Source: Candidatus Bathyarchaeia archaeon (lineage in GTDB: Archaea > Thermoproteota > Bathyarchaeia > Bathyarchaeales > Bathycorpusculaceae). Taken from it: a stretch of DNA of 64,000 nucleotides. The stretch spans positions 32,001 to 96,000 of the forward strand of contig JBMFMB010000001.1 of the NCBI GenBank assembly GCA_049970895.1. Direction: 5' to 3'. Numbering within the stretch: position 1 is the stretch's first letter; the number at the start of each line of letters is the position of its first letter. Below, piece after piece: positions 1-64,000 of this stretch. A model generated the notes under the pieces. That model worked only from the letters and a program-made list of their open reading frames with translations. It was not told where the DNA came from and searched no databases. The translations under genes were made by a program, and so were the position numbers.

Positions 1-1
1 C

Positions 2-1189
2 CTTCTCCAGACCAGTGTAGCGTCTTCCACATTTTTCACACTTGAAGCCTTTACCCTTCCCCATAGATTTCAAACGTTTACCACAATGCGGGCAAAGCGG
101 GTTCCGGTAAACAATTTTCGGTGCAAGCCTCAACACTCGCAGTTTTTCAAGGTTAATTGTTAATGGACGGTTTTTGGATGGTGGCCGGACGCCGCCATAA
201 ACCTCCACAAAGTCGCCAACCATAAGTTTACTCGCCACTTTTCTTAAAGCGCCGGTAGGCTCATATGCAGCACAGTCAATGCAAGCAGTTTCGTCTTTAA
301 TTTGGAAAATAACATGCCTCCTTGGAATTATCCGCGGGGCTGTGGCAACAGCCCCTCTCGCTATGACTGGGTGGTATGGTTTTACCTCGCTTAATGTTTT
401 GACCCGTTTTAAGTGAGAGTCAGTTCCATGATTTGTGCGGAATATCACCCAACGCTCCACAGGCTCGAGGGGTTTAACCATTTCGAAAGCCTTCTTGACA
501 ATTTCTGGGGTTTCGCCCCTTATACCGAAGAGTATGGGGTCTGGTCCTCTGGGTGTTATTAGAATTCTGCCAGTTTCCGGGTCGATATTGTTGAATGTGT
601 AGGGGGTTGTCGCCTTATCCATTTCAAAAACAGAAGCCACATCTATCTTCCTTTTCAAGCCATAATTTTCCGGAACGCGATATGCAATAACTTCGAAGGT
701 GTGGTCTCCAGAGAGGTTTTCGCCTACAGCGGCTAAACCGCCAATTATTCCGCGTCCACTTTTGAAGCCTAATGCTTCAGCTCTAAAACGCTTTAGGATT
801 TTTAGGGCTGTTTTCATGTTCACAATGCCTGTTATGGCGTTTTTCGCAAAGGCTTTAACCTCCCCTGGAATTTTCGCCTTCTGGAAGAAGACTATTCCGG
901 GCTCTGTGCCTTTGTATTTTAGGTCGGAGTTTTCCTCAACTGTTTCTATGACTGTTTCCTTAACCATGTTAATGAGGCTTTCTTCGCATTTTATTCTTAG
1001 GCAGAGGGCTCCATTGCCCCTTGTTTTCCATGGAACGTTTGGGTTTAGCCTAACAAGGTTCGGATAGTCTAAGAATTTTACGCCTAATTTTTGCAGTTTC
1101 TCCACTAAGAGTGCTGCAATGTAGGTGGTGCATCCTTTCCTCGGAGAGTCTGTGTCGTCGAAGCCTATATGCATATGCTGGAGAGTCAT
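2..1189 (-). CDS. tiaS: tRNA(Ile2) 2-agmatinylcytidine synthetase TiaS; 3' end runs off the window
   Basis: Hand translation from ATG at 1189 gives MTLQHMHIGFDDTDSPRKGCTTY...YPNLVRLNPNVPWKTRGNGALCL, the TiaS N-terminal signature. Also contains TPRGPDPILFGIRG, FRTNHGTD, an OB fold (YEPTG) and a C-terminal CPHC Zn ribbon. Absent from the ORF track because no stop lies in the window. Confidence 0.93.
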   Translation of the reverse strand, partial: MTLQHMHIGFDDTDSPRKGCTTYIAALLVEKLQKLGVKFLDYPNLVRLNPNVPWKTRGNGALCLRIKCEESLINMVKETVIETVEENSDLKYKGTEPGIVFFQKAKIPGEVKAFAKNAITGIVNMKTALKILKRFRAEALGFKSGRGIIGGLAAVGENLSGDHTFEVIAYRVPENYGLKRKIDVASVFEMDKATTPYTFNNIDPETGRILITPRGPDPILFGIRGETPEIVKKAFEMVKPLEPVERWVIFRTNHGTDSHLKRVKTLSEVKPYHPVIARGAVATAPRIIPRRHVIFQIKDETACIDCAAYEPTGALRKVASKLMVGDFVEVYGGVRPPSKNRPLTINLEKLRVLRLAPKIVYRNPLCPHCGKRLKSMGKGKGFKCEKCGRRYTGLEK

Positions 1190-1271
1190 TCACCCGCCTA
1201 CAAGCATTACCTCTATGAAGGCTTAAAAATGGTGTGCTTGAGCTTTGAAAATAAAAGGAAGGAGAGTTAGG

Positions 1272-1514
1272 CTATTTTGCTGATTCTTCAACTATTATCA
1301 TTGTCAGGGTTGACCTAACCTTGTCCAATCTTCGGATGCGCCAAGTGACAATCTCTTTAAGCTTGTCCATGGTCTCCGCACTGACTTTTGCAATTATGTC
1401 GTAGACGCCGTAGACAGAATGCGCCTCTTCGACGCCTTCAATTTTTCTAAGGTCTTTTAGGACGTCTGCCTCTGAGCCTATTTCCGTGTTGATTAGGACA
1501 AATGCTTTTGGCAT
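1272..1514 (-). CDS. Lrp/AsnC ligand-binding (RAM) domain protein, no HTH (demi-FFRP)
   Basis: 80 aa; AFVLINTEIG...VYGVYDIIAKV...VRSTLTMI is the typical stand-alone AsnC C-terminal domain; SD GAGGAGG upstream. Confidence 0.88.
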   Translation of the reverse strand: MPKAFVLINTEIGSEADVLKDLRKIEGVEEAHSVYGVYDIIAKVSAETMDKLKEIVTWRIRRLDKVRSTLTMIIVEESAK

Positions 1515-1578
1515 TTAAACCTCCTCGTAATATTGTCTATCCCCCAATCCATTAAAATATTTTGTTGTTAGAAATGGG

Positions 1579-1812
1579 GGACGTGGCAACTTAAGTGGAC
1601 AAAAATGGTAATAATTCCTCTTTTTAATTAAGGTGAGGTTTTTAGCCTTCTTTAGCATTACTCAGAGGAAATACCGGGTTGAGAGGTTTCTGCATCAGAG
1701 CTGTTTTGCTCAAAATTACCTTTAAATTTATTAAAAGCAGATAAAATAAACAGAAAAGATCAGATGCCGTAAAACGAATAAACATCATTTTTCAGCTTAA
1801 GTTGCCACGTCC
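1579..1812. mobile_element. MITE / non-autonomous IS derivative, 234 bp
   Basis: Perfect 17-bp terminal inverted repeats GGACGTGGCAACTTAAG (1579-1595) and CTTAAGTTGCCACGTCC (1796-1812), flanked by a 9-bp direct repeat AGAAATGGG (1570-1578 and 1813-1821). AT-rich interior with no transposase ORF. Confidence 0.88.
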
Positions 1813-1889
1813 AGAAATGGGCAGTTTAGCGGACTGTTTTGAAAATGTTATTATCCCTAATATGTGATATTAGCTGTTAGGTTCAAGGT

Positions 1890-3443
1890 ATGAGTGCTGA
1901 AAGTGTTGGGGGCGAAGGCATTACCAGCCGTGAAATGCGGGCCATAGAGTTGAACGCCGAATATTTTGGGATTTCACTGCTTCAGCTCATGGAAAATGCT
2001 GGGAGAAACGTAGCCCAGGAAATAGCCAGAAGATTCACACCAGAAAAGAAAGTGGCAATTTTCTGTGGTTTAGGCGGCAACGGTGGAGACGGCTTTGTTG
2101 CTGCAAGGCACTTGTCCGCCCTAGGCTTTAAAGTAACCGTTATCTTAGCTGGAAAAGCGAAGGAAATCTCCCATAAAGCGGCTTTGGAGAACTGGAAGGC
2201 TCTGCAATTCCTGAGGGAAAGCGTCACCATCCACGAGGTTTACGACAGCGCCCAGATGCCAAACATAGAGGCAGACGTGATTGTGGACGCACTGCTCGGA
2301 ACAGGCACAAAGGGGAGATTGAAACCGCCAATACAGCAGCTTGTTGAGAAAATTAACTTGTTAAACGCCTTCAAAGTGGCTGTTGACGTGCCAACGGGCA
2401 TAGACTCGGACACTGGAGAAGTTTTAGGAACAGCCGTAAAGGCAAATTTGACGATAACCTTTTACAAGGTTAAGGCGGGCTTGGAGAAAGCCAAAGACTA
2501 TGTTGGCGAACTGCTGGTTAAGGATATAGGCTTGCCAAAAGAGCTGGAAAACTATGCTGGACCCGGAGACGTCAGCCTCGTCCTTAAAACGCGTGCTCCA
2601 GAGTCTCATAAGGGAGATTTTGGCAAACTGCTTGTGGTTGGTGGAAGCGAAACCTTCTCAGGCGCCCCAGCCCTTGTGGCGCTTGCAGCCCTAAGAACTG
2701 GAGTTGATTTAGCTTATGTTGCAGCGCCAAGCAAAACAGCCCACGACATCGCCTCCATGATGCCAGACCTTATAACGGTAAAGCTTGACGGAGACCACTT
2801 GAATTTGGGAAACATCCCAGCCCTAAAAACTCTTGTGGAGAAAGCTGATGCTATTGTTATCGGACCCGGATTGGGGCTCCACACTGAAACAAAGGACGCT
2901 GTCAAAGCCTTACTGGAGGTTGTTGAAGGCGATGGCAAACCACTTTTGTTGGATGCCGACGGCTTGAAGGCTTTCGCGGAATTCAAAAGAAGGCTTAAGG
3001 TGCCAGCAGTGCTCACACCCCATGCTGGAGAATACGCCATACTCGCTGGAAAGGGGCTGCCCAAAAACCTAAAGGAGAAAACCCTAGAAGTGCAGAAGAC
3101 AGCCGCAGAGCTGGACGCAGTTCTGCTTCTTAAAGGCGCAATAGACATAATCGCAGACGAAAAACGCTTCAAACTCAATTTTACTGGTAACCCAGGCATG
3201 ACTGTTGGCGGAACTGGAGACGTGCTTTCAGGAATTGTGGGCGCTTTCTTGGCGCAAGGCGCAGACCCCTTCGAGGCGGCTGTTGCCGGAGCCTTTGTTA
3301 ATGGTGCAGCCGGAGACTTTGTTTTTGAGGAGAAGGGCTACCACATGGTGGCTTCAGACCTCCTAAAATGGATTCCGAAGGTTTTGGACAACCCAATGAG
3401 CCACTTGAAGGTGCAAAAGCCTAGTGCGGCAAAAACCAATTAG
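1890..3443 (+). CDS. nnr: Bifunctional NAD(P)H-hydrate epimerase/dehydratase (YjeF/Nnr)
   Basis: LMENAG, GxGGNGGDG, DALLGTG, VDVPTG (YjeF_N); SHKGDFG, GPGLG, LDADGL, LTPHAGE, GGTGDVLSG (carbohydrate kinase domain). Confidence 0.95.
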   Translation: MSAESVGGEGITSREMRAIELNAEYFGISLLQLMENAGRNVAQEIARRFTPEKKVAIFCGLGGNGGDGFVAARHLSALGFKVTVILAGKAKEISHKAALENWKALQFLRESVTIHEVYDSAQMPNIEADVIVDALLGTGTKGRLKPPIQQLVEKINLLNAFKVAVDVPTGIDSDTGEVLGTAVKANLTITFYKVKAGLEKAKDYVGELLVKDIGLPKELENYAGPGDVSLVLKTRAPESHKGDFGKLLVVGGSETFSGAPALVALAALRTGVDLAYVAAPSKTAHDIASMMPDLITVKLDGDHLNLGNIPALKTLVEKADAIVIGPGLGLHTETKDAVKALLEVVEGDGKPLLLDADGLKAFAEFKRRLKVPAVLTPHAGEYAILAGKGLPKNLKEKTLEVQKTAAELDAVLLLKGAIDIIADEKRFKLNFTGNPGMTVGGTGDVLSGIVGAFLAQGADPFEAAVAGAFVNGAAGDFVFEEKGYHMVASDLLKWIPKVLDNPMSHLKVQKPSAAKTN

Positions 3444-3957
3444 AATAGTTGTCTACCATGCCGGGCAATGCGACCCCAAAAAATGCACAGCCCTAAAACT
3501 TAAACGCCACGGGCTAATACAGCTTGTGCGCCAAATAAAACACCTGCCAAAAAGAGCAGTCGTCCTAAACCCATACTCGAAAAGGGCTTTCTCACCAGCA
3601 GACAAAGAGCGCATAGCAAATTTTGGCTTGGCAGCCCTAGACTTCAGCTGGGAACACGCAGAAAAACCCCTACTAAAAAATGTAAGGGGCACGTCACGGT
3701 GCCTACCATACCTAATCGCCGGAAACCCAGTTAATTTTGGCTACCCCACAAAGCTTAGCACAGCTGAAGCCCTAGCAGCAGCCCTATACATAGCAGGATA
3801 CCGCCAAGAAGCCCTTAGGCTTCTGTCCATATTCAAGTGGGGACACACCTTCCTAGAACTGAACAAAGAGATGCTCGAAAGCTATGCGAAAGCAAAAAAC
3901 AGCAGCGAAATAGTGGAAATGCAAAAACAATGGATAAAACAGCCTAAAGCGCTTTAG
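3424..3957 (+). CDS. tsr3: 16S rRNA aminocarboxypropyltransferase Tsr3 (DUF367)
   Basis: QCDPKKCTALKL, LDFSW, R.LPYLIAGNPVNFG.P.KLSTAEALAAAL, FKWGHTFLELN. Confidence 0.93.
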   Translation: MRQKPIRIVVYHAGQCDPKKCTALKLKRHGLIQLVRQIKHLPKRAVVLNPYSKRAFSPADKERIANFGLAALDFSWEHAEKPLLKNVRGTSRCLPYLIAGNPVNFGYPTKLSTAEALAAALYIAGYRQEALRLLSIFKWGHTFLELNKEMLESYAKAKNSSEIVEMQKQWIKQPKAL

Positions 3958-5060
3958 ACTTTTTCCATGGTCATAGTTTCAGGATTTTCCAAAAACTCCT
4001 TGATGGTGGCTAGGAATTTTGCCGCCGGTGCGCCGTCAACAACCCTATGGTCGAAAACTAGGGTTAGATAGCCAACCTTCCACGGTTCCACACGCCCATC
4101 CTCTTTTATGTGTGGTTCAGTTTCTATGCTTCCAACAGCCAGTATCGCCGGGTCTGGCGGATTAATTATTGGCGTAAAATATTGTATTCCCAGTGCTCCA
4201 AGATTCGTCACAGTAAAGCTGTGGTTTGACTGTTCTTCAAGGGTTATTTCGCCCCTTAAACCCCTCTCCTGAAAAGTGTTAATCTGCATTGTTATCTCTT
4301 GGATGGATAGCTTATCCGCACCTTTTATGACTGGTGCCATTAAGCCCTTAGGCGTGTCCACAGCCACAGCAATATTGACCTCATCATGATAAACGAGTTC
4401 TCCGCCCTCCAGTGTCACGTTTAGGTTCTTGTGCTTTTGGAGGGCTAGGGCAACAGCCTTAACAGCATAAGCCGTAAAAGAACCGCCAGTCTTCTCCCTA
4501 TGCTTGACAAGCTTTTCTGCGGCAAATTTTGTTGTTAGGGCGACCGGCAAAGCCTCATGGAAACCAGCACTAAGCCTCTGTGTAATGGCTTTTCTTATGC
4601 CAGCGAAGGGCACTCTGCGCTTAACAGCCTCAACCTCGGTCTTCACCTCAATTTCTGGAATGGTGATGCTCCGTTCTCGGGCTGCCAGCATAACATCCTC
4701 TTTCGTTATTCGCCCATCCGGACCAGTGCCCCTAATCTCGTGTAGGGGTATGCCAAGCTGGGCTGCCAGCTTCCTGGCTAGTGGGGAAGCCTTCACCTCA
4801 ACAGCCACTTTTGGCGCTTTCTCCTCTTCGCTTTCGATTTGGCATATAGGCTGCCCAACTTTAACAACTTCGCCAGCCTTGCACAATATTTTTGCCATTC
4901 GCCCACTGTAGGGTGAGCGCACCTCAAAAGTGGTTTTCTCACCCTCAGCTATTGCTATAACCTCATCCACTTGAACCATGTCGCCTTCCCGTTTTAGCCA
5001 TTCGGCGATTATGCCCTCAGTCATTACTGGGTCTACTCTTGGAAAAACAACGAAGGGCAT
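3954..5060 (-). CDS. 2-oxoacid/acetoin dehydrogenase E2 (dihydrolipoamide acyltransferase)
   Basis: N-terminal lipoyl domain (EGEKTT), E3-binding ASPLARKLA...GTGPDGRITKED, catalytic FDHRVVDG. Confidence 0.93.
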   Translation of the reverse strand: MPFVVFPRVDPVMTEGIIAEWLKREGDMVQVDEVIAIAEGEKTTFEVRSPYSGRMAKILCKAGEVVKVGQPICQIESEEEKAPKVAVEVKASPLARKLAAQLGIPLHEIRGTGPDGRITKEDVMLAARERSITIPEIEVKTEVEAVKRRVPFAGIRKAITQRLSAGFHEALPVALTTKFAAEKLVKHREKTGGSFTAYAVKAVALALQKHKNLNVTLEGGELVYHDEVNIAVAVDTPKGLMAPVIKGADKLSIQEITMQINTFQERGLRGEITLEEQSNHSFTVTNLGALGIQYFTPIINPPDPAILAVGSIETEPHIKEDGRVEPWKVGYLTLVFDHRVVDGAPAAKFLATIKEFLENPETMTMEKV

Positions 5061-6037
5061 TAGCTCACCATCCTCCTAGCCGCCTCGCATATCTTGTCGG
5101 CATTAACCAAATACTGGTTTTCTAGTGGTTGGGCAAAGGGTACCGGAAGGTCTGGCGAATTAACCCGGACTGGCGGTGTGTCTAAATAGTCGAAGGCTTC
5201 CTCCACAACGCGGCTTATTATTTCGGCTGAAATCCCACCAGTCTTTGTGCTGTCATCTGCAACCAGAAGCCTATTCGTCTTCTTAACTGAATTCACCAAT
5301 GTTTTCACATCCATGGGATTGAGTGTCATTAAATCCACAACCTCAGCGTCTATGCCTTCGGCTGTAAGCCTATCCGCAGCGGCTAAAGCCTCCCTAACAG
5401 TTCTGGAGAAAGCCACAATCGTCAAATCTGAACCCTCCCTCTTTACATCAGCCCGCCCAATCGGAACAAGGTATTCGCCTTCCGGCACTGGACCCTTCCA
5501 ACTGTAAAGCACGCCAGACTCCACAAACAGCACTGGGTCGTCGCCCCTTATGGCGGATTTCAACAAGCCCTTAGCGTCTTTCGGAGTTCCGGGAAGCACC
5601 ACTTTCAATCCTGGAACGTTTAGGAACCATGAAGCCAAGAACTGGCTGTGCTGACAACCATGAACTCTCCCAAGACTGTACTGGGTTCTAACAACCATTG
5701 GTAGGCTGACCTGCCCACCGCTCATAAACCTTATTTTTGCCGCGTGGGTAACCAGCTGGTCCATGGCTATGGTTATGAAATCCATATACATTATTTCCGC
5801 AACTGGTCTTAACCCCGCGAGGGCGGCCCCTATGGCTGCGCCGACTATGGCGGCTTCCGATATGGGCGTGTCCCTAACCCTTTTCGGTCCAAATTTTTCA
5901 AGCAACCCCTTTGTGACTTTGTAGACTCCGCCGAAGACGCCTACATCTTCGCCAAAGACAATTATGCGGTCGTCCCGTTCCATTTCCTCTCGCAGTGCCT
6001 CGTTTAGGGCTTCGGCGTAGCTTATCTCCCTAACCAT
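5060..6037 (-). CDS. 2-oxoacid/acetoin dehydrogenase E1 beta subunit
   Basis: GEDVG, RVRDTPISE, GLRPVAEIM, HSQ motifs. Confidence 0.94.
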   Translation of the reverse strand: MVREISYAEALNEALREEMERDDRIIVFGEDVGVFGGVYKVTKGLLEKFGPKRVRDTPISEAAIVGAAIGAALAGLRPVAEIMYMDFITIAMDQLVTHAAKIRFMSGGQVSLPMVVRTQYSLGRVHGCQHSQFLASWFLNVPGLKVVLPGTPKDAKGLLKSAIRGDDPVLFVESGVLYSWKGPVPEGEYLVPIGRADVKREGSDLTIVAFSRTVREALAAADRLTAEGIDAEVVDLMTLNPMDVKTLVNSVKKTNRLLVADDSTKTGGISAEIISRVVEEAFDYLDTPPVRVNSPDLPVPFAQPLENQYLVNADKICEAARRMVS

Positions 6038-7061
6038 AAAACGGCACCTCTTCTATGTAGACTAGTTTCCAAAGCTCGCCGAAATCAAGGTAGGGCGCAG
6101 CCTTCGCCTTCTCCACACAGACATCCAAAGCCTTTTCTATTTCGGCGTTTAAGGCTTCAAACTCTTCCTTTGTTATCATTCCAAGCCTTATGAGGTTGTT
6201 GGCAAACCTTTCTATCGGATCCTTTTTCATCCACTCTTGAACCTCCTCTTTTGGACGGTATTCCGCCTTATCGTAGACGCCATGACCCTTCTTTCGGTAT
6301 GTTCTGCATTCTATAAAGGCTGGACCATTACCGCTTCGAATATGGTTTATGGCGGCTTTTCCACTTGTGTAGACGGCTACAACGTCATTTCCATCAGCCA
6401 AATAGGATTTTATTCCATACGCAGAAGCGCGTGCAGCTATGCTTTCCCCAGCAAAAGACTCCTTATGTGGAACTGAAAAGGCGTAAAAGTTGTTTTCACA
6501 AACGAACAAGACTGGAAGTTTCCAAATAGCCGCCAAGTTTAGGGCTTCGTGGAATGCGCCGGTGTTCACGGCGCCGTCGCCGAAGAAGACAGCCACAATT
6601 CTGCTGCTCCTCCGATATTGCAGTGCCAGTCCCACGCCTACAGCTATAGGTATGCCCCCGCCAACAATCGCCGAAGCAAGCAATATGTTATGCTCAACAC
6701 TCATGGAAGAGTGCATGGAACCACCCAAACCCTTGCAAGTGCCAGTTTTTCTGCCAAACAACTCAGCCATCAAAGCCTCTAATGGAACGCCGCGGGCTAT
6801 GGCGTGACCATGCCCCCTATAAGTGGAGATTATGAAGTCTTCCCTGTCCAAAGCCTTAACGATGCCGGCGGCAACAGCCTCCTGCCCAAGATATAGGTGG
6901 CATGGACCAATAAGCTGCCCCTCAAAAAACAGTTTTTCAACCCGCTCTTCGAAATTTCGCATTTCACACATTTTCCTTAAAAGCCAAAGGAAATCTTCGT
7001 ATGTCAAGCCCAGCGACTGGTATTTTTCTGCTGGAATTTCGCTGATGGATTCAACGCTCAT
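6030..7061 (-). CDS. 2-oxoacid/acetoin dehydrogenase E1 alpha subunit (TPP-dependent)
   Basis: HLYLGQEA, YRGHGH, GLGGSMH, TPP motif GDGA...ENN, TYR..GH. Confidence 0.94.
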   Translation of the reverse strand: MSVESISEIPAEKYQSLGLTYEDFLWLLRKMCEMRNFEERVEKLFFEGQLIGPCHLYLGQEAVAAGIVKALDREDFIISTYRGHGHAIARGVPLEALMAELFGRKTGTCKGLGGSMHSSMSVEHNILLASAIVGGGIPIAVGVGLALQYRRSSRIVAVFFGDGAVNTGAFHEALNLAAIWKLPVLFVCENNFYAFSVPHKESFAGESIAARASAYGIKSYLADGNDVVAVYTSGKAAINHIRSGNGPAFIECRTYRKKGHGVYDKAEYRPKEEVQEWMKKDPIERFANNLIRLGMITKEEFEALNAEIEKALDVCVEKAKAAPYLDFGELWKLVYIEEVPFYG

Positions 7062-7157
7062 GACGGCGTCACCCTTTCCAGAGTTTAGAAGGGTTTAGCA
7101 TTTATAAAGGTTGGACACCTTAAAATCAGCATTCAAGGATGAAATGGTGAAGAGCGC

Positions 7158-8309
7158 ATGTTTGAAAGGGAGCTTCTCATGATTCCGGGTCCAACGAATG
7201 TGGCTCCCTCGGTTTTGCGTGCCATGTGCAAGCCTCCCATGTCGCATACAAGCCAAGAATTCGCCGGCATATTCAAGGAAGCCCTAAACAGCTTGAAACG
7301 CGTTTTCATTACTGAAAGTGATGTTTTTGTGGTTGCTGGTTCTGGAACTTTAGCCCTAGAGATGGCGGTAGCCAACATTGTAGAACCTGGCGACAAAGTG
7401 CTGAATGCTGTTTCCGGGTTTTTTGGGCAGTATTTTGTTGAAATGTGTAAGGTTTACGGTGCGGTTCCCCGCGTCTTGGAAGCGCCGTATGGCAAGGCTG
7501 TAAAGCCAGAACAAGTCAAGGAGGCGTTGGAGGATGGTAGTTTTAAGGCTGTCACTGTTACTCATGTAGAAACTTCAACAGGGGTTGCGAACCCGATTAG
7601 GGAGATAGGCAAAATAGTGCGGAAACATAGCGAAGCCTTCTACATAGTTGACACTGTTTGCTCGCTTGGCGGAATGGAAGTCCGTGTAGACGACTGGGGC
7701 ATAGACGTTTGTGTTTCTGGCTCGCAGAAGTGTATAGGTGTTCCGCCAGGCTTGGCTTTGGTTGCCATCAGCCAAAAAGCCTTGGAATATTTGGAAAGGC
7801 GGAAAACATCTGTTGGCTCGTGGTATGGCAGCTTCAAGAACTGGCTTCCAGTTATGCGGGACCCAACAAAGTATTTTGCAACTCCGCCGGTGAACATGAT
7901 TTACGCTTTACACGAAGCCTTGAAACTTGTGATTGATGAGGGATTAGAAAATCGTTTTAGGAGACATCATGTTTTGGCTAAGGCTTTTAGAGCCGCTATG
8001 AACGCATTAAACCTTAAAATCGTGGCGGAAAAGGGGTACGAGGCGGACACTGTCACAGCCATCTACTATCCGGAAGGCATAGACGACAACAAGTTTAGAA
8101 GCGAAATTAAGAATCGTGGGATAGTTGTTGCCCCAACCCTTGGACCTTTAAAGGGGAAGGGCTTCCGGGTTGGACACATGGGAAACGTGAACCAAAATGA
8201 CATAGCAGCCACGATATCAGCAATAGAAACAACGCTGAAACGCCTCGGATACAATACTAGTCTCGGAAGCGGAACGAAAGCCGCAGAAGAGAAAATCCTT
8301 TCAGTCTAA
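7158..8309 (+). CDS. Class V PLP aminotransferase (alanine-glyoxylate / serine-pyruvate family)
   Basis: LMIPGPT, GSGT, HVETSTG, DTVCSLGG, SGSQKC (PLP lysine), FRVGHMG. Confidence 0.92.
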   Translation: MFERELLMIPGPTNVAPSVLRAMCKPPMSHTSQEFAGIFKEALNSLKRVFITESDVFVVAGSGTLALEMAVANIVEPGDKVLNAVSGFFGQYFVEMCKVYGAVPRVLEAPYGKAVKPEQVKEALEDGSFKAVTVTHVETSTGVANPIREIGKIVRKHSEAFYIVDTVCSLGGMEVRVDDWGIDVCVSGSQKCIGVPPGLALVAISQKALEYLERRKTSVGSWYGSFKNWLPVMRDPTKYFATPPVNMIYALHEALKLVIDEGLENRFRRHHVLAKAFRAAMNALNLKIVAEKGYEADTVTAIYYPEGIDDNKFRSEIKNRGIVVAPTLGPLKGKGFRVGHMGNVNQNDIAATISAIETTLKRLGYNTSLGSGTKAAEEKILSV

Positions 8310-8321
8310 GCGGCTAAAACC

Positions 8322-8945
8322 ATGGAGCCTATAACGGATTTTTACCTTTTCTTGGCTTCCGTGGTTTTCATATCCCTCTCAGGGGTTATGATGCCGGGAC
8401 CAGTATTCGCCGTAACAATTGCAAAGGGTTATAGGAGCAAAATTGCTGGTGTCTTAATAGCCTTTGGACATGGGGCTGTAGAGTTCCCGCTAATCCTTCT
8501 CCTATATTTTGGGCTTTCATGTTTTTTCGCATCCACCCTTGTGCAGAAGGTTATAGGCTTTATTGGCGGATTAGTGATGATTTACATGGGCTTCCAAACC
8601 TTTAAAACAAGGAGGGAAGCCGCTGCAAAGACAAGCCATGCTGGGCATGCCTCCTTTATCGCTGGTTTGGTTGCAACCAGTGCAAATCCATACTTCTTCT
8701 TTTGGTGGGCAACTGTTGGCGTTGCCCTCATTCTGCAAGCTTCCACATTCGGCGCCGTGGGGTTGTTGGCTTTCGCCATTGTGCATTGGCTATGCGATCT
8801 AGCATGGGACACATTTGTTTCTGTAACAGTTTTCAAATCGAGGCGCTTCTGGAATGAGAAAGTTTTCACAGCTGTTTTCCTTTTCTGCTTTGCTGTTCTA
8901 GTGGTTTTCGGCTTATGGTTCATTGTTTCGGCTTTATTGCGGTAA
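8322..8945 (+). CDS. LysE-family translocator
   Basis: SGVMMPGP, GHG.VE, ANPYFFFWW; about 6 TM helices. Confidence 0.88.
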   Translation: MEPITDFYLFLASVVFISLSGVMMPGPVFAVTIAKGYRSKIAGVLIAFGHGAVEFPLILLLYFGLSCFFASTLVQKVIGFIGGLVMIYMGFQTFKTRREAAAKTSHAGHASFIAGLVATSANPYFFFWWATVGVALILQASTFGAVGLLAFAIVHWLCDLAWDTFVSVTVFKSRRFWNEKVFTAVFLFCFAVLVVFGLWFIVSALLR

Positions 8946-10310
8946 GCTGCCCACCTTCCTTAGCCTATAACGCTCATAAATAAGTTCGACACGGTCGCCA
9001 TCAACAATGAATTCCACTGGAAGCTTTCCGCCGGCTTGTACGGCGTAAAACTTTTTAACGTTGCCCTCGATATCTTCTGGGATTAATGGTATTATCATGT
9101 CCATATATTTGTCGCAGATTTCTATTTGAAGAAGCCCGCCCTTAGGCACGACTCTAGCGTCCATAGTCCCCTTATAAGTCTCGTATAATCCGCTTAGCAG
9201 TTCGTAGGCTTTCTCATATTTGATGAAGGGAAGCTCCTCTGGGTTCTTGTCTAGTAATAGGGCAAGCGCATACATACCCATCTGAGACAGCGGATAGCCG
9301 CTTCCATTCGCCAGCAAGGCCACTCCAACATGTTTTTCTGGTATATAGCCCATGTACGCCGTGTAAACAAGCACAGAACCGCCGTGACCGACAAGCTTGT
9401 GGCCGAAGAAGTTGGGGATTATGCTTAATCCATAGCCGTAAGACTCTCCACCAAAAACTTGAAGGGGCACCTTAACCCGTGGCTTTTCCATTTCCTCAAT
9501 GGATTTAGGTGAGGCTAAAGTGTTTCCGTCATATTTCCCGCGGTTTAAATACATGATAAGGTAGTGTGCCAAATCAATCGCATTGCTTATTAGTCCGCCA
9601 TCCGCATAAATCCCGTAGGGAAATACTGACTTTTTGGGTTCTCCGTCTCGGGTGATAATGTATGGCGTTGCAACGTTAGCGTCCGCATCAACGTCCTCTC
9701 TGCAGAAGAAGCTTCTATCCATCCCTAATGGTTTGAGTATGTTCTCTTTAACGTACTTGTCATAGCTTAAGCCCGAAACCTTCTCGATAATGTAGCCCAA
9801 AATAACGTAGCCCTCATTTAGGTAAAACCACCTCTCACCGGGCTTTGCCAAAACCCACAGACTTGCATCTCTCATAAAGGCGAAAAGGTCTTCAGCGCTT
9901 GCAATGGGCACCCATTTACCGCCAGCACCAGTCACATATCGGATTAGACCTTCAGCATAGGCTAGTGCCGGTATGCCAGAAGCATGACAAAGCAGATGCC
10001 ATATCCTAACGGGCTCTCCGCCCTTAGGCTCCAACTTGAGTTGGGGAATATGCTTCCTAACAGGGTCGTCGAGGCTTAATTTTCCCTTCTCCATAAGTTG
10101 CATTATGGACAAAGCCGTGAAAGACTTTGTAACCGAGCCAATGCCATACAAGGTTTCTGGTGTAGCCCTCAAACCGTACTCCAAGTCCCTAAAGCAGAAG
10201 CCCCTACTGTAGGTTAGCTTGCCCTTCTCAACTATCGCGAGGCTTAATCCTGGAAGGTGGGTTTTCGACATCTTTTCGAAAATGAAACTTTCCAATAGTT
10301 CATAATCCAT
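8934..10310 (-). CDS. Serine hydrolase, beta-lactamase/PBP-like; Pab87 (CubicO) D-aminopeptidase type
   Basis: SxxK (GSVTK), YxN (YLN), HGG triad; C-terminal extension ending ELIYERYRL resembling the Pab87 octamerisation domain. Confidence 0.88.
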   Translation of the reverse strand: MDYELLESFIFEKMSKTHLPGLSLAIVEKGKLTYSRGFCFRDLEYGLRATPETLYGIGSVTKSFTALSIMQLMEKGKLSLDDPVRKHIPQLKLEPKGGEPVRIWHLLCHASGIPALAYAEGLIRYVTGAGGKWVPIASAEDLFAFMRDASLWVLAKPGERWFYLNEGYVILGYIIEKVSGLSYDKYVKENILKPLGMDRSFFCREDVDADANVATPYIITRDGEPKKSVFPYGIYADGGLISNAIDLAHYLIMYLNRGKYDGNTLASPKSIEEMEKPRVKVPLQVFGGESYGYGLSIIPNFFGHKLVGHGGSVLVYTAYMGYIPEKHVGVALLANGSGYPLSQMGMYALALLLDKNPEELPFIKYEKAYELLSGLYETYKGTMDARVVPKGGLLQIEICDKYMDMIIPLIPEDIEGNVKKFYAVQAGGKLPVEFIVDGDRVELIYERYRLRKVGSLPQ

Positions 10311-10406
10311 TTTAATGCGCCTCTCTCGCCATTCTAGTATGCCAATGTCGCCTTGATAAGCTTAAACATTTAAAAGCATAAGCAAGCCATCACAAAATAT
10401 TGAGGG

Positions 10407-10976
10407 TTGGCGGTGTCGGAGAAAATCGAGTATCATGTTGGAAAGGCGAAAATACGCCTAGTTCAAGGAGACATAACTGAAATGGAAACAGACGCCATAG
10501 TGAACGCTGCAAACCCATCCCTAATGGGAGGCGGCGGGGTGGACGGAGCCATCCACAGAAAGGGCGGACCCAAAATCCTTGAGGAATGCAAGCGCATAAG
10601 GGCGACTGAATGGCCTAACGGCCTCCCAACAGGGAAAGCTGTAATAACCACTGGCGGAAACTTGAAGGCTAAGTATGTTATCCACACGGTTGGACCGATT
10701 TGGCGAGGAGGAAAGAGCGGAGAATCGGAGCTTTTGGCGGAGGCTTACCGCAACTCTTTGGCGCTTGCAGTTTCAAAGGGTTTGAAAACTATAGCCTTCC
10801 CTTCGATAAGTACTGGTGCCTACGGATACCCCATTGAAGAGGCTTGTAAAGTTGCCCTAAAAACGGTTAAGGAGTTCTTGGAGAAGGAGGACAAGCTGGA
10901 AGAGGTTGTGCTTGTCCTGTATAGTAGGCATGATTTTGAGGTTTACAAAGAGGCGGCGAAACAAATTCTGCAATAG
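10407..10976 (+). CDS. Macro domain protein (O-acetyl-ADP-ribose deacetylase / ADP-ribosylhydrolase)
   Basis: GDIT, AIVNAAN, GGGGVDGAIH, IHTVGP, FPSISTGAYGYP. Confidence 0.93.
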   Translation: MAVSEKIEYHVGKAKIRLVQGDITEMETDAIVNAANPSLMGGGGVDGAIHRKGGPKILEECKRIRATEWPNGLPTGKAVITTGGNLKAKYVIHTVGPIWRGGKSGESELLAEAYRNSLALAVSKGLKTIAFPSISTGAYGYPIEEACKVALKTVKEFLEKEDKLEEVVLVLYSRHDFEVYKEAAKQILQ

Positions 10977-10992
10977 TCCGCCGTTACAGCTG

Positions 10993-11160
10993 TTAATACC
11001 TAATGTAAACTTTGCCGCCTAGCTCGTCAACACTAGCGTTAAGCCTTTCCAAAACATGCCTCATCTTACCATTGACTGTTTACTGCCGCCCTTTTGGTCC
11101 GCTTGGAACCCTAACCCCTATGCAGTAGTATTGTTCTCCCAAACTTTTCGGGCCTTGCAT
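10993..11160 (-). pseudogene. Possible small gene interrupted by an in-frame TAA
   Basis: MQGPKSLGEQYYCIGVRVPSGPKGRQ*TVNGKMRHVLERLNASVDELGGKVYIRY*; TAA at 11080-11082; GGAG upstream of the ATG; family not recognised. Confidence 0.25.
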
Positions 11161-11269
11161 TTCTCTCCTAATAGAACAGTGGTGCATGGGAGACTTAAGT
11201 TGTGAATTTTCAGTATAGAATTTTCATATTTTTAAAGTTGGATTCTGAATAAACAATGGCGGCGACGCT

Positions 11270-11866
11270 TTAGCCGAAGTCGAGAACAAAGCTTGGCACA
11301 AGGCTCATATACACTGGTTTTTGTATGCCGCCAGTATCTACTAAAAGCGGGTCTATGTAGGCTACCAGAGTTTTTCCGCTGACATCTTCCGGGATTCTCC
11401 AGAACCTTTCCAAGTCTTTTTCAGCAAGCCTCTTCCTTCCAGCCAAATCCGATTTTAGTGCAAGCTCAATGGATTTCGTGTAGAAATCGGTTATGGCATA
11501 GTCCACAAGGCGTAGGTTAAATTTTAGGTCCTTGTCTCCGAGCTTTTCCTTTGTTTTGAGGGTGGCGATTATGGCTTTTTCGAAATCCTTTAGGCTGTTT
11601 TCCTTCAAAATTATTAATGGACAGACGAAGCTGGAGGCTTGAAAAAGCGAGTCTAAAACTGGGTTTTCCACTATTTTTGGCAATGTTAAGAGTTTCTTCC
11701 ACTTTAATTCGAGTTTTATGGTTTCAGAAACAGCGAGCTCTCTATACCTAAATTTTCTTTTAAGCCATTCAAGCTCTTTTTCTGGGGAAACCCCTCTTGA
11801 AAGGTAGATTATTCCCCTAAGGTTTTTCACCAAATGTAGGCGTTGATGTTCTGGGATTTCGTCCAC
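11270..11866 (-). CDS. Hypothetical protein, probably co-transcribed with the TtuA-like gene
   Basis: 198-aa ORF with AGGAG SD; 25 bp downstream of the TtuA-like gene on the same strand; no recognised motif. Confidence 0.7.
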   Translation of the reverse strand: MDEIPEHQRLHLVKNLRGIIYLSRGVSPEKELEWLKRKFRYRELAVSETIKLELKWKKLLTLPKIVENPVLDSLFQASSFVCPLIILKENSLKDFEKAIIATLKTKEKLGDKDLKFNLRLVDYAITDFYTKSIELALKSDLAGRKRLAEKDLERFWRIPEDVSGKTLVAYIDPLLVDTGGIQKPVYMSLVPSFVLDFG

Positions 11867-11891
11867 AAATTTCCATTCTCCTTTTAGAAGC

Positions 11892-12821
11892 TTAAGCTTT
11901 GCCTATGGCTTCCTTAACCATGGATAGGCGTCTGCAGAAGGCGCAAACCTCGCTTGATGATGGAAAGCCGCAAACTTTGCACTTGCCAAGTACGGGCTTT
12001 TTGGCAATATTTTCAACCAGTGGCATGATTTCCAAAAAGCGGTTCAGTAGCTGATGCCTAAAGTAGGGATTATCCCTTGACAAAAGCTCTAGGATTTTTG
12101 TTCTTTTCCGCACTCCAGTTCCAGTTGCGAAGGGACAGTCGATTTCGCGGAAGGGTATATCACCATAAAGGCAGTAAAGCAAGTTCTCGTTTTCAGGACA
12201 TTTTATCAGAGGTTTAACTTTTGAGGCCATACCTTCCGCCAGTGGTGGCAGAACTGGCTTAAGCCTAACAAACTGTTCCCAGCGTCCATAAAGGAAATTG
12301 TTAAACATAACTCCAGCAACATCCTCCATATTATGCCCTGTTGCCAAAACCCGAACTTTGGTTTTGATGGCTAGTTCCTCGAAAATGCGACGCTTGATCG
12401 TTCCACAAGCAGAGCAAAGCTTCCCCTTGAAAGGTGTTTTCTTAAAATCGCCTATCCCAATGCCCAATTCTTCTGGAAGACTGAAGACGTGAAGTTCAAC
12501 ACTCAGCATGTTAGCAAGCCTTTCAACCTTTTCCTGACAGTGGTCCGAATATTCTGGTATGCCCAAGTTTATGTGTAAAGCCTTAAGCCCAAGCCTTGGA
12601 AAAGCCCCTCTTAATACATGCAGAAGCGCAGCACTGTCCTTACCACCCGAAACTGCAACACCGACAGTGTCGCCTTCCCTAAACATTCTAAATTCTTCAA
12701 TAGTTTTTCGTACCCTAGCCCTATAAAAGTTCATAAAACAGCTTGGACAGAGGTTCATCCTAGCGTATGGAATTTGTACCTCAGCATTCTCTGAGCGACA
12801 CTTGCTACAAATCACTGGCAT
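11892..12821 (-). CDS. TtuA/Ncs6-family tRNA 2-thiolation protein (PP-loop ATPase)
   Basis: N- and C-terminal CxxC Zn fingers, SGGKDS PP-loop, CxxC (CSAC), ATGHN.ED, CP motif. Confidence 0.88.
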   Translation of the reverse strand: MPVICSKCRSENAEVQIPYARMNLCPSCFMNFYRARVRKTIEEFRMFREGDTVGVAVSGGKDSAALLHVLRGAFPRLGLKALHINLGIPEYSDHCQEKVERLANMLSVELHVFSLPEELGIGIGDFKKTPFKGKLCSACGTIKRRIFEELAIKTKVRVLATGHNMEDVAGVMFNNFLYGRWEQFVRLKPVLPPLAEGMASKVKPLIKCPENENLLYCLYGDIPFREIDCPFATGTGVRKRTKILELLSRDNPYFRHQLLNRFLEIMPLVENIAKKPVLGKCKVCGFPSSSEVCAFCRRLSMVKEAIGKA

Positions 12822-12947
12822 GGATGATCACTTATTACTTTGAGAGGAATGTACCTTTTCCATGCTAGACTGATAAAATAAAAATGGGTTAAATTTTCCT
12901 TAAAGATTTTAGGAAATTTAATTTAGAAAAAGGTTTGGGTGATTTTA

Positions 12948-14600
12948 TTAGAATTCTTCGCTTTCGCCTTCGCTTGGAGGCTTTTCTTTCTCCTTCTCCT
13001 CTTTTGGTTTTGATGCGGCTATGACGTCGTCTATGCGCAATATCATTGATGCTGATTCCGTGGCTGATTTTACCGCTTGCTCTTTGACTATGGCTGGTTC
13101 CACTACACCGTTGCCGTACATGTCATCAACCTTTCCTGTGAAAACATTTACGCCCATGTGGTGGCCGTCGGTTTTCTCGTGGGCAGCCCTAAGCTCGACT
13201 ATTATGTCTATTGGTTCTAGCCCGGCGTTTTCAGCCAGTGTTCGCGGTATCACCTCTATCGCATCTGCAAAGGCTTCTATGGCTAGTTGTTCGCGTCCGC
13301 CAACCTTTGCCGCATAGTCCCTAAGCTCTTTGGCTATTTCAACTTCTACTGCGCCGCCTCCAGCAACGATTTTGTTGTGTTCTATTACGTCTGAAACTAC
13401 TGATAGGGCGTCTGTCATGGCTCTTTCGGCTTCGTCCACCATCCTTTCAAGTCCAGCCCTTATGAGAATGCCGACAGAACGCGGATTCTTACAGTCCTCA
13501 ACGAATATCATTTTGTCTTCGCCAATTTTACGTTCTTCGACAATGCCCGCTGTGCCCAAGTCTTGGGGTGTTAAGTCATCCAGGTCTGTGACTATTCTTC
13601 CGCCAGTCGCCCTCGCTAATTTTTCCATGTCTGACTGTTTAACTCTTCTTGCGGCTAGTATGCCCTCCTTTGCTAGGAAGTGTTGTGCCATGTCGTCTAT
13701 GCCTTTTTGGCAGAAGACAACGTTGGCGCCAACAGACTTGATCTTCTCCACCATTTCCTTCAGCATTTGGGTTTCCTGGTCTAGGAAGGCCTTCATCTGG
13801 GATGGGTCGCGGATGCGTATTTCTGCGCTGAACTCTGTCTTCTCAATTTCTAGTGGGCAGTCTAGAAGGGCGATTTTGGCGTTTTCAATTTTTTTGGGCA
13901 TTCCGGGGTGGACAACTTCCTTGTCTATTATCACGCCTCTTACAAGCTGGGATTCAAAAAGCCCCTTTCCAGTCTTCTTTATTATTTGGATGTTGTCTAT
14001 GTCTGCAACCAGCCTATCGCCCCTCTTTTCAACGATCTGTTTTACGGCGTCTATGGCTATTTCTGCCAAGTGCTCTTTGGCTGGGCCTACGGCCTTGCTT
14101 GCCATGGATGTTAAAGCCACCTTTCTGAGGGTTTCACGGTCCTCGATGTCTACTGGTTTGGCTATGCGGTTTATCACCTCAACAGCCTTTTGGGCAGCCT
14201 TTCGGTAGCCGCTAACAATTATTGTTGGGTGGATGTTCTGGTCTAGGAGCTCCTCAGCCCTTTTTAGGAGTTCTCCAGCTAAGACGACGGCCGTTGTTGT
14301 TCCGTCGCCCACCATGTCATCTTGGGTTTTTGCCACTTCAACCATCATTTTGGCAGCTGGATGCTCCACCTCAATCTCGTCCAAGATTGCGGCTCCATCA
14401 TTGGTTATTGTTATGTCGCCTAGACTGTCGATGAGCATCTTATCCATTCCACGGGGTCCAAGCGTTGTCTTTAGGACTTCGCCTATGATGCGGGCTGCCA
14501 TAATATTATTTCTTTGGGCTTCCCTTCCACGGCTTCGGGCTGTGCCCTCTTTTAGGATTAAGACGGGTTGACCTGAAGCTGTTGTTGTTAAGTAAGCCAT
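12948..14600 (-). CDS. Thermosome (group II chaperonin) subunit
   Basis: [44 protein letters not shown]; likely start MAYLTT at 14600 (GGAGG SD). Confidence 0.97.
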
Positions 14601-14710
14601 ACACTTTTCCTCCAATCAATGTTAAAATGGTTTCGTGGTTAACAAGAAATGCGGTAAAATATAAACTTTTCCAGAAGTAAATGCTGGTTAACTCAACAAA
14701 TGTTTCTGGC

Positions 14711-15272
14711 TTAAGCCACGTACTCAAGGAAGATTTTTGTGCCTATGGCTATTAGGATTATTCCGCCCAAAATCTCGATTTTGTTTGATAAGGTTTTTCC
14801 AAGTTTGTCGCCTATTGTTGCGCCTAAGAGGGATAATGTGAAGGTTATTGTGCCGATGATGGCTATCGGCGTTGTTATGGAGACTTTTAGGAGGGCGAAG
14901 CTTAAGCCCAGTGCTAGGGCGTCTATGCTTGTGGCAACAGACAATAACAGAAGAGTGGAAAGGTCAAGCCTTTTGGCTTTTGGCTGGTGTTCCATGCTTT
15001 TTGCTTCATATAACATTTTGCATCCTATTAGGGCGAGGAGCCCAAAGGCAAGCCAGTGGTCAAAACCAGCTATAAGCTCAAGGATTTCAAAGCCCATGAG
15101 CCATCCCAGAACTGGCATGAAGGCTTAGAAGGCTCCAAAGGAGAAGCCATTTTGAGGGCGTTGTTTTTGCTTTCGCTTTGGTGGTTATTCCGTAGGCTAT
15201 GGAGACGCTGAAAGCGTCCATTGCAAGTCCGAAGGCTATGGCGAGGATTGTTGCGGCATCCAATGGTGACAC
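14711..15272 (-). pseudogene. mntP: Manganese efflux pump MntP, inactivated
   Basis: The LAMDAFSVS and ATSIDALA repeats of MntP are split across frames. Two apparent frameshifts near 15140-15180, and a nonsense TAA (15125-15127) in the conserved FGAF[Q]AFMP motif. Confidence 0.85.
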
Positions 15273-15350
15273 TTTTGCCTATAGAGTGGCTTCTGCTTTG
15301 GGAAAAGCTTTTCCATTTGTTTGCTCATTCAATTTTGATGGTGAAAGCCT

Positions 15351-15644
15351 TTGAAGGTTTCAGTGCGCTTCTTCACCACATTGCGGGAAATCACCGGCAA
15401 ACGCGAGGAAACATTGGAGTTTCCGGACGGCGAAAATGTTACTGTGGAGAAGGTTCTTGGAAGGTTGGCTGAGCGTTATGGGAAGGGCTTTGTAGAATAT
15501 GTTTATGACAGCAGAACTGGCGACGTGAAAGGTTTTCTCCAATTTCTAATAAATGGGAGAAGCGCCTCAACCCTTAAGGGGCTTAGGACGGAATTGGCTG
15601 ACGGTGACGTTTTGGCTATTATACCACCAGTGGGCGGCGGCTAA
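15351..15644 (+). CDS. MoaD/ThiS/SAMP ubiquitin-like sulfur carrier
   Basis: VRFFTTLREITG...LINGR...DGDVLAIIPPVGGG with C-terminal diglycine. Confidence 0.92.
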   Translation: MKVSVRFFTTLREITGKREETLEFPDGENVTVEKVLGRLAERYGKGFVEYVYDSRTGDVKGFLQFLINGRSASTLKGLRTELADGDVLAIIPPVGGG

Positions 15645-15695
15645 AAAGGGCAATTTTGGTCAATTTTAGGCTGTGTGGTTTTGCTAAATTGACTA

Positions 15696-15813
15696 GCCCC
15701 TCCCTCTAGTCATTTTTGTGGTTGTCGGGTTGCCACAAATACACCCACCCCTCTATAGTTTTTGGCTTGTGGAAAAGCCAATAGCAGACCCTCCCCTCTA
15801 GATTTTTAGGCTG
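15696..15813. repeat. Three degenerate direct repeats, about 46-bp period
   Basis: CCCCTCCCTCTAGTCATTTTTGTGG / CCCACCCCTCTATAGTTTTTGGCT / CCCTCCCCTCTAGATTTTTAGGCT; CTCTA cores start at 15704, 15751 and 15796. Confidence 0.6.
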
Positions 15814-15842
15814 GTTGCACAATAGTATCTTTTGAGCCATTC

Positions 15843-16958
15843 ATGGGTAAATGCCAAATCTGCGGTGAAAATTCGCCCCTAATTTCTGGAAATTTGGGCG
15901 TTTGCCTAAAATGCATTAGGGAAAAGCCCGAAAAAGCCTTAGAAATAACTAGGGAAGTGCATGCGAAAAGCCGGGCTGTTTATGGTCTGCCAGCGGAACC
16001 GCCCAGAGATAGGGGCGGCTTGACTTGTGGTATTTGTGCCAACAACTGTATTATAGGCGCTGGCGGAAGTGGCTTTTGCGGGCTTGTTTGGAATGTTGGC
16101 AACCGCCTTGTACGTTTCGGCGGCACAGCCGAACAAGGCGTTTTAGAGTGGTATTATGATGGACTGCCAACCAACTGTGTTAGCTGGTGGTTTTGTCCCG
16201 GCTGCACTGGAAGTGGCTATCCGAAATATGCTTACAAGCCAGAACCAGAATATGGCTACTATAACCTAGCTGTTTTTTACGGCGCTTGCAGTTATGACTG
16301 CCTCTTCTGCCAGAACTGGCATTACCGCAACCTTTCAGCCAAACACAAGCCAGCCATGAGTGCAGAAGCCCTAGCCCAAAAAACCTTAGACAAAAGGGTT
16401 TCATGCATATGCTATTTTGGAGGAGACCCGTCACCGCAGATGCCGCACTCGCTAGAGGCAAGCCGCATAGCCCTAGAAAAGGCCGAAATGGAAAAGCGGA
16501 TACTGCGCGTGTGTTGGGAAACCAACGGCTACATGAACCCGCGATTGGCGGAGAAAGCCGCAGAACTAGCCCTAAAAAGCGGAGGAAACATAAAATTTGA
16601 CCTAAAAGCATGGAGCGAGCCACTAGCCATAGCCCTATGCGGAGTATCCAACAAGCCAACCCTACAAAACTTCCAAATGATAGGCGAAAAATATTACGCG
16701 AAACGTCCAGAACTGCCAGTCTTAACGGCAAGCACACTGCTAGTGCCAGGATATGTGGACGCTGAAGAAGTTGAAAAAATAGCCAGTTTCATAAGCCAGA
16801 TAAGCCCAGAAATCCCCTACACGCTATTGGCGTTTTACCCATGCTATGTGATGAACGACCTGCCAACAACAAGCAGAAAACAAGCAAAAGAATGCCTAGA
16901 AGCAGCACAAAAGCACCTAAAAAACGTGAGAATAGGAAACGTACATCTGCTGTCGTAG
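15843..16958 (+). CDS. Radical SAM protein (PflA/AmmeMemoRadiSam-like) with Cys-rich N-terminus
   Basis: CxxxCxxC (CSYDCLFC), FGGDP, WETNG, KFDLK, GNVHLL end. Confidence 0.9.
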   Translation: MGKCQICGENSPLISGNLGVCLKCIREKPEKALEITREVHAKSRAVYGLPAEPPRDRGGLTCGICANNCIIGAGGSGFCGLVWNVGNRLVRFGGTAEQGVLEWYYDGLPTNCVSWWFCPGCTGSGYPKYAYKPEPEYGYYNLAVFYGACSYDCLFCQNWHYRNLSAKHKPAMSAEALAQKTLDKRVSCICYFGGDPSPQMPHSLEASRIALEKAEMEKRILRVCWETNGYMNPRLAEKAAELALKSGGNIKFDLKAWSEPLAIALCGVSNKPTLQNFQMIGEKYYAKRPELPVLTASTLLVPGYVDAEEVEKIASFISQISPEIPYTLLAFYPCYVMNDLPTTSRKQAKECLEAAQKHLKNVRIGNVHLLS

Positions 16959-17017
16959 CTAACCATAAAGTTTTCACGGTTAACCTTTTAACCTATTTCA
17001 AGCTCAAAAGAGCATTA

Positions 17018-17260
17018 GTGAACGAGTTGAGGCTTAAGCCATATTCTTATAGAAAGGTGATTAAGGCTTTAGGTAAAATCGGCTTTAAAGTTGTTAGGCA
17101 AAGAGGCAGCCACATCATCCTAAAAGGTTTTTATAAAGATAAGATGCGCACAGTTGTTGTTCCAAAACATGAAGAAATCGCAATAGGCACACTTAAAGGT
17201 ATATTATTTCAGGCTGGACTAACAACAGAAGAGTTCATTAAATTAGCCGAGAAAAATTAA
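17018..17260 (+). CDS. hicA: HicA-family mRNA interferase toxin
   Basis: VIKAL.KIGF.VVRQRGSHIIL...VVVPKHEEIAIGTLKGIL.QAGL; true start GTG 17018 or TTG 17027, not 16841. Confidence 0.9.
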   Translation: MNELRLKPYSYRKVIKALGKIGFKVVRQRGSHIILKGFYKDKMRTVVVPKHEEIAIGTLKGILFQAGLTTEEFIKLAEKN

Positions 17261-17472
17261 ACCTCTATTTCAATCAGCATTGTGGCAACTGCTTCGCCCT
17301 TTTTGGCTCTTTCCTTCTCCCACTCTTCCGCGTTTTCAAACCACAGTTCAAAAGCTTCTTGAAAATTTTTTAATGCTTCGTCAATGGTTTTGCCTTGGCT
17401 GGCAACCCCTGTAACTGGGTCGATGGCAACGTACCATTCGCCCTCTTTATGTATGGCAACACTAACCTTCAT
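17257..17472 (-). CDS. hicB: HicB-family antitoxin (short, no DNA-binding domain)
   Basis: MKVSVAIHKEGEWYVA...VASQGKTIDEALKNFQEAFELW; likely start ATG 17472. Confidence 0.88.
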   Translation of the reverse strand: MKVSVAIHKEGEWYVAIDPVTGVASQGKTIDEALKNFQEAFELWFENAEEWEKERAKKGEAVATMLIEIEV

Positions 17473-17542
17473 GGCACACGACCAAATACATGAATAGCTA
17501 TGGCATCTTATTAACATTTCACATCCATCATCAGCTCAAAAG

Positions 17543-18215
17543 TTAGGATGAAGAATAGTTGATGCAGTATATTTTGCCCTTTCCATTATCATAAAGTTTT
17601 GTGAAGTAGGTTGGGTGTAGTTCCTCGTCGAATACCGCCTCAACAGTGTTGTTTGACAGCAAGGGGCGTGGGCTCATAATCGCTATTTGTGTAAGCCAGA
17701 TAGTCTATGGCGTTGTAGCCTGCTATGTGGGCTATCCAATAGAACTTTTTCAGCTCGTCTGGAACAAAAACCAGAACATATGAAGCATCATATTGTCTCA
17801 TCAGCTGCAAGGACTCGCCTTCTGGAAGCATAAACATAGTGGCTATGGCGCGAATCTTCTCATGGGAACCCCACCTTCCGAAAATTTGGGCTTCAAAGCT
17901 AAGAAGCGGATCTCTGCTAATGCCCAGCGTACACCATATTTCCCCTGAAGGATAAGCCTCAATCACTTCCCTGTGGCTCCATTCCCGCACTGCCCTGCCA
18001 TAATCCCACCAGCACAATATAACGGAGCCTTGAGGTGTAAGCTCCTCAAGCTTTGAAAAGGCGTCGGGCATGCCCTCCTGCTTGGAAAAGTACTGGAGAA
18101 CCTCATCTTCCCTTCTGCCATAATCAATTCTAAGCGCTAGGAAAGTTAGAGAAACTGCAATAATAACGACTAGTAGAGCGATGAACCATTTGCTCCGCCA
18201 AAACTTCGCAACCAT
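17543..18215 (-). pseudogene. Membrane-anchored stand-alone STT3/AglB C-terminal domain, frameshifted near the 3' end
   Basis: One N-terminal TM helix, VILCWWDYG, YDASYVLV, DELKKFYWIAHIAG. The ORF stops at 17640, but another frame continues AVFDEELHPTYFTKLYDNGKGKIYCINY to TAA at 17543. Confidence 0.72.
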
Positions 18216-18254
18216 AGATGTCTCTTAAATGTGACGGTTTAAAACCTATGAAGT

Positions 18255-20036
18255 TTATGCAGCCCAGAAGGGCACCTTCTTCCGCATTAGATTGACGTAC
18301 TCGTTTAGGGCTTCTTGTTCGTCTGGCGAAAGCTTATCCATAAAGTTTTTCAGCAAAGCCTTAGCATGCTGCTCTGGAACCTTCACGTAGAGGATATCCT
18401 TCTCGAAAATGTGCCTCCCAACCATGGGCTTGTCTAGGCTTATGGCCACTTGCATACCCTGCTTTGCCTCTGATAAAGCCTTGCCCTTCTCTTGAATTTG
18501 TTGTATTTCGCCAACATCCTCGCCATCCTCGGCCCTTACAAGACTTGTTTTGGGCTTTATTCTCCCAGCCAAAACCTCAACGCCAACTATGGCGGGCTTG
18601 GCTCTTCTGAAAACATAACCTTCTAAAATCTGGATTTTTCCAGGCTTTACCAGTTTTTCAAATTCAGCCTCAATCTTGGATTCTCTTTGAGTTTTAAGCC
18701 AAGAAAGATAGTTATCTATCAAATGGTAGATTATTTTATCCTTAAAAATTTGGACACCAGTGTTTTTTGCTTCTTCCTCGGCGTCTGGCAGGACTTTGAC
18801 GTTGAAGGCTAAAATAGCTCCATAGAAGGGCTCATGCTCTTTCACTATGGCGGCTTCTGTGACGTCCCGCTTTGAAACATCGCCAACATCAGCCAAACGT
18901 ATGGGCACACCATTCCGCTTTAGATGTTCGGCTATGGCCTCCAAAGAACCCAAAGTGTCAGCCTTCAAAACAACACCATCCACATCCGTTGCAATCCTAA
19001 TCTTCTCAATCTCCTCAGAAACAATCCTAACATACTTTTCAGGGTCTTCGCCATCCCCAACAGCGTATAAGGGTGCGCCAGCCAAGGCGCCCTCCAAGTC
19101 TGGCGCAACAATTTTCACTCCTGCGGCTGCGGAAACAGAATCCACAGAGGAAAACTTGTCCCGTGGGTCCCTAATCTCGTCCAATGGCTTCGGCACTAGA
19201 ATAGCCCTTACACGGGTTATTATGGACTTTTCCTTACCGCCAACAACGATTAAGTCGTCTTTTCGCAGCGTTCCATCATAAATTATAGTGTTAAGCGTTA
19301 AGCCAAGACCGGGTTCCTCTTTAACCTCCAAAACAGTGCCCTTAGCTGGTCCAGCAGTGGTTTGCAAACGCTTCTTAAGATACTGCTGAGTCAAGCCAAC
19401 AAGAACTGCCAGAAGCTCTGTTATGCCCTCGCCTGTTTTGGCGCTTGTGGGAACGATAGCCACTGTCCGTGTGAAGTCTTTTATGCGGTCGAAACGGTCA
19501 GCCTTAAAACCCAAACGAGAAAAGGTGCCAATAATCTCGTAGAGGCGGTTGTCCAAATCCTCCTGAACATACTTGTCCTGAAGCTGATAAGCCTTCAGAA
19601 AAGGCGTGTCCGGATAAGAGTTCCAGCCCGGAATGCGGTCAATCTTGTTGGCAGCCACAAGGAAAGGCGTCTTCCGAGCCTTCAAAATCTCAATACACTC
19701 ATAAGTTTGAGCCTCAAAACCGCGGAGCACATCAATAACTAGGATGGCTATGTCGGCTACGCTGCCACCCCGCTTCCGCAAATTAGTGAAAGCCTCATGC
19801 CCCGGAGTATCAATAACCAACAAACCAGGAATCTCAATCTCACCCTTAATAGTTGAAAGCAGAGGACCAATCATCTGCTTCAAGGTTTCAACTGGAAAGA
19901 AGCTTGCACCAATGTGCTGGGTTATGCCGCCAACCTCGCGGGCTTGAACACTGGTTTTGCGAATCTTATCCAAAAGAAGAGTCTTACCGGTATCCACATG
20001 CCCAAGAACACAAACGATGGGCTGACGAAGCGGCAT
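18255..20036 (-). CDS. infB: Translation initiation factor aIF5B/IF-2
   Basis: LRQPIVCVLGHVDTGKT, GGITQHIGAS, DTPGHEAF, NKID, DTLGSLEA. Confidence 0.97.
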   Translation of the reverse strand: MPLRQPIVCVLGHVDTGKTLLLDKIRKTSVQAREVGGITQHIGASFFPVETLKQMIGPLLSTIKGEIEIPGLLVIDTPGHEAFTNLRKRGGSVADIAILVIDVLRGFEAQTYECIEILKARKTPFLVAANKIDRIPGWNSYPDTPFLKAYQLQDKYVQEDLDNRLYEIIGTFSRLGFKADRFDRIKDFTRTVAIVPTSAKTGEGITELLAVLVGLTQQYLKKRLQTTAGPAKGTVLEVKEEPGLGLTLNTIIYDGTLRKDDLIVVGGKEKSIITRVRAILVPKPLDEIRDPRDKFSSVDSVSAAAGVKIVAPDLEGALAGAPLYAVGDGEDPEKYVRIVSEEIEKIRIATDVDGVVLKADTLGSLEAIAEHLKRNGVPIRLADVGDVSKRDVTEAAIVKEHEPFYGAILAFNVKVLPDAEEEAKNTGVQIFKDKIIYHLIDNYLSWLKTQRESKIEAEFEKLVKPGKIQILEGYVFRRAKPAIVGVEVLAGRIKPKTSLVRAEDGEDVGEIQQIQEKGKALSEAKQGMQVAISLDKPMVGRHIFEKDILYVKVPEQHAKALLKNFMDKLSPDEQEALNEYVNLMRKKVPFWAA

Positions 20037-20124
20037 GGCAAATCTTCCCTAACAGATGGCAGAACAACCACAGACCAAACTAATAAACTGTTCCCTAAAT
20101 AAATGCTGTTTTATAAGGCTAGGC

Positions 20125-20322
20125 TTATTCAGCCTTGGCGATTATTAGGAATATGCCAAGTGCCAGTAGGACTAAGCTTAGAAAACCGAAAAACCACGTG
20201 TAGACGCTCAGCACATTACTGCTTGTGAGGGTGAAATATGTGGCTAGGGCGCCGACGATTATTAGGATTATTCCGAAGAATTTTTCTGCTGCTGTTATTC
20301 CGATGCTGCCCTCTTCGCTCAT
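20125..20322 (-). CDS. Small two-TM membrane protein
   Basis: MSEEG... with two hydrophobic helices; likely start ATG 20322. Confidence 0.65.
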   Translation of the reverse strand: MSEEGSIGITAAEKFFGIILIIVGALATYFTLTSSNVLSVYTWFFGFLSLVLLALGIFLIIAKAE

Positions 20323-20409
20323 ACTTTTAGCCTCACGTGTTTGTGGCGTGTCTTTTAGCATAAAGCATTAAAAGGGTTATTTTAAATTTCCCCTTTTTCT
20401 TCGAGAGGG

Positions 20410-21507
20410 CTATTTTGTCTCTTCAAGTTTTGCTGGCAAATACTCGTCCACAATATAGGTTAAGCCGTATCTGCTGAAGGCTTCTTGCTCCGCTTTGCGT
20501 TTAATCTTCATGAAGGTTTTTATTTCCCTTTGCCACAACGGGTCCTCCTTATAACGTGGGTCTTTCTGGAGTTCGTAAAGCCTCTTCATATCAATCTCGT
20601 CCAATGGGTCTGTTGGCAACTTATACTTGACAATGTCCGTTGCCCAGACACCGCTCCATTTGGCGTCTGGCGTTGTCAAATCCCTTAGGTGAGCCGCATT
20701 GGCGGAGCCGGAAATTATGACCATTGCTATGTGCATTCCCCATGGATCTCCGTCTGTGAAGATGTAAACTGGCAATCCTAGTTCGCGGTTCAGCCTCCTA
20801 ATGAAGTGGCGGGTTGCCCTTGGCGCTTGTCCCGCTGTGAGCACTAATAGGGCGTTAAACTTTTTGTGCACATTCTCCTCGATGAAGCGTGTGAATAAGC
20901 CGCCTTTTTCGATGGCTATGACTTTGTCCGCCGATGTTTTAACGAACTCTGCCGAAGTAAGTGCTGGTCCAATCATGACACCGTCCGGGTGTGATGTCAA
21001 GTTTAGGGTTTTACCCTCATAGCCCGGCACTGTATAGCGTATTGTTAGGTCGCCGAAAACTGCTGAGCGCTCTTCTGGGAAAATGTTGAAGTCTTCCCTT
21101 GAAAAGCCTAGGACTGTTTCTAGGTCGGTTATTATGTTGTTGGATTCCTGCTGGTCTTTGAAGGTCATTTCGTAGGCTTGCGCCGAATAATAAACGTCCC
21201 TTAAGGTTGACGTTTTACGTTGGCTTGTCAGCTCATAGGAGAAGAGCGCCGTCCAAACAAGTTGGGCGAAGGGTTTTAGGTGGCGGATGTTGCGGGCACT
21301 CCGCCTTACACGTTTATCGCCCAAGATGAATTGTCTAAACTTTGGGTCGTAGTAGATGTTTTCTGTTGAGCGGCTCGGCATTTCAATGGATGGAAAATAT
21401 CCCCTATCAATTTGCTCGTAGATTTTTAGTCCAAAATTTTGGAGGCTTGCTAAAACCTCTTTTCTTCTTTCCATTATGCTGCTGCTTTTATACTCCTTCG
21501 GCTCCAA
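20410..21507 (-). CDS. top6A: DNA topoisomerase VI subunit A
   Basis: TLRDVYY (catalytic Tyr), IEKGG, GQAPRATR, TDGDPWG, KAEQEA. Confidence 0.96.
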   Translation of the reverse strand: MEPKEYKSSSIMERRKEVLASLQNFGLKIYEQIDRGYFPSIEMPSRSTENIYYDPKFRQFILGDKRVRRSARNIRHLKPFAQLVWTALFSYELTSQRKTSTLRDVYYSAQAYEMTFKDQQESNNIITDLETVLGFSREDFNIFPEERSAVFGDLTIRYTVPGYEGKTLNLTSHPDGVMIGPALTSAEFVKTSADKVIAIEKGGLFTRFIEENVHKKFNALLVLTAGQAPRATRHFIRRLNRELGLPVYIFTDGDPWGMHIAMVIISGSANAAHLRDLTTPDAKWSGVWATDIVKYKLPTDPLDEIDMKRLYELQKDPRYKEDPLWQREIKTFMKIKRKAEQEAFSRYGLTYIVDEYLPAKLEETK

Positions 21508-23026
21508 ACCTTCTCACACTCCTTAAAAGCTTCTCAATGTCTGGAGGCTTATCCCTACCAGCAAGTTTGGTGGAGAACTCGGCGATTCTTGGCAGGTATT
21601 TGCTGAAGATTCCAAGCCTTTTTCTTTCTCTGTCCACGTGCTCGCGTCTCGTTAGGAAGCGTTGGAGTTGGCGTGCCACCTCCCTTAAGCCGTTAGCTAT
21701 TTCCCGCCTAACCTCTGGTCTGTCGGCGATGAACTCTTTCCCAACAGTTTTGTAGGGAACTTTTGTGCTGCATACGTGGACAACTATGGCTATGGGCATG
21801 TCTGGCGTAACCTTATAGCGCCGCCAATTCATGTCGTTTATGACCTTGACTGAAACGTCGCTTGCCTCATCATAAAGCAGTGGAATCCTATTGGCGAAAC
21901 GGTATATTAGGAAACCGCCCTTCTGGGGAATTTCACCGCCATAAGCTATTGCAACCTCAACAATGAAAGGGTGACCAGCATAAGTGGCTGGCTTCCTCTG
22001 GTGGACAGCCACAAATTCTGGTTTGAGCTCCTTCAAAACACCAGTTCTCAATAGTTCCTCGCCTAAGGGTGAAAGGCAACTGGCGTCTGGTGGTAGAAAC
22101 TCTTTAAACTTTTTCAGCATATGCATAAGCCGGACAATTTCCTCGTGGGAAAGCTTCTTCGGGTTTTTTGATGGGCTTATGCCGCTGAACTCTAGGAATT
22201 TTCGGGCTGTTACTTCGCCGACGCGGTGGAAGTGGTTTTTCAGAAATTCCAGCATGTTGTTGTAGGGCGTAACCTGTATGAGGCGTTGGAGAAGCTCCAC
22301 ATCAACACCATATGGATGAGGCAAGGTCTCTTTTGGCGGGTCTGGCATGACGGTGGTTGCTCTAGTAAACTTGTAAAGCCTTCCTTTAGGGTCTACGAAG
22401 GTTAGGTTTGCGTAGGGATTAACCATGGCTGTCTGCTTAAAATATTCCAAGATTTTTGGCATAGCCCTCAAATAGTCGCCTTCAAGGCTGAACTCAACGA
22501 TGGTGCCTCGCCAGCCCTCCTTGTTTAATAACACTTTTCGGTCAAGGATTATTGGGCGGTTTCTTTGGATGTCAATCATAAGTCTATACATGTAGATATG
22601 GGACGTGCCGGTGCTGGAGATTATTGTGGCTGGCTGGTGGGTTGTAATTTGCCCATACAAGATAGCCATTTTACCGCCTAAGCCGAAGGTTCCCCTCTGC
22701 TGTTTCAGCTTATACTTTGAGCCGAAAAGAACTTGCCCAAAGGCTGATGGAATATGCCTCGGCGGAACACCGCAACCGTTGTCTTCAACCCTCAGCTTAT
22801 AAATTTGTGTTTCCTTGCTTGCCTCGCCTTCAAAGGAAAGCCTCACATAAATTTCCGGTGGGATTTTGAGGCTTTCAGCGGCGTCCAAGGAGTTTTCCAC
22901 AAGTTCTCGGATGGCTGCGAAAATGGCTCTTGTTGGGTTTGTGAATCCAGCTATGTCGCGGTTCCTATAGAAGAAGTCTGATGCGCTTATCTCTTCAAAT
23001 GTGACTTGCGCCACGCTAGCCTCCAC
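21488..23026 (-). CDS. top6B: DNA topoisomerase VI subunit B
   Basis: RELVENSLDA, DNGCG, GSKY...RGTFGLG GHKL motifs; RFANRIPLLY. Confidence 0.96.
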   Translation of the reverse strand: MEASVAQVTFEEISASDFFYRNRDIAGFTNPTRAIFAAIRELVENSLDAAESLKIPPEIYVRLSFEGEASKETQIYKLRVEDNGCGVPPRHIPSAFGQVLFGSKYKLKQQRGTFGLGGKMAILYGQITTHQPATIISSTGTSHIYMYRLMIDIQRNRPIILDRKVLLNKEGWRGTIVEFSLEGDYLRAMPKILEYFKQTAMVNPYANLTFVDPKGRLYKFTRATTVMPDPPKETLPHPYGVDVELLQRLIQVTPYNNMLEFLKNHFHRVGEVTARKFLEFSGISPSKNPKKLSHEEIVRLMHMLKKFKEFLPPDASCLSPLGEELLRTGVLKELKPEFVAVHQRKPATYAGHPFIVEVAIAYGGEIPQKGGFLIYRFANRIPLLYDEASDVSVKVINDMNWRRYKVTPDMPIAIVVHVCSTKVPYKTVGKEFIADRPEVRREIANGLREVARQLQRFLTRREHVDRERKRLGIFSKYLPRIAEFSTKLAGRDKPPDIEKLLRSVRRFGAEGV

Positions 23027-23113
23027 CAGTCACCTCATTTACAGTAGACCATCTTTAACGTATGTATGCACGGCATCCACATTAATTTAACTATACCTTT
23101 TTCGGCGAACTGT

Positions 23114-23536
23114 TCATTTCTTGAAAGGTTCTGGGAAAAGCTCCCTAAGCGTCTTTACCTTAACCGTTTCAAACAGCACTCTGGCTTTTTCAACTTTTGC
23201 CATGACAATTTTAATTTCGGGGCTTTCAGCAAAATCTGAGATACATTGGAGGCATGCACCACAAGGTTTTGTTTCGCCCTCTTTTTTGGCATCCGTCACG
23301 ATGGCTACTTCCCTAACTTTTTTGTTCCCGTGTAAAACGGCGTGGTTTATGGCGTTTCTCTCGGCGCAGATGCCAAGCCCCGAAACCCAACTTTCAACAT
23401 TGCAGCCACCATAAACCTTTCCATCCTCAGCCAGAACAGCTGCTCCAACACTGAAACCCCAGAGCACATGGGCATTCTCTAAAGCCTTAGCGGCTTCCTT
23501 TAAAAGCGCACGCTCCGTTTCGCCAATTTCAGCCAT
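23114..23536 (-). CDS. cdd: Cytidine deaminase (homotetrameric type)
   Basis: VGAA, GCNVE, CAER.AI, PCGAC zinc motifs. Confidence 0.85.
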   Translation of the reverse strand: MAEIGETERALLKEAAKALENAHVLWGFSVGAAVLAEDGKVYGGCNVESWVSGLGICAERNAINHAVLHGNKKVREVAIVTDAKKEGETKPCGACLQCISDFAESPEIKIVMAKVEKARVLFETVKVKTLRELFPEPFKK

Positions 23537-23538
23537 AT

Positions 23539-25374
23539 TTAATCCTCCTCTGTTATGGCTGTATGCCTCACATAATAGTATTCGCCAATCTCCTTCTGAT
23601 ACTTGTCCAGCTTTGAGCCCTCCTTGTTGACACGGGGTCTTTTTGTTACGGGGTCCCTTCTGAAGGTTACATTCATCTCTTTTAGGAAGGCGTTCATCCC
23701 ATCCCTCAGGCTTGTTGGCGGGTTGGCTATGCCCCTTATTCCGGGCTCGCCGGTAAAAACCATCAAACGGTCCGCGATAAAGTCTTGGGCTACAACATCG
23801 TGTTCAACAACGAAAGCTGTTGCGTTCCTCGCCTCTATCACTCGGCGTATGATTCTCGCCATGTTAAGCCTCTCCTCAACGTCCAAGTAGGCGCTAGGCT
23901 CGTCCAAGAGGTAAAGCTCAGCCTTCCTTGATAGGCACGCGGCTATGGCGACTTTTTGAAGTTCGCCTCCGCTTATTTCGGCTATGTTCCTCTCCAAAAG
24001 GGGTGTTATGCCTAGTGGCTGGAGGATTTCAGCCTTATACCAACCCGACATAAAGTCTTCTTTCGCTATGCTTGCTAGAAGTTCTTGCACTGTGCCCTCA
24101 TATTCCGCCGAAATATACTGGGGCTTGTAGCTCACGGTCAGCTCTTTAAACTCTCTCCCGTCGTCAGTTTTCTCCAAACCAGCCAAAATCCTGACGAAGG
24201 TTGTTTTTCCAATGCCGTTTGGTCCGAGAATCCCTATGATTTCGCCTTTTCTGATTTCGCCTGGCTGAGCGACAAGCTTGAAGCCCTCATAAGTTTTTTC
24301 AATCTTGTCCCATTTTAGAAGGGTTTCGCCAGCGCTGAAGCTTACGGTTGGCGGTTTTTCGTGGAATATTATGGCTTCTTTTCTGAAACGGATGTTTTCA
24401 TCTGGAATGTAGCCTTGAAGGTACATGTTTATGCCAGTTCTGACGCCGTGCACGTGGGAGACTATTCCGTAAACACCAGCCTCACCGTAGAAGATGCATA
24501 TCTGGTCTGATAGGTAGTCGATTATTGCTAGGTCGTGTTCTGCCACAACAACAATTTTCTCTTCCTTCTTCAGGCTTCTTATGGCTCTGGCAACTTCAAG
24601 CCTCTGTTTCACATCGAGATAGCTGGAAGGCTCATCGAAAAGGTAGACGTCGGCTTCCCGGCATATTGCAGCTGCTACGGCCACCCTCTGCAGTTCACCA
24701 CCGCTTAGGGCTTCAAGGGATCTATCCCAAATGTTCTTCAACTCAAGTTTTCTGGCGATGTCTTCAAGGACGCCCCGCTCATCCGCCTTTCTGAGGAGTT
24801 CGCCAACCCTTCCCGAAACGGCTCTTGCAATCTTGTCAACGTATTGGGGTTTATGTACAACTTTTAGTTTGCCCTCGCTCATCCGCTGGAAATAGTCTTG
24901 CAGCACTGAGCCCCTAAAATACCTTATCAAATCGTTCCAGCCTGGTGGATTCTCATAGTTTCCAAGGTTTGGCTTGACTTCTCCGGAAAGTATTTTCAGC
25001 GTTGTCGTCTTTCCTATACCATTTTTTCCAAGCAGTCCCAAAACAGTGCCAGGCGAGGGTGTTGGAAGCCTATAAAGCTTGAAGGTGTTTGGTCCAAATC
25101 TGTGGCTGCACTCTTTTTCCAGCTCTTCTGGAAGGTTCACTATTGATATGGCATTGAAGGGACACTTCTTCACGCATATTCCGCATCCGGAGCATAAAGC
25201 TTCAACAATTAGTGGCTTTGTGTCTTCGAAGCGTATTGCCTCAACGTGGCTTCTGACCATTGGGCAAAAGCGTTGGCACTGTTTTCCGCAACGTTTTGGC
25301 TTGCACTTGTCTGAATCAAGCACTGCTACGCGTGTCATCTTACCAGCAACTGCCAATCTATTGTTTCCGGCCAA
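23539..25374 (-). CDS. Ribosome recycling factor ABCE1 (RLI)
   Basis: N-terminal 2x[4Fe-4S] (CKPKRC...CSGCGICVKKCP), two ABC domains (G.NGIGKTT, SGGELQ), TFRRD...RPRVNK. Confidence 0.97.
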   Translation of the reverse strand: MAGNNRLAVAGKMTRVAVLDSDKCKPKRCGKQCQRFCPMVRSHVEAIRFEDTKPLIVEALCSGCGICVKKCPFNAISIVNLPEELEKECSHRFGPNTFKLYRLPTPSPGTVLGLLGKNGIGKTTTLKILSGEVKPNLGNYENPPGWNDLIRYFRGSVLQDYFQRMSEGKLKVVHKPQYVDKIARAVSGRVGELLRKADERGVLEDIARKLELKNIWDRSLEALSGGELQRVAVAAAICREADVYLFDEPSSYLDVKQRLEVARAIRSLKKEEKIVVVAEHDLAIIDYLSDQICIFYGEAGVYGIVSHVHGVRTGINMYLQGYIPDENIRFRKEAIIFHEKPPTVSFSAGETLLKWDKIEKTYEGFKLVAQPGEIRKGEIIGILGPNGIGKTTFVRILAGLEKTDDGREFKELTVSYKPQYISAEYEGTVQELLASIAKEDFMSGWYKAEILQPLGITPLLERNIAEISGGELQKVAIAACLSRKAELYLLDEPSAYLDVEERLNMARIIRRVIEARNATAFVVEHDVVAQDFIADRLMVFTGEPGIRGIANPPTSLRDGMNAFLKEMNVTFRRDPVTKRPRVNKEGSKLDKYQKEIGEYYYVRHTAITEED

Positions 25375-25424
25375 TAAATATGAGCCTTAAAATCAGATTA
25401 ACTGGTGCTAAAAACTTTTCGGGT

Positions 25425-25464
25425 TAAAAAGAAAACGAGGAAAACGGGAAGCCCTTTAAGGCTT
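25425..25464 (-). terminator. Hairpin plus U-tract after the microprotein gene
   Basis: Minus-strand transcript AAGCC-UUAAAG-GGCUU followed by CCCGUUUUCCUCGUUUUCUUUUU. Confidence 0.55.
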
Positions 25465-25536
25465 TCACCACTCCTCTTCTTCCCATTCCTCTTCTTCCCA
25501 GTCTTCCTCTTCCCATTCCTCTTCCTCTTCGAACAC
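25465..25536 (-). CDS. 23-aa acidic Trp-repeat microprotein MFEEEEEWEEEDWEEEEWEEEEW
   Basis: GTG start 4 nt after GGAGGTGAA (25541-25549). Synonymous GAA/GAG variation keeps the E4W period. BRE/TATA-like GAAAATGCTTAAAG upstream (25590-25603) and terminator downstream. Below the ORF-track length cutoff. Confidence 0.72.
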   Translation of the reverse strand: MFEEEEEWEEEDWEEEEWEEEEW

Positions 25537-25656
25537 CTTATTCACCTCCACTAACCAACAGTTTGGCATAGTGAGAGCATCACCAGATGCTTTAAGCATT
25601 TTCATTCGACTCTTGTCGAGAAACAGCCTTGATGACAAGCCACCATCTTAAAAGAT

Positions 25657-26652
25657 TTACTTCAGAAATTTTGCCGTTAGGGCAGCCTCAGGATCCTGCA
25701 TTCCAGGCTTGAGGTAAGCCCAACACAAATGTGTGGAGTTGTGGGCTGCTCCAATCTCGCCCCGAGTGTCCACGGCAATCAAGCCCATGGAATTGTAGGT
25801 TCCAACTATCCGCTCATTAACAAGCTTTATGGCGGCTTCAACAGCCTCCTGGGCGGTTTTGCCACTTTCCATGTAGTTGCAAACGGTTTTCGCCAAAACA
25901 AGCCTTATGGCAATCTCACCAACACCAGTGGCTGAACAAGCCCCACTCCTATTGTCGGCGTATGTGCCGCAACCAATAAGCGGCGAGTCGCCAATCCTAC
26001 CTGGAATCTTTAGTGGAAAGCCGCCGGTGGAGGTTGCAGCCGCAACATTCCCTTCAGAATCTAAGGCAACGGCGCCAACGGTTTCAAGGTTGAAAAGCTC
26101 TGGGTGGCTTTTAACCAGCTCTGCAAGTTTTGGCAGCTCAAACTTGCCATCCAGCAAGGCCTGCTTTGCCTGCTCATAATATTTTAGGCGGAGCTCTGTC
26201 AGCGGGTTTCGCCTTTCAAGGTTAAACAATCTTGCGAGTTTCTCTGCTCCCTCGCCGACGATGAAGACGTGGTCTGTCTTCTCCATAACTATCCGTGCAA
26301 GCCTAACAGGATTCCTAATATCCTTCAAAAGTCCGGCAGCCCCAGCCTTCAAGGTTTTTCCATCCATGACGGAGGCTTCCATCTCCACAGTTTTTTCAAT
26401 GGTTAGGCTTGAGCCATAACCGGCATTGAAAACGCCTTCATCCTCCATGACAGCGACAGCCTCAACAACAGCGTCGAGGGCGCTTCCACCCCTCACCATG
26501 ACATCAAAGCCAGTTTTAGCCGCCTTCTTAACACCCTCAAGCCCCGGGTTAACGCGTTCTGGATGCCAATTTCCAGCGCCGCCGTGAACAACAATTACTG
26601 GTTTCGGCGTTTTCCCTTCCTCCAACATTGGAATGATAGGTTTCACGTCCAT
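25657..26652 (-). CDS. Isoaspartyl peptidase / plant-type L-asparaginase (Ntn hydrolase)
   Basis: VHGGAG, FNAGYGS, E|TVGAVALD nucleophile Thr, ATSTGG, GRIGDSP, TGVGE. Confidence 0.93.
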   Translation of the reverse strand: MDVKPIIPMLEEGKTPKPVIVVHGGAGNWHPERVNPGLEGVKKAAKTGFDVMVRGGSALDAVVEAVAVMEDEGVFNAGYGSSLTIEKTVEMEASVMDGKTLKAGAAGLLKDIRNPVRLARIVMEKTDHVFIVGEGAEKLARLFNLERRNPLTELRLKYYEQAKQALLDGKFELPKLAELVKSHPELFNLETVGAVALDSEGNVAAATSTGGFPLKIPGRIGDSPLIGCGTYADNRSGACSATGVGEIAIRLVLAKTVCNYMESGKTAQEAVEAAIKLVNERIVGTYNSMGLIAVDTRGEIGAAHNSTHLCWAYLKPGMQDPEAALTAKFLK

Positions 26653-26695
26653 GAATTTAAGCCTAATCCCCGAAGAGGTCTAAATAAATTTGTGG

Positions 26696-27910
26696 TTATG
26701 GGCGAGCCCCAAGCGTTAATGGGATTGTGAGCTCTTGGTTATCCCTTATTATCGTCAAGCTTATTGTTTGCCCAGGCGCTGTATTTTCTTCAAGATAGGC
26801 TGAAAGTGCATCTAAGCCTGTTATTCTTGTTCTGTTTATGGCTATTATAATGTCGCCACCAACAGTCACGTATTCTCCTGCAATCAACACCCTTTTTGTC
26901 CCGCCTCTCAAACCAGCGTTGTCTGCTGGTCCTCCACTTACAACTTGGGTTATTAACCACCCATAAGTGACGTTAACGCCCATAACTTGCGCTATCTCAT
27001 ATGTTATATCCACGCCTGCAGCGCCAAGCCAAGGATGCTTATCATAGTACCCCACAGTTACAAGAGAAGCAATTTCCCGTAGAATCGTATTTGAGGGAAT
27101 TGCAAAGCCCAAGCCTTGAGAATTGCTCACGATGGCTGTTGTTATGCCCACCACTTGTCCTTGGAGGTTTAAGAGTGGACCTCCAGAATTTCCAGGGTTT
27201 AAAGGCGCAGTTGTTTGAATAACATTGGCTATTGGGTATTTACCGGTTTGCTCCTCGGTTATTGTTCTGCCCAGTGCACTTACTATGCCGATGCTCATTG
27301 ATCCCGCCAGCCCATATGGGTTGCCTACAGCCACAACGATGTCACCCACTTTCAACGTTGATGAGCTTACAACTTCAAGGGGTTTAAACTCATATTGAGG
27401 AGCATTAACTGAAAGCACAGCGAGGTCCGCGTAAGGGTCTGAACCGATGACTGTCGCTGCATACCCATTCCCATTAATAAACGTCACTGTCAAATTAATC
27501 ACGCTCTGGACCACATGATAGTTTGTAATAGTCACCATTTGCCCGGAAAAGTTGTAGATGAATCCTGAACCTTGCACTTGAGTATAGTGTGGACGGCCGA
27601 AAATGTCGTATTGCACAGTTACTCCGCGAACTACAACAACGGAGTCCTTAACCCTTTCATACAAATCTGAAAGCGAAACGTTTCCGCAGAGAATGTAAGT
27701 ATTGTTTACAATTTTCTGTGCAGTTTGGAGATTGGAAGTTTGCTGTCTAAGAATTGACAATTCATCTTCCAAATTTTTGATTTTTTCTGACATTGGTAAA
27801 CTGCCCAGCAAATAACCCGCTAAACCTCCTACAACAAGACTTACTATGACCATAACAACCAAGATGGTTGCTGAAAATCCTTTTACACCAGACTTTTGAG
27901 CATAATCCAC
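26696..27910 (-). CDS. htrA: Membrane-anchored HtrA/DegP serine protease with PDZ domain
   Basis: GSGF, TNYHVV, DLAVL, NPGNSGGPL catalytic triad and PDZ; real start GTG 27910 after GAGGAGGTGA. Confidence 0.93.
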   Translation of the reverse strand: MDYAQKSGVKGFSATILVVMVIVSLVVGGLAGYLLGSLPMSEKIKNLEDELSILRQQTSNLQTAQKIVNNTYILCGNVSLSDLYERVKDSVVVVRGVTVQYDIFGRPHYTQVQGSGFIYNFSGQMVTITNYHVVQSVINLTVTFINGNGYAATVIGSDPYADLAVLSVNAPQYEFKPLEVVSSSTLKVGDIVVAVGNPYGLAGSMSIGIVSALGRTITEEQTGKYPIANVIQTTAPLNPGNSGGPLLNLQGQVVGITTAIVSNSQGLGFAIPSNTILREIASLVTVGYYDKHPWLGAAGVDITYEIAQVMGVNVTYGWLITQVVSGGPADNAGLRGGTKRVLIAGEYVTVGGDIIIAINRTRITGLDALSAYLEENTAPGQTISLTIIRDNQELTIPLTLGARP

Positions 27911-27926
27911 CGTTATCACCTCCTCT

Positions 27927-28709
27927 TTACAGTTTTTTACCACAATGAGGACAGAAAGCGTGGTCTGCTTGGACTTCTCTGCCGCATGCAGGACACACAA
28001 GTTTTTCCTTCGCCACCAATCCCATTTTCTCTTTCGCCAAAAGTTTTCCGTCGCTGAGAAAAAGCACTCTGCACGCATGTGATGCTATGGCGCCGTCGTG
28101 GGTGACCATCACGATGGTTGTCCCTTGCTCGGTGTTTAGCCTGCCTAAAAGCCTAACTATCTCATATTTTGTTTTGGCGTCCAAATTGCCTGTAGGCTCG
28201 TCTGCCAAAACAATGGATGGGTTATTCGCTAAAGCCCGTGCAATAGCGACTCTTTGCTGTTCACCAGCACTTAAACGAAATGGCTTATGGTTTTCTCTTT
28301 CAGTTAAGCCAACAAGCCTTAACAGTTCCCGAGCCCTTTTTCGCATTTCCTCCTTTGATTTTCCCGTCCCCTCCATTGGAAGCTCAACGTTTTCTAATGC
28401 ACTCAAGTATGGAAGTAAATTGAAGGTTTGGAAGACGAAGCCAACCTTGTACCGCCTAATCTTGTAGAGCTCTTTTTCGGATAATGCAGTAACATCTACG
28501 TTGTCGAGAATTACTTTTCCGCTGGTTGGTCTGTCAAGGCAGCCTAAAATGTTGAGCAGCGTGGTCTTACCGGAGCCAGAAGGTCCCATTATGGAAATGA
28601 AGTCTCCCTTTTTCACTTTCAGATTTATGTCTGAAAGGGCGCGGATTCTTCGGCTTCCAAGCTTGTAAATTTTTTCAAGTTTTTCTGTTTCTAAAACGAG
28701 CTCACTCAT
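27927..28709 (-). CDS. ABC transporter ATP-binding protein (LolD/MacB type) with C-terminal Zn ribbon
   Basis: GPSGSGKT, LSAGEQQR, LADEPTGNLD, VTHD; tail CPAC...CPHC. Confidence 0.93.
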   Translation of the reverse strand: MSELVLETEKLEKIYKLGSRRIRALSDINLKVKKGDFISIMGPSGSGKTTLLNILGCLDRPTSGKVILDNVDVTALSEKELYKIRRYKVGFVFQTFNLLPYLSALENVELPMEGTGKSKEEMRKRARELLRLVGLTERENHKPFRLSAGEQQRVAIARALANNPSIVLADEPTGNLDAKTKYEIVRLLGRLNTEQGTTIVMVTHDGAIASHACRVLFLSDGKLLAKEKMGLVAKEKLVCPACGREVQADHAFCPHCGKKL

Positions 28710-30072
28710 ATCTCAACGCCTCGATTGGTGATATTCTTGAGGCCCTCCAAGCGGGGTATAGACTTCCTAAAGCGCCTAAAACTGCGGCGGCACAAAGAGC
28801 CGCCAAAATTAGTTGCGGGCTCAACGTGGCTACGCTGTAGCTTTGTGTCCCAATAATGTTCGGATATTGTGTTTGGAATGGGCGTTGCATTCGTTGCGCA
28901 CCGCCGAACAGATTTATTTGTGGAAGCAGAAATGAAGAGAAGAATGGTGCAGCTATGCTTCCTATCAATACTCCGGCTACTCCTCCAATTAGGCCTATCA
29001 GCATGCCTTCAAGCATGAATTGGCTCATAACGTTCCAGTTGCTGAAGCCTATAGCCTTCAAAATGCCAATTTCCCTTGTTCTTTCACGAACCGAATAGAG
29101 CATCACAAAAAAGACGATGAGGGTTGCAGCTGCAACAGCAACAATAATTACTTGGGTAGCCGTTGCTTGCGCTTGCGCAATGGAAGATTCAGCATTGCTT
29201 AACGTCTGTGTATACATTTCTTGCATACGCTGCAAGTTCTCCAAACGGTCTTGATAACTCGTTACGTAGAGTTCAGGATACATCGCCTTTATTACGTCGG
29301 CAACTTGCGTTGCAAACGAAGCGTCGCTCACATAGACGTATAGCCTACTTATTTTCCCAGTTAGACCCGTAACTCTTTGAGCGTCTGAAATATTCATGTA
29401 AACAGTTCTCGGCTGGCTTGAGGATTCAAAAACCCCTTTCACTATGAAAGGTTCGCCTTCAATTTCTACAGTGTCGCCGACATCAACTCCAAAGTAGCTA
29501 GTTAAGTTTGAGCTTATGAGGATGTAGCCGCTGTCGCCTTCAGATAAGTTTTCTCCAGTAGTTATGTTTGTTGGCAGTATTGGATAGCTAGCAATTATGG
29601 TTGCGTTGAGGCAAACGCCCATTATCGTGTATGCGGGTCTATAAACGGTGCGGCTTCCCCATGGAGTGTTTATGGTTTCTGAAATGTTTTCACTTGAGGA
29701 TTTTTCAAGGAAGGGTATAACATCTTTTACCCCTTCTATGGAACGTATTTCATCCATTATAGTCTCGTCCACGAAAGTTTGATTAAACCCGCCGAAGAAG
29801 CCTCCTGGTCTAAAGGTCTGCATTCCACGGTTTGGAGTGGTGCTGCATTCTATCAGTGTTGCCGTTTTGTTAATTTCTTTCTGCATTGTGGTGATTGTGT
29901 TGGCGAAGTTTTCAGTTATTCTCTGCATGGACTCCTGATTTGCCATAATGCCCGCAGGTATTGAAACCATAATTGCAATGGAAAAGCCTAAAGCCACAAC
30001 AACCAAGAACGTTCGAACTTTTCTTCTTGAAATATTTTTCAAAGCCCTTGACAGTGCGCCCAAAGCCTTCAC
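28702..30072 (-). CDS. ABC transporter permease (MacB/FtsX family)
   Basis: N-terminal TM, large extracellular loop, SVRERTREIGILKAIG, YPAWRAS...EALRYE. Confidence 0.92.
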   Translation of the reverse strand: MKALGALSRALKNISRRKVRTFLVVVALGFSIAIMVSIPAGIMANQESMQRITENFANTITTMQKEINKTATLIECSTTPNRGMQTFRPGGFFGGFNQTFVDETIMDEIRSIEGVKDVIPFLEKSSSENISETINTPWGSRTVYRPAYTIMGVCLNATIIASYPILPTNITTGENLSEGDSGYILISSNLTSYFGVDVGDTVEIEGEPFIVKGVFESSSQPRTVYMNISDAQRVTGLTGKISRLYVYVSDASFATQVADVIKAMYPELYVTSYQDRLENLQRMQEMYTQTLSNAESSIAQAQATATQVIIVAVAAATLIVFFVMLYSVRERTREIGILKAIGFSNWNVMSQFMLEGMLIGLIGGVAGVLIGSIAAPFFSSFLLPQINLFGGAQRMQRPFQTQYPNIIGTQSYSVATLSPQLILAALCAAAVLGALGSLYPAWRASRISPIEALRYE

Positions 30073-30129
30073 CGTTCACCCTTTTAAAGCTTTGTTGAAG
30101 CGAAAAACCGCGCCTAATATGAGGGTTTT

Positions 30130-30158
30130 CCAAAATTATACCAAAATGTCGCCATAAT
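30130..30158. promoter_or_regulatory. Candidate operator: 3x CCAWAAT at 11-bp period upstream of the ABC/HtrA operon
   Basis: CCAAAAT 30130, CCAAAAT 30141, CCATAAT 30152; abuts a minus-strand BRE/TATA-like sequence. Confidence 0.55.
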
Positions 30159-30233
30159 TACAACATGAAAAAGCCGAATTTTAAAAATAAAAAATGAGAG
30201 AGAAGAATGATTCTTTCGGTCTGCTATGCGCTT

Positions 30234-30773
30234 CTAAGGCTTTTCAATTATCGTTAGTGTTAAGATAGCTATTTTTGCGACCTTTCCCTGCTCAAGGTCC
30301 ACCCAAACCATTGCCCGCCCAGTTGTATCTTTCTCCAGCATTACAATGGCGGTCGTCGCCTTCGTTACAACCGTGCCATCTCTTTCAACAACGGTTTTGA
30401 TTATTGGCTTAACGCCCGTAATATTGTATCCTTCGTTTAGAAGATTCTGCACATCAGTGTCGTTTTTAGCTATGTTAATCACGTTTTCCTTATACTCTTC
30501 GCTAACCTCGATGAACCCACAGGAACCACGCCCACGCATCCATCCGCGATGCATAAAAAGCTTTTCAACCGTGATGTTGCCGTTAGCCCATCCCATAAAA
30601 CCAAAGCCTTTCCAGCCATGCCAGCTTTGAACATCTTCGTTATTAACTGTTGTACAGGCATTTGCGGTGGCTGAATAAGCGTTTAGCGCTATACCGCCTA
30701 TGACTACCGCCACAACAACAGTTGATAGCAAGATTAACGCTTTCTTCTTGTCTATTTTCAAACCACCCCCCAT
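30234..30773 (-). CDS. Secreted / membrane-anchored hypothetical protein
   Basis: Signal-peptide-like N-terminus; G/W/M/R-rich linker followed by a globular domain. Confidence 0.8.
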   Translation of the reverse strand: MGGGLKIDKKKALILLSTVVVAVVIGGIALNAYSATANACTTVNNEDVQSWHGWKGFGFMGWANGNITVEKLFMHRGWMRGRGSCGFIEVSEEYKENVINIAKNDTDVQNLLNEGYNITGVKPIIKTVVERDGTVVTKATTAIVMLEKDTTGRAMVWVDLEQGKVAKIAILTLTIIEKP

Positions 30774-30831
30774 TCACATGTTAAGGTGCGCGCACTAAAA
30801 CACGTGAAGCTGCAGTTTATTAAAGGATTTT

Positions 30832-30860
30832 TCAGAATTAAACCAAAATAATACCATAAT
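30832..30860. promoter_or_regulatory. Second copy of the triple-heptamer operator in the divergent promoter region
   Basis: TCAGAAT 30832, CCAAAAT 30843, CCATAAT 30854; abuts minus-strand GAAAAATCCTTTAATAA (BRE/TATA). Confidence 0.55.
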
Positions 30861-30925
30861 GTGAGAAAATACCTTTTAACCATAGACCAAATAAAAGTAA
30901 GGTCAGCTGTTCAGGAGCAAAACAA

Positions 30926-31228
30926 ATGTCCACCAGTGCTCGCCCCCTCAAATATCTACTCGGCTGGTTGATAGCTGGCACCCGAGGGGGCTTGACAAGA
31001 GCAAAGATAATCCAAGCCTTAAAGGAGGCCCCGCAAAACGCGAACCAGCTAGCGAACCTGCTTAAAATGGATTATAGAACTATAAGGCATCACCTTGAGG
31101 TTCTTGAGAAAAACAGGCTTATAGTGTCCGCGGGTGAAGAGTACGGTAAAACATACTTCCTATCTCCAATTATGGAGGAGAACTACGCCTTGTTTGAGGA
31201 GATTTTGAAGAAAGTTTGGAAAAAATAG
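30926..31228 (+). CDS. ArsR-like winged-HTH transcription regulator
   Basis: WLIAGTRGG..RAKII..L...PQNANQLA..L.MDYRTIRHHL.VL...YG..YFLS. Confidence 0.88.
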   Translation: MSTSARPLKYLLGWLIAGTRGGLTRAKIIQALKEAPQNANQLANLLKMDYRTIRHHLEVLEKNRLIVSAGEEYGKTYFLSPIMEENYALFEEILKKVWKK

Positions 31229-31698
31229 AAAAGGAGGCAAAACAAATGAAGCATGAAATGAACCGAAATCCGAGAACTTGGCTACTACTAGTGCTTCTAC
31301 TCATCTTAATAGTTGCCGCCATATTAGCCGCTATATGGGCAACCTCAACCTTCTGGTATCCAAGGTTCCCATGGCAGCCGCCAGAACGTCCTCCTTACAT
31401 TCCATGGGACATAGAATTTTTCTACACGACGAAAACTATTATCTCCACAATAAACATAATCATTTTAGTCTTTCTAGTATTCGTGTATGTCGACATATAC
31501 AGAAAGACCCATTCAGAATTTACAATAGGGCTCATAATATTTTCAGCAACCCTACTTCTTTATGCTTTGACGTCAAATCCAATAGTGATAAGGGCTTTCG
31601 GTTTTAGACTGTTCGGTTTGGGACCATTCGCACTGCTCCCGGACTTATTCACTTTCGCGGCTCTCATAATCCTCCTATACTTAAGCATCAAATATTAG
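31216..31698 (+). CDS. Four-TM membrane protein co-transcribed with the wHTH regulator
   Basis: Hydrophobic helices with Y...Y.KT.SEFTIGL; start may be ATG 31246. Confidence 0.8.
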   Translation: MEKIEKEAKQMKHEMNRNPRTWLLLVLLLILIVAAILAAIWATSTFWYPRFPWQPPERPPYIPWDIEFFYTTKTIISTINIIILVFLVFVYVDIYRKTHSEFTIGLIIFSATLLLYALTSNPIVIRAFGFRLFGLGPFALLPDLFTFAALIILLYLSIKY

Positions 31699-31741
31699 AT
31701 GGCTAGAAATCCTTAAATCGCTTGAATTCACCCATAATAGT

Positions 31742-31812
31742 TTGGGATGATGTGAGGCGACGGCTAGGAGCCCTTCAAAGCTGTGAAAAGCCAACTAACC
31801 TGCACTGACCAA
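31742..31812 (+). ncRNA. Candidate box C/D guide sRNA
   Basis: Terminal stem TTGG/CCAA enclosing C box ATGATGT (31747-31753) and D box CTGA (31805-31808); TATA-like CTTAAA about 25 nt upstream. Confidence 0.65.
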
Positions 31813-31816
31813 TCTT

Positions 31817-32356
31817 ATGGCGGGTGGTCTGGTGCTTAGGGACTTCAACCTTCTAGCCACAACTTCAAGGGGAAACGAGGATGAGGCTTGTTCTGAACTT
31901 TGGTATTTGCTAGGCGAGATTGGCGACTCTGCGCCGGTTGTGGACAAGACTGGAGTGGCTGGATTGATTGCCGCGAAGACGGCTTTTAACCCCTTCGAGG
32001 TTATTGAGAAGTTTAGGCAGATTCTCCGAGAACGTCCCTACGAATTCCGCTATACACTGCGCATAATCCCAATTGAGAAGGTTATCCGCACAGACCTCGG
32101 AGAAATCCAGCGGGCAGCCACGGAACTAAGCTCAAAAATAGGAAAAGACGAAACTTTCCGGATAACCGTGGAGAAACGCTTCACAGAAACATCCACAAGA
32201 GACATTATTGAGGCGGCGGCAGCCAACATTGAACGAAAAGTGGACTTAAACAAGCCTGACAAAATCCTCCTAATAGAGGTTATTGGCGGCTTGACTGGAA
32301 TTTCGGTAATTAAGCCAGAAGACATTCTGTCAGTTATAAAGGAAAAAGTGCTTTAG
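31817..32356 (+). CDS. THUMP-domain RNA-binding protein
   Basis: FNLLATT.RG.E, TFRITVEKR, VDL..PDK..LIEVIG. Confidence 0.88.
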   Translation: MAGGLVLRDFNLLATTSRGNEDEACSELWYLLGEIGDSAPVVDKTGVAGLIAAKTAFNPFEVIEKFRQILRERPYEFRYTLRIIPIEKVIRTDLGEIQRAATELSSKIGKDETFRITVEKRFTETSTRDIIEAAAANIERKVDLNKPDKILLIEVIGGLTGISVIKPEDILSVIKEKVL

Positions 32357-32359
32357 CGT

Positions 32360-32926
32360 TCAGCGCTCTGTTGCCAAAAGTGCCACACGCTCAATAACAA
32401 GATTAACCAAGGCTTGCTCCAGATCGTTTCCCCTCATAACAGCCTCAAGTTCCACATCTGAAATGTCGAAGGCTTTTCGAATAGCGTTAATTTTCTCCCG
32501 TGAAAGCTCCAAGACAGAGTCGTCACGGTGTCCACCAACAATTTTGGACATTGCCTCTAACGCCGCTTCCACATCGCTTGCTTTCTCTCCCACTGCGAGA
32601 ATGGCTATTGCTTCTGAATTTGGCTTTATCCCCATAAGCCCCATTGCTTTTCGAATTTGACGCTGAGCAGAGGCGTAAAGCAGTGTTTCCACAGCTAGGC
32701 TTTTTGAAATGTTCAAGCCGTTTTTGAAGGCGTTTAGGGCGTTTAAAGCCGCAAAATACAAGTGCTGCCAAGTAGCCACAAGCCCAGCGTCGAAAAATTG
32801 GGCTTCCACATTTTTTGCTAAACGTTTCCTAACAGTTTCAAGAAACTCTTCAACATCGGCTATCTTCACGTTTCTAAAGCCGGCAACAGCCACATACTTG
32901 CCAAACTCTTCAAGAGGTTTCAGCAA
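32360..32926 (-). CDS. cgi121: KEOPS complex subunit Cgi121
   Basis: HLYFAA.NA...F....ISKSL.VE.LLYASAQRQI..A. Confidence 0.88.
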   Translation of the reverse strand: MLKPLEEFGKYVAVAGFRNVKIADVEEFLETVRKRLAKNVEAQFFDAGLVATWQHLYFAALNALNAFKNGLNISKSLAVETLLYASAQRQIRKAMGLMGIKPNSEAIAILAVGEKASDVEAALEAMSKIVGGHRDDSVLELSREKINAIRKAFDISDVELEAVMRGNDLEQALVNLVIERVALLATER

Positions 32927-33528
32927 GCCCCTTCTTCCTCACGGATTTCCTTTAGGAAGCGATTAACAAGCCTTCGGGATAAGCCAGCCCTCACCAGCTT
33001 TTCCATATTCCTTTCGATGGGCTTGCCTTGCTCCCTGCATTTTTTGGCTATTTTCCTTATGGTCTCCTTTATCTCCCATGGGAAAACTATCCACCGGCTT
33101 GTTTCTTTAGCGTAATAGTCAGGCTTTATTATGCTCCATGGTTTAAGATAAATAGTGGCAATCTTAACCTCGGCGGCGCCTTCTTTCTGCAGATGTTGCT
33201 TTATGAGTTGGAGGCTTTTTCCAGTGTCCGCCACCTCATCCACAACCAGCACCCTTTTCCCAGCCACATTAACGGAGACTGGCTGTGTTAGGGTTGGCTC
33301 ACCCTTCGTTTCAGCCACACCAACATAGAATTCAACCTTAACATTGGCGAGGTTTGGGTTCTCCAGAAGGTCTGAAAGAACTCTTGCTGGGGGCCATCCG
33401 CCGCGGGAAACACCAACAATCACGTCTGGCTTAAAATTGTCCTTCCTTATTTTTCCGGCGATTTGCATGAGCATTTTGTAGATTTGGTTCCATGTTGGCA
33501 CTTCGAATTCGAGCTCATGCCTTGTCAA
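32920..33528 (-). CDS. Purine phosphoribosyltransferase (HPRT/XGPRT-like)
   Basis: GVSRGG, PRPP-binding VLVVDEVADTGKSL, WIVFPWE. Confidence 0.9.
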   Translation of the reverse strand: MTRHELEFEVPTWNQIYKMLMQIAGKIRKDNFKPDVIVGVSRGGWPPARVLSDLLENPNLANVKVEFYVGVAETKGEPTLTQPVSVNVAGKRVLVVDEVADTGKSLQLIKQHLQKEGAAEVKIATIYLKPWSIIKPDYYAKETSRWIVFPWEIKETIRKIAKKCREQGKPIERNMEKLVRAGLSRRLVNRFLKEIREEEGAC

Positions 33529-33632
33529 GCTTTGTTCACCAGCTTTTGTGCCGAGCGGTTAAGAGTTTGGATTTAAAGCCGATTTTAGCTTTTCTAAAAA
33601 GGGTCTGGTTTGCTGATAACTTTAATTAGGCT

Positions 33633-34589
33633 GTGGCGGTGATAGAAGGGCGAGAAGGCGGTGAAAACTCTTTGAGGGAAATCATTGAATGCGTTCCGAA
33701 TTTTAGCACTTCAGACCCGAAAGTCGTTGAGCAAATCCTCAACGAGCTTAAAACAACTGAAAAGGCGTTTTTGCTCGACTACACCTACGACAGTTATTAT
33801 AATAGGCTTGTAGTCTCTTTTGTGGGAGACAAGCGTTCCGTTCTTGAAGCCATGTTGAAGATGGCTTTTAAGGCTGTGGAGCTTATTGACATGAGAACCC
33901 ACAAGGGACAACATCCCAGAATAGGCGCTGTGGATGTCGTCCCTTTCATACCAATTAAAAATGTCACCATGGAGGACTGCATTAGGCTGGCGAGAAAGTT
34001 TGGCAGGACATTAGCCCAAGAACGTGGTGTGCCAGTCTACCTTTACGGCGAGGCTGCCACAAAACCAGAGAGAAGGGACTTGGACTGGATACGGGAAGGC
34101 GAATATGAAAGGCTGGCAGAAATGATGGCAAAGCCAGAACGCAAACCAGACTTCGGTCCAGCAAAGCCTCATCCAACAGCTGGAGCAACAATAACTGGCG
34201 CCCGCAAGGTTATGGCTGGATTCAACGTAAACCTTGGAACCCCAGACCTAAAAATTGCCAAGAAGATTGCGAAGGCTTTGCATTCGAAGAAGGGCGGACT
34301 TGCAAATGTTAAGGCTATGGCTGCATACATTCCTGAAAAGAACATAACACAGATCGGCATGAGCATAAGCGATTTTGAGGCTACGCCATTATACCGTGTT
34401 TTTGAACTGTTGAAAGTTGAGGCTGAACGCTATAACGTTCCAGTCATAGGTTCGGAATTCTGTGGAATGGCGCCTTTAAAGGCTATTGTTGATGTGGCTT
34501 CATACTATTTGAAAATTGACAACTTAACCGTTGACAGAGTGTTGGAAGTGGCTGTTCAAAACGCCATTGAGAAGGGGAGGAAGCCTTGA
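33633..34589 (+). CDS. ftcD: Glutamate formimidoyltransferase (FT domain only)
   Basis: IIECVPNFS, IDMRTHKGQHPRIGAVDVVPF, HPTAGA...GAR, GSE..G; likely start TTG 33672. Confidence 0.92.
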   Translation: MAVIEGREGGENSLREIIECVPNFSTSDPKVVEQILNELKTTEKAFLLDYTYDSYYNRLVVSFVGDKRSVLEAMLKMAFKAVELIDMRTHKGQHPRIGAVDVVPFIPIKNVTMEDCIRLARKFGRTLAQERGVPVYLYGEAATKPERRDLDWIREGEYERLAEMMAKPERKPDFGPAKPHPTAGATITGARKVMAGFNVNLGTPDLKIAKKIAKALHSKKGGLANVKAMAAYIPEKNITQIGMSISDFEATPLYRVFELLKVEAERYNVPVIGSEFCGMAPLKAIVDVASYYLKIDNLTVDRVLEVAVQNAIEKGRKP

Positions 34590-35920
34590 GTAAAGCCAAG
34601 ACGGGGAAAACTGCTGCAAAGGAAAGGGTGGATACGCTTATTGTTAATGCCAGCGAGCTTGTGACCTTGGCTGGTGGCAACGAGAAGCCAAGAACTGGCA
34701 GGCGCATGCGGGAACTTGGAATAATTAAGAATGGGTGTATAGCCATAAAGGACGGCAAAATTTTGGCTGTTGGAAAAACCCCGGAGGTAAAGAAGAATTT
34801 TAGGGCTGAAGATGTTGTGAACGCCGGTGGGAAAACTGTTCTGCCGGGATTTGTGGACCCCCACACGCATTTGGTTTTTGCCGGTTCAAGGGAAGACGAG
34901 TTCCAGATGAGGGTTGAGGGTGCCTCCTACATGGAGATTTTGAAGGCTGGTGGGGGCATACTGAAAACTGTTAGGGAGACCAGAAAAGCCAGCATAGACG
35001 AGCTTTTGGGCTTTGGCTTAAGCACTTTAGATGTTATGTTGAGGTATGGCACAACAACGGTTGAGGCGAAAAGCGGGTACGGCTTAACAACAAGGGATGA
35101 ATTGAAAATTTTGGAGGTTATTAGGCGTTTAAACCAGCTTCACGCGGTTGATGTTGTCCCCACGTTTATGGGTGCCCACGCAGTTCCAGCCGAATACATG
35201 GGCAATCCGGAAGAGTATGTCAGCTTAGTTGTTGATGAAATGATTCCAGCCGTTGCCAGTAGAAGGCTGGCGGAGTTCTGCGACGTCTTCTGCGAGAAAG
35301 GCGTTTTCACTTTGGAGCAGACAAGAAAAATCCTCATTGCAGCCAGAAACCATGGTTTAGGGCTTAAGGTGCATGCGGACGAAATGAGCCAGTTGGGTGG
35401 GGCAGAGCTTGCAGCCAGCCTAGGGGCAGTCTCAGCCGAACACCTGCTTTTCGCTTCTGACGCTGGGCTTAGGGCTATGGCTGAAAAGGGCGTAATTGCT
35501 GTTCTGCTTCCAGCGGCAGCCTTCAGCCTGATGGCTGGGCGTTTTGCCGAAGCAAGAAAAATGATTGAGTTTGGCGTTCCGGTGGCTTTGGGCACGGATT
35601 TTAATCCGAGCTGTTGGATTGAAAATCAGCAGCTTATCATAGCTTTCGCCTGCCACTTTATGAGGATGACGCCAGCCGAAGCCATAACCGCAGCCACAAT
35701 TAATGCGGCTCACGCCATTGGAAGAGCCAAAGAGGTTGGCAGCTTAGAGGTTGGCAAGAAGGCTGACATAGTGATTTTGAACGTGCCAAACCACGTTTTT
35801 CTAGGCTACCGCTTCGGCGTAAACCTCGTTGACAAAGTGATAAAGAATGGCAGAACAGTTGTTGATGAGGAAGCCTCCGTAGCTGAGGCGGCGAAGCTTT
35901 TCAGCAAAGAATTAGAGTAA
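34586..35920 (+). CDS. hutI: Imidazolonepropionase
   Basis: [41 protein letters not shown]. Confidence 0.95.
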
Positions 35921-35939
35921 CCTCCAACCAAATTATTCC

Positions 35940-37619
35940 TTGTCTGAGGGTGAAAACCCCTTGTTAAAGCTTGAAAAACCCATAAAATGTTTGACTGGGC
36001 ATGAACTGCACTGTAAGAATTGGCAGATTGAAGGAATTTTGCGCATGCTCTTTAACGTTGTTGACCCGGAAGTAGCTAAAGACCCTGAAAGGCTTATTGT
36101 TTATGGCGGCACTGGGAAGGCGGCTCGTAACTGGGAGTGCTTCGAAAAAATTGTTGAAACCCTTACAGAGCTTGAGCCGGACGAAACAATGCTTGTCCAA
36201 AGCGGCAAGCCTGTAGCCGTCTTCAAAACCCACAAGTGGGCGCCAAGAGCCCTAATAGTAAACGCCATGCTAGTGCCCAAATGGGCGACATGGGACTACT
36301 TCTACGAGCTTGAACAGAAAGGCTTAATCATGTTTGGGCAGATGACAGCTGGCTCGTGGTCTTACATTGGCACACAAGGCATCCTACAAGGCACATATGA
36401 GACTTTGGCTGCTGTGGCACGAGAGCACTTCAGCGGAACCCTCCGTGGAAGGCTGGTCTTGACGGCAGGTTTAGGCGAGATGGGGGGAGCCCAACCCCTA
36501 GCGGTAACCATGAACGATGGCGTCGCCCTAGTAGTGGAAATAGACAAACGCGCCATTGACAGACGCATAAGGCATGGTTATTTGGAGACTTGGACAGACG
36601 ATTTGGACGAAGCTGTGAAAATGGCTTTAGAAGCCAAACGCGAGGGCATCCCAAGAAGTATAGGGTTGCTTGGAAACGCGGCTGAAGTGCACCCAGAACT
36701 TTTAAAGCGGGGCATAATACCAGACGTGCTGACAGACCAGACAAGCGCCCACGACCCGTTGAACGGCTATTACCCAGCAGGACTTTCAAAGGAGGAAGCC
36801 GACGAACTCCGAAAAAACGACCCAGAAGAATATCTGCGAAGGGCCAGCCAGAGCATGCGCACCCAAGTGGAAGCCATGGTCAAAATGATGGAAAAGGGCG
36901 CAGTAACCTTCGAGTATGGCAACAACCTCCGCCAGCAAGCCTACAACGCCGGGTTTAAAGACGCTTTTGCCTATCCGGGTTTTGTGCAACGTTATATTAG
37001 GCCGATGTTCTGTGAAGGTCGAGGACCATTCCGCTGGACTTCGCTGGTGGGAAGCACCGAAGACATTTACACTTTGGATGATGTGATTTTGAAGGAGTTT
37101 TCCTACAATAGGGAGCTTTGCAGATGGATACAGAAGGCGAAAGAACATGTCAAGTTTCAAGGTTTGCCAGCTCGCGTCTGCTGGCTGGGTTTCGGCGAGA
37201 GAGCCCGCTTCGGAAAAATAATGAACGACATGGTGGCAAGCGGGAGACTTTCAGGACCCATATGGATTGGGAGAGACCACTTGGACGGGGGAAGCGTTGC
37301 CTCACCAAACCGTGAAACAGAAGGCATGATGGACGAAAGCGATGCGATAGCTGACTGGCCAATACTTAACGCGTTGCTGAACGCTGTTGCAGGCGCCACA
37401 TGGGTGAGCGTCCACCACGGCGGAGGCGTGGGGATAGGTTACAGCATACATGCTGGCATGTGTTTGGTGGCTGACGGAACAAAAGAGGCTGAAAAACGCA
37501 TAGTCACAGTGCTAACAACAGACCCCGGAACCGCCATAGTCAGGCATGCGGATGCCGGATATGAAAAAGCTAAGAAAATAGCACGTGAGAAGGGCATAAA
37601 AATGCCCATGCTGAAATAA
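35940..37619 (+). CDS. hutU: Urocanate hydratase
   Basis: [56 protein letters not shown]. Confidence 0.97.
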
Positions 37620-37639
37620 GTGTCTGAGAGGAGTGTTTT

Positions 37640-37987
37640 ATGGCGGTTTTCCTTTTGGACATGTGGACTGTTGTAAAGGGCAAGGAAGCTGAAAACGAGG
37701 AGGTTGTAAGGCAAATTCTCCAGTATGGAGGCACACATCCAGAAGCCTTCAATCTTGTTAAGTCGCTGCGATGCTTTAGGCAGAGCATAGGTGGAAAACC
37801 ACCGGGAAAATTTGTCCTAATGACAGAGTTTGCAAGCCTCCACGACATGGAGGAATTTTTCAAAAAGATAAGGGAAGACAATGAGTGGAGAAAAATAGAG
37901 CGTAGATGGAAAAGTGTTATGGAACAGGCGTTTTCAGAAAGCCTAATGTGGACTGATGTTTTCAGGGAGCCTTGGACAGAAAAATAG
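37640..37987 (+). CDS. Hypothetical protein, NIPSNAP / dimeric alpha-beta barrel-like
   Basis: W.V.KGKE...EFASL.D.EEF pattern; GAGGAG SD; last gene of the hut cluster. Confidence 0.6.
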   Translation: MAVFLLDMWTVVKGKEAENEEVVRQILQYGGTHPEAFNLVKSLRCFRQSIGGKPPGKFVLMTEFASLHDMEEFFKKIREDNEWRKIERRWKSVMEQAFSESLMWTDVFREPWTEK

Positions 37988-38006
37988 TTGTGGGAAAGTT
38001 TTGGGC

Positions 38007-39653
38007 TTACTCGAACTCTGATGTTTCTTTAGGCTTCTCTTTCTCCTTTTCCTTCTCCTTCTCAATGCCCTTCGCTGCGATGACATCGTCAATCTTTAGT
38101 ATCATGTTCGCTGCTTCTGTGGCAGACTTGATGACTTGAAGCTTTACTCGCAATGGTTCCACAACGTTCAGCTCCAGCATGTCTCTGATCTTGCCGGTGA
38201 AAACGTCAACGCCAAAGGATGATGATGAGGCATTTTCATGAGCAGCCCTTAGGGCAACCATTATGTCAACAGGGTCTAAGCCAGCGTTTTCAGCCAATGT
38301 CAGCGGTATGGACTCAACAGCGTCTGCGAAAGCCTCTATGGCTAGTTGCTCGCGTCCACCAACTTTTACAGCGTAGTCCCTGAGTTGTTTAGCGACTTCA
38401 GCTTCTGGTGCGCCACCTCCAGGCACAATTTTTCCATCTTCAATGGCGTTTCTAACAACACACAGTGCATCATGCAGTGAGCGTTCAGCCTCGTCAACAA
38501 CGTGTTCTGTTCCACCTCTAACCACTATTGTTACAGCCTTCGGATTCTTGCACTCGCGTATGTAGACCAGTTTGTCATCGCCTATCTTGACCTCCTCAAC
38601 GAGTTTCGCCTCGCCGAGCACATCTGACGTTAAGTCTTTAACGCTGGCGACTATTTTGCCGCCAGTAGCCCTCGCCAGCTTCTCCATGTCGCTGCTGCTC
38701 ACGTTTTTAACTGCCAAAATTCCCTTCTTAGCCAAGAAGTGCAGTGCCACATCGTCTATGCCTTTCTCGCAGAAAACCACGTTGGCGCCCACCTCTGCAA
38801 TCTTGTCCACCATCTCGCGGAGCATGCGCTCCTCCTCATCCAGGAATAGCTTCATCTGCTCTGGGCTTTCAATGTTGATTTTGGCATCGAACTCCGTCTT
38901 CTCAATCTCCAGCTTGGCGTTTAACAGTGCAATCTTCGCGTTGTGGACTATTTTTGGCATCTGCGGGTGGGCCACTTCCTTGTCGATAACCATACCCCTA
39001 ACAAGCTCTGTTTCTTCAAGGCTCTTGCCATGCTTCTTCAAAATCTTGATTAGGTCAATATCAGCCTTAATCTTTCCGTCCTTTTCCTCGGCGACTTGCT
39101 TCACGGCTTCAACAGCCAGCTTTGCAAAGTGCTCTTTTGCTGCAGCTATGCCCTTGCTTCCCATCGAAGTTGTCGCAACATCCATAAGCTTCTTCTCATC
39201 GTTAATGCTTACTGGCAAAGCCATCTTCTCCAAAACTTCTCTGGCTTTTTCGCTGGCCTTCTTGAAACCCTCAATTATTATTGTCGGGTGGATGTTCTGG
39301 TCTAGGAGCTCCTCAGCTTTAACCAGCAACTCACCAGCTAGAACAGCAGCAGTTGTTGTCCCATCGCCAACCTCGTTGTCTTGTGCCTTTGCGACCTCCA
39401 CAAGCATTTTGGCTGCTGGATGCTGAACGTCAATCTCCTTCAATATTGTTGCGCCATCATTGGTTATTGTGACGTCGCCGAAGCTGCTGACAAGCATCTT
39501 GTCCATGCCTTTGGGTCCCAAAGTTGTTTTGACAAGCTCGGCTATTATCTTGGCTGCCGTAATATTGTTTCTCTGAGCTTCCCTTCCAGTGGTTCTTCCA
39601 GTTCCTTCCTTCAACACCAAAACCGGAACTGTTCCAGAGGGTATGGCCGCCAT
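38007..39653 (-). CDS. Thermosome (group II chaperonin) subunit, second paralog
   Basis: [37 protein letters not shown]. Confidence 0.97.
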
Positions 39654-39735
39654 ACACCATCACCCCCTTCATCCCATTTTCGTGTTAGTAGGAAATGGCA
39701 AAATCACACGAAAAATTGCTTCTATATAAATTTTT

Positions 39736-40800
39736 CTAAACGCTTGCCTTAACAATTCTATAACCAGAAGCCTTCCTAAGACGGTTCATAACAGCCAAAC
39801 CCAACCCCTCAGTTGGCACACCCTCAGCAATTATGATTTCGACACCCTCAGCGTCAAACTCCCTTAAAAGCCTAAAAAGGTTCTTCGCAACCACGTCAAG
39901 GCGACTTCTGCTTCCAAGGGACTTCACAACATCAGCCCCATAGAGATTAGCAGTTTCATCAGTAGCTAAAACGCCAACCTTCATACCCCTCTCCCTGTAA
40001 AGGTTTACCAGCTCCATAACTTTTTTGACAGTGGCTGAAAGCTCGCCCTCAACAACAATTAGCTTCGCCTTTGGAGCATAATGCCTATGCTTCATTCCCG
40101 GTGAACGCGCCTTTTCAACAGGCAACCTTTTCTCTGCAACGGCAACTGGATGGAGCTCAACCCTACCAAGAACGGCCTCCAAAGCCTCACGCGGTGTCCC
40201 TCCAGGGCGGAGTATCTGGGGCGGGTCAACAGTCATGTCCAAAACAGTGGATTCCACACCAATCCTGGTTGGGCCGGCATCCAAAACAGCGTCTATTCGT
40301 CCATCAAGATCTTCAAGAACATGCTCAGCCGTCGTGGGACTTGGTCTTCCAGCAAGATTCGCGCTTGGAGCCGCAATGGGGCAGCCGCTTTCCCTGATTA
40401 GGGTTAAGGCTACATTATGTTTTGGCATCCTCACTGCTATTGTGTCCAAACCAGCCACAGTCACGTCAGGCACAACGGCGGAACGTTTGAAAACCAGCGT
40501 TAATGGGCCAGGCCAAAAGGTTTTCATTAGGATTTCTGCTTCGGCTGGAACAGCCCTTGCAAGCTTGTAAACATCTTCAAATTTTCCAACGTGAACTATT
40601 GGCGGGTTGTCCAGCGGACGTCTCTTAGCCCTAAAAAGCGTCAGAACAGCCTTGGCATTTAAGGCGTCGGCTCCCAAGCCATAAACCGTTTCCGTTGGAA
40701 AGGCTACTAAGCCGCCATTTCGTATTATGTTGGCTGCCTCTCGTATAATTTTGACTTCTGGATTTTCAGGGTTAACCTTAAACACCAAAGTCTTCTTCAT
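39736..40800 (-). CDS. sua5: L-threonylcarbamoyladenylate synthase Sua5
   Basis: PTETVYGLG, KRRP.DNP, APSAN..G.PSPT, SPGMK.RHYAP, SUA5 C-terminal domain. Confidence 0.95.
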   Translation of the reverse strand: MKKTLVFKVNPENPEVKIIREAANIIRNGGLVAFPTETVYGLGADALNAKAVLTLFRAKRRPLDNPPIVHVGKFEDVYKLARAVPAEAEILMKTFWPGPLTLVFKRSAVVPDVTVAGLDTIAVRMPKHNVALTLIRESGCPIAAPSANLAGRPSPTTAEHVLEDLDGRIDAVLDAGPTRIGVESTVLDMTVDPPQILRPGGTPREALEAVLGRVELHPVAVAEKRLPVEKARSPGMKHRHYAPKAKLIVVEGELSATVKKVMELVNLYRERGMKVGVLATDETANLYGADVVKSLGSRSRLDVVAKNLFRLLREFDAEGVEIIIAEGVPTEGLGLAVMNRLRKASGYRIVKASV

Positions 40801-40880
40801 AGGTTTCAGCCGTATTTATCGCTTTTAAAATGGCTTAAAACTTTGCTTAAACACGTTTAAATGGACGAGTGAAGCCTAAA

Positions 40881-41408
40881 CTATACCACATAGTAGTCTA
40901 TGACTTTCTTCATGCTTTTTGGCGCAGCTTGTCTCATGGCAAGTTGTTTGAGGATTTTTATCATTTGGGGTTGGAAGCGGGCTATATCAGTCAAGGTTAC
41001 AAGTCCTACGAGGCGTTTTCCGTCAACCACTGGCAACTTCTTAATTTTCATCTGAAACATCAGTTTTACTGCCTCTTCCAGTTCCATGTTTGGCTCCACA
41101 ACCACCAGCGGACTTGACATTACATCTTTAACCTTTGTTTTGTTAACGTCTCTGGCTTCGGCGACAACCCTTTTCAGAAGGTCCCTTTCAGTTATTATGC
41201 CGACGGCTTTTCCCTTCCTGACGGCTATTAGGCAGCCAATCTCAAACTTGTTCATGGCTTCGGCTGCCTCTTTGACGGTTGATTCCTCATCTATAGTTAT
41301 GACTTCTCTAACCATGACGTCTTCAACTTTGAGGGATAGTGGGCTTTCCTTTCTTGTTGATTCTTCCTCGTTTTCCACAAGGTCACCAAATTTTCTATAT
41401 GGAAACAA
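40881..41408 (-). CDS. CBS-domain pair protein
   Basis: VEDVM, GIITERD, KVKDVMSSP, IKKLPVV...GLVTLTD; start uncertain. Confidence 0.88.
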   Translation of the reverse strand: MFPYRKFGDLVENEEESTRKESPLSLKVEDVMVREVITIDEESTVKEAAEAMNKFEIGCLIAVRKGKAVGIITERDLLKRVVAEARDVNKTKVKDVMSSPLVVVEPNMELEEAVKLMFQMKIKKLPVVDGKRLVGLVTLTDIARFQPQMIKILKQLAMRQAAPKSMKKVIDYYVV

Positions 41409-41443
41409 GCATATATAATTTGACGCGTTTGCAAACAGACGCT

Positions 41444-42784
41444 TCAGTTTCCTAGCAGTTTCCGCGTCAACTCCTCAACACGTTTGCTGGCTGGTATCTG
41501 TGCCCTCTCAAACTTCTCTCTGGGCTTTGTTAAGGGTCTGGTGGCATCTAAACCCATTTTTGAGGTTAAACCCGTTTCCTGGTCTGCCGAAGAATCCAGT
41601 GTTGAGCCTCTGGCGTTCTCTATTATGATAAGGTCTTCTGAAGCTTGGAAACGTGTAGCAATAGCCCATTCAACATCCGCCATGTTGAAAACGTCGATAT
41701 CTGAGTCCACAACAACGGCGTGTTTAAGGCTTGGGTGAGCTGCAAAAGCCGCAAGTAAAGCATTTTTCCCATCGCCGTCAAGTTGTTTTTCGATGGATAT
41801 TACTGCGTGGAGCCATCCGCCACCGCCAACTGAAAGGTTTACAGCCTTAACTTTTGGCACAACTTTTGAAACAGCCTCATAAATCGAAGCTTCATGGGGG
41901 AGACCCATCAAAAGCCTATGCTCCATCCCGGAAGGCAAAAGCGCCTGATAAATATAGTCTCTACGGTGCATTACATTCACAATTTCAACGACGGGCTGTT
42001 TGCGCACAATGTCATACGTCCCAGTGATGTCCACCAGCGGACCTTCCGACACTTCCTTTGAAGCTGAAATTCTCCCTTCCAAGACAAGTTCCGCATCCGC
42101 TGGGGCATAGGCATCCACGTACTTGCACTTCACAAGCTCAAGTTTTCCACCCAAAAGCGTGTTTGCCACATCAAACTCATTAACCCCAAAAGGCACCGGA
42201 GATGAAGCCGCTAACATGACCGCTGGATGAACACCAACAGATATTGCCACGTCCAAGTCAACTTCCGCCTCCTTAGCAATCTGCCACAACTTATAGAGAT
42301 GCCTTGGAACCAAGCGTATTGCCAGATGCTTCTCGTCTAAAAGCTGTAAACGATGGATGGACACGTTTTCTATGGTTCTATCGAGGCTTTTTGCATGAAC
42401 AACAGCAGAAGTTATGTATGGACCAGCATCCCTCTCAAAATGGGTCAAAATTGGGATCTGCAGCAAGTCTGGTTCTTCAACAACCTCCTTGACAGCGCCA
42501 GCCTCAACAATTTTTGGCTTCCGCGGGTTACGCCAAGCCTCCAAAAGTTTTTGGTAAAGCCCTTCTGGTTCAACGCATAAGGCTTCGCAGATGCGCCTCC
42601 TTGTTCCGCAAACGTTTGCCACAATCTTGGTTTTTGAACCTTCAACATTTTCAAACATAAGTATTGGGCCGTTATCGAAGGCTTTCATTATGTAGGAGAT
42701 TTCAAAGTTTGTGGAAACCTCATCTTTAATGTGCAGTACTTCGCCCTTCTCCTCCATGTGCGCCAGAAAAGCCCTTAAGCTCAT
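41444..42784 (-). CDS. UbiD-family prFMN decarboxylase, possibly anhydromevalonate phosphate decarboxylase
   Basis: DAGPYIT, SIHR, EGP.VD.TGTYD, VVVDSDIDV, WAIATR, GSTLD, KMGLDAT. Confidence 0.88.
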   Translation of the reverse strand: MSLRAFLAHMEEKGEVLHIKDEVSTNFEISYIMKAFDNGPILMFENVEGSKTKIVANVCGTRRRICEALCVEPEGLYQKLLEAWRNPRKPKIVEAGAVKEVVEEPDLLQIPILTHFERDAGPYITSAVVHAKSLDRTIENVSIHRLQLLDEKHLAIRLVPRHLYKLWQIAKEAEVDLDVAISVGVHPAVMLAASSPVPFGVNEFDVANTLLGGKLELVKCKYVDAYAPADAELVLEGRISASKEVSEGPLVDITGTYDIVRKQPVVEIVNVMHRRDYIYQALLPSGMEHRLLMGLPHEASIYEAVSKVVPKVKAVNLSVGGGGWLHAVISIEKQLDGDGKNALLAAFAAHPSLKHAVVVDSDIDVFNMADVEWAIATRFQASEDLIIIENARGSTLDSSADQETGLTSKMGLDATRPLTKPREKFERAQIPASKRVEELTRKLLGN

Positions 42785-43170
42785 GTTAGACTCCCTTCTC
42801 GGCTTTCCAAACCCTCCATTTTCGGCTCTGTTAGGGTAACTCTTTCAATAAGCCTTTTGAAGATGGCTTGTGCTTGCATCTCGTCCATTTTCTCCAAGTA
42901 GACGGAGACTATGGCTATCTTGCCCTTTTTCGAAGCCAAATACTCGGCGAACATGCGGGCTGAAATAACATTCCTGTTACCAAGAATCACAGACGACGAT
43001 GGTAGTCCCGGAGTGTCTGGAGGTTTCGGGATGGCTATGGCAAGGGTTCCAAGCCTATCCTCATTCTCACTTAAAAGGATAAGGCAAGAGTTCTTTGTTT
43101 CAAGGTAAACAGCGAGAAAGTGAATGTTCTGCTCAACCAACTCGTCCTTAACGACTTTGGCCCGCTCCAT
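42781..43170 (-). CDS. Proteasome assembly chaperone 4 (PAC4/PSMG4)-like protein
   Basis: HF..L..S.LI..S...LGTLAIAIP...SSVILG...A..LA.K.GK...VSV.L pattern, matched by eye to the PAC4 family. Confidence 0.6.
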   Translation of the reverse strand: MERAKVVKDELVEQNIHFLAVYLETKNSCLILLSENEDRLGTLAIAIPKPPDTPGLPSSSVILGNRNVISARMFAEYLASKKGKIAIVSVYLEKMDEMQAQAIFKRLIERVTLTEPKMEGLESREGSLT

Positions 43171-43244
43171 CGCCAATTCTCCGATGTATATTTATAGCTT
43201 CTACACATTTGACTATTTATTACTTTCAAAAAGGAAAGACGAAA

Positions 43245-43901
43245 ATGGATAGGGAAAAGGCAGAAAAGATCCTTCAAATCCTACGGGAAAACTTCACGTT
43301 GCCAAAATGGGTTTCAGAGAATCACAACCCATTTGAAACCTTAATCATAACGATAATTTCCCAGAACACCTCCGACAGAAACACAGAAAAAGCTTTCGCA
43401 AAACTTTCAATGACCCTTCCAATAACCCCAAAGGCATTAGCAGGAGCCGAAACAAGCAAAATTGAGGAATGCTTAAAAGTCGCGGGGCTTTATCGGAACA
43501 AAGCCAGAATAATAAAGCAAGTTTCAAAGATAATCCTTGAAGAATTTGGCGGAAAACTCGAAACAATTTTGGCTTTACCCTTCGAAAAGGCAAGAGAGAG
43601 ACTTATGCTGCTTCCAGGTGTTGGTCCGAAAACTGCTGATGTTCTGCTTCTTTTCTCGGCGAACAAGCCGACAATACCTGTGGACACCCATGTGAAACGT
43701 GTTTCTAAAAGGCTTGGGCTCGCACCTGCTAACGGCAGCTATGATAGTGTTCGCGAATCTCTCCAGCGATTATACAAGCCAGAAGACTATTTTGAGGTTC
43801 ACATACTCCTAATCTTGCTGGGGAGAAAGTACTGTAAAGCCAGAAAACCCCTATGCAAGCCATGCCCAGTTAAGATGCTATGCCCATCAAGAGCTGAATA
43901 G
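43245..43901 (+). CDS. nth: Endonuclease III (HhH-GPD glycosylase, 4Fe-4S)
   Basis: PFETLI.TIISQNT, LPGVGPKTA, VDTHV.R, C.ARKPLC..CP....C. Confidence 0.93.
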   Translation: MDREKAEKILQILRENFTLPKWVSENHNPFETLIITIISQNTSDRNTEKAFAKLSMTLPITPKALAGAETSKIEECLKVAGLYRNKARIIKQVSKIILEEFGGKLETILALPFEKARERLMLLPGVGPKTADVLLLFSANKPTIPVDTHVKRVSKRLGLAPANGSYDSVRESLQRLYKPEDYFEVHILLILLGRKYCKARKPLCKPCPVKMLCPSRAE

Positions 43902-43902
43902 C

Positions 43903-45201
43903 CTATAATTGTTTGACACTTTCATCTATTATTGGAGGGGCAACTTCCTTTAGATTTTCATCTAGCCTCACTCTTCCGAAGATAACTGTTGCTATGCCGT
44001 TGGAAACTGGCGTAAAGATTTTCACAACCTTTCTTCTGTAGTCGATTTCCCTTAAAACGCCTATTCCGAGAAACTTTCCTTCACCGTTGTATAGGGCTAG
44101 GAGCAAGCCCTTCTCATCTCCCTTAAATGTGACCACAACTCTTTTGCCAAGGACTTCTTCAGCCCGTCTAACGTTTTCAGGGTTTATCCAACGGTTTCTG
44201 CCAATGACCACGTAAACTTTGTCTTTCAACTCAACCATGTATAGGGGTTTCATTCCCAGCAAGTCGTAAATTTCCCTCTCCCTTCTTCTGTCCAGAAAGT
44301 TTTTGCCAGGAACTAAGATTTCCTCGCTTTCAATTTTAAGCCAGCTTAATGGTATGGATTGAACCCTTGAATTTTTCAGGTATTTTATGTAGCCCAGCTC
44401 TCGGAGATTTCTGCGTTTGTCTCTGCTTCTCTGTTTTATGGTCTGCGGAGAATCAATAACGAATGTTTTGAAGGCCTTAACAGCCTTTAAAAGGGGTTTC
44501 AGCTTCTCATCCTGCTGTATGCAGTAGATTATGCTTGGGCCAATTTTCTCTATAAGCTGAACCTTATAGTTTACTGCGTCTTCCCCCTCCACCCAACCAT
44601 CCGTATTCACAACAACAAAGTCCGGATTACTGCCCAAAATTTCACTCTTCAGCAATGTCAACCCATGAATTACCTTTTCTATGGCTCTGCTTGGCGAGGT
44701 TACGCCCACGAAGAAGGCATTTTTTGCCTCTAGGTTGAAAAGGTCTGTGACATGCCGCGGCACAATTGCATAAGCCAATGTGCATGGGGGACCAATGTCA
44801 GACTGCCCCAAATCTCCGTCTAAAATGGCTACTTTATGTTTTTTATTCAAGAGCCTATTCACCAAGTATGTGCAGAAACTTGTTTTCCCAGAATCAACTG
44901 TTCCTAAAACTAGGGCAATAGCTGGTCTTGTTTGGATGGCAGATAGTTCTTCGTAGGCTTTTTCCCATGAAGGCGGAATTGTGTTTCCCTCAACCTCTTC
45001 CACGTTTGCGTTCTCACCAAGTGCCACATTGAAGGCTGCTGATTCTCTCACGAAGAAGGGCATCCTTTTACCGTCTCTTATCACGACTTTTTCCATGTTC
45101 CGCAACATATAGCCGAAAACCTCAGCCTTTCCAGAAAACAGCGTAACCGATGCTGGTCCATCAACTAACAGTGTTTTTCCACTTGCAACGTTTATGTCCA
45201 T
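43903..45201 (-). CDS. Polynucleotide 5'-OH kinase, Clp1/Grc3/NOL9 family
   Basis: GTVDSGKTS, DGDLGQSDIGPP, NTDGW, lid motif R...R...RE. Confidence 0.9.
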   Translation of the reverse strand: MDINVASGKTLLVDGPASVTLFSGKAEVFGYMLRNMEKVVIRDGKRMPFFVRESAAFNVALGENANVEEVEGNTIPPSWEKAYEELSAIQTRPAIALVLGTVDSGKTSFCTYLVNRLLNKKHKVAILDGDLGQSDIGPPCTLAYAIVPRHVTDLFNLEAKNAFFVGVTSPSRAIEKVIHGLTLLKSEILGSNPDFVVVNTDGWVEGEDAVNYKVQLIEKIGPSIIYCIQQDEKLKPLLKAVKAFKTFVIDSPQTIKQRSRDKRRNLRELGYIKYLKNSRVQSIPLSWLKIESEEILVPGKNFLDRRREREIYDLLGMKPLYMVELKDKVYVVIGRNRWINPENVRRAEEVLGKRVVVTFKGDEKGLLLALYNGEGKFLGIGVLREIDYRRKVVKIFTPVSNGIATVIFGRVRLDENLKEVAPPIIDESVKQL

Positions 45202-45839
45202 TATTCTCCTCTCCTAGCGTAGACTTGCCCGTTTCTCCTAGCAATTTTTATGGCTGAAACTATGTCCCTCAAACCTCTCCTATGCTTTGAATCGCTAATG
45301 TAGCGGTCTGTTCCGGCCTCGCTGACACTTTCCAATATTATGTTTTTGGGAAGTTTCCTATCAAGGGCTTTTAAAAGCCTTTCCTTATATTCTGGAATGC
45401 CATCACCAACTTTAACGGCAATCATGGACGCCCTAATATCCTTAAGGCTTTTTATTATGTTCTCTATTTCGCTCAGTGTTTCGTTTATGCCAAAACAGTT
45501 TCCAGTTCTAATAACTTTTCCATCAGCCAGAACAGCCAAGCCTAAAACTTCGCCTGGGTCAACACCTATAACTATCTGCTCGTAGGAGTCTTTTCCCTCT
45601 ATAAGCTGCAGTGTCTGGTTCACCAAAGCTTGCAGGTCCATTCCATCCTCATAAACGAGAACATTTTCGTGGTTTATGTGGGGGCGCTCCTTCTCGGTTG
45701 TTATTACAACTTTTATCTCTAGGGGTATGGGCTCGTAGGGTGTTAAGCTTATGAAGGGCACGTTAGCCTTCTTCAACTCGTTAACTATTAAGTAGTAGGC
45801 TTTCCCTGAAACTGTTGCCACCGCCACTTTAGCCCTCAT
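45201..45839 (-). CDS. RNase H-fold protein (YqgF/RuvC-like) with an extra N-terminal domain
   Basis: IGVDPG...GLAV, VGDG, VSEAGT, DIVSAIKI acidic motifs; stop overlaps the kinase ATG (TAATG). Confidence 0.65.
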   Translation of the reverse strand: MRAKVAVATVSGKAYYLIVNELKKANVPFISLTPYEPIPLEIKVVITTEKERPHINHENVLVYEDGMDLQALVNQTLQLIEGKDSYEQIVIGVDPGEVLGLAVLADGKVIRTGNCFGINETLSEIENIIKSLKDIRASMIAVKVGDGIPEYKERLLKALDRKLPKNIILESVSEAGTDRYISDSKHRRGLRDIVSAIKIARRNGQVYARRGE

Positions 45840-45907
45840 ACAATCTTCCTAGACTGTTCCTTTTCAACAACAAATTATTATTTCGCACCTTATATCTATT
45901 GATGTGC

Positions 45908-46621
45908 ATGCCATTGCTACAGAAGATACCGACAAACTTTAAAATGCTCGACGAAGCCCTCGAAGGAGGCTTCCCAGCAGGCGAGGTCAGCCTAATATAC
46001 GGAGAAGCAGAAACAGCAAAAACAACCTTGGCAATACAATGTGCAGTGAGCTGCGCCAAACAAGGATACAAAACATTTTTTGTGGATTGTGACGGCACAT
46101 TCTCCGCTAGAAGACTCTCACAAATCGCATCTGAAAACGCTGAAAAGGTGGCGGAACTTATAATTCTCGCAAGGCCAAAAAGCTTCAAGGAGCAGGCACT
46201 TGTCATAGACCAACTAGCCAACTATGTAGCCAAGGGCTTTGGACTTGTCGTTGTGGATACGGCAACATTCCTATACCGCATGGAAGTGGCAGAAAATCCA
46301 GACAAAACATTCGAGCTTAACCGCGAACTAAATAGGCAGATGGCTTTGCTGGCACAGACTGCCAAAACGCAGAAAGTGGCCATCATGGTCCTAAGCCAAG
46401 TTAGAAGCGTATTTGATGAGGCTTATGTGGATGTTGAACCAGTCGCCACAAGAGTGCTGAAGTTTTGGGCAAACACGATAATTGCAATGAAACCAACAGA
46501 AGATCCAAAAATCGTTAGGATAATCGTAGAGAAAAAGGCAAAAATGGCTGAACAATTCACATGTTACGCAAAAATAACCGAGAAAGGGCTGTGTGAACTT
46601 CCACAAAAGCGTGAAGGATAA
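45908..46621 (+). CDS. radB: RadB / RecA-family ATPase
   Basis: IPT....LD..L.GG, IYGEAETAKT, LVVVD, YR.E, SQVRS; no RadA N-terminal domain. Confidence 0.82.
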   Translation: MPLLQKIPTNFKMLDEALEGGFPAGEVSLIYGEAETAKTTLAIQCAVSCAKQGYKTFFVDCDGTFSARRLSQIASENAEKVAELIILARPKSFKEQALVIDQLANYVAKGFGLVVVDTATFLYRMEVAENPDKTFELNRELNRQMALLAQTAKTQKVAIMVLSQVRSVFDEAYVDVEPVATRVLKFWANTIIAMKPTEDPKIVRIIVEKKAKMAEQFTCYAKITEKGLCELPQKREG

Positions 46622-46624
46622 AGG

Positions 46625-47131
46625 ATGAACGCAATTGCAAAACTGGTTGCCGAAGCCATAAAATTCATATTTCCAGCCTACTGCGCCAACGCCATACCGG
46701 TGCTTGCCGGTGGAGGCTTGCCCATAGACCTTGGAAGAAAATTTTTGGATGGAAAACCAATATTTGGGAAAAACAAAACTTTTAGAGGCTTTTTCTCCGG
46801 GTTGATTATTGGAACAGCGGTTGGCTTCGCAGAAGCCGCCATTTTCCAAGAATATGGCAGTATAGGTTATTTCGGCTTTGTGCTTTCAATGGGCGCCCTC
46901 CTCGGCGATTTGGCAGGAGCATTCATAAAAAGGAGGTTGGGGATACCGCCGGGAGGGCTTTTGCCCATAGTGGACCAAGTGGACTTTGTGGTTGGGGCTT
47001 TAATATTCGCTTTTCCATTACGGGTGTTATATCTTGAGCTTGTTTTGGCTGTGCTTATTATAACGCCGCCACTGCACATGACAACAAACTTTGCAGCCTA
47101 CAAGCTTGGATTAAAAAGCAGCCCATGGTGA
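46625..47131 (+). CDS. carS: CDP-archaeol synthase
   Basis: PAY.AN..PV, PID.G..F.DG..IFG..KT.RG, GDL..AFIKRRLG, DQ.DF, LK..PW. Confidence 0.93.
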   Translation: MNAIAKLVAEAIKFIFPAYCANAIPVLAGGGLPIDLGRKFLDGKPIFGKNKTFRGFFSGLIIGTAVGFAEAAIFQEYGSIGYFGFVLSMGALLGDLAGAFIKRRLGIPPGGLLPIVDQVDFVVGALIFAFPLRVLYLELVLAVLIITPPLHMTTNFAAYKLGLKSSPW

Positions 47132-47140
47132 AAAGGGGGT

Positions 47141-47560
47141 TTATACACCTTTCCAGTAGTGCAGCACAGCCTCTAAAGAGATGTATGCCACAAATAAGAG
47201 AACAGCGCCTATCATAAACGTCAAATAGGCTTGTCTAGGCTTGTAGGCATATTTTGTGCTCTGGTAAATGAGCAATGCTCCGGAGACACCCATGGCGAAT
47301 AGAATCATTGATATGAGGCTGTCTGAAACCCATTGCTCGGACAACTGCGGATAAACAAAGAGGAAACGTCCACCATAATAGACGGCAGGTAGAGGCTTCA
47401 CAATAATTAGGTGCAATCCGCCTCCGTACAGGAAGACAGCCACAGCCATGGCAATTACTGCAATAGCGAAGGGTGAAGGCCTAATTGATGATATCTTTGT
47501 GTAAAGCCTCTGCAATGAATAGGACAGCGAAACTGCTGTTTTTTTGGCTTTACGCGCCAC
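47141..47560 (-). CDS. OSTC/DC2 (OST3/OST6 family) oligosaccharyltransferase accessory subunit-like membrane protein
   Basis: Three TM helices; PS...FL.GG....IV.P...F......Q.....L.S..LF.MG..G...S...R...IG.V pattern matches eukaryotic OSTC by eye. Confidence 0.7.
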   Translation of the reverse strand: MARKAKKTAVSLSYSLQRLYTKISSIRPSPFAIAVIAMAVAVFLYGGGLHLIIVKPLPAVYYGGRFLFVYPQLSEQWVSDSLISMILFAMGVSGALLIYQSTKYAYKPRQAYLTFMIGAVLLFVAYISLEAVLHYWKGV

Positions 47561-47777
47561 CTTTTTCCTCTCCAGTTTTTATTAGGTGCTCTGCCACCTC
47601 TCTGGCCCATTCACCAGTAAATGGATTCTTAACAATCTCACTTAAATACTCTTTCCAAGAAATCTCTAAGGCTTTCCTCCAAATCTCATACTTCTTCATA
47701 ATACTCTGATAGGCTCTAGCATGCAGTTCGCAATAACCGTTTTCAACAGCCTCTCTATTGCACACTGCGCATTTCAA
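47550..47777 (-). CDS. Small Zn-binding hypothetical protein
   Basis: CAVC...YCELH; overlaps both neighbours, suggesting an operon. Confidence 0.7.
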   Translation of the reverse strand: MKCAVCNREAVENGYCELHARAYQSIMKKYEIWRKALEISWKEYLSEIVKNPFTGEWAREVAEHLIKTGEEKGGA

Positions 47778-49851
47778 TGTTTCTCTTCTCCTCCTTTAAT
47801 GGGCATTTGGGATTAAAACACAAGTTCCATGGGCGCCTACCCTTAATACGAATTTGAACAGTGGGCCACCCGCATCCGCGACAGTTCTTTCCTAATGGTC
47901 GTGCTGTTCCCATTTGCGGAAGCGGAAAGGCGGCATTACACTTCTTTTTGAAGAAGTTTGTGCATCCGATGAAGCGTTTTCCAGTTTTCCTCGAATAAAG
48001 TATCATTAGCATGCCAGTTCCACAGATAGGACATGGCCCAACAATCCTTTCTTCAAGCCTCGCCCTTTTTATCGCGATGCTTAATTGCTCACCTATGGTT
48101 TTCTCTTTGGCCTTAAGCCCATCAACAACAGGCTTTAAAATTTCAATAGCGTCTAATAGGACGTTTTCGCGTTTCTCTTGGCTAGCTTGAATCTTATCCA
48201 TCCTCTCTTCAAGCTTTCTCGTTAGCCCAATCGAAACGATTGGTGGACAGTGCTTCTTGAGGACTTCGAGGACTTCGAAGCCTAAATCCGTCACAATCAT
48301 CCTTTCGTCTCGGACATATTTTCTGTCATACAATGTTTGGATTATATCTGCGCGGGTTGCCTTAGTCCCAATGCCAGCCTCCTCCATCCTTTTGAGCAAA
48401 CTGCCCGGATTGTAGCGTGGAGGCGGCTTCGTGAACTTGTCTTCCAGAATAATCCTTCTAACCTTAAGCTTTTGTCCCTCCTCCAATGGCGGCAGAAGAA
48501 CCTCTTCAGACCTTACATATGGCTCATAGAAGCGTAGCCAACCCTCCTTTAATGTTTGCCTACCCTTCAAGAAGAACCTTTGCCCATCAACGTTTATGCA
48601 AACTTTTAGGCTTTGCCTTACGGCTGGCTCTCCAAAAACAGCCATAAACCTTCTAACAACAAGATCCCATATTCGCCTTTCAGGCTCTTCTAAAACTCTT
48701 TCTGGGAGATTCCCGGTTGGATATATTGCCGGGTGGGCCGGGTCCTCCTTTTTCCCCTCGTTGGGTTTAAGCTCTTTTTTGGATAGGAGTTCCGCCGCAA
48801 GCCTTCTGTATTCGGAGACCCCGCTTAAGCTTTTGAGTATCGCCTCATAATTTATTGCTGGTGGAAGTTTTTGGCTGCTTGTCCTTGGATACGATATTAA
48901 GGCGTCCAAGTATAGGCGTTGGGCAATGTCTAGAGTTCTCCTAGGCGTGTAACCGAAAAGGCTGTAGGCTTCACTTTGCAATGCGCCAATGTCGAAGGGT
49001 GTTGGCGGCATCTGCTGGAACTGTTTAACCTCAATGTTTTCGACAACGCCATCTTTCCCCTTACAAGCGTCAACTAAAGCATTAGCCTCCTTCTTGGTTT
49101 CAATTACGACTTTCTCGTATTCAGCCTCGAAAACTTGTCCGTTAATTTCAATTTCAGCTCTAATTTGCCAGTAAGGGGTTGGCACAAAACTTCTGATGGC
49201 TTTTTCTCTAGCAACCAGAAAGCGTAGTGTTGGACCTTGGACTCTGCCTGTGCTTAAGGTTGCGTATTTTCCACTCCAGTCCTTTGCGGCTATTGTTAAT
49301 GCTCTTGAAAGGTTTACGCCGTAAAGCCAGTCGATTTCGTGTCTTGTCCTTCCAGCCTCTATTAGGGCGAAGTCCAGTTTTGGCAGCAGTTCCTCGTAGG
49401 ATTTTTCCAGCTCCTCCTTTGTTAGCGTAGAATACTTCATCCTTTTTGCAACAGCTTCCTTGTTGCCACACGCATACTTCAGTATGCAGTATCCAATTAT
49501 GCTTCCCTCAATGTCGTAGTCGCACGCGTCAATGTATGTGTCAGCGTCCTTGGCAAGCTTTGAAATTGTTTCAAGCCAGACGCGGATTTGTTTTGCACCC
49601 CTCTCCGCCATGTAACGGGGAACCCATCTGAAACTGAAAACAGGATAATAGTTTCTCCCACCTTTTTCTTCTGCAACGGTGTATAAGTGTCCAATAGCTG
49701 GAACAACAATTATCTGCTTGTCTCTTTCGGCTATGTAGTAGGGAACTCCATTCTCCTCCATTTTCTTGGGTTTGCCCTTCAAGTCAAGGGCTGAAGCTAT
49801 CCTTTGTGCGGCGTCCGGCTTCTCCGTGATGATGAATGTGTACTTCCCCAT
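47755..49851 (-). CDS. topA: Type IA DNA topoisomerase (archaeal TopA/Top3) with C-terminal Zn ribbons
   Basis: ITEKP, D.D.EG Toprim, STGRVQGP, ISYPRT catalytic Tyr, AHPAIYPT, GT.ATR. Confidence 0.96.
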   Translation of the reverse strand: MGKYTFIITEKPDAAQRIASALDLKGKPKKMEENGVPYYIAERDKQIIVVPAIGHLYTVAEEKGGRNYYPVFSFRWVPRYMAERGAKQIRVWLETISKLAKDADTYIDACDYDIEGSIIGYCILKYACGNKEAVAKRMKYSTLTKEELEKSYEELLPKLDFALIEAGRTRHEIDWLYGVNLSRALTIAAKDWSGKYATLSTGRVQGPTLRFLVAREKAIRSFVPTPYWQIRAEIEINGQVFEAEYEKVVIETKKEANALVDACKGKDGVVENIEVKQFQQMPPTPFDIGALQSEAYSLFGYTPRRTLDIAQRLYLDALISYPRTSSQKLPPAINYEAILKSLSGVSEYRRLAAELLSKKELKPNEGKKEDPAHPAIYPTGNLPERVLEEPERRIWDLVVRRFMAVFGEPAVRQSLKVCINVDGQRFFLKGRQTLKEGWLRFYEPYVRSEEVLLPPLEEGQKLKVRRIILEDKFTKPPPRYNPGSLLKRMEEAGIGTKATRADIIQTLYDRKYVRDERMIVTDLGFEVLEVLKKHCPPIVSIGLTRKLEERMDKIQASQEKRENVLLDAIEILKPVVDGLKAKEKTIGEQLSIAIKRARLEERIVGPCPICGTGMLMILYSRKTGKRFIGCTNFFKKKCNAAFPLPQMGTARPLGKNCRGCGWPTVQIRIKGRRPWNLCFNPKCPLKEEKRNIEMRSVQ

Positions 49852-49997
49852 ACCAGCACAGACCATTACTTGGAATGTTGATGATTCTCAAGATAAACCT
49901 TCGCCAAAATTAAAAGTTTCTATCTCGCACCTGTTAGGATTCAGCAACCGATAAATATGGCGTAGGCATTACACCCATTTATCGAGGAGATGAGGAC

Positions 49998-50162
49998 TTG
50001 CCTCAAAAAGTTGTTTGCCACCAATGTGGTTATGTTTTGTATGAGGGAAGCGAACTTAAACCCCCAGACGAGATTTTGCACAAGTATAGTGGTAAATGCC
50101 CGCAGTGCGGCAGAAAACTTGCCCTAATACCATTAAACGTTGAAGTGAAACCCATAAAATAG
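49998..50162 (+). CDS. 54-aa Zn-ribbon protein, missing from the ORF track
   Basis: TTG start after GAGGAG; MPQKVVCHQCGYVLYEGSELKPPDEILHKYSGKCPQCGRKLALIPLNVEVKPIK; two CxxCG knuckles. Confidence 0.8.
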   Translation: MPQKVVCHQCGYVLYEGSELKPPDEILHKYSGKCPQCGRKLALIPLNVEVKPIK

Positions 50163-50194
50163 CCAGCCCTTCTATTTGTGAGGAGGCTTAACAG

Positions 50195-51328
50195 ATGAGG
50201 AAAACCCAACTTTACGAGGTACACAAGAAAACGGCGAAGATGACAGAGTTCGCTGGATTCGAAATGCCCCTATGGTATAAGGGGATAACAGAGGAACACA
50301 TGGCGGTGCGAAACAGTGTTGGCATATTTGACGTTTCCCACATGGGAAGGGTAATCATAACAGGGAGGGACGCCGCTAGTTTCCTAAACTATGTCATAAC
50401 CAATGACGTGACTGCCTTAACGCCCAACAGTGCCCTATACTCTGTCATGTGCAACGAAAACGGCGGCATAATCGACGACTTCGTGGTAAGCTGCCTTGAA
50501 GAGGAAAAGTTTCTGCTGGTTCCAAACGCCACAAACAGAGAAAAAGACTTCAACTGGCTGGTTAAGAAGGCTGAAGGCTTCAACGTTAAAATTGAGGACG
50601 TTTCAGACAAAGTGGCAATGTTCGCCGTACAAGGACCAAACGCTGAAAAAACCCTACAAAAAATCTCCACGGCAGACCTAAGCAAAATTGAAAGGTTTAA
50701 GGGCACACCAGCCAAATTGGCTGGCATAGAAGTTTTCCTATCTAGGACTGGCTATACAGGTGAAGACGGTTTTGAGGTTTATGTGTGGAATGCGCCACCG
50801 GACAAGCCAGACAATGCCATAAACTTGTGGAAAGCCATTCTCGAAGCTGGAAAACCCTACGGAATAGAACCATGCGGCTTGGGAGCAAGAGACACATTAA
50901 GGCTTGAGGCGGGACTATGCCTATACGGAAATGACATAGACGAAAATATAACACCGTTAGAGGCTAAGCTGGGCTTTGTGGTGAAATTTCAGAAGGACAA
51001 CTTCATAGGAAAAAACGCTCTCCTAAGACAAAAAGAGGAGGGAGTCAAACGGAGACGGGTTGGACTGCAGATGATTGAGCATGGAATACCAAGACAAGGC
51101 TACAAAATATACAACGAGAAAGGTGAAATCATCGGGCAGGTGACAAGCGGAACCTTCTCACCACTCCTTAAATGTGGCATAGCAATGGCTTACATACAAA
51201 CACAACAAGCCCAGGAAGGAAACATAGTAAACATCGAAATCCGCGAAAAAATGGTTAAGGCAAAGATTGTGCCATTCCCATTCTACGACACAGAAAAATA
51301 CGGTTACAAAAGGAAGACATCCACATAA
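50195..51328 (+). CDS. gcvT: Glycine cleavage system aminomethyltransferase T
   Basis: FAGFEMP, FDVSHMG, AVQGP, RTGYTGEDGFE, GLGARDTLRLEAG, TSGTFSP. Confidence 0.95.
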   Translation: MRKTQLYEVHKKTAKMTEFAGFEMPLWYKGITEEHMAVRNSVGIFDVSHMGRVIITGRDAASFLNYVITNDVTALTPNSALYSVMCNENGGIIDDFVVSCLEEEKFLLVPNATNREKDFNWLVKKAEGFNVKIEDVSDKVAMFAVQGPNAEKTLQKISTADLSKIERFKGTPAKLAGIEVFLSRTGYTGEDGFEVYVWNAPPDKPDNAINLWKAILEAGKPYGIEPCGLGARDTLRLEAGLCLYGNDIDENITPLEAKLGFVVKFQKDNFIGKNALLRQKEEGVKRRRVGLQMIEHGIPRQGYKIYNEKGEIIGQVTSGTFSPLLKCGIAMAYIQTQQAQEGNIVNIEIREKMVKAKIVPFPFYDTEKYGYKRKTST

Positions 51329-51395
51329 AACTATTTAACCAACCGTAAGGAAAATAAACACCTTAAAAACCTTTAATCAAAAGCTGGAACCACGA

Positions 51396-53690
51396 ATGGA
51401 AACAAAAAGTGCCTCCAAAAAAGAGCGAATAATCAACGGCATAAAAAGTCTGGGAAAAATCCGCCCAAAAATAAACCACACAACAATAATGACCATTACA
51501 GCCTTAACGATCATCCTCTTTATAGCCTTCACCATAAGACTGTTTCCAATGCGATGGGAAATAGACCCAACCACTGGAAAAACAAATCTCCTCCTGTCAG
51601 AGTTCGACCCGTACTTCCAATACCGCTTCACAGAAAAAATCGTCAAAGACGGAGTCATATCATGGGCCATAGAAAACAACGGAAAAGGATGGATCGACTA
51701 TCAAAGATGGTATCCGAGTGGAATAAACGTTGCTAAAGCCGCTTTTCCAGGACTTCCAATGACAGCAGCCTTTTTATATGAAATAGTTTCAATGCTTGGA
51801 GTAGGCATAAACCTAATGAGTTTCTGCTCCCTATTCCCAGCCATCATGGGAGCACTTGCATGTCTTGCCCTCTATTTCCTCGGAAAAGATATCGGTGGCA
51901 AACCTGTGGGCTTTTTGTCCGCGCTTTTCTTGGCTCTTGAACCATCCTATATCCAACGGACATCAGTAGGATTCTTTGATGACGAAACTATTGGTATACT
52001 CTCCCTCTTACTTTTCGCCTTCCTTTTTCTAAGGGCTATTGACGAGGATAGGCGGGTAAACTCAACTGTAAAATATGCCCTTGCCTCTGGTGCGGTGTTA
52101 GGCTACTTCTGTGCAGGGTGGGGTGCAGCATACTATCCAATAGGCGTTATAACCCTATTTACGCTGGTTTTGCTTATTATGAAAAGGTACACACGGAAGC
52201 TTCTTCTGGCATATGGCATAACTTTCGGCTTCGGTTTGCTCATCGCCATAAACGTCCCAAAGCTTTCACCAAACTACCTTCTAACAGGTGCGATTCTGCC
52301 GGTTGCCGCCGTTTTCGGGTTACTTTTTCTAGCTGAAATCGTCACTAACTTAAAAACGGCTAAGTGGAAGGTCATATCCGTAATACTTTTTCTAGCCCTT
52401 ATTGTTGGCGGTATAATAGCACTTTCGTATGCTGGCTACATGAGGGGTATAGCTGGGAAATTCATTTCTGTGATAAATCCCTTCACAAGGGAGGCTTCCC
52501 CCCTTATTGAGTCTGTGGCTGAGCATAGAATATCTGCGTGGGGCTCCATATACTACGAGTTCGGCATTACGATAATCTTCTTCATCATAGGGTTATTCTT
52601 CATCATAGGAAACTTAAACAACAGAAACATATTCCTACTGGTTTTTGGTTTAACATCCTTATACTTTGCATGTTCAATGGTGCGGCTATTCGTGCTTATG
52701 GCTCCAGCCTTCAGCATCCTAGCTGCCATTGGCATTAGCGGGCTTCTGAAACCCTTTGTGGCGTTGTTGAAAGAGCCGCCAAAAATAAGTGTTAAGAAAA
52801 AGTATGGTTTGGAGCATGTTGGAAAAGAGTTCAGCGGCATAGCAATGTTCTTAATATTCTTGATGTTAATGGTGAATTTGGCTTTTCCAATGCCGAGAGT
52901 TTATACACAAGCCTATACGCCAACCACAATTTCTGGTGGAAGCCTTTCAATATCACCCCAATACCTAAGCGTCCCTGTATCAGAATGGATTGACATGTTG
53001 AATTGGATGAGAACACGTCTGAGTCCAACAACTGTTGTTTGTAGCTGGTGGGACTATGGATACTGGATAACCGTGTTAGGGAACGTCACTTCCCTTGCGG
53101 ACAACGCGACAGTGAACTCAACCCAAATAGAAAATATTGGCTTCATCTTTATGTCCAACGAAACACAGGCGGTGAGAATGTTGAAACTTTACAATGCATC
53201 CTACATCCTTGTTTACACAACCATCCGCTCTGACACAGGTGAGTGGGTGAATGCCGGGGGTGATGAAGGAAAATGGGTTTGGATGGCAGCCATATCCGGG
53301 AAAGCGCGTCAACGCTTTATAGACAATGGTTTTATTCCGGCAAGTGATATGTGGAACGAAAATCTTGACGACATTAGGCGATTGTTTGGAAACTATACTA
53401 TTGGAACAAACTGGATAGATAGTAATAAAAATGGTCAAGTAGATAGTGGTGAACTTGAACCAAACGCTAAAGGGCAGAATGCAACAATTTATAAGTTGAT
53501 GCGGTATGCGGTTGAAAGTTGGAAGCAAAAGCACGGCAAAAGCAGCTCAACAATTAAACTGCTCTACTTTACACCAGAATATATCGCAGGGTTGGATGAT
53601 GATGGAAGCAAGTATGGTGGTGTTGTTCCGCTCGTCTGCCTCTACAAAATTAACTGGGAAAAGTATTACAGTGAACACCCAAGCGGGTAA
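51396..53690 (+). CDS. aglB: Oligosaccharyltransferase AglB/STT3
   Basis: EFDPYF, GFFDDE, SVAEH, WWDYGY, DNAT.N, DEGKWVWM; many TM helices. Confidence 0.95.
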   Translation: METKSASKKERIINGIKSLGKIRPKINHTTIMTITALTIILFIAFTIRLFPMRWEIDPTTGKTNLLLSEFDPYFQYRFTEKIVKDGVISWAIENNGKGWIDYQRWYPSGINVAKAAFPGLPMTAAFLYEIVSMLGVGINLMSFCSLFPAIMGALACLALYFLGKDIGGKPVGFLSALFLALEPSYIQRTSVGFFDDETIGILSLLLFAFLFLRAIDEDRRVNSTVKYALASGAVLGYFCAGWGAAYYPIGVITLFTLVLLIMKRYTRKLLLAYGITFGFGLLIAINVPKLSPNYLLTGAILPVAAVFGLLFLAEIVTNLKTAKWKVISVILFLALIVGGIIALSYAGYMRGIAGKFISVINPFTREASPLIESVAEHRISAWGSIYYEFGITIIFFIIGLFFIIGNLNNRNIFLLVFGLTSLYFACSMVRLFVLMAPAFSILAAIGISGLLKPFVALLKEPPKISVKKKYGLEHVGKEFSGIAMFLIFLMLMVNLAFPMPRVYTQAYTPTTISGGSLSISPQYLSVPVSEWIDMLNWMRTRLSPTTVVCSWWDYGYWITVLGNVTSLADNATVNSTQIENIGFIFMSNETQAVRMLKLYNASYILVYTTIRSDTGEWVNAGGDEGKWVWMAAISGKARQRFIDNGFIPASDMWNENLDDIRRLFGNYTIGTNWIDSNKNGQVDSGELEPNAKGQNATIYKLMRYAVESWKQKHGKSSSTIKLLYFTPEYIAGLDDDGSKYGGVVPLVCLYKINWEKYYSEHPSG

Positions 53691-53701
53691 GGGAGAAACT
53701 T

Positions 53702-54580
53702 TTGTTTCCAAAAGTTCCAGATCAGCATAAGCCCGGCAAGCCTCTGGTCCCAACTGGTTTAGGCGTAATATATGTTGTGGTGAGTGCTGCTTACCTTTTC
53801 TTTCTACACGCCTTTGGATTTGATGTTGAATCCGCTAGCATCAGCAATGTTTCTCCAGCTTTAACTTTGGCTGTCTGCATATTGTTCGGAGGGTTTATGG
53901 GCCTGCTCGACGACTGGATGAATCTGCGTTGGCGTTATAAGGCTTTATTCCCATTAGTGGCAGCAGTTCCTCTAACGGCTCTGGCTTATAGGATGGGAGC
54001 CCGTACAGCCATAACTCTTCCATTTTTGGGAACAATCAATTTTGAAAGGTACTATTTCTTTGTTTTAATTCCGCTGATGGTGACTGTGGTCACCAACACT
54101 GTTAATCAGTTGGGCGGGTTAAACGGTTTAGAAACTGTTTGTCCAGCTATAATTATGGTGGGGCTTATGGTTGCTTCGGGAAAAAGCGCGCTTTTATTAA
54201 CACTGCCTTTGGCTGTTTGGCTTGTGCTTGCCTTCTTTAATTTTCAAGGAAAAATTTTTGTTGGTAACACTGGCTCCTTTGCCATTGGAATCACCTTGGC
54301 AGCATTTGCCATAATCTCTGATGTGAAATGGTGTCTGCTTATTTCGCTTACACCTTACATAATCAATTCCTCCATGATCTTGCTGAACTACTTCTTTTTC
54401 CGAACAAAGGCGAATGTCTCTTTCGATGGGAAGAGGCTTTTTTCAGACCATAGGAGGAGCCTAATAACGCTTATTACTTATAGGCGGCCCATGACTGAGC
54501 GGCAAGTAGTCGCTATAATAGCTCTTTTGGTGGCCGCTTCGACGGTCGTTGCTGTTGCGGTTCAAATGTTTCTTTTGTAG
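53702..54580 (+). CDS. UDP-HexNAc:polyprenyl-phosphate HexNAc-1-P transferase (AglH/DPAGT1/MraY family)
   Basis: D.HK....VP...G, GLLDD, N.VN.LGGLNGLE, FVGNTG; directly after aglB. Confidence 0.85.
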   Translation: MFPKVPDQHKPGKPLVPTGLGVIYVVVSAAYLFFLHAFGFDVESASISNVSPALTLAVCILFGGFMGLLDDWMNLRWRYKALFPLVAAVPLTALAYRMGARTAITLPFLGTINFERYYFFVLIPLMVTVVTNTVNQLGGLNGLETVCPAIIMVGLMVASGKSALLLTLPLAVWLVLAFFNFQGKIFVGNTGSFAIGITLAAFAIISDVKWCLLISLTPYIINSSMILLNYFFFRTKANVSFDGKRLFSDHRRSLITLITYRRPMTERQVVAIIALLVAASTVVAVAVQMFLL

Positions 54581-54734
54581 CTGTGCGTATTGGGATGCTA
54601 CACACAAAAGGCAAAAATTGGTTTGAAGTGAGGCTTAATCACGGAGGCTGTTAGGAGCATCGGGTTTAGTATAGGCTTGATGTGAGGAATCAGCTATTTG
54701 CCCCACACTTCATGTTCCAAATGTTTCGGTTAAA

Positions 54735-55214
54735 GTGGACGTTACAAATATCGTAGGGGTTAAGCTAGACGTTAAGGATGGGGCTGGAACTGTCAATTTT
54801 GATGTCAAGGCTAGGCTTGAAGAGAAGGAAAGGAGAAGCCAAATGGTTGTTGTTGGCTTTAACCTCCAATTAGCAACAAAGCCCGGCATTGTTAAGTTTG
54901 AGGTTGAGGGCACCGCAACACTCACTGGGAAGGATGCGGAGATAAACAAGATGCTGGAGGTTGATCCAGAAACAAAGGTGCCCCACGTTTTCCAGAAAGT
55001 TTATCAACACACTTTTACAGCCATGTACCTACTCTCAACAATTTTGAACACCCCTCCGCCACCGATAGACCTCCTCCTCTTCAGAAGGGAAGAGGTGCCA
55101 ACTGAAGGCGTCGCTATAGAGCCAGAAACAGCAGCCGAAACGGTTAAGGAGGAAACCGCTGGGAAGTGGAGAAAGAGGGCTAGGCGAAGGAATATTTTTA
55201 TTCTTGCCTTGTAG
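54735..55214 (+). CDS. Hypothetical protein, SecB-like fold
   Basis: Four beta strands then a helix ending LNTPPPP, and an acidic tail; both ends uncertain. Confidence 0.55.
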   Translation: MDVTNIVGVKLDVKDGAGTVNFDVKARLEEKERRSQMVVVGFNLQLATKPGIVKFEVEGTATLTGKDAEINKMLEVDPETKVPHVFQKVYQHTFTAMYLLSTILNTPPPPIDLLLFRREEVPTEGVAIEPETAAETVKEETAGKWRKRARRRNIFILAL

Positions 55215-55221
55215 TTATGCT

Positions 55222-55292
55222 GTTTGGTTGGCGGGTGAGTGGGGCCTCCCACCCGTTCCGCCAAATAAACCCCGGTGTCGGGAGGTGAAAAA
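55222..55292 (+). promoter_or_regulatory. Structured 5' leader with anti-SD; candidate cis-regulatory RNA
   Basis: Stem GTTT..TTGGCGG/CCGCCAA..AAAC with inner GTGGG/CCCAC; CCTCCC (55245-55250) complementary to GGGAGG (55280-55285); TATA-like TTTTTATT at about 55195. Confidence 0.5.
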
Positions 55293-55859
55293 TTGAAATT
55301 TGATAGTAAAGATTTAGCCTTAACAGCGGTTTTTGCAAGTTTGTATGCGGTGGTTAACATTGTCCAGACAATGATGGGAGGTCCGATAACTTATGGACCT
55401 GTACAACTGCGTCTTGCTGATTGCTTAATCGCTTTGTCGGCGTTGTTTGGTTTACCGGTGAGTTTTGGTGTTGCAATAGGGTGTTTTAGCAACATCTATT
55501 ACATGCTCGACCCTGCAGACATTGTTATAGGACCAGTTGTGAATTTAGCAGCGGCTTTGTTGGTCTTTATGTTAAGGAAACGTAAACTTTTCGCGTGCGT
55601 TTCTGGCTCGCTGGTTGTTGGCATTCCAATAGGCTTGTATCTATACTACCTTTATGTGCAAGGTAATCCGGTTATTCAGCAACAAATGCCTGATTTTGGT
55701 GTGCCCTTGCCTTTATGGGTTGCATTTATTTTGAGCTTAACAATCAGCAGTTTAGTGGCCATTGCGGTTATTGGATATGCCTTGCTGAAAGCGCTATCGA
55801 AACGAGGCGTTGTTGACTCTTTAAGGGCGCGTGGGCTAAAAATCCTTGAGGAGAAGTAA
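55293..55859 (+). CDS. QueT-family transporter (ECF S-component-like)
   Basis: A.FASLYAV, ITYGPVQLRLADCL, GVAIGC..N, D...G; TTG 55293 follows GGAGGTGA. Confidence 0.82.
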   Translation: MKFDSKDLALTAVFASLYAVVNIVQTMMGGPITYGPVQLRLADCLIALSALFGLPVSFGVAIGCFSNIYYMLDPADIVIGPVVNLAAALLVFMLRKRKLFACVSGSLVVGIPIGLYLYYLYVQGNPVIQQQMPDFGVPLPLWVAFILSLTISSLVAIAVIGYALLKALSKRGVVDSLRARGLKILEEK

Positions 55860-55868
55860 GGCTGCTGA

Positions 55869-58547
55869 TTACATGAAACGTTCAAGTTTTGTTAACCCTA
55901 TTATCTCGTCAAAGTCTAAGCCTAAAGCGTCTAAAACCTGATCGAAGGTGGAGTGAAGATAAGCCACATACTTGTCTACGTCTATCTCGTTTTTTGTTGC
56001 CAACTCGACAGGTTTCACGTGGGGTTCGTTTACAACCTTTACAAAACTTATTAGGTCGCCAGCTTTTAGTTCCATCCCGCTTTCTTTTAGGATTCTCGCG
56101 GCTTTCACGTGTTGCGGTGTTGTTTTTGTGTAGCGTTCTGGCTCTTCGCCTAATACTACATTGAAAGCTAGTTCGTTTAGGCTTTCCCATTCGCGTCTTT
56201 TTAGCCTTACATAACAGTCGCGTATTGTTTGGATGATGTCCTTTTTAGCTGCTTCAAAGTCTGCTGGCGACTTAACCATGGCTAGTCGTTCCTTCATCTT
56301 ATCGAAAGCCTTCTTAATGAAAAGGGGGATGTGGCGTTTCTTGCCAGTCAAGCCCTTAACGTCGACGCTTCCATCTTCTAAGACGCCTAGATAGTTCTTT
56401 TTGCGGGAGCTGAAGACCGCATAGCGGTAAACCTTGTCCACGTCTAAGCCCATTTTAAGTTCGCGTTCAGTCCACTCCTCAAGCTCGCATATCTGCTCCT
56501 TTGACGGGTTTTTTAGGAAGACGCTGTCCGTGTCGCCGTAAAGCACTTGGATGCCCAGTTCCTCAGCCCTCTTAATTATCTGGGTTATGGCGTGCCTTCC
56601 TATGGCTGCTGTTGCCTCGGCAACTGGTGGGCAGTAGAGGTCGAAGGTTTCTGCTCCAAAGACGCCGTAGCTGGCGTTTAAAATGACCTTTAACGCGCCT
56701 TGGATGATATTGTACCAGCTTCTAACTTCTGGCGGCAAAGTCTTGTCCTTCGATTTTGGCTTGTACCACTGAACTCGCAAGTCCCTCAACGAGCCTATTA
56801 GGAGGCTTTCTAGGGCGCGTTTTTTGCGGCAAACCCAGTGGGGGGTGTCTGGCACAAAGTTTGTTTTGCATTCTGGATGTCCACATAAGATGGATTGGTA
56901 GCCCAAATTCCAAACTTTTATTATGGATGGGTATAGGCTTGGAAAGTCCATGACGGCGACGTTAAAGTGGACGCCCGGCACTGGTTCTACGACTATGGCG
57001 CCCTTGTACTTTTTGCCCTTAATTATGGCTTTTGTGGCCGTTTTGCCTTTTAGGGCTAGTATGTCCTCAGCGTTTGGAATAAGCATATTTTTTCTGCGGT
57101 GTTCCCGGTGCATAAAGTTTCTTATCCAGCGGGATACACCTTGTCGGCTCACATCCTCCATCGGCATGCTGCTTATCCTAGCCAAAACAAGAATTAACTT
57201 TAGGACCAGCTCGTCTTCGAAGCTTGTTAGTTTGTAGGTTATTTCAGCGTCTCTAAAACAGTATTTTGCAAGTTCCGTGTACGTTAATTCGCCTATGCTC
57301 TTCTCCAGTGTTATTTTGTCCAAGCCTACAAGTGCCATGCCAACATCGCCTAAAGTAACGTCTCTGTAGCGGTTGTTGAAGGCATATATTTGTATGGAGC
57401 GGTTGAAGAAGAACTTGTAGAGGTCGATGTGCACCCCATATTTTAGGAGGCAGACGCGCTTCCCAATTTCTATCGGGATTTCATCCCGCTTAAAACCGTG
57501 GTTTTCCGCCCTATGCGCCAAATACCGCAAGTCAAAATCGTCGCCGTTGAAGGTTACCACGAAGGGGTAGTTCCACAAAACCTCGAAGACAGCTCTTATC
57601 AGCTTCTCTTCAGAATCAAAATATTCTATTTGCACATCTGCTGGTAAACGTTCCGAGCCTTCGCGAACCCCTTCCCTTTTTAGGAGGAGAACCCTTTTCT
57701 GCCCATCCGAACTGTATAGTGAGACGCAGACTATTGGGTAGGCTGCTTCTCTTGGGTCTGGCATTCGAGTCGGTATGGGCGAATAAACCTCAATGTCCAT
57801 GGCGACGTAACGGAACTTTGGGGCTGGATATTCTAGAAGCCTAGCCCACTGCTCAATATACTGAAGCTCTTCAGCGTCAGCCTCCTTAAAGGTTGCAACA
57901 ATTTGTTGAACCGTTCTTTCCGCTTCTTCTAGGCTTTTTGGTACAAGATTACCATCTTTGACTTCGTAAACCATGCCTGGCAAAAGTCCACGGTCATAAA
58001 TGTAGGACTGGTAATACTTTATCTTAGACTCCCAAACCTTTATGGATTCGGCGGAAACCGGGACATCCGCAACTTTTGGAAAGTCTTCTGGGATAATGTC
58101 CCTTATGCAGCCTCTCGGTCGCCCTCCAATGGCTAACGGGTCTTTGGCAACGATTTTTGTCACTTTTACCGGCTTGTCCAAGAGGGGGTCAAACTTTTCC
58201 ACAATTTCGAAGTGGTCAAAGCCCGGATGCTTCATTAAACGGTCAATTTTCTCAAGCTCGAAAGGCGAAAGATTCGTGTAGCAATATGGCCTATGCCCAG
58301 TGTTATCATACCAGAAGTAAATGCACCCAGAAACAGGCTCGTAAAGCTTGATTAGGGCTTTTCCAGCCTTTCCATCATAAGTGGCTGAAACAAAATATGA
58401 TGGTGGAAGATTTTCTGGAGCCGCTGGTGGGAAGCCCCGCTCTTTTCGTTCTTTTTCTAGGGATTTTGTGAAGGGTAGGGCTTCCGCTTCGGCTTCTTGG
58501 GGTTTTGCCACAGGCATTGAGAACTCGTCTAGGCGCCTTTGAGCCAT
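55869..58547 (-). CDS. polB1: Family B DNA polymerase, PolB1 type
   Basis: ExoI DIEV, ExoII FNGDDFD, ExoIII YCFRDA, DFPSLYPSII, KVILNASYG, YGDTDS, KKNY; N-terminus resembling crenarchaeal PolB1. Confidence 0.93.
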   Translation of the reverse strand: MAQRRLDEFSMPVAKPQEAEAEALPFTKSLEKERKERGFPPAAPENLPPSYFVSATYDGKAGKALIKLYEPVSGCIYFWYDNTGHRPYCYTNLSPFELEKIDRLMKHPGFDHFEIVEKFDPLLDKPVKVTKIVAKDPLAIGGRPRGCIRDIIPEDFPKVADVPVSAESIKVWESKIKYYQSYIYDRGLLPGMVYEVKDGNLVPKSLEEAERTVQQIVATFKEADAEELQYIEQWARLLEYPAPKFRYVAMDIEVYSPIPTRMPDPREAAYPIVCVSLYSSDGQKRVLLLKREGVREGSERLPADVQIEYFDSEEKLIRAVFEVLWNYPFVVTFNGDDFDLRYLAHRAENHGFKRDEIPIEIGKRVCLLKYGVHIDLYKFFFNRSIQIYAFNNRYRDVTLGDVGMALVGLDKITLEKSIGELTYTELAKYCFRDAEITYKLTSFEDELVLKLILVLARISSMPMEDVSRQGVSRWIRNFMHREHRRKNMLIPNAEDILALKGKTATKAIIKGKKYKGAIVVEPVPGVHFNVAVMDFPSLYPSIIKVWNLGYQSILCGHPECKTNFVPDTPHWVCRKKRALESLLIGSLRDLRVQWYKPKSKDKTLPPEVRSWYNIIQGALKVILNASYGVFGAETFDLYCPPVAEATAAIGRHAITQIIKRAEELGIQVLYGDTDSVFLKNPSKEQICELEEWTERELKMGLDVDKVYRYAVFSSRKKNYLGVLEDGSVDVKGLTGKKRHIPLFIKKAFDKMKERLAMVKSPADFEAAKKDIIQTIRDCYVRLKRREWESLNELAFNVVLGEEPERYTKTTPQHVKAARILKESGMELKAGDLISFVKVVNEPHVKPVELATKNEIDVDKYVAYLHSTFDQVLDALGLDFDEIIGLTKLERFM

Positions 58548-58674
58548 ATCTGCTCTTAACCTAAACTAAATATCGCAAGCCACAGACTAAAAACCTTACT
58601 AGTGTATAGCTTTTCGTGGAAACTTTTAATCTTTAAGATGGCTTTTCTATTGCTGTTTAGCCGTGTGAAAAGGA

Positions 58675-60027
58675 ATGCTTAGAGAAGCTTGGTCTTTGGC
58701 TATTGAAGCCTTAAGCTGGATGGAGAAGGAGCAGATAAGCGAGCGGCTAGCTATAGCCAGAACAGCCAAACAACTGGAAATAGACGATGTTGATGCTTTA
58801 CGCTTCGCCCACGGTCTTGTGTGTGAAACCGTTCGACGCCGCAACATCATAGACCGTTTTATAAACGAGGCTTTGAAGCCAAAATCCCTAAGCGAGTTCA
58901 CGTTGGGTGTCCAATCCTTTTTGAGGCTTTACGTTTACCAAACAAGAGTCGCCAAAAACTGGTCGAAAATCGACATTGAAGAGGCAAAAAACATTGTGAG
59001 GCTTGCCCGCTCAATTTTGGGTTGGAGAACCCTCCAAAACGTTGAACCCTTTCTAGGCTTGCTTTTAACAGAAAGCCCCACCACAGTTCTGAAAGGGATT
59101 AGCGACGAGGAAAGGGTTGGGCTTTTAACCTTCCATCCAACATGGTTTGTGCGTTACTGCTTCAAGCTCTTTGGCAGAAAAGAAGCCATAAACATGCTTG
59201 AGGCAAATTTGAAAGCTCCTCCAACCTACATTAGACTTAACACTTTGAAAGCGGATGAAAACGAAATTTTGGCGAGATTAGCCGAAGAAGAGATAAGGGT
59301 TGAAAAGGTTGAGGGACTGCGCCACACCTTCAAGGTTTTGGGCACAAAAACCCCGCTAACAAGAACCAAAAGCTTTGGTGAAGGCTTGTTTTACATTCAG
59401 GATAAGGCTAGCTGTTACGCGGCTGAAGTGGCAAACCCAGAACCCGGCATAGTGCTTTTGGACATTTGCGCCGCCCCCGGAGCCAAAACCACCTATTTGG
59501 CTCAGCTTATGCAGAACCAAGGCATAATATACTCGGTAGACTTTTCAAGGCGTAGGATGAGCGTTTGGAAAAACGAAATTGCCAGAATGGGCGTGGAAAT
59601 TGCCGAGCCTATAATTGCTGATGCATGTAACCCACTGCCAGTCTCCGTAGAGGCGGATGTGGTGGTTTTAGACCCGCCTTGCACAAGTACTGGAGCCTTT
59701 GCAAAGTTCCCATCAGCCAAGTGGAGGCTCACACAACGTTCTGTTGAAAAAATGGCTGAAATCCAGTGGCAGATGCTGGAAAACTGCGCAGAAAAAGTCA
59801 AGCCGGGCGGCACATTAATCTACTCCACGTGCAGCATAACAGTCGAAGAAAACGAAATGCTCATCGAACGTTTCTTAAAATGGCATCCAGAGTTCTCGCT
59901 GGCTGAAATAACCCCAAAAATTGGGGTGCTTGGACTAAGGGGCATGGAAAGGTGTCAGAGGCTTTACCCGCACATTCACGAGTGCAACGGCTTTTTCATT
60001 GCAAAACTATTAAGGACTGGCATGTAG
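58675..60027 (+). CDS. RsmB/NOP2-family RNA m5C methyltransferase with NusB-like N-terminus
   Basis: IQDKAS, DICAAPGAKT, LDPPCTSTG, YSTCS...ENE, GFFIAKL. Confidence 0.92.
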   Translation: MLREAWSLAIEALSWMEKEQISERLAIARTAKQLEIDDVDALRFAHGLVCETVRRRNIIDRFINEALKPKSLSEFTLGVQSFLRLYVYQTRVAKNWSKIDIEEAKNIVRLARSILGWRTLQNVEPFLGLLLTESPTTVLKGISDEERVGLLTFHPTWFVRYCFKLFGRKEAINMLEANLKAPPTYIRLNTLKADENEILARLAEEEIRVEKVEGLRHTFKVLGTKTPLTRTKSFGEGLFYIQDKASCYAAEVANPEPGIVLLDICAAPGAKTTYLAQLMQNQGIIYSVDFSRRRMSVWKNEIARMGVEIAEPIIADACNPLPVSVEADVVVLDPPCTSTGAFAKFPSAKWRLTQRSVEKMAEIQWQMLENCAEKVKPGGTLIYSTCSITVEENEMLIERFLKWHPEFSLAEITPKIGVLGLRGMERCQRLYPHIHECNGFFIAKLLRTGM

Positions 60028-60097
60028 CAAATTGAGAAGAATTCGTGGATACTAGTGCTTTATTGAAAGTTCGTAATACTTATAAGCATTACTTTGG

Positions 60098-60116
60098 TAT
60101 ATACCTTCGGTATATA
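60098..60116. promoter_or_regulatory. Palindromic operator, likely VapB autorepression site
   Basis: Perfect inverted repeat TATATACC-TTC-GGTATATA between TATA-like CTTATAAG (60079-60086) and the antitoxin ATG. Confidence 0.65.
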
Positions 60117-60120
60117 AAAA

Positions 60121-60348
60121 ATGACCGAGAAAAGTGTAATTACCGTGAAAATTCCATCAGACCTTAAAAAGAAAATGAAACGGGTCAAAATAAACTGGAG
60201 CGAATACATTAGAAACGCCGTCCAGAAGAAATTGGAAGAAGAGAATAAGAACATAGCTTCAACAAAACTCGACGAAATAAGAGCCAGAAGCAAACCAGTG
60301 GCAACAGAGGAGCTGGTAACTTGGATAAGAGAATACAGGGAGAAATAG
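60121..60348 (+). CDS. vapB: VapB antitoxin (ribbon-helix-helix)
   Basis: VITVKIP..LKKKM....INWSEYIR.A; directly upstream of the PIN gene. Confidence 0.87.
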   Translation: MTEKSVITVKIPSDLKKKMKRVKINWSEYIRNAVQKKLEEENKNIASTKLDEIRARSKPVATEELVTWIREYREK

Positions 60349-60349
60349 C

Positions 60350-60781
60350 ATGCCACGATATGTTGTTGACGCCAGCATCATCGCCAAATGGATTCTCCCC
60401 GGCGAACCATACCAAGAGAACACAGCAAAACTGAAAGAAGATTTTACAACTGGACAAGTGGAACTATGTGCACCAACCCTAATCGTCCACGAAGTCACAA
60501 ATGCCATTTGGAGAGCAACAAAACTCGGAATAATCTCTGTAAATGACGCAAAAGAGGCGCTTGAAGCACTGGAGGATATGAAAATTGAACTCTTCGAGCC
60601 TAGCTGGACAAAAGCATGCCAAGAATTAAGCATTGCCTGCAAGCTGGACTTAACAGTTTATGATGCAGCTTACCTCTTTCTCGCCGAAAAAACAAGGGCC
60701 AGTCTCATAACGGCAGATGAAAAGCTATACGAGAAAGCAAAAGCCAATTTCAAAATAATCCACATCAAAGATTACGTATAG
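60350..60781 (+). CDS. vapC: VapC PIN-domain toxin
   Basis: VVDAS...KW, EV.NA, TVYDAAYL, LITAD.KL. Confidence 0.92.
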   Translation: MPRYVVDASIIAKWILPGEPYQENTAKLKEDFTTGQVELCAPTLIVHEVTNAIWRATKLGIISVNDAKEALEALEDMKIELFEPSWTKACQELSIACKLDLTVYDAAYLFLAEKTRASLITADEKLYEKAKANFKIIHIKDYV

Positions 60782-60782
60782 C

Positions 60783-61682
60783 TTAATGCGTCCGCGATTT
60801 TTCAATGCTCGCCAGAGACTCAAAAATTATCTTTGCTGCTTGGATTGCTGTGACCCCAAAATCATAATTTGGAGCAACTTCCACAACATCCAATCCCACA
60901 ACATGCTTGTCGCATATGCCACATAAAATGTCCAGCAAAGTGTGGCTTTCAAGACCGTCTGGTTCGGGATTCTGCACTGCCGGTGCATAGGCTGGGTCTA
61001 AAACGTCCATGTCTGCAGAGACATAAACACTTTCTATATTGGCGAGTTTCCGCTTTAAGGCTTTCAGCATCTGCTCTACGCCTTCCCTCCTAATTTGTTG
61101 GGCTGTTATAAATTCTATTCCAGCTTTTTTCGCGTAGTCAAGCTCTTCTCTGCAGACGGCCCTAGTGCCAACCTCCAAGATTTTTGCTGGCTTTAGCTGC
61201 TCATTTAGTCTTCGCATAAAAGTTGTGTGGGAAACCTTCAACCCCATAAACTCGTCTCTCAAATCAAGGTGTGCATCAAAACTTAAAATGGCTGTCTTGG
61301 AGGCTCTATTGCCAAAACCCTTCAAAACGCCCAGCGTGACCGTGTGCTCCCCACCAACTACAATGGGCGTTTTTCCGGCCTCTATGATTTCGCCAACAAC
61401 TTTCGCGAGTCTTTCAAGGGTTTGCTCTGTGTCTGTTGAAACGTGCAAGTCGCCCAAATCATGAAGGTGCAGCTTTTCCATGTCTATGCCGCTGCGGAAA
61501 CTGTAGGTTTCGATGTTTAGAGAAGCCTCCCTTATGGCGGCTGGTCCAAACCTGGCGCCAGTGCGATAAGTGCTTGTAACATCAAATGGCACGCCTAGAA
61601 CCACGTAGTCGGCTTCCTCAAAAGTTTTTTGAAAACCGCTGAAAACGGCTGAATGTGAAACATATAAGTCGCGATAACTCAT
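60783..61682 (-). CDS. speB: Agmatinase (ureohydrolase)
   Basis: GARFGP.AIR, GGEH, DAHLD, SHTT, DMDVLDP..AP, VEV.P. Confidence 0.93.
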   Translation of the reverse strand: MSYRDLYVSHSAVFSGFQKTFEEADYVVLGVPFDVTSTYRTGARFGPAAIREASLNIETYSFRSGIDMEKLHLHDLGDLHVSTDTEQTLERLAKVVGEIIEAGKTPIVVGGEHTVTLGVLKGFGNRASKTAILSFDAHLDLRDEFMGLKVSHTTFMRRLNEQLKPAKILEVGTRAVCREELDYAKKAGIEFITAQQIRREGVEQMLKALKRKLANIESVYVSADMDVLDPAYAPAVQNPEPDGLESHTLLDILCGICDKHVVGLDVVEVAPNYDFGVTAIQAAKIIFESLASIEKSRTH

Positions 61683-61752
61683 CCTCTAATCCATCCACTA
61701 GTAAACGCTAAAACAGTTTAACCTAGGAAGCTCTAAACTCTTTCGCTTATCT

Positions 61753-62087
61753 CTAGTAAACTTCCAATTTCTTCTCTACCGCCGTCTTTATGGCATCTAA
61801 ACCCCACAGTTTCTGCCCCTTAAAAACTAATGTTGGGGTCTTATTAACGCCGGCAATTTTTGCCTTAAGGCGGGTTGGTGCATCTGCCAAAACTGAGATC
61901 AACAACCTTGAACGGGATGCGAGATTTTTCCAGAAATTTAATGACCTTTCTATCCCCTTCTGTTAAGGTGAATTCCGTTTTGGTTACGCGATAACCAGCG
62001 CCGCACCAGTGACCCCAGTTGGGCATGGTGTATTCTACATGCTCAACTTTTCTCAGATTTAACATATAAAATTGCTACTTCCGACAT
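61753..62087 (-). pseudogene. Glutaredoxin/thioredoxin-fold small protein broken by two +1 homopolymer insertions
   Basis: Removing one A (GAGAAAAGTT) and one T (AGTTTTGGC) gives MSEVAILYVKSEKVEHVEYTMPNWGHWCGAG...IPFKVVDLS...GVNKTPTLVFKGQKLWGLDAIK...EVY. Confidence 0.6.
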
Positions 62088-62162
62088 CTTCAGTTCCAGA
62101 ATAATAATTGGTGAAACGGAAAATTTAAGTTTGGTACACGGCAAGCCGCTGAAAAGAACTTG

Positions 62163-62791
62163 TTATAGGCTTGTTATGGCATATGGGAATGCTGGTATCT
62201 CCGCGATATATAATGAGCCGTTGAAATTCATTTTAACGACATTCCATTCCGTGCCATTATTGTATGAGAGCAATAACTCTTTCACGCCGCTTGCAAGGGA
62301 TGGTTCCGTCGCATTCGCAATAATTAAGACGGTTCCGTTGTAGTTGGGTTGGGCTGGAACCCGCTTAACATATGTTATGACCGGTGGGTGGAAATCGCTA
62401 ACAATGTACGCGTACTCCTTCGAGCATGCCTTGTTCCCAGCCCTATCATAGGCACAAACCAAATAGGCAACTGTGGAGTTGTAGCGCTGCGGCGGAATTT
62501 CAGCAAAAAACAAGTTGCCATTCCTACCCATGTTCACCGTCACGTTTTCTTGACTGTTAACCTTGTGGCATAGGGTTGCGTTAGCTACTCCGCTTTTAGA
62601 ATCCGTTATGTAAGCTAAAACAAGAACACTGTCCTCTATTCTGGCTTCATAGGATACTGATAAACATAGTGGATCTTTGGAGGCTTTCGGTCCTTGCGGT
62701 GGCACGCATTAACCGCAAAAACTTGCACAAGGCTTATTGCTAAAACTAGGAGGGCTATGGATAGGAGTATAAATGCCTTTCTTTTTCGCAT
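62163..62791 (-). pseudogene. Secreted / cell-surface Ig-like repeat protein, frameshifted and truncated
   Basis: Signal peptide MRKRKAFILL...; frameshift at PE[Y]EDSV near 62636; repeats D..PP.I...SGV....L....AEIP...AYDRAGN; second repeat ends abruptly. Confidence 0.7.
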
Positions 62792-62957
62792 TCTCCTTTC
62801 TCCCAGAAAAGCACTATCCTCTCCCATATAAAAAGGGTGTTTCGAAACGGAAATATTCGTGGATTTAAGGAGTTTAGAGCCAAAAACTGACCGTTCAAAG
62901 CATATGATTTATTAACCATGTTTTCAATTTAATGCATTAATTTCAGAGGCATCTGCC

Positions 62958-63317
62958 ATGGGATTCAGATCAAGGCTTACAATTGAAAACATAGGTTTAC
63001 TTTTAGCCTCAATTTTCTACGCTGTTGTTGGTGTTGTCTGCTTTGTCATTTTAGCCACGATGGACTATGAGCTTGTTCATATTGGTTTGATTGGGATAAT
63101 AAGCCTAGCCACAGCCTACGGCTTGTTTAGGCGAAGAAAATGGGCCCTCTGGAGCGCCTTCGTACTGTTCTTTATGAACACGACGTTCTCTCTTTCTATG
63201 CTATACTACACCATGGGGGGCAATGTTCTTATAGATGCGGCCATGGTTCTGTACCTAGTCTTTACATGGGTTGCCACAATTTATTTAGCTGCCCGAAGAA
63301 AGAAGCTCGAATTTTAA
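62958..63317 (+). CDS. Four-TM membrane protein
   Basis: 119 aa, hydrophobic, with GAGG SD. Confidence 0.75.
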   Translation: MGFRSRLTIENIGLLLASIFYAVVGVVCFVILATMDYELVHIGLIGIISLATAYGLFRRRKWALWSAFVLFFMNTTFSLSMLYYTMGGNVLIDAAMVLYLVFTWVATIYLAARRKKLEF

Positions 63318-64000
63318 CTCGTCACATCCTCTAATCTTTTGAATAAGTGAACCGTGACCCCCTCATCCATGTCGACAAACTGCTGGTTTTCTGGAATTTC
63401 CACAAAGCCGTCAGCCCTTAGAAGGGTTGTTATAGCTCCAGAAAGTCCAGTTGAGACGGGTTCTGCTATTAGCCGCTTCGACTTGTCTCTTTTGAGTTTG
63501 ACCATGATGAAGGTGCGTCTCCCCCGTGCTGGAAACATCCGTGTTGATGCAAAAGCCTTAATGGTGGTCGCTTCCGTTACTTTTCTTCCAGCCATACGCT
63601 CTATTATTGGACGCACCAGTAAGTGGAAGATTAGCAGTGCTGAGGTTGGATGCCCGGGGAGGGCGAAAATGGGTTTGCCGTCTATTACGGCGACTGTTGT
63701 TGGTTTTCCAGGTTTTGTGGCCATTCCACAAACAATCAAGCCCGGTTTTCCAAGAAGGCTGAGGGTTTTTGGAATAACATCTTTTGGGCCGACTGAAACT
63801 CCGCCAGAGGTCACAACTATGTCTGCTAATGTCAAAGCCCTTTTTAATGCCTTTTCAAGCTCGTTTTGGTCGTCTGGAAAAACTCCCATGTAAACTGGTT
63901 TTCCGCCACTCTCCAACACGGCTGTGCTTAGACTATAAGCATTAATATCATAAATTTTCCCGGGGACTAGTGGCTTGCCCGGTTCTGTTACTTCCGCACC
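63314..64000 (-). CDS. moeA: Molybdopterin molybdotransferase MoeA; 5' part outside the window
   Basis: GKIYDIN, TSGGVSVG.KD, KPGKP, LPGHPTS, SG.I..L..ADG; frame open to the window edge. Confidence 0.93.
   Translation of the reverse strand, partial: GAEVTEPGKPLVPGKIYDINAYSLSTAVLESGGKPVYMGVFPDDQNELEKALKRALTLADIVVTSGGVSVGPKDVIPKTLSLLGKPGLIVCGMATKPGKPTTVAVIDGKPIFALPGHPTSALLIFHLLVRPIIERMAGRKVTEATTIKAFASTRMFPARGRRTFIMVKLKRDKSKRLIAEPVSTGLSGAITTLLRADGFVEIPENQQFVDMDEGVTVHLFKRLEDVTS

Follow-up and report, generated by a model that had tools for sequence, protein, structure and literature searches.

The locus raises the question whether the short G+C-rich RNA in front of a queT gene in a Bathyarchaeia genome acts as a riboswitch and, if so, which compound it might sense. 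The window, i.e. the whole stretch of DNA that was analyzed, comprised 64,000 nucleotides. An ORF of 188 aa with a TTG start is located at 55293-55859 on its (+) strand. The original prediction had named this gene a member of the QueT family, and the assignment was confirmed by a match to PF06177 of 76.4 bits (E 3.7e-21), which covered profile positions 1-141 of 141 and exceeded the gathering score of 33.7 bits. For the region in front of the gene, a TATA-like box, a hairpin, the complementary segments GCCUCCC and GGGAGGU, an AAAUAAA linker, and a CCCC run had been described. All of these pieces were found where they had been placed.

The leader element of the window copy is a 5'-UTR element of about 60 nt at 55228-55286 (+), consisting of helix P1, helix P2 with an anti-Shine-Dalgarno (anti-SD) sequence in its apical loop, an A-rich/CCCCGG tail, and the Shine-Dalgarno (SD) sequence. 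It is a typical long-form member. From the upstream stop codon to the queT start, the order is P1, junction, P2, junction, linker, CCCCGG, and SD, all on the (+) strand. The 5' strand of P1 (UU-GGCGG, 55228-55234, core at 55230-55234) faces the 3' strand CCGCC-AA (55258-55264). P1 and P2 are connected by the invariant junction G6-U7 (55235-55236) on one side and by the nearly invariant junction G24-U25-U26 (55255-55257) on the other. P2 is built from GAGUGGG (55237-55243) and CCCACCC (55248-55254), with a conserved A.C mismatch between 55238 and 55253, and carries the loop GCCU. The anti-SD GCCUCCC (55244-55250) begins with this loop and overlaps the 3' strand of P2 by 3 nt, its last three C residues doubling as P2 bases. 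It is complementary to 55280-55286, the SD GGGAGG(U), which lies 7 nt 5' of the TTG at 55293 and forms the 3' strand of a pseudoknot. The conserved linker and tail, AUAAA-CCCCGG, occupy 55265-55275 (AAAUAAA at 55263-55269, CCCC at 55270-55273, and CCCCGG at 55270-55275).

Folded as a single sequence, the (+) strand yielded a minimum free energy (MFE) of -31.5 kcal/mol and a z score of -1.55, which 16 of 200 shuffles equaled and which is thus not significant. A degenerate motif pattern occurred once in the window and in none of 100 shuffles. The significance of the leader comes from comparison across genomes, not from the single-sequence fold. A protein search detected QueT homologues in 93 of the 101 genomes sampled within the family, and the leader was present in all 30 of the best orthologous queT loci, the proteins of which were 46-99% identical. 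The start position of queT was conserved in the 30 orthologues. The roughly 62 nt 5' of it were nearly identical across the 30 loci, and the sequence farther 5' was not conserved. Conservation in orthologous leaders had been proposed as a check; the structure and the anti-SD were kept in 30 of 30 loci.

A covariance model, R1, built from 129 unique copies, gave one strong (77.8 bits) and one weak match (16.9 bits) in the genome of origin. With this model, the element was recovered from 92 of the 101 genomes sampled within the family, with about one copy each, and it was found in 93 of 151 genomes of the class, across many families, and in 30 of 151 genomes of the phylum, other classes included. 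Outside the class, the genomes with matches included 9 of 15 in family f38, 3 of 3 in f50, and 2 of 2 in f54; none were seen in the searched genomes of f32 (0 of 19) and f41 (0 of 13). In a species-level genome collection, the motif pattern was present in at least 119 stretches. Among the 80 matches listed, nearly all were Bathyarchaeia or Bathyarchaeota MAGs, three were Methanomethylicus or Methanomethylicota records, some were labeled Nitrososphaerota or Thaumarchaeota, and two were contigs from MAGs labeled bacterial (L084, L085), the neighboring genes of which were uninformative on the origin of the contigs. Viral contigs contained no match to the pattern. The element recurs, with covariation, in hundreds of genomes; the complete Bathyarchaeia genome CP122380.1 is among those with a copy. 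Isolate names in record titles place some copies in MAGs from peat, soil, and sediment, and DNA of the locus itself was present in hot-spring metagenome runs. Among the sequencing runs listed for the locus, none was of RNA.

The genes that follow the element were examined for 180 copies that had been found motif-first, out of 210 unique copies. A QueT-like ORF stood directly 3' of 171 of them. Three copies preceded QueE-like radical-SAM genes (the top NCBIfam matches were all QueE, below cut-offs), one preceded queC (TIGR00364, 195 bits, above cut-off), and two preceded an unannotated membrane protein followed by QueC. Two further copies were truncated at contig ends, and one was a spurious match of the regular expression. 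The operons seen were motif-queE-queC, motif-queE-GATase/QueC fusion-DUF2848, and motif-queC-queT. This gene content is the regulon that one would predict if the element responded to preQ0 or a closely related compound, and the unannotated membrane protein linked to queC becomes a candidate 7-deazapurine transporter. A separate small element was noticed before QueT paralogues in 6 of 301 genomes of the family. We take it to resemble preQ1 class I more; RF00522 was without match at its loci.

Archaea insert preQ0 into tRNA as the precursor of archaeosine. The host genome (97% complete) encodes a TGT-family protein (tRNA-guanine transglycosylase, 549 aa, 273 bits) and an EcfT-like protein. None of queC, queD, queE, and queF was found in it: the best QueC score was 28.7 bits, a QueE-like protein scored 21.8 bits, and neither PTPS/QueD nor QueF was detected. 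Since synthesis genes were not found and TGT is present, QueT is probably the only route of supply, and the organism probably depends on uptake. Many Bathyarchaeia may not make this precursor of tRNA modification themselves. Because no QueF was found, the imported base is probably used as preQ0, which is also the probable ligand of the leader. In the excerpted text of a review (PMC11625349), bacterial QueT is described as an importer of preQ1, so the ligand could instead be preQ1 or another 7-deazapurine.

P1 and P2 were supported by base changes on both strands. The outer pair of the P1 core was G:C in 103 of 129 copies, U:A in 8, G:U in 6, A:U in 4, and C:G in 2, and was unpaired in 6. Pair 5:27 of the same helix was G:C in 83, C:G in 5, and G:U in 1 of 89 copies, and the extension pair x0:N32 was canonical in 116 of 201 (U:A 72, A:U 23, U:G 12, C:G 9). 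For P2, pair 16:36 of alignment A3 (position 11:20) appeared as U:A 64 times, as G:C 10 times, and as C:G 3 times, and pair 13:39 of A3 (position 8:23) as G:C 75 times, as G:U 5 times, and once each as A:U and U:A. In L223, L208, and L214, the partners of P2 were deleted together. Taken jointly on A3, P1 and P2 were paired at 89.3% as opposed to 42-72% in slid controls, and six pairs had changed on both sides. The covariation score was 0.188 compared with 0.077 in shuffles, a value that 0 of 500 shuffles reached, with the proviso that such tests overstate significance for related sequences. Alignments A2 and A3 were both made with the P1/P2 model and are biased in its favor. RNAalifold nevertheless recovered P1 independently, as well as a part of P2 and a pair between G6 and U26, which was G.U in all 89 rows of A3.

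These data define the hairpin more narrowly than before. The original prediction had drawn one long hairpin from 55222-55234 and 55258-55270 with an inner GUGGG/CCCAC stem. The inner stem stood, and the outer stem proved shorter: comparative support extends over 55228/55230-55234 with 55258-55262/55264. An alternative stem, CGGGUG/CACCCG, had been put forward as well. Its strands are complementary, yet it showed 0 compensatory changes, and 500 of 500 shuffles reached its score. It is broken by the G5-to-C, C21-to-A, A20-to-C, and C23-to-A variants, which are compensated in P1/P2 instead.

The pairing of the anti-SD GCCUCCC with GGGAGGU over the SD had likewise been predicted, and here complementarity was accompanied by conservation and covariation in relatives. 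In 207 of 209 unique copies, a run of 5 or more uninterrupted base pairs could form between hairpin and ribosome-binding region, and the helices fell into 75 sequence types. The doubly compensated forms CUUCC:GGAAG, CCACC:GGUGG, CCCUCU:AGAGGG, UCCGAC:GUCGGA, GCCCCCU:AGGGGGC, and GUCUCCC:GGGAGGC were all observed. Among 56 long-form copies, the additional loop base and the base 5' of GGAGG were C:G in 42, U:A in 12, and other combinations in 2. The duplex energy of hairpin and tail was -16.65 kcal/mol for cognate and -15.03 ± 0.12 kcal/mol for permuted partners, and 0 of 1000 permutations reached the cognate value, with the same proviso on related sequences. On alignment A1, P1 and the pseudoknot were paired at 98.6%, compared with 48-68% when partners were slid. 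In A1, made with MAFFT, the anti-SD and SD of the short form are offset by one column from those of the long form, and 2 of the 4 pseudoknot pairs changed on both sides in it (columns 25:74 and 26:73) reflect this shift, not compensation. Because of the shift, the evidence for the pseudoknot was taken from our own anchored parse and a per-sequence helix search in place of A1. P1, P2, and the loop:SD pseudoknot all exhibit compensatory changes, and the comparative evidence is richest for the pseudoknot. Two copies count against the model: in both L241 and L242, about 160 nt separate the pseudoknot strand from the first methionine that is found 3' of it ahead of the QueT-like part.

The strand and the extent of the transcript bear on a further explanation, namely that the hairpin terminates transcription of the upstream gene or belongs to the opposite strand. 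An unannotated upstream ORF does end at 55212-55214, 14 nt 5' of P1, and the minus strand folds well (z -3.64) and includes a terminator-like match at 55283-55270. G.U pairs are present in P1, P2, and the pseudoknot; on the opposite strand, they would become A.C mismatches. These pairs in all three helices, together with the constant orientation of the element to the gene, fix the strand as (+). No T-run follows the hairpin on that strand. The upstream sequence is unconserved in the 30 loci, and the distances from the element to the start codon and to the TATA-like box are fixed. The sequence comparison already contradicts this explanation, to which we assign next to no probability.

In the window, the TATA-like promoter box ATTTTTATT (55194-55202, + strand) is AT-rich and lies within the 3' end of the upstream ORF. 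An AT-rich peak was seen at -37 to -29 from the second base of P1 across 208 copies. With a threshold of at least 6 of 7 matches, a TATA-like heptamer was present in 108 copies and started at -37 to -30 in 89 of these, so that most copies have the box at a fixed distance 5' of P1. Given the usual spacing of TATA box and start site in archaea, we infer that transcription begins a few nucleotides 5' of P1 and that the element would constitute the whole 5'-UTR.

As the original prediction had argued, formation of the hairpin and pairing of the anti-SD with the SD draw on a shared set of bases and exclude each other. The MFE fold of the hairpin itself contained 2 or more paired anti-SD bases in 191 of 209 copies, and an overlap of 2-3 nt between the anti-SD and the P2 stem was present in 175 of 209. 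Since the pseudoknot competes with the top 2-3 pairs of P2, the RNA can exist in two exclusive states, one with a free and one with a sequestered SD. For the window copy, the full hairpin was calculated at -19.6 kcal/mol and the form with the top three P2 pairs open at -8.8 kcal/mol. Opening the top of P2 would thus cost about 10.8 kcal/mol compared with about -12.3 kcal/mol for the 7-bp SD helix before a pseudoknot penalty; these are rough nearest-neighbor energies with parameters for 37 °C. On this balance, the hairpin with free SD should prevail unless the pseudoknot is stabilized otherwise.

Such a balance might by itself set a fixed or temperature-dependent level of QueT, i.e. the leader might be a ligand-independent translational attenuator or an RNA thermometer. 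Helices that sequester an SD can work as thermometers, and the hot-spring runs that contain the locus would suit this idea. The gene association is specific to a pathway and not related to stress, some copies come from the MAGs with peat, soil, and sediment in their isolate names, and a simple thermometer would have no need of invariant unpaired bases in junction and tail. We therefore regard an attenuator or thermometer as very improbable. A translational switch with an anti-SD, possibly responsive to a 7-deazaguanine, as originally proposed, is preferred, and each step of it that can be inferred is backed by the comparative data.

The bases left outside the three helices were strikingly constant. 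G6-U7 was G and U in 89 of 89 rows of A3 and in 201 of 201 parsed copies, where the regular expression forces these two letters. G24 was G in 200 of 201; position 25 was U in 193, A in 4, and C in 4; and U26 was U in 201 of 201, with the last U again forced by the regular expression. The tail AAA-(C/U/A)-CCC was retained in nearly all copies. In one divergent group (L215, L216, L218, L219, L222, and L245), the GG of the tail is replaced by A-runs. For the conserved CCC, no pairing partner was found in the alignments. A pseudoknot of CCCC with GGGG had been suggested, and these segments are complementary, yet pairing of the tail with a G-run of the loop or P2 showed no covariation, the loop base was variable, and the tails of L164, L013, and L105 did not follow the changes that these copies carry at G12/G13. 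Pairing of the tail CCC with G4-G6 as a competitor of P1 was discarded as well, since five copies with G5 changed to C alter C27, not the tail. Mutual information between Y40 and N44 of the tail turned out to be a parsing shift rather than covariation. A candidate 3-bp contact, CCG(22-24):CGG(43-45), involves invariant bases and is absent in the group with CCCCAAAA tails.

Most of the motif is nearly invariant, which leaves junction and tail devoid of covariation, and such constancy might equally mark the target of an RNA-binding protein. This protein, e.g. one that regulates the archaeosine pathway or TGT itself, would then decide between the hairpin and the SD-sequestering pseudoknot in place of a small molecule. 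It would account for the very strong sequence constraint on the junction, on the core of P1, and on a tail for which no RNA partner could be demonstrated; the host genome encodes a tRNA-guanine transglycosylase, and the excerpted text of a report on Shigella describes modification of mRNA by TGT in vitro (PMC1950534). A conserved regulator gene was not found beside the element, the flanks beyond the TATA box differing among genomes. Moreover, the element precedes transport genes in genomes in which no synthesis genes were found, and in others it precedes the synthesis genes themselves, which is the pattern of a metabolite riboswitch, and the combination of a loop:SD pseudoknot with an A-rich linker resembles the ligand-binding preQ1 classes as the review excerpts portray them (PMC11625349). 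Binding of a protein is accordingly judged unlikely.

We thus consider it likely that the leader acts in cis as a riboswitch, that its class is outside Rfam, and that it probably senses preQ0, by which translation of queT would be turned off when the ligand is plentiful. In the mechanism that we propose, G6, U7, G24, and U26 would form a ligand pocket together with the AAA-YCCC tail, of which the tail may accordingly be a part. The bound ligand would dock the tail along P1/P2 and favor the pseudoknot over the closed hairpin, such that the SD becomes hidden. Plentiful preQ0 would then switch off queT translation, and the switch would serve as feedback on uptake in the host. The predicted sequestration of the SD and the short length of about 60 nt make the element directly testable in vitro.

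The leader has three general properties of riboswitches, i.e. a covarying structured 5' leader, association with genes of one pathway, and an expression platform that can switch. Known families were compared by several routes. Rfam 15 gave no match to a riboswitch family for 54900-55600 or for the 83 nt of 55218-55300 at E up to 10, and 0 matches for the whole window at gathering thresholds. The matches that were obtained for the leader region consisted only of microRNA and sRNA families at chance level. The covariance models RF00522 (gathering score 39 bits), RF01054, and RF02680 did not match the leader, in agreement with the original view that it departs from canonical preQ1-I. A search of full-text literature, with most subscription journals outside its reach, turned up no paper that reports a queT or preQ riboswitch from archaea. 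A 2024 review presents three preQ1 classes from bacterial phyla, and the word archaea is absent from it (PMC11625349). According to the portions available of a 2017 survey, archaea use very few known riboswitch classes, mainly TPP and fluoride (PMC5473149). These two are the classes reported there as commonest in archaea, and they are shared with bacteria, whereas the leader was seen only in archaeal records apart from the two contigs labeled bacterial.

As a candidate new class of 7-deazaguanine riboswitches, seen essentially only in archaeal records, the element is well supported. On balance, we lean towards the wider proposition that it represents the first archaea-specific riboswitch class and a fourth, structurally distinct aptamer for precursors of queuosine and archaeosine, with preQ0 instead of preQ1 as its ligand. 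It would govern both uptake and synthesis in Bathyarchaeia, Methanomethylicia, and other Thermoproteota by acting on queT, the queC-linked membrane protein, queE, and queC, with a second, smaller element in a few genera. If this is true, archaea have evolved metabolite-sensing RNAs of their own, the preQ family, which serves as a model system for small aptamers, has gained a new fold, and a first handle is available on the regulation of salvage of a tRNA-modification precursor in the uncultured Bathyarchaeia.

Instead of forming a new class, the leader might belong to preQ1 class I, II, or III and have diverged strongly. The gene association is the same, the A-rich linker after P1 recalls class I, and the loop-to-SD topology fits the HLout description of classes II and III in the review excerpts (PMC11625349). 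Rfam remained without a match even when the 83 nt were scanned at E up to 10, and the details of each class differ. preQ1-I (RF00522) is similarly small, has a P1 followed by an A-rich linker, and controls queT and que biosynthesis, but P1 of the leader encloses a second helix. In the excerpts, class I is characterized by AC (type II) or UC (type I) before the 3' strand of P1, the C of which reads the ligand (PMC11625349). This signature was absent from the leader: in 201 parsed copies, CCGCC was preceded by G-(U/A/C)-U, i.e. by U rather than AC or UC. The U-A-U triples that floor the pocket of classes II and III in the same source would call for a U-rich tract, and none was obvious by eye in the G+C-rich leader. 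Class II was reported there only from Bacillota. In view of these differences, membership in one of the three known classes seems quite improbable to us, and a separate class is the preferred reading.

preQ1-III (RF02680) shares with the leader an anti-SD in a hairpin loop that docks on a downstream SD, as far as the excerpted texts describe it (PMC11625349, PMC11602147). The leader differs in being much smaller, at about 60 nt, and in having an SD helix of 5-8 bp that covaries strongly and directly adjoins the conserved core instead of lying far from the pocket. The likeness to preQ1-II (RF01054) has several facets. In the review excerpts (PMC11625349), preQ1-II likewise precedes queT, acts on translation, belongs to the same family of 7-deazaguanine ligands, and uses the SD as the 3' strand of an HLout-type pseudoknot with an upstream region. 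An HLout pseudoknot that pairs the whole SD was found in the leader as well, which is a likeness of topology only. Unlike in preQ1-II, the anti-SD of the leader occupies the loop that caps a P1-enclosed hairpin and competes with the stem of this hairpin; the leader is rich in G+C, without an obvious U-rich tract; and it occurs in archaea, whereas the excerpted text confines preQ1-II to Bacillota (PMC11625349). Tests for membership in the known classes were negative, and in its predicted mode of action the leader is closest to preQ1-II and preQ1-III.

The queT promoter box was located within the last codons of an upstream open reading frame encoding 159 amino acids (window positions 54735-55214, plus strand), for which no Pfam match was obtained. 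On the minus strand, a terminator-like hairpin followed by a T-run (55283-55270) arises from CCCCGG..GGG together with an A-rich segment. The DNA polymerase gene ends at 55869, so no gene on the minus strand has its end close by. Apart from the copy upstream of queT, R1, the covariance model of the leader motif, yielded a single further match in the same genome, at C6:20404-20460 on the minus strand, outside the window. This match (16.9 bits, E 0.07) falls within an open reading frame of the tRNA-guanine transglycosylase family on the same strand (C6:19697-20665) and is probably due to chance. The coincidence of pathway is odd.

Several queT orthologues carried a codon other than ATG, GTG or TTG at the conserved start position, 7-8 nt 3' of the Shine-Dalgarno sequence: ACG at loci L013, L070, L071, L081, L118 and L146, CTG at L057, L096 and L125, and ATA at L102 and L105. 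The first transmembrane helix begins right behind this position in these orthologues. The unusual codons suggest near-cognate initiation or sequencing differences. At two loci of family f50 (L241 and L242), the helix between loop and tail is formed by CCACC:GGUGG, and the open frame runs for about 55 codons before the first methionine ahead of the QueT-like part, which places this methionine roughly 160 nt downstream. Either the protein is extended at its N-terminus and uses an unusual start, or control is exerted at a distance.

Other genes also followed the motif. Motif, a membrane protein of about 245-280 amino acids and queC directly adjoin in this order in two unrelated contigs, with the membrane protein encoded at L058:5724-6557 (minus strand) and L107:5816-6544 (plus strand). 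Pfam and NCBIfam searches with this protein returned no match; it is a candidate for a so far undescribed 7-deazapurine transporter. At L076, the motif-controlled queE is followed on the plus strand by a glutamine-amidotransferase/QueC fusion (5243-6694) and a DUF2848 protein (6744-7415). For some Crenarchaeota, a fusion of this type has been suggested to act as an alternative archaeosine synthase.

Two motif copies (L084 and L085) reside on contigs from metagenome-assembled genomes labeled Patescibacteria and Krumholzibacteriaceae. In both, queT is divergent from a prolyl-oligopeptidase gene. Examination of the neighboring genes gave no indication of the domain of origin, and it seems likely that the bacterial label results from mis-binning.

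A distinct, smaller conserved element was seen upstream of QueT paralogues in 6 of the 301 family genomes (L252-L257; genera g52 and g17), at L253 about 60 nt upstream of the QueT start. In genus g52 it takes the place of the main motif, and R1 did not match genomes G051 and G098, though both carry QueT. In this element, (G)GUAG and CUAC(C) pair to a stem of 4-5 bp; the loop reads UUUCCGUA..AAC, and the 3' part, UUAAAAAA-CCGG, lies immediately 5' of the start codon. In appearance the element resembles a class I preQ1 aptamer, but scoring with RF00522, the Rfam preQ1-I model, gave no match.
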